Source of the DNA: Aulosira sp. ZfuVER01
GTDB lineage: Bacteria > Cyanobacteriota > Cyanobacteriia > Cyanobacteriales > Nostocaceae
DNA: 64,000 bases
Direction of reading: 5' to 3'
NCBI GenBank assembly: GCA_034530615.2
Contig: JAVRCV020000068.1
Span: forward strand, 64,001 to 128,000
Shown: positions 1-64,000 of the stretch, one piece after another
Position numbering within the stretch: position 1 is the stretch's first letter
How the letters are laid out: every line of letters begins with the position of its first letter
Position numbers and translations under genes: made by a program
The notes under the pieces: generated by a model
What the model saw: the letters and a program-made list of their open reading frames with translations, nothing else
Database searches by the model: none
Told to the model about the DNA's origin: nothing

Positions 1-102
1 TTGACCGCCAGAAACCGCCACTAATAGACGTTGATTGCGCTCAAATAAGTGGCGCATTCGGATAGTACGATGAATTTTTGCATGTAGGGGAGTCCATACC
101 AT
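1..102 (-). CDS. tilS: tRNA(Ile)-lysidine synthase, 5' end (runs off window)
   Basis: Own translation from ATG at 102: MVWTPLHAKIHRTIRMRHLFERNQRLLVAVSGGQ, the start of the PP-loop SGGxDS motif. Confidence 0.85.
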   Translation of the reverse strand, partial: MVWTPLHAKIHRTIRMRHLFERNQRLLVAVSGGQ

Positions 103-265
103 TTTTTCTTTTGAACCACAGACAGACACACAACATTTTCTATTTTATCCGCGTCATCTGGGTACAGATAGCAGTTTAATTTTGGATTTTGTTAACCGCT
201 AAAATTCGTGGTTCTATCATCAGGCTTATCAATAAATTTGATAAGGCTTAAATTTAGATATTAGT

Positions 266-571
266 TCAAAATGTAGGGCTGTGTTGTTCATCCCAACATT
301 TATTATCATGCCAATTTCTGTTTGTATATTGACATTCAGAAGCATTATCAATCCAAGGAATTGATGTAGCGTGAGGAGATTCGTTACTGGAAGTCACTAA
401 TGAAAATAATGAAGAATTTAATGCAGGGAATAGCGAAGAAAAGGCAGTGAAAGTACAAATTGGTAGAACTAAGAAAATTGCCATGCACAACATAGTGTTG
501 CTAAAATTCCAAAAAGGTTTACCTGTTTTGGATTTCAGAGTATTTTTCTTGGTTTTAAAATTTGATAACAC
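266..571 (-). CDS. small membrane-anchored hypothetical protein
   Basis: 101 aa ORF, one hydrophobic segment, Cys/Trp-containing C-terminus. Confidence 0.55.
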   Translation of the reverse strand: MLSNFKTKKNTLKSKTGKPFWNFSNTMLCMAIFLVLPICTFTAFSSLFPALNSSLFSLVTSSNESPHATSIPWIDNASECQYTNRNWHDNKCWDEQHSPTF

Positions 572-784
572 AATATCAACCCTATGAATGCCTATTAGTT
601 CTTGATGCTGTATTGGATAGCTATATTCTATGCATTCAAAGCTACATTAACCATGAGGATATTACTGTTTATATTTTTGAGCGTGCGATTGTTTTAAGCA
701 ATAATTCAGGGGACATTCAAAGAATAATACGCTTTTTTGCTGAAAATTCTTAAAGGGAGAATGTGTAATTAATCAATAATTTAT

Positions 785-811
785 AAAAAAACCTCCCATA
801 CAGGGAGGCTT
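785..811 (-). terminator. intrinsic terminator downstream of the 1038 aa gene
   Basis: cctccc-ataca-gggagg hairpin followed by a T-run on the minus strand. Confidence 0.65.
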
Positions 812-840
812 AAAGAAATAAGCGGAGACAATTTTGTCAT

Positions 841-3800
841 CTACAGCAGAACAACAGCGATCGCTCCTCCTAATGCTGAGAAAATAGCGGAGACAACTGC
901 TGTCGCAAATAACCACCAAGCGGCTGTAGCGGCGGCTTTGCGGGTTTCTTCTGCTTGCCGCTGTGCTTGATGTTTTACTTCTTCTAAACGGCGTTGTGCT
1001 TCGTGGTGCAGGCGTTCTGCCCGTTGTAGAACTGTGTTGCGAGCTCCTTCAATTTGGTCAATAATCCGGTTGGCATCTTCTTCGGAGATATCTTCGCGGG
1101 AACTAATCAGTGCTACTAAGGTATCGCGGTTGAAAGAAGACAGGCGATCGCGTAACGCATCAAATCCAGCCTGGGGATCGTCAAATAATTGGCGAACATC
1201 ACGCTTAATACTATCGTAGTTCAGTTCTGGGCGCTCTAAGGAGTTGAGATAGTTGCGGATGCGGGCAAAAACTCCATCAATTACATCTTGGATGCGGCGC
1301 TGGATACCTCGTACTTGCTCTATAAATTGATCGCGCACCGATACGATGTTATCTGCGATTCTGGCTGCTTCTTCATCACTCATATCTTCGCGGATTTTCA
1401 GCAGCGCAATAATTGTGGAACGATCGAAATGAGCCAAGCGATCGCTAAAACTTTCTATGCCAACACGGGGATCGTGCAATAACAGTTGTAAGTCGCGCTT
1501 GATACCTTCTGGGTTGAGTTCTTCTTTACCAGTCTGCCGCAAATACTCTTCTAAATAAGCTTGGAAAGTTTCTACTCTTTGCTGTGTTCTGGTAGCGAGG
1601 CGACGAGGCGCACGAACAATGTTACGAATTGAATGTTGTACGGAATCAATGACTTCATTGACTTGCTGTTCGCTCAAGTCTTGACGTTGACCGAGTAATT
1701 TCACCAGTGTATCCCGGTCTACCTGTGACAAGCGACGGCGTAATGCCAAGGCTCCTTCTTTGGGGTTTTCAAACAGTCTATTTAAATCTCTTTGAATACC
1801 TTCGGGATTGAGTTCGGCTTTGCCTGTGTTGCGCAAGTAATCAGCGATCGTGGTGCTAACAGAGTCGTATTGGTCTTTCGCTTTGTCTGCTATCGCTTGC
1901 GGTGCGTGGCGGATACTATGCCATGAATGTTCTACAGTATCAAGAATTTGATTCGCTTGTTCTTGGCTAATATCTTGGCGCTGACTCAATAGTTGTACCA
2001 AGGTGTCACGATCAAAACGAGCTAATCTGGCTCTAATTGCGATCGCTCCGCCTTGGGGATCTTCCAGCAAGCGTTTGATATCGGCACGAATCGCATCGGG
2101 GTTGAGTTCAGCTTTCCCAGTGTTACGCAGATATGATTCTAAATTGAGCCACAGTGTTTCTGCTTGATATTTTGCTTGGTCTGCTAGTCCTTTGGATTCG
2201 ATCAAGACGCGATCGCGTTGTTTTTCTAAATCCTCTAGAATCGCGTCTATTTCGTATGGCTGAATATCGTTGCGTTGAAACAGTATTTGTTGCATTTGGT
2301 GGCGATCGATCGCAGCTAATCGCCGTGATAGGGTTTCATAATCTGCATCTGGGTCTTGCAACAGATGTCTGAAATCCCGTTCAATACCTTCTGAGGTTAA
2401 ATCAGCCTTACTAGTAACGAGTAGGTAACTAGAGACTCGACGTTGTAAGTCTTCTACGATTTCTCTTTCTTCAACGGCTGTTACTGTCACCAACACTTCT
2501 TGGCGCACAGCTTCTAGTTGATCGGCAATCCGCTGAATTTGTCCTTGAGTCAGCAGTCCCCGTTGTTGCAGGATATTCACAAAATCATTGCGAGAAAGTC
2601 GCTCTAATTCCCGTCGCACTACTCCAGGATCAGCCGCCGGATCGTAGATGACATCACGAAATTCTTGGGCAATTCTTTCGCGGCTGAGTTGCCAAGAATA
2701 AGTGTTAGACAGGTAGTTTTCGACATCAGCCCGAATGGGACTATAGGGTTGAGAAGCTCCTGGTAAACCTAACTTATCGGCTTGTTCGCTGACTTTATCT
2801 TTAGCTGTGGATAGAGATTGCCAAATTTTTTCTATATCTAAATCTGACAAGTCTGTTCTTCCCAAAGCAACACCAGTCAAGGCAGATATTCCTTGCTGGA
2901 TTGTTTGCTGAATTGGGCCTGGGGCTTTTTGGTCAGCTTCTTTAGAACTACGAGTTTCTGCGATTAATCTCTCCAGCTTGGCATTGAGTTCATCTGTTTT
3001 AGTTTGCCCTGGTGGTAGTGATTTAAGATATTCAACTAACTCCCCTAGGCGGTCTTGGGCTGGTGCTTGCTGGCTCACTACCTGTTGCCAGAGTTTATAC
3101 AATGTGTCAGCGATGCGTTTAACATCTCGTTTAGAAAGGTCGGTGCGGCTGCTGACTAAATCAATAAACTTTTGGCGGTCAATGTTGCGCAGATCTGGAC
3201 TACCTGCGATCGCTTGAAATTGTGGGTCTTTGAGTAAGTTTTCAAAGTCACTGCGGATCTTCGATAAATCTAACTCTGGAGGACGCAACCTGTCTAAGTA
3301 ATCTTCTACATTTTCTCGGATACTGGTTGGGTCGATCCCGCTTCCTAATTCCCGACGCACTGCGGCGGCGGCGGCTTCAGCTGTCGCAACAACTTGATTA
3401 CTGACAGCTTTTGCACCGAATGCAGCAGTAGCTGTCCCCATAATCGCTTGAAAGCCGGAGGTAGCCGTATTCACTACTGAGCCAATTAAGGAACCCACTG
3501 TGGTAGAACTTACCCACATCAGTAGTAAAAAGTATGCACCCCAAATCACTAACCCCAGAATTGCACCAAGTCCCGGATCTAAGACTAGGAGACTGAGTTT
3601 GACTGCCAAAAAACAAGCAATCAACAGGGCGATCGTTACAGTGATTAACGTCCATATCCCGACTGCTGTACCAATTTTGCGAATCGTACCGCCCAAACTT
3701 CCCACTTCATGACGATCTGAATCTGAATCAGATGAATGACCTAGGTAGGAAATACCGAAAGCAAGGGAAAGGTTGGTTAATACTAATTGGAAAGCAAAGG

Positions 3801-3957
3801 CTAGAATTACACCGGAGATTAACGCAATAAAAAAGCGCGGGCCAGAAGTCACAACCGATGCTTGTGCTGGCGTGACGCCGGAGGAGTCTACTGGAACCTG
3901 TGCCACCCACAAGAGTGGCTTGTAGAGTCCCAACATAATTTCTGTACTTTGAAACAT
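841..3957 (-). CDS. large membrane-anchored helical repeat protein (cyanobacterial conserved hypothetical)
   Basis: 1038 aa; N-terminal TM segments, C-terminal TM, internal ~100 aa repeats YLRxTGKxELNPEGIxRD. Confidence 0.85.
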   Translation of the reverse strand: MFQSTEIMLGLYKPLLWVAQVPVDSSGVTPAQASVVTSGPRFFIALISGVILAFAFQLVLTNLSLAFGISYLGHSSDSDSDRHEVGSLGGTIRKIGTAVGIWTLITVTIALLIACFLAVKLSLLVLDPGLGAILGLVIWGAYFLLLMWVSSTTVGSLIGSVVNTATSGFQAIMGTATAAFGAKAVSNQVVATAEAAAAAVRRELGSGIDPTSIRENVEDYLDRLRPPELDLSKIRSDFENLLKDPQFQAIAGSPDLRNIDRQKFIDLVSSRTDLSKRDVKRIADTLYKLWQQVVSQQAPAQDRLGELVEYLKSLPPGQTKTDELNAKLERLIAETRSSKEADQKAPGPIQQTIQQGISALTGVALGRTDLSDLDIEKIWQSLSTAKDKVSEQADKLGLPGASQPYSPIRADVENYLSNTYSWQLSRERIAQEFRDVIYDPAADPGVVRRELERLSRNDFVNILQQRGLLTQGQIQRIADQLEAVRQEVLVTVTAVEEREIVEDLQRRVSSYLLVTSKADLTSEGIERDFRHLLQDPDADYETLSRRLAAIDRHQMQQILFQRNDIQPYEIDAILEDLEKQRDRVLIESKGLADQAKYQAETLWLNLESYLRNTGKAELNPDAIRADIKRLLEDPQGGAIAIRARLARFDRDTLVQLLSQRQDISQEQANQILDTVEHSWHSIRHAPQAIADKAKDQYDSVSTTIADYLRNTGKAELNPEGIQRDLNRLFENPKEGALALRRRLSQVDRDTLVKLLGQRQDLSEQQVNEVIDSVQHSIRNIVRAPRRLATRTQQRVETFQAYLEEYLRQTGKEELNPEGIKRDLQLLLHDPRVGIESFSDRLAHFDRSTIIALLKIREDMSDEEAARIADNIVSVRDQFIEQVRGIQRRIQDVIDGVFARIRNYLNSLERPELNYDSIKRDVRQLFDDPQAGFDALRDRLSSFNRDTLVALISSREDISEEDANRIIDQIEGARNTVLQRAERLHHEAQRRLEEVKHQAQRQAEETRKAAATAAWWLFATAVVSAIFSALGGAIAVVLL

Positions 3958-4488
3958 TGTATTTCCTTTCTCTAAATTTAAATTTGAGGAAATTAAGGAT
4001 TACGTAGGCAGAAACTCTGTATTTATGGCAATACCTAACTCTTGTAGATCTCAGAATCGTGGAATTTAGGCGTTTAGTGCATCTCTCCACAGTTTGAACA
4101 GCATATCTAGCGCTAGATAGAAATTTAACTAGCCAAAGGGAAAATCTTCATGAGAAAGCTTGCAAAATCATGATTTATGATTTATCTCCACCGATAAACT
4201 CTCTCTTTCATTAGTGTTTATTGGAGTAAATTGATTTTACTAAGAATTTAATTTAATGATGGGTGATTTTTTCAAGTAAATTACCAAGCTTAATTGCTCT
4301 TTAATGTTGCGAGCATTACATTTATTTACAAATATTTTTTTATCACCATCTTAGGGTTGATATGTCAGCTTCAATAGCATTTTTATCATCATCCACAAGA
4401 AGTGCTTATAGTTTGTACCTATAGACAGAAAGCAATTTATTTATAAATCGTTACATTTAAACCAAGAAACAAATTGTTAAGGGAAAAA

Positions 4489-4692
4489 ATGGAAACTCGC
4501 TCTTCCACGGATTTACCAACAATTGCTACAGAATATAACGGCATAGATCGTAATGCCTTTATATTCGGCTGGACTCCCCAAGCCGAACTATGGAATGGTC
4601 GTTTGGCAGCTATTGGATTTCTCGCCTATTTATTGTGGGATTTAGCTGGTTATAGCGTCCTCCGCGACGTATTACACCTCATCGGTTACTAA
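4489..4692 (+). CDS. hli: high-light-inducible protein (HLIP/CAB-ELIP), copy 1
   Basis: AELWNGRLAAIGF chlorophyll-binding ExxNGRxA motif; 67 aa from ATG 4489. Confidence 0.92.
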   Translation: METRSSTDLPTIATEYNGIDRNAFIFGWTPQAELWNGRLAAIGFLAYLLWDLAGYSVLRDVLHLIGY

Positions 4693-4743
4693 CACTTAAA
4701 TACACAAAAAACAACTCAAAATTACTCTATATTGGAGACAAAA

Positions 4744-4947
4744 ATGGAAACTCGTCCTTCTACTGATTTACCACCAGTTGCTACAGAATATAACGGCGTA
4801 GATCGTAATGCTTTTCTGTTTGGCTGGACACCCCAAGCTGAACTATGGAACGGTCGTTTAGCAGCTATTGGATTTCTCGCCTATTTATTGTGGGATTTAG
4901 CTGGTTATAGCGTCCTCCGCGATGTATTGCATCTGATTGGCTACTAA
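4744..4947 (+). CDS. hli: high-light-inducible protein, copy 2
   Basis: Same motif, near-identical paralog; ATG 4744. Confidence 0.92.
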   Translation: METRPSTDLPPVATEYNGVDRNAFLFGWTPQAELWNGRLAAIGFLAYLLWDLAGYSVLRDVLHLIGY

Positions 4948-4989
4948 AGATTAAGTACTCAAAAAATTGCTCAATTTTGGAGGAAAAAA

Positions 4990-5193
4990 ATGGAAAGTCG
5001 TCCTTCTACTGAACTACCAGCAGTTGCTAAGGCTTACAACGGCATAGATCGAAATGCTTTTATCTTTGGCTGGAATCCTCAAGCCGAATTGTGGAATGGC
5101 CGTTTAGCAGCTATTGGATTTCTAGCTTACTTATTGTGGGATTTAGCTGGATATAGTGTTCTGCGCGACGTATTGCACATTATGAGTTACTAA
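4990..5193 (+). CDS. hli: high-light-inducible protein, copy 3
   Basis: Same motif; GGAGG RBS upstream. Confidence 0.92.
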   Translation: MESRPSTELPAVAKAYNGIDRNAFIFGWNPQAELWNGRLAAIGFLAYLLWDLAGYSVLRDVLHIMSY

Positions 5194-5295
5194 CTTGCCC
5201 ACACTTACCTATTCGGAGCAAGCTCAAAGTGAGTGTATTTTGTCAATACATCTTTGAGTCTAAATAAATCTGGATAAGGATAATAATCGTACCGT

Positions 5296-5330
5296 GGGGG
5301 AAGAGGCGAGCGACACTCGCCTCTTCCCCC
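5296..5330. terminator. strong GC hairpin after the hli cluster
   Basis: ggggaagaggcgag-cgaca-ctcgcctcttcccc perfect inverted repeat; no clear U-tail. Confidence 0.5.
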
Positions 5331-5584
5331 ATGCTAAAGCTAATATTCTACTCAATTAGATGAGCTTACCCTGGGAAAAATCCTAATACCTATACATTGT
5401 GAGGAATTTTATTCATAATTTATTGATAGAATCAACCTCTAATTTTTATTTCTATTTTTGAAATTCAATACTATGGATAGATGCTGTTTACTATGAGATC
5501 GGCATTCTGATTTTTTGTAACAAAAAATCATTCAACAAACTCATACCAATTCACGAAAACCCTGATACATATAGGTTCTTAATG

Positions 5585-5610
5585 AGGGCACAGCATTGCT
5601 GTGCCCCTAC
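5585..5610. repeat. REP-like palindrome (related copy at ~7271-7298)
   Basis: gggcacagc-att-gctgtgccc-ctac and gtagggacacagc-agt-gctgtgtcc. Confidence 0.55.
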
Positions 5611-5819
5611 CTTCAGATTTATATGATTATTTAAAGTGAGATGGTATCAATCGTTTTATGTGCTTTCGATGACATTTACATAAATTACGTGGGAAAACCG
5701 TACTCAAATGGGAGGTTATCTGTAATCTAAATCATAGATGAGCTAGATAAAATCAAAGTGCGACTTAAGTAATGCTGTTGCCTAAAACTTTAATTACAGC
5801 ATTAGCAGGAGAGCAAAAT

Positions 5820-6689
5820 ATGGGAAATAAATTCAAAACTTTGGTATTGTTAGCTACTCTTAGTGGGTTGTTGATAGCAATTAGTTACTGGGTGATTGGC
5901 GGCAGTACTGGGTTAATTATAGGTATTGGTTTAGCAGCAGTCACAAATCTATTTTCTTGGTATCAATCAGATAAAATTGCGCTGGCTGTATATCGCGCCC
6001 AGCCTGTGAGTGAAGCCCAAGCGCCGGGACTGTATCGTATGGTGAAGAAATTGAGCGATCGCGCCAATATTCCCATGCCGGCAGTTTATATTGTTCCTGG
6101 TCAAACTGCCAATGCTTTCGCTACAGGACGCGATCCAGAACACGCGGCGGTTGCTGTTACAGAAGGAATTTTGCAGATATTACCAGAGGATGAACTCGAA
6201 GGTGTAATCGCCCACGAACTTACCCACATTATTAACCGTGACACCTTAACCCAAGCCGTTGCAGCCACAATCGCTGGTGCAATTTCATTCTTGGCGCAAA
6301 TGGTAAGTTACAGCTTATGGTTTGGCGGTGGTTCGCGAGATAATGACAGAGGCGGTAATCCTTTAGGTGTTTTATTAACAGTTTTACTTGCGCCTTTGGC
6401 TGCCACAATTATTCAACTAGCAATTTCGCGTACAAGAGAATTCTCCGCCGATGCTGGTTCTGCGAAATTAACTGGTAATCCCCGCGCTTTAGCTAGGGCA
6501 TTGCAACGCTTAGAATTGACAGCAAAGCAGTTACCTTTGAATGCTAATCCAGCTTTTGAGCCATTATTAATTATCAATCCTATCTCTGGGCAGTTTTTGG
6601 GTAACTTGTTCTCTAGCCACCCTTCCACGGATGCGCGAGTTGAACAATTGCTGAAATTAGAGCAACAACTGTCAACAACAGTTTATTAG
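5820..6689 (+). CDS. htpX: M48 zinc metalloprotease HtpX
   Basis: HELTH zinc motif, ANAFATG, SRTREFSAD, SHP; AGGAG RBS before ATG 5820. Confidence 0.93.
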   Translation: MGNKFKTLVLLATLSGLLIAISYWVIGGSTGLIIGIGLAAVTNLFSWYQSDKIALAVYRAQPVSEAQAPGLYRMVKKLSDRANIPMPAVYIVPGQTANAFATGRDPEHAAVAVTEGILQILPEDELEGVIAHELTHIINRDTLTQAVAATIAGAISFLAQMVSYSLWFGGGSRDNDRGGNPLGVLLTVLLAPLAATIIQLAISRTREFSADAGSAKLTGNPRALARALQRLELTAKQLPLNANPAFEPLLIINPISGQFLGNLFSSHPSTDARVEQLLKLEQQLSTTVY

Positions 6690-6692
6690 GTA

Positions 6693-6811
6693 TGGGGCAT
6701 TGGGCATTGGGCATTGAGAATTTTATCTTCCCCTGCTCCCTTGTCTTCCTTGTACCCCTGCTCGCTGCTCCCCTGCTTTTTCTCTCTTCCCTTATCCCCC
6801 TTATCTCCTTG
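6693..6811. repeat. STRR-type short tandem repeats
   Basis: tgggcat heptamers followed by degenerate pyrimidine-rich 9-mers (cccttgtct); similar tract at ~16180-16260. Confidence 0.7.
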
Positions 6812-6845
6812 CGAAAAGGTAATTACGAATAAGGATGTATCAACT

Positions 6846-7247
6846 ATGACTGATAAAGATGTTAAATCCACATTAATAATAGAAGTTAGCCCTGAAACTC
6901 ACGAATTGGTAGAAACCGAAATGGTTGGCGAAACTGAAGAAGCCAAGGGCGAAACTAAGGCTTTAATTGAAGCGCTAAAAAAACGCGCCCAAGCTGAAGC
7001 AAAGTCAGCAGGTAATATTAGCAGCGAAACGTATTTGAAAGCTGTGCGTCAAGCACGGGAAGCAATTGAAGCTAGGACACGTGTTGAACGGGAGTATCGC
7101 CTAGAATACGCTTGGCTAGTTATGCAAGACGAATTTGAGAAAAACTGGTACTTGCTGATGAGAGAACTGGTAGATTTCGGCGATCGCCTACAACACGCCG
7201 CTAAAGCCGCCTGGGAAGCTTTCAATGCGCCGCGTTATCAACGTTAA
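6846..7247 (+). CDS. hypothetical helical protein
   Basis: Start MTDKDVK at 6846 after AAGGA RBS; the longer ORF extension is repeat-derived. Confidence 0.75.
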   Translation: MTDKDVKSTLIIEVSPETHELVETEMVGETEEAKGETKALIEALKKRAQAEAKSAGNISSETYLKAVRQAREAIEARTRVEREYRLEYAWLVMQDEFEKNWYLLMRELVDFGDRLQHAAKAAWEAFNAPRYQR

Positions 7248-7665
7248 TACAACCACATCTATAATCTATGGTAGGGACACAGCAGTGCTGTGTCCTTATT
7301 GCTTTGTGAAGTGGTGCGCGATCGCAATTAATAGAGCTGCCTTAAAAATAGGGAACAGGGAAGAGGTCTTTTCATTGTTCCTTGTAACCGTAGCTTATGG
7401 AGTCTCTTGCATAAGTCGATTTTTTGGATATAGAACCACAGACGAACACCAATGTTTATCCGTATTTATCTGTGTTTTCTATTCCGATTTTTGCAAGAAG
7501 TCTAATAAGGTTCTCATAGTCACCACAGTTTGTGCATTTGTTACCAACACGAAAGCAGACGTTACGAATAAAGTTACTGTCCTTACTACAGCTTAAGTAA
7601 AACTTATCAATCAAAGGCAAAATCTAGCCATTTTCGTTTTGATGCCTTTGTGTCAACTTCAAGAT

Positions 7666-8097
7666 TCATGCGTTTCCCTGCAAAAATGGATTCACAATCT
7701 GCAAAGCATTTTCAATAATTAAGCCAACTTGCATATCTTCTGAGTAAAGAATACTCGCCTCTCCTAGAATTGCACTGGCCACGATTAGGCTATCCCAAAA
7801 TGAGAACAAAGAGCAATCTGCACTTGTGCTATAGACTGAAGCGTTTTCAGGGTATTGCATCTATCACCAACGTTCATTGGCTTCCTCTCTGGTGAGTGGT
7901 TTGAAACCTAAAATTTGAATAGGATTTGCGGTTAACTGCGCAATTATACCTGTTGTGGAAAAACGTTTCATTTTTGAGGTGGTTTTCAAGAGAACGATTT
8001 GCACCATTTCGCCATTGCGGATTTCATCTTCATACTCAACGGGAATTTCGATTTTACCGTTGTTGACCTTAGCATTAAAATGTATGTTTGCCGTTAT
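7666..8097 (-). pseudogene. degenerate toxin-antitoxin module (antitoxin lacking ATG plus internally deleted PIN toxin)
   Basis: 7666-7860 carries PIN C-terminal motifs SFWDSLIVASA and LYSEDMQ; 7864-8097 reads (I)TANIHFNAKVNNGKIEIP...PLTREEANERW with ATA at the expected start. Confidence 0.65.
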
Positions 8098-8195
8098 AAG
8101 GGATTACATACCTTGTTCAAATTCGTCAATGGCTTGAATGTCTTCTGAAATATGGACGCTAATGGATTCACAATCTGTAAGATATTCTAATTAAA

Positions 8196-8561
8196 TTAGA
8201 GTTTTTCTAATGAAACTAAACCATTCTCTTGAAAATCTATTTCTAGATGATATCCTGCCATGAGAGAAGTGCCCAGCAAAGGTTTATAACCAGCAGCTAA
8301 AACTGGAACTAATCTTTCTATACCGTCCCATACAATTGTTGCTAAATGTATAGATAATAAAGCTTGAGTACCGTCGGCTAACCTTGCTTCGGTACTAGAA
8401 TATAAGGGAAGATTCATTGCACTAACTGCTTGTGATGGTAAAGTAAGATGGTCATTAAATCCAGTACCAATGACAAAATCCAAAGAAAATTCTGGCTGTG
8501 AAGGTAAACGAAAAACCACTGGAATTATTGCCCTGCCATCGATTACTTTTCCATAATTCAT
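8196..8561 (-). CDS. clan AA aspartic protease-like protein, catalytic Asp replaced
   Basis: FVIGTGF in place of xxDTGF; LADG and PLLG motifs. Confidence 0.8.
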   Translation of the reverse strand: MNYGKVIDGRAIIPVVFRLPSQPEFSLDFVIGTGFNDHLTLPSQAVSAMNLPLYSSTEARLADGTQALLSIHLATIVWDGIERLVPVLAAGYKPLLGTSLMAGYHLEIDFQENGLVSLEKL

Positions 8562-8833
8562 TCAGCAGTACGCTCCATTGCACCACCAAAACTTACAGCA
8601 ACATCATAACCAATCCGTATAGTAAATAATCTAGCATTAGGGTTTTTCTGTTTTAACTTTAACGCTGTCTCAACACCAGTTGGATCTATCCCATATTCAC
8701 CCGTTTCTGCATCAATTACAATCATCTTACCGATATTGTCACCATACTCGACATTTTGACGAATACCGTTTTCGTAAAACTGTTTAGCTCTTAGAGCTAC
8801 TTCTTCTACACTCCAGAAAATTGATTGCATCAC
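8558..8833 (-). CDS. small hypothetical partner of the aspartic protease
   Basis: 4 nt overlap with the protease gene; GKMIVIDAETGEY motif. Confidence 0.75.
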   Translation of the reverse strand: MMQSIFWSVEEVALRAKQFYENGIRQNVEYGDNIGKMIVIDAETGEYGIDPTGVETALKLKQKNPNARLFTIRIGYDVAVSFGGAMERTAE

Positions 8834-9128
8834 AATTACACCTGCTTTTGCTGCTTAAATCATTGTAGATCGCGTAATTGTTCTGCATACTGAAGTGCAA
8901 AGAAATACGGGGCGATTGGAAATCGCATCTATACAAACAAAACCCGCGAAGGCAGGTTTCAGAGAGTCCGCGTACTGCCTCGCAGAAGCCGAAGGCTAGG
9001 CGGACGAAAGTTTGTAGTAGCGATCCACCAAAACGGGATGCTCCCTCTAGAACTTCTAGAGGTGAGATTGTTAAAATCCTGTTATCCTCATAACTACTCA
9101 CGCAGAACGCCCAGAAAAAGCGATCGCT

Positions 9129-11291
9129 ATGCTTCAGTATCCCAATCTCGAACAAGCGCTAAAATATCACTTCGGTTACGACCGATTCCGCCCAGGACAA
9201 CGGCAAATTATCGAAGATGCGCTGCAAAATCGGGATTTGTTGGTGGTGATGCCTACGGGTGGAGGTAAATCTTTGTGCTTTCAGCTACCAGCGCTGTTGA
9301 AGAAAGGTTTAACTGTGGTGGTGTCGCCACTAATCGCTTTGATGCAAGACCAAGTAGAATCACTGCGAAATAATAATATTAGCGCCACTTTTCTTAATAG
9401 TAGTCTCACTGCTTATAAAGTGCGATCGCGGGAAGAAGCCATCCTCAACGGTAAAGTTAAATTACTCTACGTAGCCCCAGAACGTCTTCTGAGTGAGAGA
9501 TTTCTCCCGTTTCTCGATTTAGTCAATCATCAAATCGGTATTTCTACTTTCGCGATTGACGAAGCGCACTGTGTTTCTGAGTGGGGACACGACTTTCGCC
9601 CAGAATATCGCCAGTTAAGATCTGTGCGTAAACGTTATCCTCATGTTCCGACGCTGGCGCTTACCGCCACCGCCACAGATCGCGTCCGTAGTGATATCAT
9701 CCAACAATTAGCGTTAAAGCAACCTAGTATCCACGTTGCTAGTTTTAATCGGCAAAACCTTTATTATGAAGTCCGTTCTAAAACTAAATATGCTTACGCT
9801 GAGTTATTAGAATTAATTCGCGAAACAGAAGGTTCAGTAATTGTTTATTGTTTAACTCGTAAAAAAGTTGAGGAACTCACTTTTAAACTGCAAAAAGATA
9901 AGATTGCTGCCTTAGCTTATCATGCCGGATTACCTGACGATGAACGCAGCAAGAATCAAACGCGGTTTATTCGAGATGATGTCCGGGTGATGATAGCAAC
10001 TATTGCTTTTGGTATGGGTATTAATAAACCAGATGTGCGGCTGGTAGTTCACTTTGATATCCCCCGAAATTTAGAGAGTTACTATCAAGAATCAGGTAGA
10101 GCGGGTAGAGATGGCGAACCATCACGCTGTACAATATTTTTCAGCTTTGGTGATATTAAAACAATTGAATGGAGTATTGAACAAAAAACAGATCCGCAAG
10201 AACAGTTGATTGCTAAGCAACAATTACGGCAGATGATAGACTATGCCGAAGGTACAGATTGCCGACGGACGATTCAACTAGGTTATTTTGGGGAAAGATT
10301 TGCGGGTAATTGCGGTAATTGTGATAATTGTCGTCATCCCAAACCAATACAAGATTGGACAATTGAAGCGATGAAGTTCCTATCTTGTGTGGCGCGTTGT
10401 AAAGAAAGATTTGGGATGCTGCATATTATTGATGTGTTGCGAGGAGCAAAAACCCAGAAAATTACCCAAAACGAACACGACAAGCTTTCTACCTATGGTA
10501 TTGGTAAAGATAGAAGTATTGATGAATGGCGAATGCTAGGGCGATCGCTTTTACATCAAGGTTTATTAGAACAAACCAGCGATGGTTATTCAGTCTTGAA
10601 ACTGAACGCCTTGAGTTGGGAAGTGATGCGACGACAGCGCACAGTTAGTTTAGCTGTTCCCATAGTTCAAAAGATTAATTGGGAAGAAGGAAGTGAAAAA
10701 GCTGCTGAGGTGGAAATCCTGATGCAAAGGTTGCGATCGCTCCGTAAACAACTAGCTGACGAACAATCTGTACCACCTTACGTTGTCTTTCAAGATTCTA
10801 CCTTGAAATTAATGGCACAGGTGCAACCAAAAAATCTCACGGAATTTGCTAAACTTTCCGGCGTAGGTAGCCACAAACTTGCCCAATATGGCGAAAAATT
10901 CATTTCAGAAATTCGCGCATATCGTCAAGAACAAGGTGTAATAGATCCACAAGATAATTCCAAACCTATTGTAAGTCTTGGCTTACCTTCGGATACTGAA
11001 CTATTGACATTACAATTACATCAACGAGGTTTGAGGATTGACGAAATTGCTGAAAAAAGAAATGTTCGCTCTACTACAATCATCCGTCACCTTACAGATT
11101 TAATTGAGAAAAATCAGCCTGTAGATTTAAATCAGTTGGTTCCTTTAGAACGCCAAAAAAAGATTTGGCAAGTTTTAGAAGTGCTGGGTGATATTTCTCT
11201 AACTCCAATTCGTGAACAACTGGGTGAGAGTTATAGTTATGATGAAATTCGCTTAGTGCGGGGAAAGTGGCGACGCGAAAATCGTAAGTAG
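9129..11291 (+). CDS. recQ: ATP-dependent DNA helicase RecQ
   Basis: [22 protein letters not shown], Zn-binding Cys cluster, RQC, HRDC and C-terminal HTH. Confidence 0.97.
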
Positions 11292-12231
11292 CTAGGCGCG
11301 AATATCTATAACTATGTAAAGACAAGTTAAGTGTAGGGGAGCCAGTTAAGTGTAGGGTGTGTTGTCGCGCAGCGCAACGCACCGCCTACAATTAAACCAC
11401 CGATAAATCAAGATGTTTAATCAACATCTGAGGGTTTCTATCACCCAAATTACTCTTCACTGATTTGTATTGGATTTTGCTAAACAAGAATTTTGAGTTC
11501 GCTGAGAGGGAGAAAGAATAATTTTGTTGCTGTATCTGCGATCATCCTCCCTCAACGCAATCGCTTTCCCAAAGCTAGCTAGATTGCACTTTTATTAAGA
11601 TAATTTTCTAATATGTAGTGCAGGTTGGCAAAAACAACTATTACGAAAAACTGGGTATTTCAATTTCAGGACTAGATTCCGGTGTTGTTATAGAGGTTGG
11701 AGATAGAGTAGGTTTTCTGGTTTTTGCTGCCAAAATCATAGATAGCAATTTGGGAAATACAAGGCAGGCAAGAGTATTGATGAGCGTTAATAATATACAA
11801 TCTATGAAAGACATAGACTATCGCCTCCTTAATTTGATAACTTATGGGTCTATTTCCTATTGTCAATCAAAATCAGTACTTTAAACTACATTTACAATTT
11901 TGGATTTCTTTTAGCTGATATAAGTTACGTAAATATATTGATTTTACTCTGGTAGCATATAAAAATCTTTTGGGTCAGCAAGTCACACACTTAATAAAGA
12001 ACTCCACCCACAAGAGGATGGAGTTTACCTCTGACTTGCAATGAAAGAATTACACAATTTTGAGATTACGTAGATTAATTTGCTTGTGAATTGTGAATTA
12101 TAAATTCATATTTCCATCTTGACTTTTCAAGATCCAATTTTTAAATGGGATGAATCCACTACCTCTTCTTCTCCCAATGCAAAACTGCCCCTTGAGAATT
12201 TTAACTCAACCCTGCTACTCTCAAATAATTG

Positions 12232-12477
12232 TTAATTTGGAGTACACCGATCGCAGAAATGAGGACGGAATCTACAGAATGGGCCGCCTGTCAAGGGGTA
12301 AGCAGTACAATAAGGAAAAGTAGTGATAGGCACTCTAGCTTTTTGCGAACTGGAACCTTTCGGTGATGGTTCAGTAGTTTTGGCTTGAGGTGAAGTAATG
12401 ATAGATAGCAGCTTGGGGAATGCTAGACAAGCAACAGTATTGATGAGCGTCAGTAATGCAGCATCTTTTAAAACCAC
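12232..12477 (-). CDS. small hypothetical protein with Cys-rich C-terminus
   Basis: GTG start with GGGGGTG RBS-like sequence; N-terminal hydrophobic stretch. Confidence 0.55.
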   Translation of the reverse strand: MVLKDAALLTLINTVACLAFPKLLSIITSPQAKTTEPSPKGSSSQKARVPITTFPYCTAYPLTGGPFCRFRPHFCDRCTPN

Positions 12478-12709
12478 AGGTAATCACCCCCCTGTATAAA
12501 TAGGTGGTCACTATTGTTAGCTATTAGCAAAGGCTATGCAATTGCATTGATTGCCAACACATCCATTGCTTTTTAACTATATAAATTAAGATTATCATAA
12601 ATTTTTGTTAATGGAAGCGTGCGTTTTCCGAAAATGCTATACCAGAAAGCATTGTGTATATTGAAGGCATTTCTCAAAAAGTAGCCATTTACTATATAGG
12701 TGATATGTG

Positions 12710-14686
12710 ATGTCAAAAACAAAACCTGCGTCTATTTATTTATCTGATATCAGTGAACGAGAACGTTCAGCATTAAAGCGTTTGGCAGATTATACAAATG
12801 TGAATTCATTGCCAGAAATTTGGCCATTAGCAGCAAAGTTATTTAAGAATAGTATTGCTCTGCATAATCCTCATGCCAAACCAGAGGTAGTGATTAATTA
12901 CACTCAGTTAGCAGAGCAAATTCAAAAGTTTGCTGCTGGGTTACAGGCTTTAGGAGTAAAAGCAGGCGATCGCATTTCCTTAATTGCCGATAATAGTCCC
13001 AGGTGGTTTATTGTCGATCAAGGTATCATGACTGCTGGGGGCGTTGATGCGGTGCGTAGCTCTCAAGCAGAAAAGGAAGAATTACTGTTTATTGTGGCGA
13101 ATAGTGGCAGCACGGCGCTAGTAGTCGAGGATTTAAAGACCTTCAAAAAACTCCAAGATAGGCTCAACGATTTACCCGTGCAACTGGTAATCTTGCTTTC
13201 GGATGAAACACCGCCAGCAGCAGAAACTCTCAAGGTACTGAATTTTTTACAGGTAATAGAAATTGGCTCTAACCGTTCCCTAGAAACAGTTCAGCAAAAC
13301 TACGATACCCTAGCTACGCTCATTTACACTTCGGGTACTACGGGTAAGCCCAAGGGTGTAATGCTCTCTCATGGGAATTTATTGCACCAAGTGACAACTT
13401 TCGGGACAGTGGTGCAACCAAACGTAGGCGATATGGCCTTGAGTATCCTTCCTAGTTGGCATAGCTATGAAAGAACAGTGGAGTATTACTTACTTTCTCA
13501 AGGTTGTGGACAGGTTTACACTAACCTGCGTTCTGTGAAGCGAGATTTGAAAGAAATTAAACCCCATTATATGGTGGCTGTACCCCGCCTCTGGGAATCA
13601 ATTTATGAAGGAGCGCAAAAGCAGTTCCGCGAACAACCAGCCAACAAGCAACGCTTAATTAACTTTTTCTTAGACAATAGCAATAAATATATTCAAGCAA
13701 AACGCATTGCTGAGGGCCTGAGTTTAGAGCATCTACAATCTTCTGCGATGGAACGATTCTCCGCTAAGATACAAACTTCTGTTTTGTCGCCTCTCCATGC
13801 CTTAGGAGAAAAACTAGTGTATGCTAAAGTCCGAGAAGCGACAGGAGGACAACTTAAGCACGTAATTAGCGGTGGCGGCGCACTTCCCAAGCACATCGAT
13901 AACTTTTTTGAAATTATTGGTGTAGAAATTTTGCAAGGCTATGGCTTAACAGAAACATCTCCTGTGACTAATGTCCGTCGTCCTTGGCACAATGTACGTG
14001 GATCATCTGGGCCGACGCTACCCGCTACAGAAACTAAAATTGTAGATCCAGAGACTCGCAAACCTCTCCCAGTTGGGGAGCGAGGTTTGGTGTTGTTGAA
14101 GGGGCCGCAAATTATGCAAGGTTATTACCAAAATCCAGAAGCGACAGCAAAAGTAATCGACGCTGAAGGTTGGTTTGATAGCGGCGATTTGGGTTGGGTG
14201 ACACCGCAAAATGATTTGGTGCTAACTGGCAGAGCCAAGGATACTATTGTGTTAACCAACGGCGAAAATATCGAGCCACAGCCGATAGAAGATGCCTGTT
14301 TGCGATCGCCCTACATCGATCAGATTATGCTTGTTGGTCAAGATCAGCGTAGCATTGGTGCCTTGATTGTCCCCAATATTGAAGCCTTGGAAAAATGGGC
14401 AGAAACTCAACATCTGAACTCAAGTACAGAAAATGAGAATGTTACCGCCTCATCCAGTCAAAAAATAGACCTGGAGAGTAAAATAATCCAGGAATTATAT
14501 AGGAAGGAATTGAATCGGGAAGTGCAAAATCGTCCAGGCTATCGAATTGATGACCGCATTGGCCCTTTCAAACTCATTCCTGAGCCGTTTTCCATTGAAA
14601 ATGGCTTGATGACACAAACACTAAAAATCCGGCGTCATGTCGTCGCAGAACGCTATCGCGATATCATTAACGCCATGTTTGCCTGA
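12710..14686 (+). CDS. aas: long-chain acyl-CoA / acyl-ACP synthetase
   Basis: YTSGTTGKPKG, GYGLTE, DGWFDSGDLG adenylate-forming motifs. Confidence 0.9.
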   Translation: MSKTKPASIYLSDISERERSALKRLADYTNVNSLPEIWPLAAKLFKNSIALHNPHAKPEVVINYTQLAEQIQKFAAGLQALGVKAGDRISLIADNSPRWFIVDQGIMTAGGVDAVRSSQAEKEELLFIVANSGSTALVVEDLKTFKKLQDRLNDLPVQLVILLSDETPPAAETLKVLNFLQVIEIGSNRSLETVQQNYDTLATLIYTSGTTGKPKGVMLSHGNLLHQVTTFGTVVQPNVGDMALSILPSWHSYERTVEYYLLSQGCGQVYTNLRSVKRDLKEIKPHYMVAVPRLWESIYEGAQKQFREQPANKQRLINFFLDNSNKYIQAKRIAEGLSLEHLQSSAMERFSAKIQTSVLSPLHALGEKLVYAKVREATGGQLKHVISGGGALPKHIDNFFEIIGVEILQGYGLTETSPVTNVRRPWHNVRGSSGPTLPATETKIVDPETRKPLPVGERGLVLLKGPQIMQGYYQNPEATAKVIDAEGWFDSGDLGWVTPQNDLVLTGRAKDTIVLTNGENIEPQPIEDACLRSPYIDQIMLVGQDQRSIGALIVPNIEALEKWAETQHLNSSTENENVTASSSQKIDLESKIIQELYRKELNREVQNRPGYRIDDRIGPFKLIPEPFSIENGLMTQTLKIRRHVVAERYRDIINAMFA

Positions 14687-14727
14687 TAATTCCACAGACC
14701 AAAATTATAGAGTGAACGTGAAACTGT

Positions 14728-15186
14728 ATGGATGTCTCCAAATCTCAATCTCAACAATTGCTTTTGAAACGTATTGTTAATGTCAAAGTCATTGTTACTC
14801 CTCTGTGGAAAGAGGAAATACAACAGCAACTGCAAGCCCAGATCAATCAAACCGATCAGCAATTGCAACAACTAGACATTGAAGGACAAAGAGCAATTAC
14901 TGCTATTCAAAAGCAGAGTTTGCAACCACCAGGTCCCCAAACCCTCCAACAAATTGACAATATTCAACTCCAAGTCAATCAAAAGAAAAGCGAACTGCTA
15001 GAGCAAAAAAATCAATTCCTGCAAAACCTCCAGCAAGTACAGTTTCTTGAGTTGGATCAGGAAGTCAACCAATTCCAAATGGAAGGCTTTTTCCGCATAG
15101 AACCTGGTGATAATTTAATTAGCAAAACCCAGGTTGAAATTGTTTTGCGTGATGGCATTGTAGAAGAAATTCGTGGCGATATCTAA
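14728..15186 (+). CDS. YlqD-family coiled-coil protein
   Basis: LKRIVNVKVIVTPLWKEE...EIVLRDGIVEEIR; follows aas. Confidence 0.8.
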   Translation: MDVSKSQSQQLLLKRIVNVKVIVTPLWKEEIQQQLQAQINQTDQQLQQLDIEGQRAITAIQKQSLQPPGPQTLQQIDNIQLQVNQKKSELLEQKNQFLQNLQQVQFLELDQEVNQFQMEGFFRIEPGDNLISKTQVEIVLRDGIVEEIRGDI

Positions 15187-15349
15187 ATTGGTCACTTGTC
15201 ATTTGTGGTTTTACTCGCTCATGACTCATGACTCATACAAAGGCATCTACTGACCTTTTTAAGCACTCTTGTTTTAATTCCATGTCACTGGCGACAATAC
15301 AAGAAACTGCCTGTGGCGTGGATTTCTTCACTTAGCAAACTTTTCCAAA

Positions 15350-15925
15350 CTAACTTCCAGCTTTATATTCGCCAATTGGGGGTTGGCAGTTTTGGTTTAA
15401 ATTCTTTTTGAGGCGGTTCCCAGTCCGACATTGCACCTGGGAACCAGCCCATACAATTTGCCATACAGGCGGTGAACTAACTAACAGCGATCGCCCAAAA
15501 GTTGTCATCGCCACTCGATATTTCACTGCACTGTCTAAACGATCGCTCTGGTTAAGTTGCGTAATCGTCACTAAAGCCTGATTTCGTTGCGGATAAACTA
15601 TCTCTACCTTACGTGTTCCTACCTCTGATGCTGTATCATCAAAAGCACTCAAGGCGAGAGTAGCTGGATCGCTACCTTGGAGAGTAGAGTTAATACTTGC
15701 AAGCGGTATAGTTTTATAGTGGCTACGCTCTGGATAGGTTTCAACATCTTGAGATATCTGAGTTGCTGTTACCTGCTGTGCTTGACCATTTCTCGTCTCA
15801 AGACTTTGTGCAGATGGCTGGTGTTCAGAGAAATAAACTCCTGCGCCAGCAGTGGCAAACAGACCTATCATCACAATCAAGAACAATTTCCACTTTACTG
15901 TCATAAAATTAAACAAAAATTTCAA
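15350..15925 (-). CDS. exported hypothetical protein
   Basis: N-terminal TM/signal segment; WQIVWAGSQVQCR C-terminal motif. Confidence 0.65.
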   Translation of the reverse strand: MKFLFNFMTVKWKLFLIVMIGLFATAGAGVYFSEHQPSAQSLETRNGQAQQVTATQISQDVETYPERSHYKTIPLASINSTLQGSDPATLALSAFDDTASEVGTRKVEIVYPQRNQALVTITQLNQSDRLDSAVKYRVAMTTFGRSLLVSSPPVWQIVWAGSQVQCRTGNRLKKNLNQNCQPPIGEYKAGS

Positions 15926-16365
15926 ACAAGTAAATTATTAATTTTGAATTTTAGATTGAAGCTTAACCGCCGAGCCTCTACCTTCTGGTTATCAGTAGCC
16001 TTTATTGTATGGTGGGTGATTATACGGAAAATAGAGATAAATAACAAACTCATTTGATTGCTGAACAACTTGCTGTGGACGTTGACTGTTAGCTCATACT
16101 TTGCGATCGCAATTGCATCGTGAAGAACCATTGAGAATTGCTATATTATTTAGACCTTCATTTCGTCTTTAGGTTCCTTGGGCATGGGGCATTGGTGATT
16201 TGTCATTTGTCCTCCTTGTCCCCCTTGTCCTCCTTGTCCCCCTTGCCCCCTGCCTCCTGCCTTTCTTGGTTAAAAATCTCCAACCTAAAACCCTCGTGCC
16301 AAGATACAATTCGATCTGGTAAAAGCTGTTAAAGTCCATAAATTCATTGATTCTGAAACCACCCT

Positions 16366-17667
16366 ATGAGCATTTACGAAGTATTTATGCCGGCGCTGAG
16401 TTCCACCATGACCGAAGGCAAGATTGTTTCTTGGGTGAAGTCGCCAGGCGATAAAGTGGAAAAAGGCGAAACAGTGGTGGTTGTCGAGTCAGATAAGGCA
16501 GATATGGATGTGGAATCCTTTTATGAAGGATATTTGGCTCACATCTTAGTGCAAGCTGGTGAATCTGCGGCTGTAGGAAATGCGATCGCTTTCATTGCTG
16601 AAACAGAAGCTGAAATCGAAACTGCTAAATCTGCTGCTAATTCTGGTAGCGCTGCTGCGCCTGCCACCACCTCTCCCGAACCAATTGCGGCAAGTGTTTC
16701 GGCTCCAACACCAGCTTTGGCGTCTCAAAATGGCTCAAACCACCGAGAAGGAAGGCTCGTAGTTTCACCCCGCGCTCGGAAGTTGGCAAAAGAGCTAAAA
16801 GTTGATTTGAAGACGCTTCAAGGCAGTGGCCCCTACGGTCGTATTATTGCTGAGGATGTGGAAGCAGCTGCAAATCAGGGTAAGCCCGCCGCTACCGCAC
16901 CAGTTGCACCGCCACCATCTGTACCAACAACCACTCCAGTAGCACCACTATCTCGTCCAGCCGCACCCGCACCCGCCGCCGCTAGTGCTGTTCCGGGTCA
17001 GATAGCACCTTTCACTACTTTCCAGAGTGCATTAGTCCGGAACATGGTAGCTACCCTATCTGTACCTGTCTTCCGCGTGGGTTACACAATTACCACTGAT
17101 GGACTAGACAAGCTTTATAAGCAGATTAAATCCAAAGGTGTGACCATGACAGCGCTATTGGCGAAAGCTGTAGCAGTAACGCTGCAAAAACACCCATTAC
17201 TCAATGCTAGCTACTCAGAGCAAGGAATTGTCTATCATTCTGATATCAACATTTCCGTAGCTGTAGCAATGGATGATGGCGGATTGATTACACCTGTGTT
17301 AAAAAATGCAGACTTAGTAGATATTTATTCCTTATCGCGCAGTTGGAAGTCTTTGGTAGACCGTGCGAGAGCAAAACAACTGCAACCAGACGAATACAAC
17401 AGCGGCACTTTTACTGTGTCCAACTTGGGGATGTTTGGTGTAGACACATTTGATGCGATTTTACCAACCGGACAAGGTGCGATTTTAGCAATTGGTGCAT
17501 CTCGCCCGCAAGTTGTAGCAACACCTGATGGTTTGTTTGCTGTGCGTCAACAAATGCAGGTAAATATTACCGCCGATCATCGAATTATTTACGGTGCTCA
17601 TGCTGCTGCATTCTTGCAAGATTTAGCTAAATTGATTGAGACAGATGCTCAATCTTTGACACTGTAA
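16366..17667 (+). CDS. pdhC: pyruvate dehydrogenase E2, dihydrolipoamide acetyltransferase
   Basis: Lipoyl domain ESDKAD, E3-binding SPRARKLA, catalytic DHRIIYG. Confidence 0.97.
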   Translation: MSIYEVFMPALSSTMTEGKIVSWVKSPGDKVEKGETVVVVESDKADMDVESFYEGYLAHILVQAGESAAVGNAIAFIAETEAEIETAKSAANSGSAAAPATTSPEPIAASVSAPTPALASQNGSNHREGRLVVSPRARKLAKELKVDLKTLQGSGPYGRIIAEDVEAAANQGKPAATAPVAPPPSVPTTTPVAPLSRPAAPAPAAASAVPGQIAPFTTFQSALVRNMVATLSVPVFRVGYTITTDGLDKLYKQIKSKGVTMTALLAKAVAVTLQKHPLLNASYSEQGIVYHSDINISVAVAMDDGGLITPVLKNADLVDIYSLSRSWKSLVDRARAKQLQPDEYNSGTFTVSNLGMFGVDTFDAILPTGQGAILAIGASRPQVVATPDGLFAVRQQMQVNITADHRIIYGAHAAAFLQDLAKLIETDAQSLTL

Positions 17668-17700
17668 TCAAAATTTCTTAATCGAAGAAAGTTAAATTTT

Positions 17701-17732
17701 AGACTTGGAGATAAATCAACTCCAAGTCTTTC
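17701..17732 (+). terminator. intrinsic terminator after pdhC
   Basis: agacttggag...ctccaagtct hairpin with T-rich tail. Confidence 0.65.
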
Positions 17733-18343
17733 TATTTTGTTAGTTAAGTAAGTCGCTGGAGAAATTTATAGATATGTAACAAACAGTTCACCATAAGAAC
17801 GAAAGTTAAATCTTACACGTTACGTGCTGTAGTTTCACTTTCTCCTCTTGTTTAAATTCCATCAATCACAGCATAGGCAATGTATAACTCATCCTCAAAA
17901 GTTTTCGAGGCTAGTTCATCTTTTTTAGGTGTTGCCACTCCAATACACGGCTACTCATATCGTTGTTACCGTACTAGATACATTATATGTATTTACTTAT
18001 CTTCACATAGTTTGGTTTTTTAAGTCTTTCTACTTATATAGAAGGATAGTTATTTATCATAAAAACCTATCTTTTGATAGATATAATCTAAGAGCTTTTA
18101 TTATAGATTAACTTATATTAAGTCATAAGATAACAATATTAATAATTAAAAGTTAAATTTATAGCTATTAAAAACTGCTGATTAAATAATATGAGTTAAG
18201 GGCTAATTTATTTTCAATATTTGACAATACTTATCAAAAAAATCTAGAGTCTTCTGATACTAAAACTTTCCAATCTCATGGAAATATAAAATTTATTTGT
18301 AACTTTCCAAAAATTTATTTAGATAAATACTAATTTTTATTTT

Positions 18344-20559
18344 ATGAATAATCTTAACATAATCTTGCAATTAATTTCCCTTTTTTGGCCTTCGATATTT
18401 CTTTTAATTTTGATTATAGCTTTTACTATATATCCTTTTTATCATATAAGAACGAAAAAGATAGATTCTTATATTAGGGATATAAGAAAATTTACATTAG
18501 CTTTTATTAATAACACTATTGAATTAGCAACAATTATTATAGTTATTATTTTGTCGATAAGGCTATTGTTTAGCATATTCAATAATGAGTTTTTTTTAGA
18601 TATAGTTAGAATTATAAAAAAAGACGAAATAAGTGTATTATTTAACTATATTGTAAATCTTTTACAGGTTATATGCATTATATTTTTACTGGGAACTATA
18701 GTTTTATTTTTAAGGTGGTTATCTAGTAAAGCCAAAGGTACAGTAATTCTTCCATTTGAGGATACAACAAACGAAAAATTTGGAAAAAAAGTCGGACAAG
18801 CAATTAGTGATTCTCTATCCTCCGAACTCCACCGAATTTGGCAAATTTATGTAAGTTATTCAGATATTCTTGAGCGTGAAGAAGAGTTTATAAGGCTTGA
18901 AACACAAAACCTGTTCTATCCTTCTCCAATAAGTTCTAATCAAGAACAACTTATAAATCAATTAGTTAATGTTGGAACTTTAGAGTATGGTAAGACAAAA
19001 TTTTCTATAGGTGCGTTACTTTTAATATTAAAATATTTATGGCCTTTCGGTGGAGTAGAACGCTTAATTACAGGAAGTATACAAGCATTGGGTTCAAAGA
19101 TTCGTTTAGTAGTTAAATTAGAATCTGGTAATGAAATAAAAATATGGGAAGTAACCCACGAAAATGTAGAGAATGGGTTATTCCCTGAAATAATAAGAGA
19201 GCTTGCTTACAAACTTAGCCAATTTTTAATATCTAATAATCAACAAAGCTCATGGAAAGCATTTAAAAATTATACTGAAGCTATTTCTAAGTTTAATGAA
19301 TATCGGACAAATAAAGACTTTTATAAATTAACGCAACAGTTTGCCGAACTAAATGAATTGTGTATAAATAACTCTTTGAAACAACTTGAAGAATCATTAG
19401 GATATTGTTTGCAAGCTATAAATCATGACGTTTATAATCCGGATATTTCAGTTTTTATGTATTATCTTGGAGCTTCTTATATTGAAGTAGGAAAGCTTGA
19501 TATTGCAAAAAAATTATTCACTTATGCTATGAAAATTGATAAAATATATATTTCTACATTGGTCTTGCAAATGTATACTTAAAACAAGAAAAATATAATT
19601 ATGCTAGCGAGTATTATGAATACGTTAAGGGGAAAGATGATAAATTACCTTATTCCTATAACGGGCTTGGAATTATATATGCCATAAAGGGAGAGTATAT
19701 TAAAGCGCTTGATTATTATAATGAAGCTATAAAGCGAAAGGAAAATTTTTGGAAACCTTATCATAATAGAGCCATCCTATTATTATATCATTTTTCACAC
19801 AATAATAAAGCTAGAATGATTGCAAGAATAGATATTGGGCAAGCCAAATCACATTCAAGATATAAAAATGCAGCACCTTATTCTGCACTAGGTTTAATAA
19901 ATTTTCATGATGCAATTGAAAATAAATTTTCAAATAATGAAGGACAAATTGAATTAACAGAAGAAGGAAAAAAATTATTAACAGCGGCACGATTAGAAAT
20001 ACAACAGGCTATAAATATTGAATATGAACCTTCTTATTATCCTGAATATTATTGGAATTTGGGCTTAATATTACTTTGGCAATGCAACTTAGAAGAAACT
20101 TATAATGCTTGGCAAAAGGCTTTCAGTTTTGCATTAAAATATAAAGAGAATGAAATTTGTAAAACTGTTTATGAATATGCTTTAAATATTTTAAATAATA
20201 AAAATACGACAGAGTCATCTAATACTTTTAATTATAAAGAATATTTGAGCAAAATTCAGACTCGTCTAAATGAAGCAGGACAATCATCTAAAACCGGACG
20301 TATTGAAATGATGCTAGACGATCTTTACACAATTCAAGAAGCCGCAAATATTTGGAATAAAAAGCAATTATTGAACTTGGAAGAATTGGGAAAGATTATT
20401 GAAGTTTTTAAGGATAAAATTGGTAAGCATACAAAACCTCAAAATAATAACGAAGATAAATCTAAGGAGAATGATAGCAAGGTAGATAAGCTTTTAGATA
20501 AACTGTATTCAAGCTATTCTCATAAGGGGATGACAAATCAGATACAGCACACAAAATAG
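18344..20559 (+). pseudogene. frameshifted membrane-anchored TPR protein, low GC
   Basis: ORF 18344-19582 shifts near 19545 into the frame of ORF 19816-20559; the bridging frame encodes TPRs (YFYIGLANVYLKQEKY, YNGLGIIYAIKGEYIKALDYYNEAI). Confidence 0.75.
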
Positions 20560-20812
20560 AGGAGTATGATCGTTTTGAGATCACAGAATAGGTCAAGTCT
20601 TCTCAAAAAGACCTATCAAATGATAATTTAATCTCAATTCAACAAGAACTGCTTTCAAAATGTACTGGCACCCTTGCAGAAAAGATGCTCTCAATCTTAA
20701 TTATGGTCGTTCGAAATAACAATGTTAATTTTACTCAGAAAATCATAACATCCTGACCAAAATAGGTATCTTTGGCGTAAATTTTCAAAGTAATTGATAA
20801 TAGGATACTTGT

Positions 20813-21181
20813 ATGGCAGACAAGGAAATTGTCAATTTTATTAGTGGACATCTAGACCTAACTCAGGCGGAATTTGATTTGCACTACCGCTTTTTGATTG
20901 ATCGGGCTATCGAACAATATCAAAGTTTTGTTGTGGGAGATGCGCGAGGTGCAGATTTACTTGCACAGCAATATCTTTTTGCAAAAACAGACGCGGTTGT
21001 TGTCTATCATATGTTCACGAGTCCTCGGAATAACGTTGGATTTTCAACTCGCGGTGGATTTGAAAGTGACGCAGAGCGAGATGCACAAATGACACGTGAT
21101 TCTCATCAAGATATTGCTTGGGTAAGACCAGGTAGAGAACGGTCTGGAACACAGGCGAATCTAGATAGAAGGTTCATATAG
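20813..21181 (+). CDS. small SLOG/YspA-like protein
   Basis: FISGH, VVGDARGAD, RDAQMT, SGT motifs resemble the SLOG fold. Confidence 0.6.
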   Translation: MADKEIVNFISGHLDLTQAEFDLHYRFLIDRAIEQYQSFVVGDARGADLLAQQYLFAKTDAVVVYHMFTSPRNNVGFSTRGGFESDAERDAQMTRDSHQDIAWVRPGRERSGTQANLDRRFI

Positions 21182-21218
21182 CTTGGTAATTTCGTAAACT
21201 GCGGTTGTTTTCGGCAAA

Positions 21219-22700
21219 ATGCTCAATCAAAACCAAACACCATTAATAGACGCTTTAAAAGCTTGTGCAGCAAGCCCTCATACTCCCTTTTACACTCCAG
21301 GACATAAACGGGGAGAGGGAATTGCTCAACCCTTAGCTGATTTACTTGGTAAAGCTGTGTTTAGCGCTGATTTAACAGAGTTAGGGGATTTAGATAATTT
21401 GTTTGCACCCCAAGGCGCGATCCGACAGGCGCAACAACTTGCGGCTGAAGCTTTTGGCGCTAAACAAACATGGTTTTTGGTCAATGGTTCTACCTGTGGA
21501 ATAGAAGCAGCTATTCTCGCTACTTGTGGCACAGGGGATAAAATTATTCTGCCGCGAAATGTGCATTCCTCTGCGATCGCCGGTTTAATTCTCTCTGGTG
21601 CTATACCAATTTTTCTCAATCCTGAATACGATCCAGTTTTAGATATTGCCCACAGTATTACACCAACTGCCGTAAAATCTGCCTTACAACAGCATCCCGA
21701 TGCAAAAGCAGTGTTCGCACTGTACCCAACATATTACGGCGTTTGTGGAGATTTGGAAGCGATCGCCCAAATTACCCATAGCTACAATATCCCTTTACTC
21801 GTAGATGAAGCCCACGGCGCACACTTTGCTTTTCATCCCGAATTACCTACCCCAGCCTTAGCCTCTGGTGCAGATTTAACTGTACAATCCATCCACAAAA
21901 CTCTGGGTGCAATGACCCAAGCTTCCATGCTGCACGTTCAAGGAAACAGGATAGATTGCGATCGTGTAACTAAAGCTTTGCAATTAGTCCAGTCTACCAG
22001 CCCCAGCTATATACTTTTAGCTTCCCTGGATGCGGCACGTCAGCAAATGGCATTGCATGGCAAACAGCTCATGTCTCGTACTTTGCAACTTGCAGATGCA
22101 GCCAGAACCAGAATTAGCCAAATTTCGGGTTTATCGGTTTTAGATATTCCCCAAGTAAAATCATCTGGCTTTGTAGCTTTGGATAGAACCCGCCTCACTG
22201 TCAAGGTTTCTGGCTTAGGTCTAACAGGATTTGAGGCTGAGGAAATTTTAGATGAAAAACTTGGCGTTACGGCTGAATTCTCGTCGCTGCAACATCTGAC
22301 GTTTATTATTAGTCTCGGCAATACCCAAGCTGATATTGAGCAGTTGGTTCGGGGTTTTACTACTTTGGCTCAGATAACCCCACCGCTACCGGAAAAAAAG
22401 CAGTTCATTTTCTGGGATGATATTTTTAAGTTGGGTAATTCTGTGCAAATTTCTCCCCGTCAGGCCTTTTTTACCCCTACAGAAACTTTACCTCTAGAAG
22501 AAACGAGCGATCGCATCTGTGCAGAAATTGTTTGCCCCTATCCCCCAGGAATACCCATATTAATGCCTGGAGAATTAATTACTAAATCTGCTCTTGAATA
22601 CTTGCGACACATCCAAGCAACAGGTGGATTGATTACTGGTTGCCAAGATTTGAGCCTCACAAATCTTAAAGTTCTCATAGAAGGAGACAACCTATTGTAA
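21219..22700 (+). CDS. PLP-dependent Orn/Lys/Arg decarboxylase
   Basis: TPGHK, VNGST, DEAHGAH, QSIHK, PYPPGIP. Confidence 0.92.
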   Translation: MLNQNQTPLIDALKACAASPHTPFYTPGHKRGEGIAQPLADLLGKAVFSADLTELGDLDNLFAPQGAIRQAQQLAAEAFGAKQTWFLVNGSTCGIEAAILATCGTGDKIILPRNVHSSAIAGLILSGAIPIFLNPEYDPVLDIAHSITPTAVKSALQQHPDAKAVFALYPTYYGVCGDLEAIAQITHSYNIPLLVDEAHGAHFAFHPELPTPALASGADLTVQSIHKTLGAMTQASMLHVQGNRIDCDRVTKALQLVQSTSPSYILLASLDAARQQMALHGKQLMSRTLQLADAARTRISQISGLSVLDIPQVKSSGFVALDRTRLTVKVSGLGLTGFEAEEILDEKLGVTAEFSSLQHLTFIISLGNTQADIEQLVRGFTTLAQITPPLPEKKQFIFWDDIFKLGNSVQISPRQAFFTPTETLPLEETSDRICAEIVCPYPPGIPILMPGELITKSALEYLRHIQATGGLITGCQDLSLTNLKVLIEGDNLL

Positions 22701-23023
22701 TGAGGTTAGTAACGCTTAGTGAAATTCACAATTCACAATTTGTAATATCAATTTTAAAACAATAATGCGATAGATGAGTAAGGCACGAAGAGAAGAAGTA
22801 TAGAGAGAATTTGGCGCGGCTTGACAAAGACGGAATGAGTTATGAAAATTATTTTTTAACTAACCGCAAAGTAGGCGAAGCAGAAAATTTTACGAAATAT
22901 GTAAGACTACTATATTTATCATATTGACATGAGAAATATTTCCGGAGATTATAGAAATATCTCTCGATGAAAAAAGTATTAAAATTTTACTGTCCCATTA
23001 ATAAGTTTACAAAAATAGATAAT

Positions 23024-23524
23024 ATGAAAATTAAAATTTTGATCTCAGTAGTTGCTATTTCACTAGTAACCACTGTTAACGGAGTAGTTTTTGCTCAAAC
23101 TCCTAATAGGACAACTGCACCTGCTACAAATACTCAAGACCCAGATAAGATAAATAACATCAAGAAATTATTAGAAATAACTGGGACAAAAACCCTCTCA
23201 AGACAAATCATCAATCAAATGCTAGTTGCTTTGAAAGGCGAATATCCTCAAGTACCGCAAAAATTTTGGGATACTTTTGTAGCAGAGCTAAAACCAGAGG
23301 ATATGACCAATGAATTTATTCCTATTTACAGCAAATATTTTACAAATGATGAGATAAAACAAATCATTGCCTTTTATCAAACACCAATAGGACAAAAAAC
23401 TCTTACGGTTCTTCCTCAGCTTTCTAGAGAATCGGCAGCTATTGGTATAAGATATGGAAAAGAAGCTGCCGCTAGAGCTATTAAGAAATTAGAAGCCGAA
23501 GGATATATTCACCGTCGTCAGTAA
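23024..23524 (+). CDS. DUF2059-like exported protein
   Basis: Signal peptide; YSKYFTNDEIKQIIAFYQTPIGQK. Confidence 0.8.
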   Translation: MKIKILISVVAISLVTTVNGVVFAQTPNRTTAPATNTQDPDKINNIKKLLEITGTKTLSRQIINQMLVALKGEYPQVPQKFWDTFVAELKPEDMTNEFIPIYSKYFTNDEIKQIIAFYQTPIGQKTLTVLPQLSRESAAIGIRYGKEAAARAIKKLEAEGYIHRRQ

Positions 23525-23528
23525 AAGT

Positions 23529-24140
23529 TTATTTAAACCTGATTTGATTTGCTTGTAGGTAAACGATTTGGTTTTTTAATCCTTGAGCTTCAGTAGCTGT
23601 TAAACCCTTCCATTGCTGCTGTGCTTGTTTTACACTAGGCACTGGTTTGAGTACGCCTGCTAGATCTAGAGTCTGTCCTTTTTTGACAACAATTTTGTTT
23701 TCAGCAGTTCCTGCATCTAAATTGGGAGCTAAAACCACGAATACTCGTTGAGTATTACTTGAACCAACCCAAAAAGTGCGATCGCCTACTACACTTTGAA
23801 CGTTCACATTTGTAAACTGCACTGGTCTATTTACCAGTGTCTGTTTGTTAGCATTGGTAATTAATAATACGTCCGTTATTGGTTCAGTCTGAACAATAGT
23901 TGTCACTTGTGGGCTTGGGGTGACAACAACGGTAGTTGTTGGCTGTGGCGTAGCAGTAACGGTAACTGTTGCTTGTGGTGTAGGAACGACAACAACATCA
24001 GGTTGCTTCGGCTCGGGAACACAAGCAGTAATTACACTACTAAATAGTGTTAAAATCGTTACTTTACCAAGCCAAGACTTTGTACTAATAAGATTACTAT
24101 AGCTTTGTATGATGTTTAAAGCGTACTTATGACTATGCAT
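23529..24140 (-). CDS. putative lipoprotein
   Basis: Lipobox-like ITAC, Thr/Pro/Val-rich linker. Confidence 0.7.
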   Translation of the reverse strand: MHSHKYALNIIQSYSNLISTKSWLGKVTILTLFSSVITACVPEPKQPDVVVVPTPQATVTVTATPQPTTTVVVTPSPQVTTIVQTEPITDVLLITNANKQTLVNRPVQFTNVNVQSVVGDRTFWVGSSNTQRVFVVLAPNLDAGTAENKIVVKKGQTLDLAGVLKPVPSVKQAQQQWKGLTATEAQGLKNQIVYLQANQIRFK

Positions 24141-24364
24141 TTTACTATTAAGATACTTAATACTAAGTTGATTTAACTATTAAGGCTTTTAGCATTTGAG
24201 ACTTATAAAAATCCTAAGCCTAGATGCTCCAGGCGCAGAATAAAAGCTGGTATTACCTTAATATGCTTACTTTAAATAATAAGAAGATAATTTCGCTTCT
24301 ATCTAACGGAATAATATCAAAGCAGAGACTATTCCAGTATTTTTGTGTAGTGCGATCGCGCTGC

Positions 24365-26371
24365 TCAGTTATGATGAAAATGTTTTTGTAACATTACCAG
24401 CCAGGCTTGAATAGCAGATTTTAATCTTGCTCTTTCAGTTTCTTTAATACCTTGAGGATCGAAGCGATCGCGGTAATGCAGTTCAACTAGCGATGTCAAA
24501 TCAGCAATTAAATCTGAGCTAGGTAATTCTTCTTCCAGTCTCTTGATCCAGTTTTTTAAAGACTCTGAAGGATGACGGCTTAAACCTAACTCTTGTAACC
24601 TTTTTTCAATTAAATAAAATTCATAATCTCTTTTATTTACATCAGATTTTGCAACTTGTTTAGTTAATATTTGTTTCGTAGATAAACGGCGAACTTGATT
24701 CTTAGAATTAAACTTCCACAACCGCAGAAATATTAATGGCAAAATCAGCCACCATCCATATTTAAATAGATTGCTAACTAAACTAGAACGTAACCAGCCT
24801 GAGAGTTTGAAACTAAAAAACGACCATAAATCAGAGATAAATGCTAATTTAGAAGCATTTGCATTCTCAATACTTGTCCAATCAGCAGGTGTGGTGTCAA
24901 AAGCTTGCCATCTACCATTTATATATGCCAATGTCCAAGCATGAGCATGGCGGCTACGAACTATGTATTGGTTCTCTAATTGGCTAAATTCGTGAACCGA
25001 ATACCCTACAGCATAACGCGCTGGTATACCCGCCGCCCGTAAAAGCAGTGTGGTTGCAGTGGCAAAATATTCACAGTGTCCAGCGCGAGTTTTCAATAAA
25101 AATGTTGATAAAGGTGTTGACTGATTGTTTTTACCTGTAAGTTTCAAAGAATAACGAAAATTTTTAATCAAAAAGCTATCCACACGTTCTAAAATTGCTT
25201 GGGGCGATTTTCCTGTAATATCTAGTTGCCTAATAATTTGGTTTACTGCTTCTCTTTCTGATTTGGCTATTTGCAGATCGTCTTCTGTTGGTGGGCTATC
25301 CAAAGAAAGACTTTTATTAAATAAGATTCGGTAAGCGATCGCATCAGTTTTTCCCTCTACTTTCACCGTACCATATTTATTTTTCTCCATTTGGCTGACT
25401 GGTAATTCTTCAATTTCAAATGTTCCGTCAGCTAGCCTTAACAAGCCTTTACCTTGATTAAGGGTTGCAGAAATCGTAAGTTTTGAGCTATTGCCTGAGT
25501 TATTGCCTAAACGCCAACTCTTACCATTAATCTCAGGTTGTACAGGAGTAAAAGTAGAATTTGATGCCACCCAAAAAGCAGATTTATATTTATCATAAGT
25601 TGCTTCTTTTAGCAGCCCGGGAGCAACTTTTTGACTATCAGCAGCAACTCGAAAAATAATCTCATTTGACTGTTTTAATGTTCCAATCTCACCGATACTA
25701 GTTTGCTTTGTTGTTGAGTCTGTTAGTTGTCCAATACTGTTATTATTGCTTAACCATGCAACAACCGTATCTTCTAACTTCTGTTGTAGATGATATACAC
25801 CTATTTGTCCTATAAATCCCATAATTCCAGCAAGCAGAATGAGACTCAGCCAAATACCAGGTGAAAATCGTTGCGATCGGATATACCAAAAGGCAATACT
25901 TGTCAGTAAAAACATCCCGATATAAAAAGATATATCCCTAGTATTAGCGACTCCAGCAGATAAAATACAGAGAGCAAAATAGGGATAACCTAAACTAATA
26001 ATGTAGCTGTTTGATTCTGCTTTAATGAGATTTTTTAATGATACAAAAAGTGTGCGAATATCAATACTTTCATTTACAGAGTATGTTTGAGCAGCCAGCA
26101 GGGGAAAAAATACTAATGGAAACCACTGCAACAGAGTATAAACTAAGTAAATTGAGCGTTGAGTAGTTAAAAGAGAAACAAATACAATAATCAGAATCAT
26201 CAAACACAGATTAGCAATGCGTCGGAAATCATCAGGGGAGAAATCCCAACGCGAGTTAATCAAGCGATATCCTGATAAAATCGCAGCCATTGGTATGGCA
26301 AAAATCCACATTCCTGTCTGCCAACCCCAAAAGATTAAAGCAGCACTCAGGAGAAGCACTGGCGCTTTCAT
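24365..26371 (-). CDS. membrane transglutaminase-like protein
   Basis: GHCEYFA, HAHAW, FDTTP catalytic triad motifs; multiple TM segments. Confidence 0.9.
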   Translation of the reverse strand: MKAPVLLLSAALIFWGWQTGMWIFAIPMAAILSGYRLINSRWDFSPDDFRRIANLCLMILIIVFVSLLTTQRSIYLVYTLLQWFPLVFFPLLAAQTYSVNESIDIRTLFVSLKNLIKAESNSYIISLGYPYFALCILSAGVANTRDISFYIGMFLLTSIAFWYIRSQRFSPGIWLSLILLAGIMGFIGQIGVYHLQQKLEDTVVAWLSNNNSIGQLTDSTTKQTSIGEIGTLKQSNEIIFRVAADSQKVAPGLLKEATYDKYKSAFWVASNSTFTPVQPEINGKSWRLGNNSGNSSKLTISATLNQGKGLLRLADGTFEIEELPVSQMEKNKYGTVKVEGKTDAIAYRILFNKSLSLDSPPTEDDLQIAKSEREAVNQIIRQLDITGKSPQAILERVDSFLIKNFRYSLKLTGKNNQSTPLSTFLLKTRAGHCEYFATATTLLLRAAGIPARYAVGYSVHEFSQLENQYIVRSRHAHAWTLAYINGRWQAFDTTPADWTSIENANASKLAFISDLWSFFSFKLSGWLRSSLVSNLFKYGWWLILPLIFLRLWKFNSKNQVRRLSTKQILTKQVAKSDVNKRDYEFYLIEKRLQELGLSRHPSESLKNWIKRLEEELPSSDLIADLTSLVELHYRDRFDPQGIKETERARLKSAIQAWLVMLQKHFHHN

Positions 26372-27717
26372 ATATGCATTAGTTCCTCTTGTATTTTTCC
26401 CAACTTCAAAAAGTGTAATTTTGTTATTTGATCGTTCATATAATCTGAATCAAACTTATCTAATTTACCTTCCTTATCTGTAACGATCAAAACTAAAGTA
26501 TGGATACCCATACTCTTGAGATAATTAACTAATCTTTTCCTATCTTCGTCCCAACAAAGAAATATACATATACAGCCACTCAACAAAGATAGTTTCTCCA
26601 GCACTACTGGAATAATAGAATCAAAAGATTTATCTCGACAGGCAACAACAGATGCGAGAATTTCTAGCATTTTGTCAGTATGGCTCAGTCCTCTGCCAAA
26701 GGTAAAACAATAAGCTTCATTACCAACAAACATCAAATCTAATAATGATTCTTGGGTTTGAACTTCACAAGCTAATGAAGCCGCAATTGATATTGCTTCT
26801 TCTAAAATTTCGCTATAATTCACGCTTTGAAATGTATCTAAAATCAATGCGTGTCGAACAAAAAACTCATCTTGTTCTTCTTTGACAATTGGCTTTCCAA
26901 CTTTTGCCCAGCTTTTCCAGTGAATTTTTCGCAGCGAATCTCCCAGACGATAATCGCGTAAAGACCTAAATTCCTCTGAATCACCTACAGAAGAGGCTAA
27001 CGCCACACCACCAGATTGATGTTTCTTGACACCTGGAAGTTGAACTGGTGGCAGTTGATATAACTTAGGTAAAATCAATAAAGATTGGGGTAAAGAAATA
27101 CTTTTACACGCTTTAAAAAGTCCAAAAGGATCGGGTCTAGCTACTGTCATACCCGTAATCCGAATAATACCTCTTTGAGTAGGTATGATTTCACCAATAA
27201 CTTCAGTTTTGCTATTTGGTACAAGGGGAGGTAAATCTATTGGTAAAGCGTTACCACATTGTTTGCGAGAAATTAACCACAGCCAACGATTGTATCCCAA
27301 AGAGCGAACAAATGAATTATGCCGAACTTTTCTATTTTCAAATGTTTCTATGAAATCCTTAAAACTTGGGCGAGGGTCAGCAAAATTTTCAAATATTTTT
27401 AGTCCTTTTTGGATTTTGTCGCTTTTGTTATGAATTACAATTTTGTACTTCAGTTTTACACCCACAGTTGCGAATTGGGGTAGATTGCGATTAGCACTAA
27501 AATGATAGCGAAACAGCAAGCTTGAAACTACAGATATGATGAGAATAGATAGCAGAAAAGTGACTATCTGATAGTTCATGCTTTCATTACTAGAACCAGT
27601 TAAAGCGGCTGCGATCGCTATTACTGAAACAACCACGCCACTAACAGTAACTCGTCTGCTTAGTTTGCGGTGAATACCATAACTGAAATAGAAAAGACGA
27701 TAGATAAAAAGTTTCAT
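26368..27717 (-). CDS. DUF58 protein
   Basis: EFRSLRDYRLGDSLRKIHWK motif; in MoxR operon. Confidence 0.9.
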   Translation of the reverse strand: MKLFIYRLFYFSYGIHRKLSRRVTVSGVVVSVIAIAAALTGSSNESMNYQIVTFLLSILIISVVSSLLFRYHFSANRNLPQFATVGVKLKYKIVIHNKSDKIQKGLKIFENFADPRPSFKDFIETFENRKVRHNSFVRSLGYNRWLWLISRKQCGNALPIDLPPLVPNSKTEVIGEIIPTQRGIIRITGMTVARPDPFGLFKACKSISLPQSLLILPKLYQLPPVQLPGVKKHQSGGVALASSVGDSEEFRSLRDYRLGDSLRKIHWKSWAKVGKPIVKEEQDEFFVRHALILDTFQSVNYSEILEEAISIAASLACEVQTQESLLDLMFVGNEAYCFTFGRGLSHTDKMLEILASVVACRDKSFDSIIPVVLEKLSLLSGCICIFLCWDEDRKRLVNYLKSMGIHTLVLIVTDKEGKLDKFDSDYMNDQITKLHFLKLGKIQEELMHI

Positions 27718-27732
27718 CTTTCACGTTTGCTA

Positions 27733-28695
27733 TCAAACTGGAACAGGAACAGATTTGAGGATATCTTCAACAACACTGGTGGCGGTTCTACCAGAGAAAC
27801 GCGCTTGCGGTTCCATAACAAGGCGATGAGCAATTACAGATACCGCAAGTTCTTGGATATGTTCTGGCGTGACAAATTCATAGCCATCAAACAAGGCTAA
27901 TGCTTGAGCAATCTTCATTAAAGCAATAGATGCTCTGGGGCTAGCTCCTAATTGCACGCCTTGGGCAGAACGAGTAGCATTGACAATATCTACAAGGTAG
28001 GTTTTCAATTCCTGAGAAATACGAATTTGTCTGACCTGCCGTTTTAAAGTAATGATGTCCTGCAAGTCAATGCAAGGTTGAATTATATCAATAGGGTGCT
28101 GTTGGATTTGGTCTGAAAGCAGGTTAACCTCGTCTTCCGGCGATATGTATCCCAAACTAAACTGAAGTGCAAAGCGATCCATTTGGGCTTCTGGAAGAGG
28201 ATAAGTACCACGGGATTCCACTGGGTTCTGAGTGGCGATGACAAAAAACGGGTCTTTTAGTTTTCGCAAATTCCCATCAATGCTGATTTGAAACTCTGCC
28301 ATAGCTTCTAGTAGTGCAGATTGAGTACGCGGTGAAGCCCGGTTAATCTCGTCAGCCAAAACAATATGCGCGAAAATCGGGCCTTCGTGGAAATGAAAGG
28401 TACGTTCGTTTGGGTCAAGCATCGAAATACCCAAGATATCCGAAGGCAAAAGATCTGGTGTAAATTGAATGCGCTTGAAACTTACATCTACAGAGTATGC
28501 TAGGGCTTTCGCTAAGGTGGTTTTGCCAGTTCCGGGATAATCTTCTAGGAGTACGTGTCCCCCACTAGCAAAGGCTGACAGCAATTTTCTGATTGCTGCT
28601 GATTGCCCTTTTATAACCTTTTGAATGTTGTTAAAAATTCTTTGATAAATTTCTTTGCTGGGCAAATCATGAGGCTTCGGGTAAGAATTCTCCAT
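27733..28695 (-). CDS. MoxR-family AAA+ ATPase
   Basis: PGTGKT, RIQFTPDLLPSD, DEINRA, ATQNP, YPLPEAQMDRF. Confidence 0.95.
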   Translation of the reverse strand: MENSYPKPHDLPSKEIYQRIFNNIQKVIKGQSAAIRKLLSAFASGGHVLLEDYPGTGKTTLAKALAYSVDVSFKRIQFTPDLLPSDILGISMLDPNERTFHFHEGPIFAHIVLADEINRASPRTQSALLEAMAEFQISIDGNLRKLKDPFFVIATQNPVESRGTYPLPEAQMDRFALQFSLGYISPEDEVNLLSDQIQQHPIDIIQPCIDLQDIITLKRQVRQIRISQELKTYLVDIVNATRSAQGVQLGASPRASIALMKIAQALALFDGYEFVTPEHIQELAVSVIAHRLVMEPQARFSGRTATSVVEDILKSVPVPV

Positions 28696-28849
28696 TTTCC
28701 TTCATCACACAGAATGTCATGAAGTTAATGTACCCATTTGCCCCATATAACTTTGTATTCTTCTCTGCATCATTGCAAAATGCCAGAGTCTGCGCTGAAT
28801 TAGGTGAAAAAGAGCGATCGCAACCCACACAGCGATCGCTTCCCGAATA

Positions 28850-29545
28850 TCATTGCCTAGCAAAAGCTAAGTCAGATTCAATGAACTTTGCACCTGTTAG
28901 GTTAGCCCCAGTTAAATTACAGAAGTGAAACTTTGCTCCTCTTAGATCTGCTAGCGCTAAATTTGCTCCTGTTAAATCTGCATTAGTAAGGTTAGCCTCA
29001 CTTAAATTCGCCCTAGTTAGATTCGCCCCCCTCAGATTTGCTTGTTGCAAGTTTGCTTGAGTTAGGTTTACCCTGACTATCTGCGATCCTCTCAAGTTGG
29101 CTTCACTTAAATTTGCTTGGCTGAGGTCTGCTGCTGTTAAATCAGCTTGACTGAGGTCGGCTTGATTTAGTACAGCCCAACTTAACTGTGCATGGCTCAA
29201 ATTAATCTTATTCAGCTTCAATGATGTCAGCACTGCACATCTCAAGTTGGCATTAATAAAATTCCTTTCTCCAATTGCGTAACGTCGCAATAATTCATCA
29301 GTGGTTAATCTGGCTAAAACAGCTTTTGTAGCGCCTTGATAACACCATGTAGCTTCTGTTAATTTGGCAGCAGTATTAACAGCAACCTCATCACATTGGT
29401 CTAATATCACTCCATTACAACCATCCCATTGACCATTGAGCATTAGCGCAATTTCATTAGCAGCAACTATTGAATTAAATAGTAAAACAGATTGTTTTTT
29501 GGAATTTAAGGAGCTAATCAAGCTAATTAATATATTATTTTTCAT
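28850..29545 (-). CDS. pentapeptide repeat protein
   Basis: A(N/D)Lxx repeats. Confidence 0.9.
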   Translation of the reverse strand: MKNNILISLISSLNSKKQSVLLFNSIVAANEIALMLNGQWDGCNGVILDQCDEVAVNTAAKLTEATWCYQGATKAVLARLTTDELLRRYAIGERNFINANLRCAVLTSLKLNKINLSHAQLSWAVLNQADLSQADLTAADLSQANLSEANLRGSQIVRVNLTQANLQQANLRGANLTRANLSEANLTNADLTGANLALADLRGAKFHFCNLTGANLTGAKFIESDLAFARQ

Positions 29546-29693
29546 TTAGCTTTGGATACTAATTTGGACAATAAATACTGACACCGACCTGATAGACAAA
29601 TTGGTGCCATAGTACTATTGTATGCATTTAATTATAGAGAATTAAACTGGAGCAAAATTCACTTGTAAATTACCAAATTTTATAAGCGAATCT

Positions 29694-30083
29694 TCAGTCC
29701 AAACTTATTCTCCAGAAACCTTCAAGCGGATTAGACTGTTGCAATTGGCTGCTACTACCAACCCCATCATTGTCATACACCAACCCAACACTGAAATTTC
29801 TATTTATCGGAAATTGTCCTAGTTTACCAAAACCTACAATATTTTTGGAATCAGCGATCGCTTGCTGATTCAACTGTATAGTTGTTTGGTTGCCATCAGC
29901 AAAATAGATTGTTGCTCGTCTGTTGTGAAAGCTTACTTGAACGTTATAGATCCCACCAGTTCCATAATAATAAGCTTTTGCAGGTAGTTTTTGACCATCA
30001 ATATTCTGCCCGTTGATCTCAACTGCGATCGCAGGCGTACTCAACAGCAACAAAGTAGGTAGAATTAACTCCAATAGTTTCAT
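29694..30083 (-). CDS. exported hypothetical protein
   Basis: Signal peptide with AIA cleavage site. Confidence 0.7.
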   Translation of the reverse strand: MKLLELILPTLLLLSTPAIAVEINGQNIDGQKLPAKAYYYGTGGIYNVQVSFHNRRATIYFADGNQTTIQLNQQAIADSKNIVGFGKLGQFPINRNFSVGLVYDNDGVGSSSQLQQSNPLEGFWRISLD

Positions 30084-30297
30084 AGGTGTACTAAAAAGCC
30101 CATTTTATCAACCTACTTTTAACTTTAAAACATAAATTTAATCTCTGGGGCTAATAAGCGATCGCCGCCCGAAAAAAAATTCATCATGTTTGAATGGCAA
30201 GCCGCGCTTTGCGATCGCTTATTATACTCATTTAAAAAATGTTTGCGATATATAAATTGTTTTCAAGGAACAATGTTCTCTAGTCATCTAATGGGTA

Positions 30298-31389
30298 TTA
30301 CTGGCATTCTTCTGGTGATGGTGTTTTTGGCAAAGATACAGTGGTGTTTTGTAAATTCTCTCGCAATAGCACTTTCAGTCGTTGATTATCTTCAGCAGCG
30401 ATCGTTTCACCGTAGTGATGTTGCTGAAATAATTGGCAATAACGGTTTTGTTTAGCACAAATTAAACAACCGTAGGCATTATTACCATTTGCACCGCATA
30501 GCCGATGTCCCATCACCGGGCCCAAGGAAATATTTTGCTCACTTGCAACTGTATTCAGGATGGAACGTAGCCGTGCTTCAAACTCCATTGATAAAAACAG
30601 CTTACTTCCTGGTTTTGTACGATCCCATTGCGGCACAATTAATCCCTGTTTTAACAAACTCTCTTCAATTTCAGCTGACATAACAATGTTAGAGAGAATT
30701 ACATGGTGGGTAACATTAGGCAAAAGTTTCCTTGCCAATTGCCACATTAAAGTCTCATCAAACCACTGTTCAACTAGAGGACGAAGATACCAACAACAGG
30801 GAATGCCAAGGTTGACTAAATCTTGTAGCAGTTGTACTCGTCCCTGAATAGAGGCTTGCTCATATCCTGGTTTTAATGGTGGTAGACTAACAAAAACTGT
30901 GACTCGTAGGGAATTCGGTTGAGCTAAAGTAGCTTTGAGGCGCTCTAGAAATGATTTACCAGGGTGGACTTTGGTTGTAATGTAGACCATATTCGCTGCT
31001 TGACGGTCAATCAGTGCATTCAAAATTGACAGTACACGTTCTCGATGCGCTGGGATAAAGGGATCGGAGTAGTCGCATAGAGAAATTGGAAAGCCATTTT
31101 GTCCCTCTGGAGTAGCAAAAATGCAGTCTAACAACCGATCGAGCAAGTCAGATGGAGCTAAAGTATTCTCAAAATTTTCTGGATGATGATGCCAGTCACG
31201 GTCTTGATGGCAGACACAATAAGCACATTCAACTGGACAACGGTTCAGGGTATTGGGTAGAAATGGATTCAGACTGAAGTATTTAACTGCACGTTCTCGA
31301 TCGGGAATTCCCAGTACAGGAAAGCCATGTAGCATATACTGACTCCCCTGTAATGAAACTTCAGACAGAGTAGATTGATAATTTGCCAT
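30298..31389 (-). CDS. radical SAM superfamily protein
   Basis: CPVECAYC (CxxxCxxC), SDPF, ITTK; additional C-terminal Cys cluster. Confidence 0.75.
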   Translation of the reverse strand: MANYQSTLSEVSLQGSQYMLHGFPVLGIPDRERAVKYFSLNPFLPNTLNRCPVECAYCVCHQDRDWHHHPENFENTLAPSDLLDRLLDCIFATPEGQNGFPISLCDYSDPFIPAHRERVLSILNALIDRQAANMVYITTKVHPGKSFLERLKATLAQPNSLRVTVFVSLPPLKPGYEQASIQGRVQLLQDLVNLGIPCCWYLRPLVEQWFDETLMWQLARKLLPNVTHHVILSNIVMSAEIEESLLKQGLIVPQWDRTKPGSKLFLSMEFEARLRSILNTVASEQNISLGPVMGHRLCGANGNNAYGCLICAKQNRYCQLFQQHHYGETIAAEDNQRLKVLLRENLQNTTVSLPKTPSPEECQ

Positions 31390-31608
31390 AACCCTTTAAC
31401 CATTAATCCATCTACGAAAAATCGCTTACATTAGGGTGGCTGGTGTAAATCTGGAGTGGCAATGATAGAAATACTTGAAAATCATCATTAACTATTGCTT
31501 AAGAAATCAAAAATACTGAGGTATTATTGCTTATCCTCCAACGTAAATTCAAGTTCCAGGCTGGTAAAAATACAGCTGCCGAAAATTCAACTGTCAGGCG
31601 ATCGCAAC

Positions 31609-32247
31609 TTACAAATATAAGGATTGAACAGCCAGATCCTTTAAGGTAATGGTAAAGTTACGCTGCTCTTGTGTAGCAATGAATGCGATAGTTGCCTCAC
31701 ACGCCACAGCAACAGTTAACATCACCAAATTTCGCGCTAGAGGATAATCACAGACATCATCATTGACATCAGAAGGAACGCGATAAACATCATTCCAAAT
31801 TACTTCTGCATAATCGGCTGCTAGTCCAACATGAAGGCAGGGAATTTTTGAACGATCGGCATAATCTTTCACTGCTTGACGTGACAAGCTGTTGTCAAAA
31901 ACATCAATAATTAACTGGCTATCTTGAAGTAGTTGATCTGCATTTGCTGATGTCAACTCCTTTGTTTTGGCATCAACTTTAGTACCAATTGCTCGGTATA
32001 AATTATTTGCTAGGATTTTCGCCTTAATTGCTCCAACATCGGAACGGTAGTAAGGCTGGGTAGAAAGGTTACGTTCCTCAATGCGATCGCGATCGATTAC
32101 CGTAAGTTTATCAAAACCAGACCGAGCCAAGTTTTCTGCAATGTTAGCTCCTAACGCTCCAGCCCCACAAATGGTTATAGGATAATTCTTGAGCTTTGCC
32201 ATCACAGCATTGCTGCGGTAAAGCTGTTCGTGAAAAAAAATACTCAT
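31609..32247 (-). CDS. ThiF/MoeB/E1-like adenylyltransferase
   Basis: GAGALG, DRDRIEERNL, DVFDN; ATG 32247 lies 5 nt after the stop of the upstream gene. Confidence 0.9.
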   Translation of the reverse strand: MSIFFHEQLYRSNAVMAKLKNYPITICGAGALGANIAENLARSGFDKLTVIDRDRIEERNLSTQPYYRSDVGAIKAKILANNLYRAIGTKVDAKTKELTSANADQLLQDSQLIIDVFDNSLSRQAVKDYADRSKIPCLHVGLAADYAEVIWNDVYRVPSDVNDDVCDYPLARNLVMLTVAVACEATIAFIATQEQRNFTITLKDLAVQSLYL

Positions 32248-32252
32248 TGTCC

Positions 32253-33086
32253 TTACCACTCTTGTTGTTCCATCACAGCCACTAAAGATTGCAAATCAAA
32301 ATCGCGATCGCGTCCACTCAAGCAAATCCCAGAACTAATTACAGTCAAATCAGATTTAGCGATCGCACTAGTGTGGCGAACACCATCAGCCGTTCTCCAA
32401 TCCACTGTCCAGTAATCACCGCGATCGTGAAATTGGCGTAATTCACCGCCACCCATTCGCAATGCTTTTCTTAGCCGTTTTTCATCCTGTTGCGGTTGTG
32501 CAAATCCCTCAATCCGCTGAGTTGCTAATTCATACAATGTCCGGATTTCTGGAGTAATCCCTTTGAACTGTAATTCCTCAGCAGGAGTCAGTTGCTTAAC
32601 AGCAGATTGCAGAGTTTCCACAATTGCTGGATCGGTACGGCGATCGATTTCCTCAAACCAGCAGGATTGTCCATTCCAACGAGCGATAACTTGCTCAAAA
32701 ACAACACCCTCAGTTACTAGATGTACTGCGATCGGTTTGACTACCTTCAACCGTTGACGCATATCTACTTCATTCACAGGATATGCTAACCAAGTTTGTC
32801 CTCGCAGTTGGTGTGCTAATCTCAGCCGTATTTGGGGAAAGTGTTGCAAGTATTCTGCAATTTGGGGTAAGTCTGCTTCTTCCACAACTGTTGCTGTCTT
32901 CGTATCGACTGGCTGAAAGATACCCCAACCTTCAAATTGATTATGCTTTGGCGTAAAGGTGTAAACCATCCCAGCTACTCGTGTGCGAACTCGTCCACCT
33001 TTGACACAAGGGGCGATAAATTGAGTTGCACACAACTGTGCTTCTGCACTAGCAATTTGGTTGATTAGCTTACGGATGTCAGTCAT
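32253..33086 (-). CDS. hypothetical protein, C-terminal GICL motif (possibly E2-like)
   Basis: 277 aa ORF adjacent to ThiF. Confidence 0.8.
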   Translation of the reverse strand: MTDIRKLINQIASAEAQLCATQFIAPCVKGGRVRTRVAGMVYTFTPKHNQFEGWGIFQPVDTKTATVVEEADLPQIAEYLQHFPQIRLRLAHQLRGQTWLAYPVNEVDMRQRLKVVKPIAVHLVTEGVVFEQVIARWNGQSCWFEEIDRRTDPAIVETLQSAVKQLTPAEELQFKGITPEIRTLYELATQRIEGFAQPQQDEKRLRKALRMGGGELRQFHDRGDYWTVDWRTADGVRHTSAIAKSDLTVISSGICLSGRDRDFDLQSLVAVMEQQEW

Positions 33087-33158
33087 AGCTCACGCATAGA
33101 CGCAAAGAGGATGTTTATACGTCAATTCAGCAAAGTTAGAGAATTTATATAATTATTT

Positions 33159-33366
33159 CCCGCGTGCAAGTTGGTGGAGCATTGCGTGTTCTCAGTTACT
33201 AGGGGGACTCCGCTGGTGAGTTGTTACACACTCTTTCAAAGATGGCTACTTTTAAGCCCATTTTCCAGGTTCTTCGCACTCCCCGTTCACACACGCCCAC
33301 TGTATTTGACAGTGTTACTTTTCCTCTCGTACTAGTATGTAGGCTCCAAGAGTTAGGGCACGCAGG
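33159..33366 (-). ncRNA. scaffold RNA unit 1 with 23S sarcin-ricin loop and H42-44 (GTPase centre) mimic
   Basis: Scaffold ends GCGUGCCCUAAC and AACUUGCACGC; AGUACGAGAGGA at 33333-33322; GGCUUAAAAGUAGCCAUCUUUGAAAGAGUGUGUAACAACUCAC within 33268-33213. Confidence 0.85.
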
Positions 33367-33570
33367 ATATTTATATAATACAACATACTACAAAAAATAA
33401 ATACCAGAGATTAAAAGAGATATGTTGCAGTAGTGCGATCACTGCCGCTTCATATACCTACTTCATTTCGCTCATCAATATCAACTCCTTAAGTTGAGCG
33501 ATCATCCGAATTAGAAAACATAACTTTATTTATGCTACAACAAGTTACATATGTATTAATGAATTAGGTT

Positions 33571-45557: not shown

Positions 45558-47017
45558 AACAACTTCGTTCATTTCGGCTCCGGATTGCTCTGTTATCTGC
45601 GGCTCTAGCTGGCAGTACATTAGTCGGGTTTGGTGCAGTTTCCTGGTTTCAGATTTACAATGCCAAGATTAGCCGCCTAGATGCAGAACTGTTAAATCAG
45701 TTGATGCGGGCTAGTCGTCCACCTGAGCGAGAGCGAGACTCCGAAGGAGTCGCTCCGCGATCGCATCTCCGCCCAGAACTATTACCCAACTTCGGAACCA
45801 ATACCAAAACCCCTATTGCTCTGTTGGTACTTGATGCTAACGGCACCACAGTCTATCAATCTAACTCTCTACCTGCTGATATTGAGGTGAACAATCTGCT
45901 AGTTAAGCGTCTTCAGTTAACACCTCTGCTAGCACCACCTCCTAGAGAACGACTAAATTCACCAGTAGAGCCACCGCCTTTTCGCCCACTTCCCCCGCAA
46001 TTTGTTACAGAAAAGACAGTAACAGCAACTTGGCGAATTGGAGCAACTAAATTTCCTAATAGTCAGGTTGCTCTGGCTGTGAGTTTGCAAGCCGTCAATC
46101 AAGAGATGGCTAGCATTCGTAATATCTTCCTAGTTTCTATTCCAGTCGCATTGCTACTCGTGGCTGTAGGAGCATGGTTAATTTCTGGCGGGGCGTTGCG
46201 TCCCATCGGTCAATTAACGAGTGTTATTCAACAAGTGACAGTCAAAGGGTTAGATCAGCGCATTCCCATTGGCACAACTGATGTTGAATTTGTCGAATTG
46301 ATTCAGGTGTTTAACCAAATGCTGTCACGCCTGGAACGCAGTTTTACTCAAGCCTCCCGCTTCAGTGCTGATGCTGCTCACGAACTGAAAACCCCATTGA
46401 CGATTTTGCAAGGCGAACTGGAAAGAACGCTGCAACAAGTTGACCCTGGAAGTGAAGTGCAACAACGCCTCAGCAATCTGTTGGATGAAGTGCGCCGCCT
46501 GAGTGGAATTATGCGCAAACTCTTGCTGCTATCTCTAGCAGATGCAGGACAAATGAGTTTGTATTTGGTTGAGGTGGATATGTCACAGTTGCTGATGGAG
46601 ATGGTAGAGGATGTGGAATTATTGGCTCCTCACTTGAGTTTACAAACTGACATTCCTGCGGGATTGAGGGTAAAGGGCGATCGCGATTTGCTCATGCAAG
46701 TTCTGCAAAATCTGTTGAGTAACGCCATCAAATACAATCTTGCCAACGGCTGGATCGAAATTCACGCTCATCAAACCCAAAAAACTCTCCAGGTGACAAT
46801 CGCTAATGCATCAAAAGACATTGCAGCTAGCGATCGCGATCGCCTTTTTGACCGTTTCTATCGCGGCGATCCTGCTCGTACCCGTAAAGTAGAAGGAATC
46901 GGACTCGGACTCAGCCTCGCCCGTGAAATTGCTCGCGCCCATCGTGGCGACCTCACCCTGAATTCTACATCTGATGGTCAAACAGCATTCACTCTTACCT
47001 TGCCGATTACTAAATAA
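45554..47017 (+). CDS. HAMP sensor histidine kinase
   Basis: Two TM segments, HAMP, AAHELKTPL, NAIKY, GLGL. Confidence 0.93.
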   Translation: MKQLRSFRLRIALLSAALAGSTLVGFGAVSWFQIYNAKISRLDAELLNQLMRASRPPERERDSEGVAPRSHLRPELLPNFGTNTKTPIALLVLDANGTTVYQSNSLPADIEVNNLLVKRLQLTPLLAPPPRERLNSPVEPPPFRPLPPQFVTEKTVTATWRIGATKFPNSQVALAVSLQAVNQEMASIRNIFLVSIPVALLLVAVGAWLISGGALRPIGQLTSVIQQVTVKGLDQRIPIGTTDVEFVELIQVFNQMLSRLERSFTQASRFSADAAHELKTPLTILQGELERTLQQVDPGSEVQQRLSNLLDEVRRLSGIMRKLLLLSLADAGQMSLYLVEVDMSQLLMEMVEDVELLAPHLSLQTDIPAGLRVKGDRDLLMQVLQNLLSNAIKYNLANGWIEIHAHQTQKTLQVTIANASKDIAASDRDRLFDRFYRGDPARTRKVEGIGLGLSLAREIARAHRGDLTLNSTSDGQTAFTLTLPITK

Positions 47018-47024
47018 TTACGAA

Positions 47025-50000
47025 TTACGAATTATTTTGACGAACAGGTATTTGAATCAGAAATTCAGTACCTTGATTGGGTGTGGAAACACAATTCAAC
47101 TTACCACCATGTTTTTCTGTAATGATTTGATAACTAATAGACATCCCCATTCCCGTGCCACTACCAACAGGTTTAGTTGTAAAGAATGGATTCAACATTT
47201 GTTTTTGCACCTCTAATGTCATACCGATACCATTATCTGCGATCGCAATTTCTATCCAATTAGTATCGATGGCTGAAGTACGAATGATAATTTTGTTGGG
47301 GTTTGCTTGTCTTTCCTCACAGGAGCGTGCCTTATTTTTTTCTTCTATTGCGTCAATAGCATTTGCCAAAATATTCATAAACACCTGATTTAATTGCCCG
47401 GCATAACATTCTATTAAAGGTAATTTGCCATAGTCTTTGATAATTTCAATATTTGGGTGTTTTGCTTGTTCTCTGAGGCGATGCTGTAAAATTAATAGTG
47501 TACTTTCGATGCCTTCGTGAATATCAACCTTTTTAAACTCGGCTTCGTCCATGCGAGAAAAAGTTCGCAGCGATAAAACAATTTCACTGATGCGCTCAGT
47601 ACCCACTTTCATGGATTTGAGAGTTTTTGGTAAATCTATCTGGATGAACTCTAAATCAAGCTCATTCAACAATTTTTGAATTTCTGGCTGATTTAAATTG
47701 TGTTGTTGATACAGGTTCATCAACTGCAATAAATTTTGGGTATATTCTTCCACATAGGTAATATTGCCATGAATGAAACTGACCGGATTATTAATTTCAT
47801 GCGCTATACCTGCTACCATCTGTCCCAATGCAGACATTTTTTCACTTTGGAGCATCTGAACTTGGGTGCGATGTAATTCTTCTAAGATATTCTGCAGTTG
47901 ATTGTTTTTCTCACTTAGTTCTTGGGTGCGTTCTTTAACTTTATCTTCTAGTTCCATAAAAGCTTGTTGTAAAGCTGTGTACAGACGAGCATTTTCTAAG
48001 GATATTGCTGCTTGAGAAACTAATAAATTCAAAACTTGTACTTTATCAGTTGTAAATGCTCCTATAGTCAGGTAATTTTCTAAATATATTATGCCGAGCA
48101 ATTCACCTTGCTGCATAATTGGCATACACAACATACTCTTGGGCTTTTCTTGTTGAATATATATATCAGCACTCCAACTATTTTCTGTAGTGATATCTTT
48201 AATAACTAATGTATCTAAAGTATTTTTGACATAGTTAATGATGCTATGAGGAACATCATTGCTATCTTTAAAAGGGACAAATTGTAAAATACAATTTTGA
48301 TTGTTTTTGAGGTTAGTAGTTGCTTCAATAACTAAATTGTTATCTCGTAATAACATCAATACAGATTTAGTAGCACCTGCACTTTCTAGAACAATCTGCA
48401 TTATCTGAAAAAGTAATTTTTCGAGTTTAATTTCACTCGATATTGCTTGGGATGCTTTGATGATTCCTGGTAAATCGAGAAATGATGAGGTAGTTATGGT
48501 AGTTGAATGAACCGTGCGTAAAGAAGTTAAGGCAATGCTTTCATTCGTTGGCAGGGAATTGTGTTCTTGTTGCAGGATGGGAGTAAGTAATTGGGAATAA
48601 TGTTTTTCCAAGTCTAATACTTTGGCTAGGCTTCCCCAACGGGTATAGCAATAGTAAGCCTCCTGCATATAGGCTGCGGCAATCTTTTCTTTGCCCCATT
48701 CTAGATAGAATTTCGCAGCGAGTTCATTTGCTAATGCTTCTTCTTGGAGATATTGGTTTTGTTTGGCAAGTTGAATGGCAAGATCGTAATGTTCTGTAGC
48801 ATCGGTTTTCTGAGCTAAAACTCGATACTTTTCTGCTTCCACCAAATGAAACTTATGTAAATGATTCATGGGGGCGTGATCTGCCCATTTTTTGATTTTT
48901 TTCTGGTTTGCTACTACACGTTTGAGAATTCGTTTTTTGTCTTGAGGAGAAGCTTGGCTAGCAAGTGCTAAAGCAGTCAATGAATCGTAAAAATAGAAAA
49001 TAACTGATGTGACTAAGCCGATACCTGCTTCTAAATTTTGTTGAGCTTTTTCTAGAATTTCTGCTCCATACTCTAAGTCTGTAAATAAGTAGCTTAAAAT
49101 GGCCTGATTTACATAAGCAATAAATAATCCCGCTTTGTCGTTTTTGGCTTGTTGCTGTGCCTCCATACGACTGAGAGAATACAAATCGCCTTCAAGTCGA
49201 GATGCTTGGGTTGATTTGCCTAGCAAGGTAAGCACTGCTTGATAGTAAATTTTGTGAGCTTGCAGTGCTGTTTCTTGGTTAAGTTGAGTAATTGCTTGAC
49301 TATAAAACTCATACTTTTGCTCTATGTCTGCCAGATTTGTACCAGCAAAATAGCTATGCGCGCAATAGCCAAAAACTGACCAAGCTGCAAATTCTTTATC
49401 TCCGCTATCTAATCCTGCTTGGTAGCTTTCTAATAATGGTTCTAGGGTTTCTCTAACGTGCTGTTGCCAAGGGTAGATAAAGCAGTGAACAGCGTTGACG
49501 ACGCTGGCTTTAATTTCTTTTGCATCAAATTTTTCTACCAATTTGAGTGCTAATTGACCAAATTGATAGCCGGATTTAATATCACCTAAAAAACCACAGA
49601 GAATTACTCCATACCATGTATAAATAAACGCAGATAAATTAGTGTTACCATATCTGGCAAATAAGCCAACTGCACGAAAAACTAGCAATGGTAATAGATT
49701 AGGTGCGCCATTAAAGGCAGCCGATATAGTTTTTGACAACACTTGAACCACAATGATTTTATCTGGTGCTGTCATGGTGGGTAGGGCTTCTAGAGATGCG
49801 ATAGATTTACCCATTAAAGCCAGTTTAGTGTCTATTAAGCCCAGCACAATCTTTGTTGTAGTTGGCTTGTTAGGGAATTTGACACCAAATTTTTTGACCA
49901 CCGTTACAGCGATTTTGACTGCTTCTACAGCTTGTCCTTGAAACATCAATGCTTGGATTTTGGTTTCATAGACTTTCGCTGTGTCTAGATGGGAGCGTCC

Positions 50001-52505
50001 GTTTTCTAGGACTACTTTGATAACTTGCTCCATCTGCGGAAAATTACCAGACAAAAATGTGGCGCGTGCTAATTCATTGGAAATCTCTAAAGCTAATGGG
50101 TATTGACTTTGCCAGCAATCTGTATTTAGGAGTTTTTGGCTGGTGTGGAGATAGTCTATGCCTGCAACATAAGCAGTAGAAGCGATCGCTTTTTTTGCAG
50201 CTTGCAAATTTAAGCGAGCCAGCTGCTCTTGTTCTAATTTATCAGTAATCAGGGGCAAGCCAAAATTTAGCTGATTGGCGATCGCAAAAATCTGCTCTTC
50301 CCGTTCAGCTGCATCAAGATTTGCCAGCAAGAGTTTACCGATTTTGAGGTGAGTATGTTGTTTTTGCTGGTCAGGAATCAAAGAATAAGCGGCTTGTTGG
50401 ACGCGATCGTGAAAAAATCGATACCTGGCTATTTGGTGAGTATTAGTTGAAATTTGTTGTAAATTTGCTGGAGTGTCATGGGTCTGATAAAACTTATAAA
50501 CTTCACTAACTGGGAGAATTAAACCTTCTTGTAAAGCTTTCCATAAAGCTGTGGCTGTTGCTACTGGAGATTGTTCACAGACAATTGCTAATGTCTCTAA
50601 ATCAAATTGAGAACCAATACAAGCAGATAACTTCAAGACAGCTTGAGTTTCTAATGGCAACTTTTGCAATTGCAATGCCATAAACTCAACCACATCATCA
50701 GTAAATGCCAAAGCTTTAATTTTCGCAATATCACAAAGCCAATATCTAGCCTCTAAATCAAACTCAATCAGCCCATCTTCCGATAATGACTTGAGAAACT
50801 GTGTACTAAAAAAAGGATTGCCTTGAGTTTTTTGATATAGCAATTCTGTGAGAGGTTTTGCCAGTGCTATAGAACAATGGAGGGTATCTGCTACTAGTTG
50901 ATTTAAATCGGTTTTCTGGAGAGCGTTAAGAGTAATATTATTAATCTTTGTACCAATTTTATGAATTTTATCTAAAGTCAGCATCAAAGGATGAGCAGGT
51001 GTAACTTCATTATCTCGGTAAGCACCAATGAGTAACATATAAGCAGAATTAGCTTCACTCATTAATAATTGCATCAGTTTCAAAGAAGCAGAATCTACCC
51101 ACTGTAAATCATCTAGAAAAATTACCAAGGGATGCTCTTTAGTTGTAAAAATCTGAATAAATTTCTGAAATAATAAATTAAATCTATTTTCTGCGGCTGT
51201 TCCTGAAAGTTCCGATGCTGCTGGTTGTTCACCAATAATTTTCTCTAATTCAGGAATCACATCAATAATTACCTGTCCATTCTCCCCGACAGCCGCTAAA
51301 ATCAGACTTTTACATTGCTGGATTTGAGTATCACTTTCACCTAATAATTGCCCCATCAAATCCCGAAAAGCTTGGACAAATGCTGAAAAAGGAATACTCT
51401 TTTGAAATTGGTCAAATTTCCCTTTGATAAAATATCCCCGTTGCCGCACAATCGGTTTATGCACTTCATTGACAACCGCAGTTTTACCAATTCCAGAGAA
51501 CCCAGCAACTAGCATGATTTCGCTGTTACCATCAGCTATTCTTTCAAAGGCTTGTAGCAAGGTTTCTATCTCTTGTTCTCGACCATAAAGATTTTCTGGA
51601 ATCAATAATCTGTCGTTGATATCTCGACTACCTAAGATAAAATCTGCGATCGTGCCTGTGGTTTGCCATGCAGATAAACAAATTTCTAAATCATGCTTTA
51701 AGCCCGCCGCACTTTGATATCTATCTTCGGCATTCTTTGCCATTAATTTCATCACAATATCTGAAAGCATCTGTGGAATTTCTTCCCTGTTCCCCGTTCC
51801 CTGTTCCCTCTTCCCCAATACCATAGGCATTTTAGCGATATGAGAATGCACTAATTCGATTGGATCGTTAGATAAAAATGGTAATTCACCTGTGAGTAAT
51901 TCGTAGAAAGTCACGCCTAAACTATAAAAATCAGTGCGATAATCTATACCCCGATTCATCCTGCCAGTTTGCTCAGGAGAAATATAAGCGAGAGTGCCTT
52001 CTAAGACGTTAGGATTTTGTAGTTGTGGAGTTTCTCTAGGTAGTAGGGATGCAATGCTAAAGTCAATTAATTTAATTTGATGATTTACGGGATTAATTAG
52101 GATATTGGCAGGTTTAATATCTTTATGAATAACTTGATGGTGATGTAGTGCCTCTAAGGTTGTGGCTATGGCAATAGCAACTATTAAGAAATTGCTCATG
52201 GAGAATTTCTGATTTTCTATTCCCCACTCTTTGAGGGAAATACCACCAAAATCCTCCATGACAAAAGCGTAACTATTGCGGTATGCTTCTAGACTGATTG
52301 GTTTGATGATGCCTGGTAAGTCTAAGTTTTTTGTGATGGTGTACTGGTTGCGGAATTGTACCAGTTCGCTAAAACTGGGATAAGGATTTTTCAGCAGTTT
52401 AATCACTACTGGTTGGTTGTCAATCTCTCGGTATCCGCGATAAACCAGAGTTCTAGAACCGTTGTAAAGTTCTTCGCTTACTTGATATCCGAGAATTCCA
52501 AACAT
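47025..52505 (-). CDS. Ser/Thr kinase-AAA-GAF-histidine kinase (HstK/Pkn type)
   Basis: HKDIKPAN, GFSGIGKT, GAF, AHEINNP. Confidence 0.95.
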   Translation of the reverse strand: MFGILGYQVSEELYNGSRTLVYRGYREIDNQPVVIKLLKNPYPSFSELVQFRNQYTITKNLDLPGIIKPISLEAYRNSYAFVMEDFGGISLKEWGIENQKFSMSNFLIVAIAIATTLEALHHHQVIHKDIKPANILINPVNHQIKLIDFSIASLLPRETPQLQNPNVLEGTLAYISPEQTGRMNRGIDYRTDFYSLGVTFYELLTGELPFLSNDPIELVHSHIAKMPMVLGKREQGTGNREEIPQMLSDIVMKLMAKNAEDRYQSAAGLKHDLEICLSAWQTTGTIADFILGSRDINDRLLIPENLYGREQEIETLLQAFERIADGNSEIMLVAGFSGIGKTAVVNEVHKPIVRQRGYFIKGKFDQFQKSIPFSAFVQAFRDLMGQLLGESDTQIQQCKSLILAAVGENGQVIIDVIPELEKIIGEQPAASELSGTAAENRFNLLFQKFIQIFTTKEHPLVIFLDDLQWVDSASLKLMQLLMSEANSAYMLLIGAYRDNEVTPAHPLMLTLDKIHKIGTKINNITLNALQKTDLNQLVADTLHCSIALAKPLTELLYQKTQGNPFFSTQFLKSLSEDGLIEFDLEARYWLCDIAKIKALAFTDDVVEFMALQLQKLPLETQAVLKLSACIGSQFDLETLAIVCEQSPVATATALWKALQEGLILPVSEVYKFYQTHDTPANLQQISTNTHQIARYRFFHDRVQQAAYSLIPDQQKQHTHLKIGKLLLANLDAAEREEQIFAIANQLNFGLPLITDKLEQEQLARLNLQAAKKAIASTAYVAGIDYLHTSQKLLNTDCWQSQYPLALEISNELARATFLSGNFPQMEQVIKVVLENGRSHLDTAKVYETKIQALMFQGQAVEAVKIAVTVVKKFGVKFPNKPTTTKIVLGLIDTKLALMGKSIASLEALPTMTAPDKIIVVQVLSKTISAAFNGAPNLLPLLVFRAVGLFARYGNTNLSAFIYTWYGVILCGFLGDIKSGYQFGQLALKLVEKFDAKEIKASVVNAVHCFIYPWQQHVRETLEPLLESYQAGLDSGDKEFAAWSVFGYCAHSYFAGTNLADIEQKYEFYSQAITQLNQETALQAHKIYYQAVLTLLGKSTQASRLEGDLYSLSRMEAQQQAKNDKAGLFIAYVNQAILSYLFTDLEYGAEILEKAQQNLEAGIGLVTSVIFYFYDSLTALALASQASPQDKKRILKRVVANQKKIKKWADHAPMNHLHKFHLVEAEKYRVLAQKTDATEHYDLAIQLAKQNQYLQEEALANELAAKFYLEWGKEKIAAAYMQEAYYCYTRWGSLAKVLDLEKHYSQLLTPILQQEHNSLPTNESIALTSLRTVHSTTITTSSFLDLPGIIKASQAISSEIKLEKLLFQIMQIVLESAGATKSVLMLLRDNNLVIEATTNLKNNQNCILQFVPFKDSNDVPHSIINYVKNTLDTLVIKDITTENSWSADIYIQQEKPKSMLCMPIMQQGELLGIIYLENYLTIGAFTTDKVQVLNLLVSQAAISLENARLYTALQQAFMELEDKVKERTQELSEKNNQLQNILEELHRTQVQMLQSEKMSALGQMVAGIAHEINNPVSFIHGNITYVEEYTQNLLQLMNLYQQHNLNQPEIQKLLNELDLEFIQIDLPKTLKSMKVGTERISEIVLSLRTFSRMDEAEFKKVDIHEGIESTLLILQHRLREQAKHPNIEIIKDYGKLPLIECYAGQLNQVFMNILANAIDAIEEKNKARSCEERQANPNKIIIRTSAIDTNWIEIAIADNGIGMTLEVQKQMLNPFFTTKPVGSGTGMGMSISYQIITEKHGGKLNCVSTPNQGTEFLIQIPVRQNNS

Positions 52506-52735
52506 ACTGCTAAATCCTTGAGACTTTCAGATTTATTTTTCCCAGATATAGCAATCCTCAAACAACAAGAACCCAATTCGTAATTCGTAATTTGTAATTC
52601 GTAATTTAAAATACATGGATTATGAATTAATTCAAGAAGCCCATGCAAGTTTCTAAGCGACGGTAAGCCACCTACATAACTGGTTACTCAATTCATTGAT
52701 GAAAAAAGCCCCCGGATTCATTCGTGGGGTAATAA

Positions 52736-54115
52736 TTACGAATTATTTTGACGAATAGGTATTTGAATTAGAAACTCAGTACCTTGATTCGGCGTTGAAA
52801 CACAATTCAACTTTCCGCCATGTTTTTCTGTAACAATTTGATAACTAATAGACATCCCCATACCAGTACCATTACCAACAGGTTTGGTGGTAAAAAATGG
52901 ATTCCATATTTGTTGTTTAACTTCATCATTCATTCCTATGCCATTATCTGCGATCGCAATTTTGATCCAATTAGTATCGATGACTGAAGTACGAATGATA
53001 ATTTGGTTGATATTTCCCTGTATTTCTGCACAAGAACGTGTTTTATTTTTCTCTTCTATTGCATCAATCGCATTGGTAAAAATATTCATAAACACCTGAT
53101 TTAATTGTCCGGCATAACATTGTATTAAAGGTAATTTGCCATAGTCTTTGATAATTTCAATACTTGGATTTTGGGCTTTTTCTTTGAGGCGATGTTGCAA
53201 AATTAATAGTGTACTTTCGATACCTGCGTGAATATCAACCTCTTTAAACTCGGCTTCGTCTATACGAGAGAAAGTTCGCAAAGATAAAACAATTTCTCGG
53301 ATGCGCTGAGTACCCACTTTCATGGATTGGAGAGTTTTTGGTAAATCTGTCTGGATGAATTCTAAATCAAGCTCATCCAACAAGTTTTGAAGTTCTGGCT
53401 GATTTAAATTGTGTTGTTGATACAAGTCAATCAACTGCAATAAATCTTGAGCATATTGTTCCACATGGATAAGATTACCGTGGATAAAATTGACAGGGTT
53501 GTTAATTTCATGTGCGACTCCAGCAACCAATTGTCCCAAGCTCGACATTTTTTCTGATTGCAGCATTTGGATTTGGGTGCGTTTGAGTTCTTGGAGAGTG
53601 TCTTCTAAATTTTCTGCTTGTTTGCGAAGTTGGTTTTCCATTTGTTTGCGCTCGCTCATATCTCTAGCGACAACAACAACAGTATCTTCTCCCATCACAG
53701 CAATACTGGCTTCAAACCAAACTTCTCGTTCGCCAATGGGCAAGCTATATTCTATTTTCACAGTTTTTTTGGTTGCGATCGCCTGTTGAATGCAACTAAG
53801 AAAATAATCGGCAAAGCCAGAAGGTAAAACTTCATGCATAGTTTTACCCACCAGTTCCACAGGAGGTTTATATAATGAAGGTGCACTACTAGGTGCAATT
53901 TTTAAGTATCTACCCTCAGCGTTGAGAACCATAATTACATCTTCTATGGCATTGAATAATGCAAGTAATTCTGTTTGAGAATTATTGAGGGCATCATGTT
54001 CTTGCTGAACGATGATGGCTTGATATTTCTGATTACATTCTGCTAACTGCTGCTTTAATTGAGCATTTTCCCGACGGAGGAAAGCAACTTCGTCATCTGG
54101 TACTTCTTGAGCCAA
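52736..54115 (-). CDS. PAS histidine kinase
   Basis: PAS domain, AHEINNP, HATPase; TTG start after GAGGTG. Confidence 0.9.
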   Translation of the reverse strand: MAQEVPDDEVAFLRRENAQLKQQLAECNQKYQAIIVQQEHDALNNSQTELLALFNAIEDVIMVLNAEGRYLKIAPSSAPSLYKPPVELVGKTMHEVLPSGFADYFLSCIQQAIATKKTVKIEYSLPIGEREVWFEASIAVMGEDTVVVVARDMSERKQMENQLRKQAENLEDTLQELKRTQIQMLQSEKMSSLGQLVAGVAHEINNPVNFIHGNLIHVEQYAQDLLQLIDLYQQHNLNQPELQNLLDELDLEFIQTDLPKTLQSMKVGTQRIREIVLSLRTFSRIDEAEFKEVDIHAGIESTLLILQHRLKEKAQNPSIEIIKDYGKLPLIQCYAGQLNQVFMNIFTNAIDAIEEKNKTRSCAEIQGNINQIIIRTSVIDTNWIKIAIADNGIGMNDEVKQQIWNPFFTTKPVGNGTGMGMSISYQIVTEKHGGKLNCVSTPNQGTEFLIQIPIRQNNS

Positions 54116-54137
54116 AATATCACCTCTTTTTGTACTG

Positions 54138-57100
54138 CTAAACAGGGATTTTAATTATAAATTCAGTACCTTGCCCTAAAAAGGAATTGCACTCTAGCGA
54201 ACCAGCGTGTTTATCTACTACAATTTGCCGCGCGGTCGCCAGTCCTAATCCCGTACCTTTGCCTACTTCTTTAGTAGTAAATAAATACTCAAATATTTTT
54301 TGTTTAACTTCTTCATTCATCCCCTGAGCATTGTCAGCAATGCTAATTTTTACCTGGTTGTTCTCTACTGAAGTGGTAATTTTAATTTGATTGGGATTGA
54401 CTTCAATTTCTGCAAATTCACACCCAGTATTTGATTCATCTAATGCATCTATTGCATTAGCAATAATATTCATGAATACTTGATTTAATTGCCCAGGAAA
54501 ACACTCAATTTTTGGCAAATTACCATAATCGATAATTATTGAAATACCTGGACGTTGTTTATTAGCCTTGAGCCGATGTTTGAGAATTAAAATTGTGCTG
54601 TCGATACCTTCGTGAATATCAAAAAGCACTTTGTAATCTTTATCTGCACGAGAGAAAGTTCGTAAACTAGTACTGATATTTTTTAATCTATCGCAAGCCA
54701 AAATCATGGAGGCAATTATCTTGGGCAGGTCTTCTAAGCTATAATCTAAGTCTATTTTTTTGGCATGGTTGAGAATTTGCTGATGGGTATGAGTTGAGCT
54801 TTCTTGATATAGCCGCAAATGTTCAATAATATCTGTCAAGATGGGTTGAGCTTGTTCGAGGCTAGCGGCAATAAAACCGAGGGGATTATTCATTTCATGG
54901 GCTACCCCAGCAACAAGATTACCCAATGCAGACATTTTCTCATGTTGCACTAATTGCAATTGGGTTTGCTGGAGATGTTGGAGTGTTTGTTCTAGTTGGG
55001 TTGCTTGTTTTTGAGTTTCTATCAATAAATCTGTTTGTTGGAGTGCAACTCCCATTTGTGCGCCAACTTGCTGGGCAAATTGAATTTCAAAAGGTTGCCA
55101 ATGGCGTGGGCGATCGCATTGATGAATGCAGAGTAAACCCCAAATTTCATCATCTTGCATAATTGGTACTACCAAGGATGCTTTAACCTGGAATTGTGCT
55201 AGAAGTTCTCGATGACAATCTTTTACCGTATCTGAGTTGACATCGGTTATGGCACAGATGCGTCCTTGTCTATACAGGGTGGCAAAGTTTTCACCAAAGC
55301 AATTATCTTGAACTTTCACTGCTAAGGCAGAAGAAAATTGTGGTAGTACATCCTCTGCGATAAACTCACCATATTCATAATTTGCATCTAAATAGAACTG
55401 ATAAATACCGACGCGATCGGCATTGAGAATTTGACGAATATTTTGGGTGACTGCACGAAAAATCGCATCTAAGTCTAAAGACTCGCGAATTTGAGTAACA
55501 ACCTTAAATAAGGTTTTTTGTTGCTGGAGAGATTGTTGTAGCTGTTGGGCTTTTTCTTGCGATTCTTGATACAGGCGGGCATTTTCCAAAGAAATAGCGG
55601 CTTGGGCTGATAACATTTGGATAATTTCTAGGCGATCGCTATTAAATACACCACTTATTAGTTGATTTTCTAGGTAGAGAATACCTACTAAATTTCCTTG
55701 ATGAATAATTGGCATACACAATACACTCTTAGGTTGTATTCTGTAGATATATTCTCCAATTATGCCTGGAATATCTGTTTGGCAATTATCAATGACAATG
55801 GTTTTCTGAGTATTTTTGACGTAATTGATAATATTTTTGGGAATATCTTGGCAATTATCTATTGTTTGGGCGTTAATTGTAGTTTGAATATCATCAATAA
55901 AATTGGCTTGATGATTGATGAAAGTAATTGCCTTAACTTGCCAATTGCTTTGTGCTTCGGGGAGAATCAAGGCACATTTTTTAGCCCCAGAGTTTTCTAA
56001 AATAATGTGAGTCAGACTAGCCAGTAATTGATCTAATTCGATGGTACTGGAAATAGTTTGAGCCGCTTTCAGAGCAGAGGAAAAATTTAGGGCATCAGTA
56101 ATGCTGGTGCTGTGAGTAGTGGATATTTGCGCAATAGTGGCAATGGTTTCTGAAGGATGGAAGTTGAGTCGTTGCTGTTGCAGGATGGGTTTGAGTAGTT
56201 GAGGGTAGCGTTTTTCTAGCTCGTCAGTTTTGGCTTTTGCGCCCCAGCGAGCGTAGCAGTAGTATGCTTGTTGTACATATCCTTGGGCAGCTTTTTCTTT
56301 ACCCCAATTGAGGTAAAATTTACCAGCGAGTTCATTGGCGATCGCTTCTTCTTGGAGATAACCGTTGGCTTTAGCTTCGGTAATGGCGCGCTCGTAAAGT
56401 TCCAGGGCTTCCAGATATTTTCCGGCAATTCGCGATCGCTCTGCTTCGACTAGCAAATACTTATGCAAGAAGTTTTCTGCACAGCTTTCTGACCATATTT
56501 TAAGTTGGGCTTGATTAATTTCAATCTGCTGCAAAACATGACTACGTTCTGCTTCTGGCAAACTGGGATAGTGCTTGCACATAATCAGAGAACCGTAGTA
56601 ATAGTAACCGGCAGAAGTGGTAAATCCGGCACAACCATTCAGAAATTTCCGCGCCTCTGTTAGATAGTGAATGTCCGGCTTGCAGCCCTGAATTAGGCAA
56701 GCTCGAAACATTTGCAGAATGTAATAAGTGCCAAGGGCTGTATAAGATTTCAATGCCTCAGAACGTTCGACCCAAGCCTGCTCTGCTTTTACCAGATCTG
56801 GTTCTGGCTCATCTAAAGATTGTGAAAGTTGGTTAACAAAGAAACGGCTAGCAGCAAGGATGCTCAGTAAAAAATCATGTTTTAATTTCTCTCCAATCAA
56901 CCAATATTTATCAATGTCGAGCGCAATATCTGACAGGTTTTCACCTTGAAATAGCCGATTCAAAATATTACCGTATAAATTATATCCAGCATGGATAATT
57001 TCTCCGGATTCCAATCCTGCTAAAAACCCTTGATAGTTGATCTCAGCCGCTCCTTGTATTGGTTTTGCCCAAACTTGAATAGCGTAACTTAAGATAAAGC

Positions 57101-64000: not shown

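Follow-up and report, generated by a model that had tools for sequence, protein, structure and literature searches.

A Y-RNA-like small RNA beside a divergent Ro60-like gene of Aulosira sp. ZfuVER01 resembles both the sarcin-ricin loop and the GTPase-associated centre of 23S rRNA

Results

Genes and arm-bearing units of the locus

The window (the whole stretch of DNA analysed, 64,000 nucleotides of contig JAVRCV020000068.1 of Aulosira sp. ZfuVER01) contained a gene for a divergent Ro60-like protein and, beside it, an array of at least six arm-bearing units (Table 1). The 5' and 3' closing arms of unit 1 were common to six units in the window, and unit 1 itself was located 1.6 kb downstream of the Ro-like gene. 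The preliminary description of this DNA did not include the Y-RNA-like scaffold, the Ro60-like neighbour or the panel of translation-RNA mimics. The 23S rRNA of the same genus was used as reference throughout, because the host 23S was not assembled; the cargo of unit B was identical to it at 23 of 26 positions (1842-1867), with a score of 37 (shuffled sequences 23.1 +/- 2.2, maximum 29). The Rfam YrlA model matched unit C only (23.1 bits, E 0.083; gathering score 69), and gave no match to unit 1 at E <= 10.

Table 1. Features of the Ro-like locus (positions in the window).
Feature	Position	Strand	Remarks
ThiF/E1-like adenylyltransferase	31609..32259	-	overlaps p277 end; PF00899 1.7e-27; PADLOC E1-E2 60 bits; 69/80 loci
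p277, conserved protein	32253..33086	-	directly downstream of unit 1; 72/80 loci; 763 cluster representatives
Unit 1, complete Y-RNA-like small RNA (closing stems and rRNA-mimic cargo)	33160..33367	-	~208 nt; small RNA ~205 nt
P1 outer closing stem, 3' strand	33160..33167	-	within common 3' arm CAACUUGCACGC
H42-H43-H44 (GTPase-associated-centre) mimic	33202..33284	-	lower H42-like stem 33276-33284/33202-33208; 56-nt core 33213-33268
P5 stem around H42-44 mimic, 5' strand	33291..33296	-	partner 33184-33189; 4/6 pairs compensatory
P4 hairpin CACUGU-loop-ACAGUG	33298..33314	-	5/6 pairs compensatory in A2
SRL-like hairpin	33316..33337	-	4-bp stem around 12-mer AGUACGAGAGGA (33322-33333)
P2 second scaffold stem, 5' strand	33343..33348	-	partner 33175-33180; 2/6 pairs compensatory
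5'-arm motif G-N-C-C-Y-A-A	33353-33359	-	conserved; continuous with P1 5' strand
P1 outer closing stem, 5' strand	33358..33365	-	pairs with 33160-33167; 4/8 pairs compensatory in A2
Divergent Ro60-like protein (putative TROVE + vWA)	35003..36433	-	476 aa from ATG at 36433
Mini unit E, same arms, ~19-nt cargo	36497..36564	-	directly upstream of Ro-like gene; repeat families D2, D16
L7/L12 paralog	36694..37086	-	130 aa; TIGR00855 at 105 bits; well-conserved C-terminal domain
Unit D, same arms, tRNA-Leu(UAA)-like cargo	37125..37253	-	
p239, conserved basic protein	37259..37978	-	67/80 loci; 522 homologues
Unit C, same arms, tRNA-like (T-arm) cargo	38111..38250	-	weak YrlA match
Unit B, same arms, cargo like 23S H69 3' strand / H70-71 region	38272..38452	-	
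p69a	38461..38670	-	69 aa, ends Tyr-Gly; 76/80 loci; C-terminus ..YG in 74/76
Unit A, same arms, tRNA-Lys(UUU)-like cargo	38782..38907	-	

Residues 25-394 of the Ro-like protein matched the TROVE-domain chains 9l5y/9kop of the PDB (E 9e-5), the only TROVE support obtained, as the Pfam TROVE model gave no match even at E 10. Pfam vWA matches covered residues 286-391, and the protein also matched phrog_850 (“RNA-binding protein”). Ro-like loci numbered 3,305 in all, and the unit was found in 57 of 80 Ro loci. In a sample of 401 cyanobacterial genomes, a Ro-like gene accompanied the unit in all 25 unit-bearing genomes, and the unit was absent from each of the 355 genomes lacking that gene. Distances of 7-57 kb between the unit and the Ro gene, or their separation onto different contigs, were seen in some families.

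Among the conserved neighbours, p277 gave an AF2 model of high confidence (pLDDT 93) which was beta-rich, with an OB-like domain, and its structural matches by VIA were OB-like only (Z 5-6). No Pfam, NCBIfam, PHROG or PADLOC family, no PDB sequence relative, no Foldseek match at E <= 1e-3 and no usable Atlas match were found for this protein. An E2-like fold was suspected for p277 because an E1 gene adjoins it, and was not seen in the model comparison. The small protein p69a is a candidate ubiquitin-like/sulfur-carrier partner of the E1. The homologues of p239 among the matches listed were unnamed or hypothetical, except for two carrying the source label “Transposase”; its model (pLDDT 72) had a weak winged-helix-like best match (Z 5.5), its Atlas look-alikes were unnamed clusters (56% viral), and no family was found for it. 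Neither p239 nor p277 resembled L10 or L11 (weak tests).

Contig C48 carried a second rplL, with which the L7/L12 paralog shared 48% identity; the paralog was present in 28 of the 80 loci. Its presence did not correlate with that of unit 1, which was found in 19/28 loci with the paralog vs. 38/52 without. The paralog gene is preceded by the tRNA-Leu-like unit, not by unit 1. Two further reading frames, p363 (30298-31389; 0/80 loci) and a 455-aa ORF between the Ro-like gene and unit 1 (1/80), were not conserved parts of the locus. PADLOC detected no defence protein in the locus except for the generic E1 similarity, and the window showed no RtcB, RtcA or RtcR. Genes for microbial PARG, NADAR, Macro, Tpt1/KptA and RNase T proteins flanked the unit in other cyanobacterial families.

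Architecture and transcript signals of unit 1

All sequence strings quoted in the preliminary description were present on the minus strand, between window positions 33182 and 33340. The two helices named there, the CACUGU/ACAGUG hairpin (P4) and the GCGUGU/ACACGC stem (P5), were predicted both by the single-sequence MFE fold and by RNAalifold, and both co-varied. No rRNA counterpart was found for P4. The terminal stems P1 and P2 were likewise supported by covariation, and the motif of the 5' arm was similar, not identical, to the Ro-binding motifs GNCGAA and (vertebrate) GGUCCGA given in PMC4201824. The single-sequence folding energy of unit 1 was not unusual (z-score only -1.3). Positions 31-36 of the unit could alternatively pair with 166-171 (UACUAG/CUAGUA), but this was unsupported, positions 166-167 changing without compensation.

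The scan for sigma-70 promoters gave 0 sites. The sole terminator-like site was the P4 hairpin read on the opposite strand, and no coding-strand terminator was found between unit 1 and p277. RNA-library contigs of 172, 167 and 153 nt (three studies), deriving from relatives at 90-99% identity, comprised the unit alone and give neither strand nor ends. A pattern scan for the unit in IMG/VR viral contigs gave 0 matches.

Conservation and covariation

The architecture was retained in 120 distinct homologous units from genomes and metagenomes. Divergent GC-rich units (L113, L114, L117, L129) also occurred. In an alignment of 59 units (A1), 98.8% of the pair cells were paired and 6 pairs were compensatory; in an alignment of 32 diverse units (A2), the values were 94.7% and 22 of 56 pairs, a count reached by 0/500 shuffles (slid controls gave 2-6). 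Compensatory changes were found in all helix classes but H44, and covariation was seen in the H42 top and in H43. The P5 pair 76-180, for instance, was G-C in 61 and U-A in 43 of the 120 units.

The sarcin-ricin loop copy

The universal 12-nt sarcin-ricin loop (SRL) sequence, AGUACGAGAGGA, was indeed present where it had been reported (Table 1). This was its single occurrence in the 8.03-Mb assembly, which has no assembled 23S. Together with its 5' U, it was identical to the same-genus 23S at 13/13 positions (2580-2592). The 12-mer was invariant in 59/59 units which had been picked by arms and H44 only, and was closed by a helix of four pairs (96.8% paired, one compensatory pair); pair 34-49 of this helix occurred as U-A, U-G or G-C, the last in 3/120 units. 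The SRL was lost in degenerate second copies of the unit and always kept in intact ones.

The H42-44 copy

The resemblance to 23S H42-H44, which the preliminary description had noted, was borne out: the copy matched the covariance model, showed compensatory changes and a tertiary base triple that co-varied, and kept its loop nucleotides invariant. The H43-44 part was identical to the same-genus 23S at 36/45 positions (1082-1126), with a local alignment score of 45 (200 shuffles: 21.8 +/- 2.5, maximum 29), and the whole H42-44 domain at 57/86 positions, with one gap. In an Rfam scan of 231 nt, 33213-33268(-) matched positions 1179-1234 of the LSU model (39.9 bits, E 1.4e-10), a match below the whole-family gathering score because the unit holds a fragment. 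The covariance-model alignment showed the H42-top/H43/H44 structure with all pairs formed except two marked non-standard, and copies in relatives scored 47-52 bits on the bacterial LSU model. Whole-genome, whole-window (gathering thresholds) and 801-nt (E <= 10) Rfam scans missed the LSU match, and blastn-short of the whole window against an rRNA operon recovered the H44 part alone.

The compensatory swap reported for the closing stem was real, the stem being CUAG/CUAG in the same-genus 23S vs. CUGG/CCAG in unit 1, and CCGG/UCGG or CCGA/UCGG in other lineages. Unit positions 120/140/147 co-varied as a base triple (U/U/A in 108, C/C/G in 3 and intermediates in 9 of the 120 units). The equivalents of other tertiary contacts were G/G/C in 120/120, U/A in 117/120 and A143 in 120/120 units; we take these positions to correspond to the base triples and the long-range U-A pair of the 58-nt domain. 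The position equivalent to E. coli A1067 varied (A 105, G 13, C 2 among the 120 units). The rRNA register of H44 was favoured by 3 C-G variants only, most sequences also fitting a simple Watson-Crick register.

The two elements are far apart in 23S, as had been stated, but the distance in the same-genus 23S is ~1,450 nt rather than ~1600 nt. In the units, the spacing between SRL and H44 was constant (93-97 nt), and a new hairpin and stem connected the elements.

Discussion

Y RNAs carry tRNA-like modules. The locus resembles those of the YrlA/Yrn1 Y RNAs described by Chen et al. 2014 (PMC4201824) in the adjacent Ro60-type gene, the presence of several Y RNAs per locus, the long stem formed by paired ends with a short conserved purine/pyrimidine motif on its 5' strand, and a remainder which is a module mimicking RNA of the translation apparatus, tRNA-like in sister units here. 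It differs from them in that the cargo of unit 1 is rRNA-like (SRL and H42-44) and not tRNA-like, in the length of unit 1 (~208 nt vs. the 80-130 nt given for Y RNAs in PMC4201824), in the motif (G-N-C-C-Y-A-A vs. GNCGAA), in the lack of an Rfam YrlA match on unit 1, in a Ro-like protein too divergent for the Pfam TROVE model, and in the array of at least six units. The rsr-yrlBA-rtcBA operons (PMC7790460, PMC7824862) are similar in encoding a Ro-type protein and mimic RNAs together with RNA-repair functions, whereas the conserved partners here are p277, the ThiF-like E1, the 69-aa Gly-ended protein and p239.

With 23S itself, unit 1 shares a colinear 56-nt core of H42-44, an H42-like stem, the invariant 12-mer of the SRL (H95) and the tertiary positions, but it stands outside any rRNA operon and is 20-34% diverged from the host-genus 23S. 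Leaders of ribosomal proteins (e.g. L10, L1/L11) also imitate protein-binding sites of 23S rRNA, and are comparable as off-ribosome RNAs copying a ribosomal-protein site. However, leaders lie in the 5' UTRs of ribosomal-protein operons and imitate the protein site only, while unit 1 adds the SRL and Y-like arms and precedes p277 and ThiF, not ribosomal-protein genes. No earlier description of such an rRNA-mimic small RNA was found in the literature searched. Sequence and covariation show that one conserved structured small RNA mimics the SRL together with the H42-44 domain, which binds L10 and L11 in the ribosome.

The reading we prefer, which we consider evenly poised between right and wrong, is that unit 1 is a target mimic (a bait or sentinel) of the factor-binding centre, carried on a Y-RNA-like scaffold and belonging to a Ro-centred system of surveillance or repair. 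The 5' and 3' ends of the unit pair into a conserved closing stem with the Ro-motif-like sequence, and we infer that this stem is the handle by which the neighbouring Ro60-like (TROVE/vWA) protein grips the RNA. The cargo places the SRL and the complete H42-44 domain on one three-way platform, with secondary and tertiary structure kept, so that the factor-binding centre of the 50S subunit may be presented off the ribosome. Putative ligands would be ribotoxins or RNA-modifying enzymes in the first place, and translational GTPases and stalk proteins in the second; we know of no bacterial toxin that needs the H42-44 domain, and a protective bait must be abundant. The probable setting is Ro-centred surveillance or repair of RNA damage, in which the sister units would show the anticodon arms of tRNAs and H69-71; PMC7824862 describes the TROVE protein and a tRNA-like partner as a platform for RNA repair.

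A further-reaching form of the bait reading, which we put forward tentatively, is an RNA-based “guard”, in which the Ro-like protein would hold a panel of Y-like RNAs, each displaying a hot-spot of translation (SRL with stalk base, H69-71, tRNA anticodon arms). Invaders directed at these sites, such as ribotoxins or RNA ADP-ribosyltransferases, would hit the baits, and the Ro/vWA protein would then detect or mend a damaged bait together with its partners, possibly the Ubl-E1-p277 module in Nostocaceae and PARG, NADAR, Macro and Tpt1 elsewhere. Such a guard would serve immunity or repair as an integrated decoy built from RNA.

The preliminary description had proposed a miniature factor-binding-centre mimic. 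Mimicry of both elements in sequence and structure was substantiated. Since the L7/L12 paralog is uncorrelated with the unit, a functioning miniature GTPase centre is no likelier than a bait. Docking of GTPases on the ribosome needs the SRL and H42-44 together, and their joining in one RNA, along with the invariance of the tertiary- and protein-contact nucleotides of rRNA and the L7/L12 paralog with its well-conserved C-terminal domain encoded in the locus, also suits a rather unlikely alternative, in which the cargo, as a tether or adaptor, would bring to the Ro-like protein the cell's own ligands of the factor site (L11, L10 with L7/L12 or the L12 paralog, EF-G, EF-Tu and further translational GTPases), by analogy with the Y RNA linking Ro to PNPase. 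It might thus regulate or store these ligands, or steer Ro-dependent turnover of rRNA or ribosomes under stress; PMC4201824 assigns Y RNAs the roles of tether and gate. However, the L12 paralog occurs in 28/80 loci only and is not enriched with the unit (19/28 vs. 38/52), an L10 or L11 paralog was not found (p239 and p277 being unlike them by weak tests), the neighbours in other families are ADP-ribose and RNA-repair enzymes and not translation proteins, and sequestering essential stalk proteins would be costly.

Far less probable is a cis-regulatory leader whose H42-44 mimic would bind a protein to govern expression of p277-ThiF downstream, at the level of translation or transcription. Mimicry of rRNA by ribosomal-protein leaders is an established principle, and Nostocaceae loci that have both p277 and the unit almost always place the unit 75-350 nt upstream of p277 and on its strand, with no coding-strand terminator found in between; 54 of the 70 p277 loci have the unit. 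But the remaining 16/70 have p277-ThiF without it, 16 units of other families (L087-L099, L109-L111; f5, f9, f17, f25) are not beside p277/ThiF, and the closing stem is the unit's own and is common to units before unrelated genes. The RNA-library contigs ending at the unit borders argue weakly in the same direction, and the SRL has, to our knowledge, no role in any known leader. As for non-functional rRNA debris or an assembly chimera, rRNA fragments do occur in genomes and this assembly lacks its own 23S, yet such an origin has next to no probability: the architecture is kept across 120 distinct units, with compensatory changes, the spacing of SRL and H44 is fixed at 93-97 nt, identity to the same-genus 23S is no more than 66-80%, and the SRL disappears from degenerate second copies, never from intact ones. 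Chance and rRNA debris, already considered unlikely in the preliminary description, are both excluded by the conservation and covariation data.

Unit 1 offers a natural, evolutionarily validated construct of ~160 nt that joins the SRL with the GTPase-associated centre, usable to ask what suffices off the ribosome for factor binding, GTPase activation and toxin recognition, and also what bacterial Ro proteins survey. A Y-like mimic of the factor centre, together with its tRNA and H69-71 sisters, suggests a general principle in which Ro-type proteins hold mimics of translation RNAs. If the bait reading is true, unit 1 would be the first RNA counterpart of the protein “integrated decoys” of immunity.

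Architecture of unit 1 and its likeness to 23S rRNA

Inside its terminal stems P1 and P2, the small-RNA gene unit 1 carries a hairpin with the sarcin-ricin loop (SRL), then hairpin P4, then stem P5 enclosing an H42-H43-H44 look-alike. All strings quoted in the preliminary description were present on the minus strand of unit 1. The helices were recovered both by a single-sequence MFE fold and by RNAalifold (59 homologues), with the exception of the SRL stem, which was drawn by the MFE fold only; RNAalifold placed a 3-bp helix at that site, for which the SRL stem was substituted manually in the consensus structure.

Coordinates (window positions) of the features of the locus
Feature	Position	Strand	Remarks
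Unit 1	33160-33367	minus	208 nt, read from 33367 down to 33160
P1, outer terminal stem of unit 1	33358-33365 with 33160-33167	minus	
P2, second terminal stem of unit 1	33343-33348 with 33175-33180	minus	
SRL hairpin of unit 1	33316-33337	minus	loop is the universal SRL 12-mer
P4, hairpin of unit 1	33298-33314	minus	6 bp
P5, stem of unit 1	33291-33296 with 33184-33189	minus	encloses H42-44 look-alike
H42-H43-H44 look-alike	33202-33284	minus	
Unit A	38782-38907	minus	tRNA-Lys(UUU)-like cargo, 51 bits on tRNA model
Unit B	38272-38452	minus	cargo like 23S H69 3' strand/H70-71 region
Unit C	38111-38250	minus	tRNA-like cargo, weak YrlA match
Unit D	37125-37253	minus	tRNA-Leu(UAA)-like cargo, 49 bits on tRNA model
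Unit E	36497-36564	minus	minimal cargo
Ro-like protein	35003-36433	minus	PDB TROVE chain E 9e-5 over 370 residues; vWA Pfam matches
L7/L12 paralog	36694-37086	minus	48% identical to second rplL, contig C48
p69a	38461-38670	minus	69 aa
p277	32253-33086	minus	downstream of unit 1
ThiF/E1-like gene	31609-32259	minus	overlaps p277, downstream of unit 1
tRNA-like pieces	38932-39084	minus	upstream of unit A
455-aa ORF	33571-34938	plus	between Ro-like gene and unit 1
MoxR AAA+ ATPase and DUF58 genes	26368-28695	minus	about 3 kb past ThiF gene

The Aulosira assembly (8.03 Mb, 83 contigs) contained no 23S gene of its own, and the single occurrence of the SRL 12-mer in it was that of unit 1; a same-genus 23S served as reference. 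The SRL matched it at 13/13 positions (2580-2592), H43-44 was identical at 36/45 (1082-1126) and the full H42-44 domain at 57/86 with one gap; the local alignment score was 45 (21.8 +/- 2.5 for 200 shuffles, maximum 29). A covariance-model scan of 231 nt aligned 33213-33268(-) to LSU model positions 1179-1234 (39.9 bits, E 1.4e-10), with the pairs of H42-top, H43 and H44 in register; this match was filtered out in larger scans. Homologous non-rRNA sites in three same-genus genomes reached 47-52 bits on the bacterial LSU model. Both likenesses claimed in the preliminary description, to the SRL and to H42-44, were thus borne out.

Homologous units and selection on structure

Eighty genomic loci were gathered around relatives of the gene for the Ro-like protein (476 aa, a divergent TROVE/vWA protein with 3,305 relatives). 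The SRL, followed 93-97 nt on by the H44 motif, was found on the same strand as the Ro-like gene in 57 loci; 4 had truncated or variant copies and 19 had no unit, two of the latter keeping a remnant 5' arm. In 59 intact units selected by the closing arms and H44 only, ignoring the SRL, the SRL 12-mer was invariant (59/59), 98.8% of pair cells were paired and 6 pairs showed compensatory changes.

A pattern scan found the SRL-gap-H44 arrangement in 25 of 401 cyanobacterial genomes (10/155 genera, five families), against zero matches for a reversed control pattern in the same genomes, and a metagenome scan added 39 loci. Since the SRL and a portion of H44 are prescribed by this pattern, both are invariant by design in the 20 genome units and the metagenome units found with it. 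In an alignment of 32 diverse units, compensatory changes were present at 22 of 56 pairs, a number reached by 0/500 shuffles (slid controls, 2-6), and in every helix except H44, itself nearly invariant. Three positions, which we equate with the base triple 1072-(1092-1099) in the rRNA domain, changed together in 120 distinct units (U/U/A 108, C/C/G 3, intermediates 9). Other tertiary-contact equivalents were G/G/C (120/120), U/A (117/120) and A143 (120/120). The C-G variants also speak for H44 pairing in the register seen in rRNA rather than in a simpler Watson-Crick one.

Four strongly diverged, GC-rich metagenome units (L113, L114, L117, L129) retained the arms, SRL, hairpin and H42-44, the C/C/G state being present in L114, L117 and L129. 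A second copy type, at L020 (~10041), L048 (~11187), L058 (~3236) and L073 (~9769), kept the 5' arm, SRL position and H42-44, with a different 3' end lacking the shared arm; the SRL 12-mer was mutated in 3/4 of these degenerate copies.

Conservation, compensatory changes and the co-varying triple show that the unit 1 family consists of structured RNAs maintained by purifying selection. Chance or rRNA debris had been considered an unlikely origin, a view that the shuffle comparisons reinforce; debris is excluded by the conserved structure and compensatory changes across homologous units.

Sister units and protein genes

The arms of unit 1 recur on at least five other minus-strand units in the window (units A-E). 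The cargo of unit B was identical to same-genus 23S 1842-1867 at 23/26 positions (score 37; shuffles 23.1 +/- 2.2, maximum 29), and unit B is a second rRNA-mimic RNA of the array. The tRNA-Leu-like part of unit D is only 75 nt long, too short to include the long variable arm found in genuine tRNA-Leu. The tRNA-like pieces upstream of unit A weakly matched the models for permuted tmRNA, tmRNA and mascRNA, at 12-24 bits, which is under the gathering score in each case.

Pfam TROVE gave zero matches to the Ro-like protein. The best 120 of its 3,305 relatives share 81-97% identity, with source names across many cyanobacterial genera, a pattern that points to strong constraint or to horizontal spread. 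The protein genes between the array units also include p239. Over the 80 loci, conservation was highest for Ro-like (80), p69a (76) and p277 (72), followed by ThiF (69), p239 (67) and the L12 paralog (28). p69a ended in Tyr-Gly in 74/76 loci, and p277 has an invariant Cys within an AGICLSG motif and, in a predicted model, an OB-like domain; these two and the ThiF/E1-like protein may act together in Nostocaceae as a Ro-locus module for ubiquitin-like conjugation or sulfur transfer. In the L7/L12 paralog the hinge is charged where an Ala/Gly-rich one is usual, and the C-terminal domain is well conserved; the paralog was not commoner alongside unit 1 (19/28 vs. 38/52 loci).

The distance from the Ro-like gene to unit 1 differs between genomes (about 0.1 to 3.4 kb), which is suggestive of an insertion hot-spot; the 455-aa ORF that fills this gap here was found in 1/80 loci. 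The locus core spans ~7.5 kb, and flanks beyond it were not conserved among genomes. The MoxR and DUF58 genes probably have nothing to do with the Ro locus (MoxR conserved in only 2/80 loci).

Distribution and a hint of expression

The Ro-like gene was present in 46/401 cyanobacterial genomes, including all 25 unit-bearing ones, and the unit in 0/355 Ro-less genomes, an association that is not a formal statistic because the sampled genomes are related. In other families (L087, L089, L094, L110, L111), the unit was flanked by genes for microbial PARG, NADAR, Macro, Tpt1/KptA, RNase T-like and HNH proteins, enzymes of ADP-ribose and RNA-end metabolism.

No sequencing run contained half of the unit's sequence words. 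Logan contigs of 172, 167 and 153 nt, from three RNA libraries of three studies, consisted of the unit alone, with no flanking sequence; they come from relatives (90-99% alike, one at depth 168) and, showing neither strand nor ends, give only a hint that the unit may exist as a discrete stable RNA.

Discussion

A conserved, folded small-RNA gene reproduces the SRL and H42-44 and is genomically tied to the Ro-like gene. Bacterial Y RNA genes are described as adjoining rsr, sometimes several per locus, and their RNAs as carrying a tRNA-like module and a terminal stem whose 5' strand bears a GNCGAA-type motif, like vertebrate GGUCCGA (PMC4201824); elsewhere, a TROVE protein and its tRNA-like partner are presented as a platform for RNA repair (PMC7824862). 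The array units resemble Y RNAs in where their genes lie and in having a terminal stem; their motif (G-N-C-C-Y-A-A) is similar though not identical, and sister units carry tRNA-like modules. However, unit 1 was not matched by the Rfam YrlA model, is larger and has an rRNA cargo; it is therefore filed as Y-RNA-like, probably working like a Y RNA, and as a candidate rather than an established member of that class. Full-text literature searches found no paper describing such an rRNA-mimic Y-like RNA, so that, as far as these reach, the SRL with H42-44 would be an undescribed cargo type.

Unit 1 had been proposed to mimic the factor-binding centre. Mimicry in sequence and structure is strongly supported; the functional half is what we infer. 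The shared arms would be the handle for the Ro-like protein, and the cargo would be a recognition site for proteins whose normal target is the 50S factor-binding site. Unit 1 would then be a target mimic, serving as bait or sentinel within a system of RNA-damage surveillance/repair. This role is favoured because the cargos of the array correspond to well-known sites of attack by RNA-damaging enzymes (the anticodon arms of tRNAs, the SRL and the H69-71 region), because in other families the unit is accompanied by genes for RNA-repair/ADP-ribose enzymes, and because loci can do without the L12 paralog. The chief alternative is that unit 1 is a tether that brings stalk proteins or GTPases of the cell itself to Ro. 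It is unlikely that the unit serves as a leader for p277-ThiF; p277/ThiF did not adjoin it in the other cyanobacterial families.

Eukaryotic ribosome-inactivating proteins reach the SRL through the stalk; such a route is not known from bacteria. It would be reasonable for a target mimic to combine the SRL with the stalk base if the enzymes concerned reached the SRL in that way. Unit 1 is a natural construct uniting both halves of the factor-binding centre.
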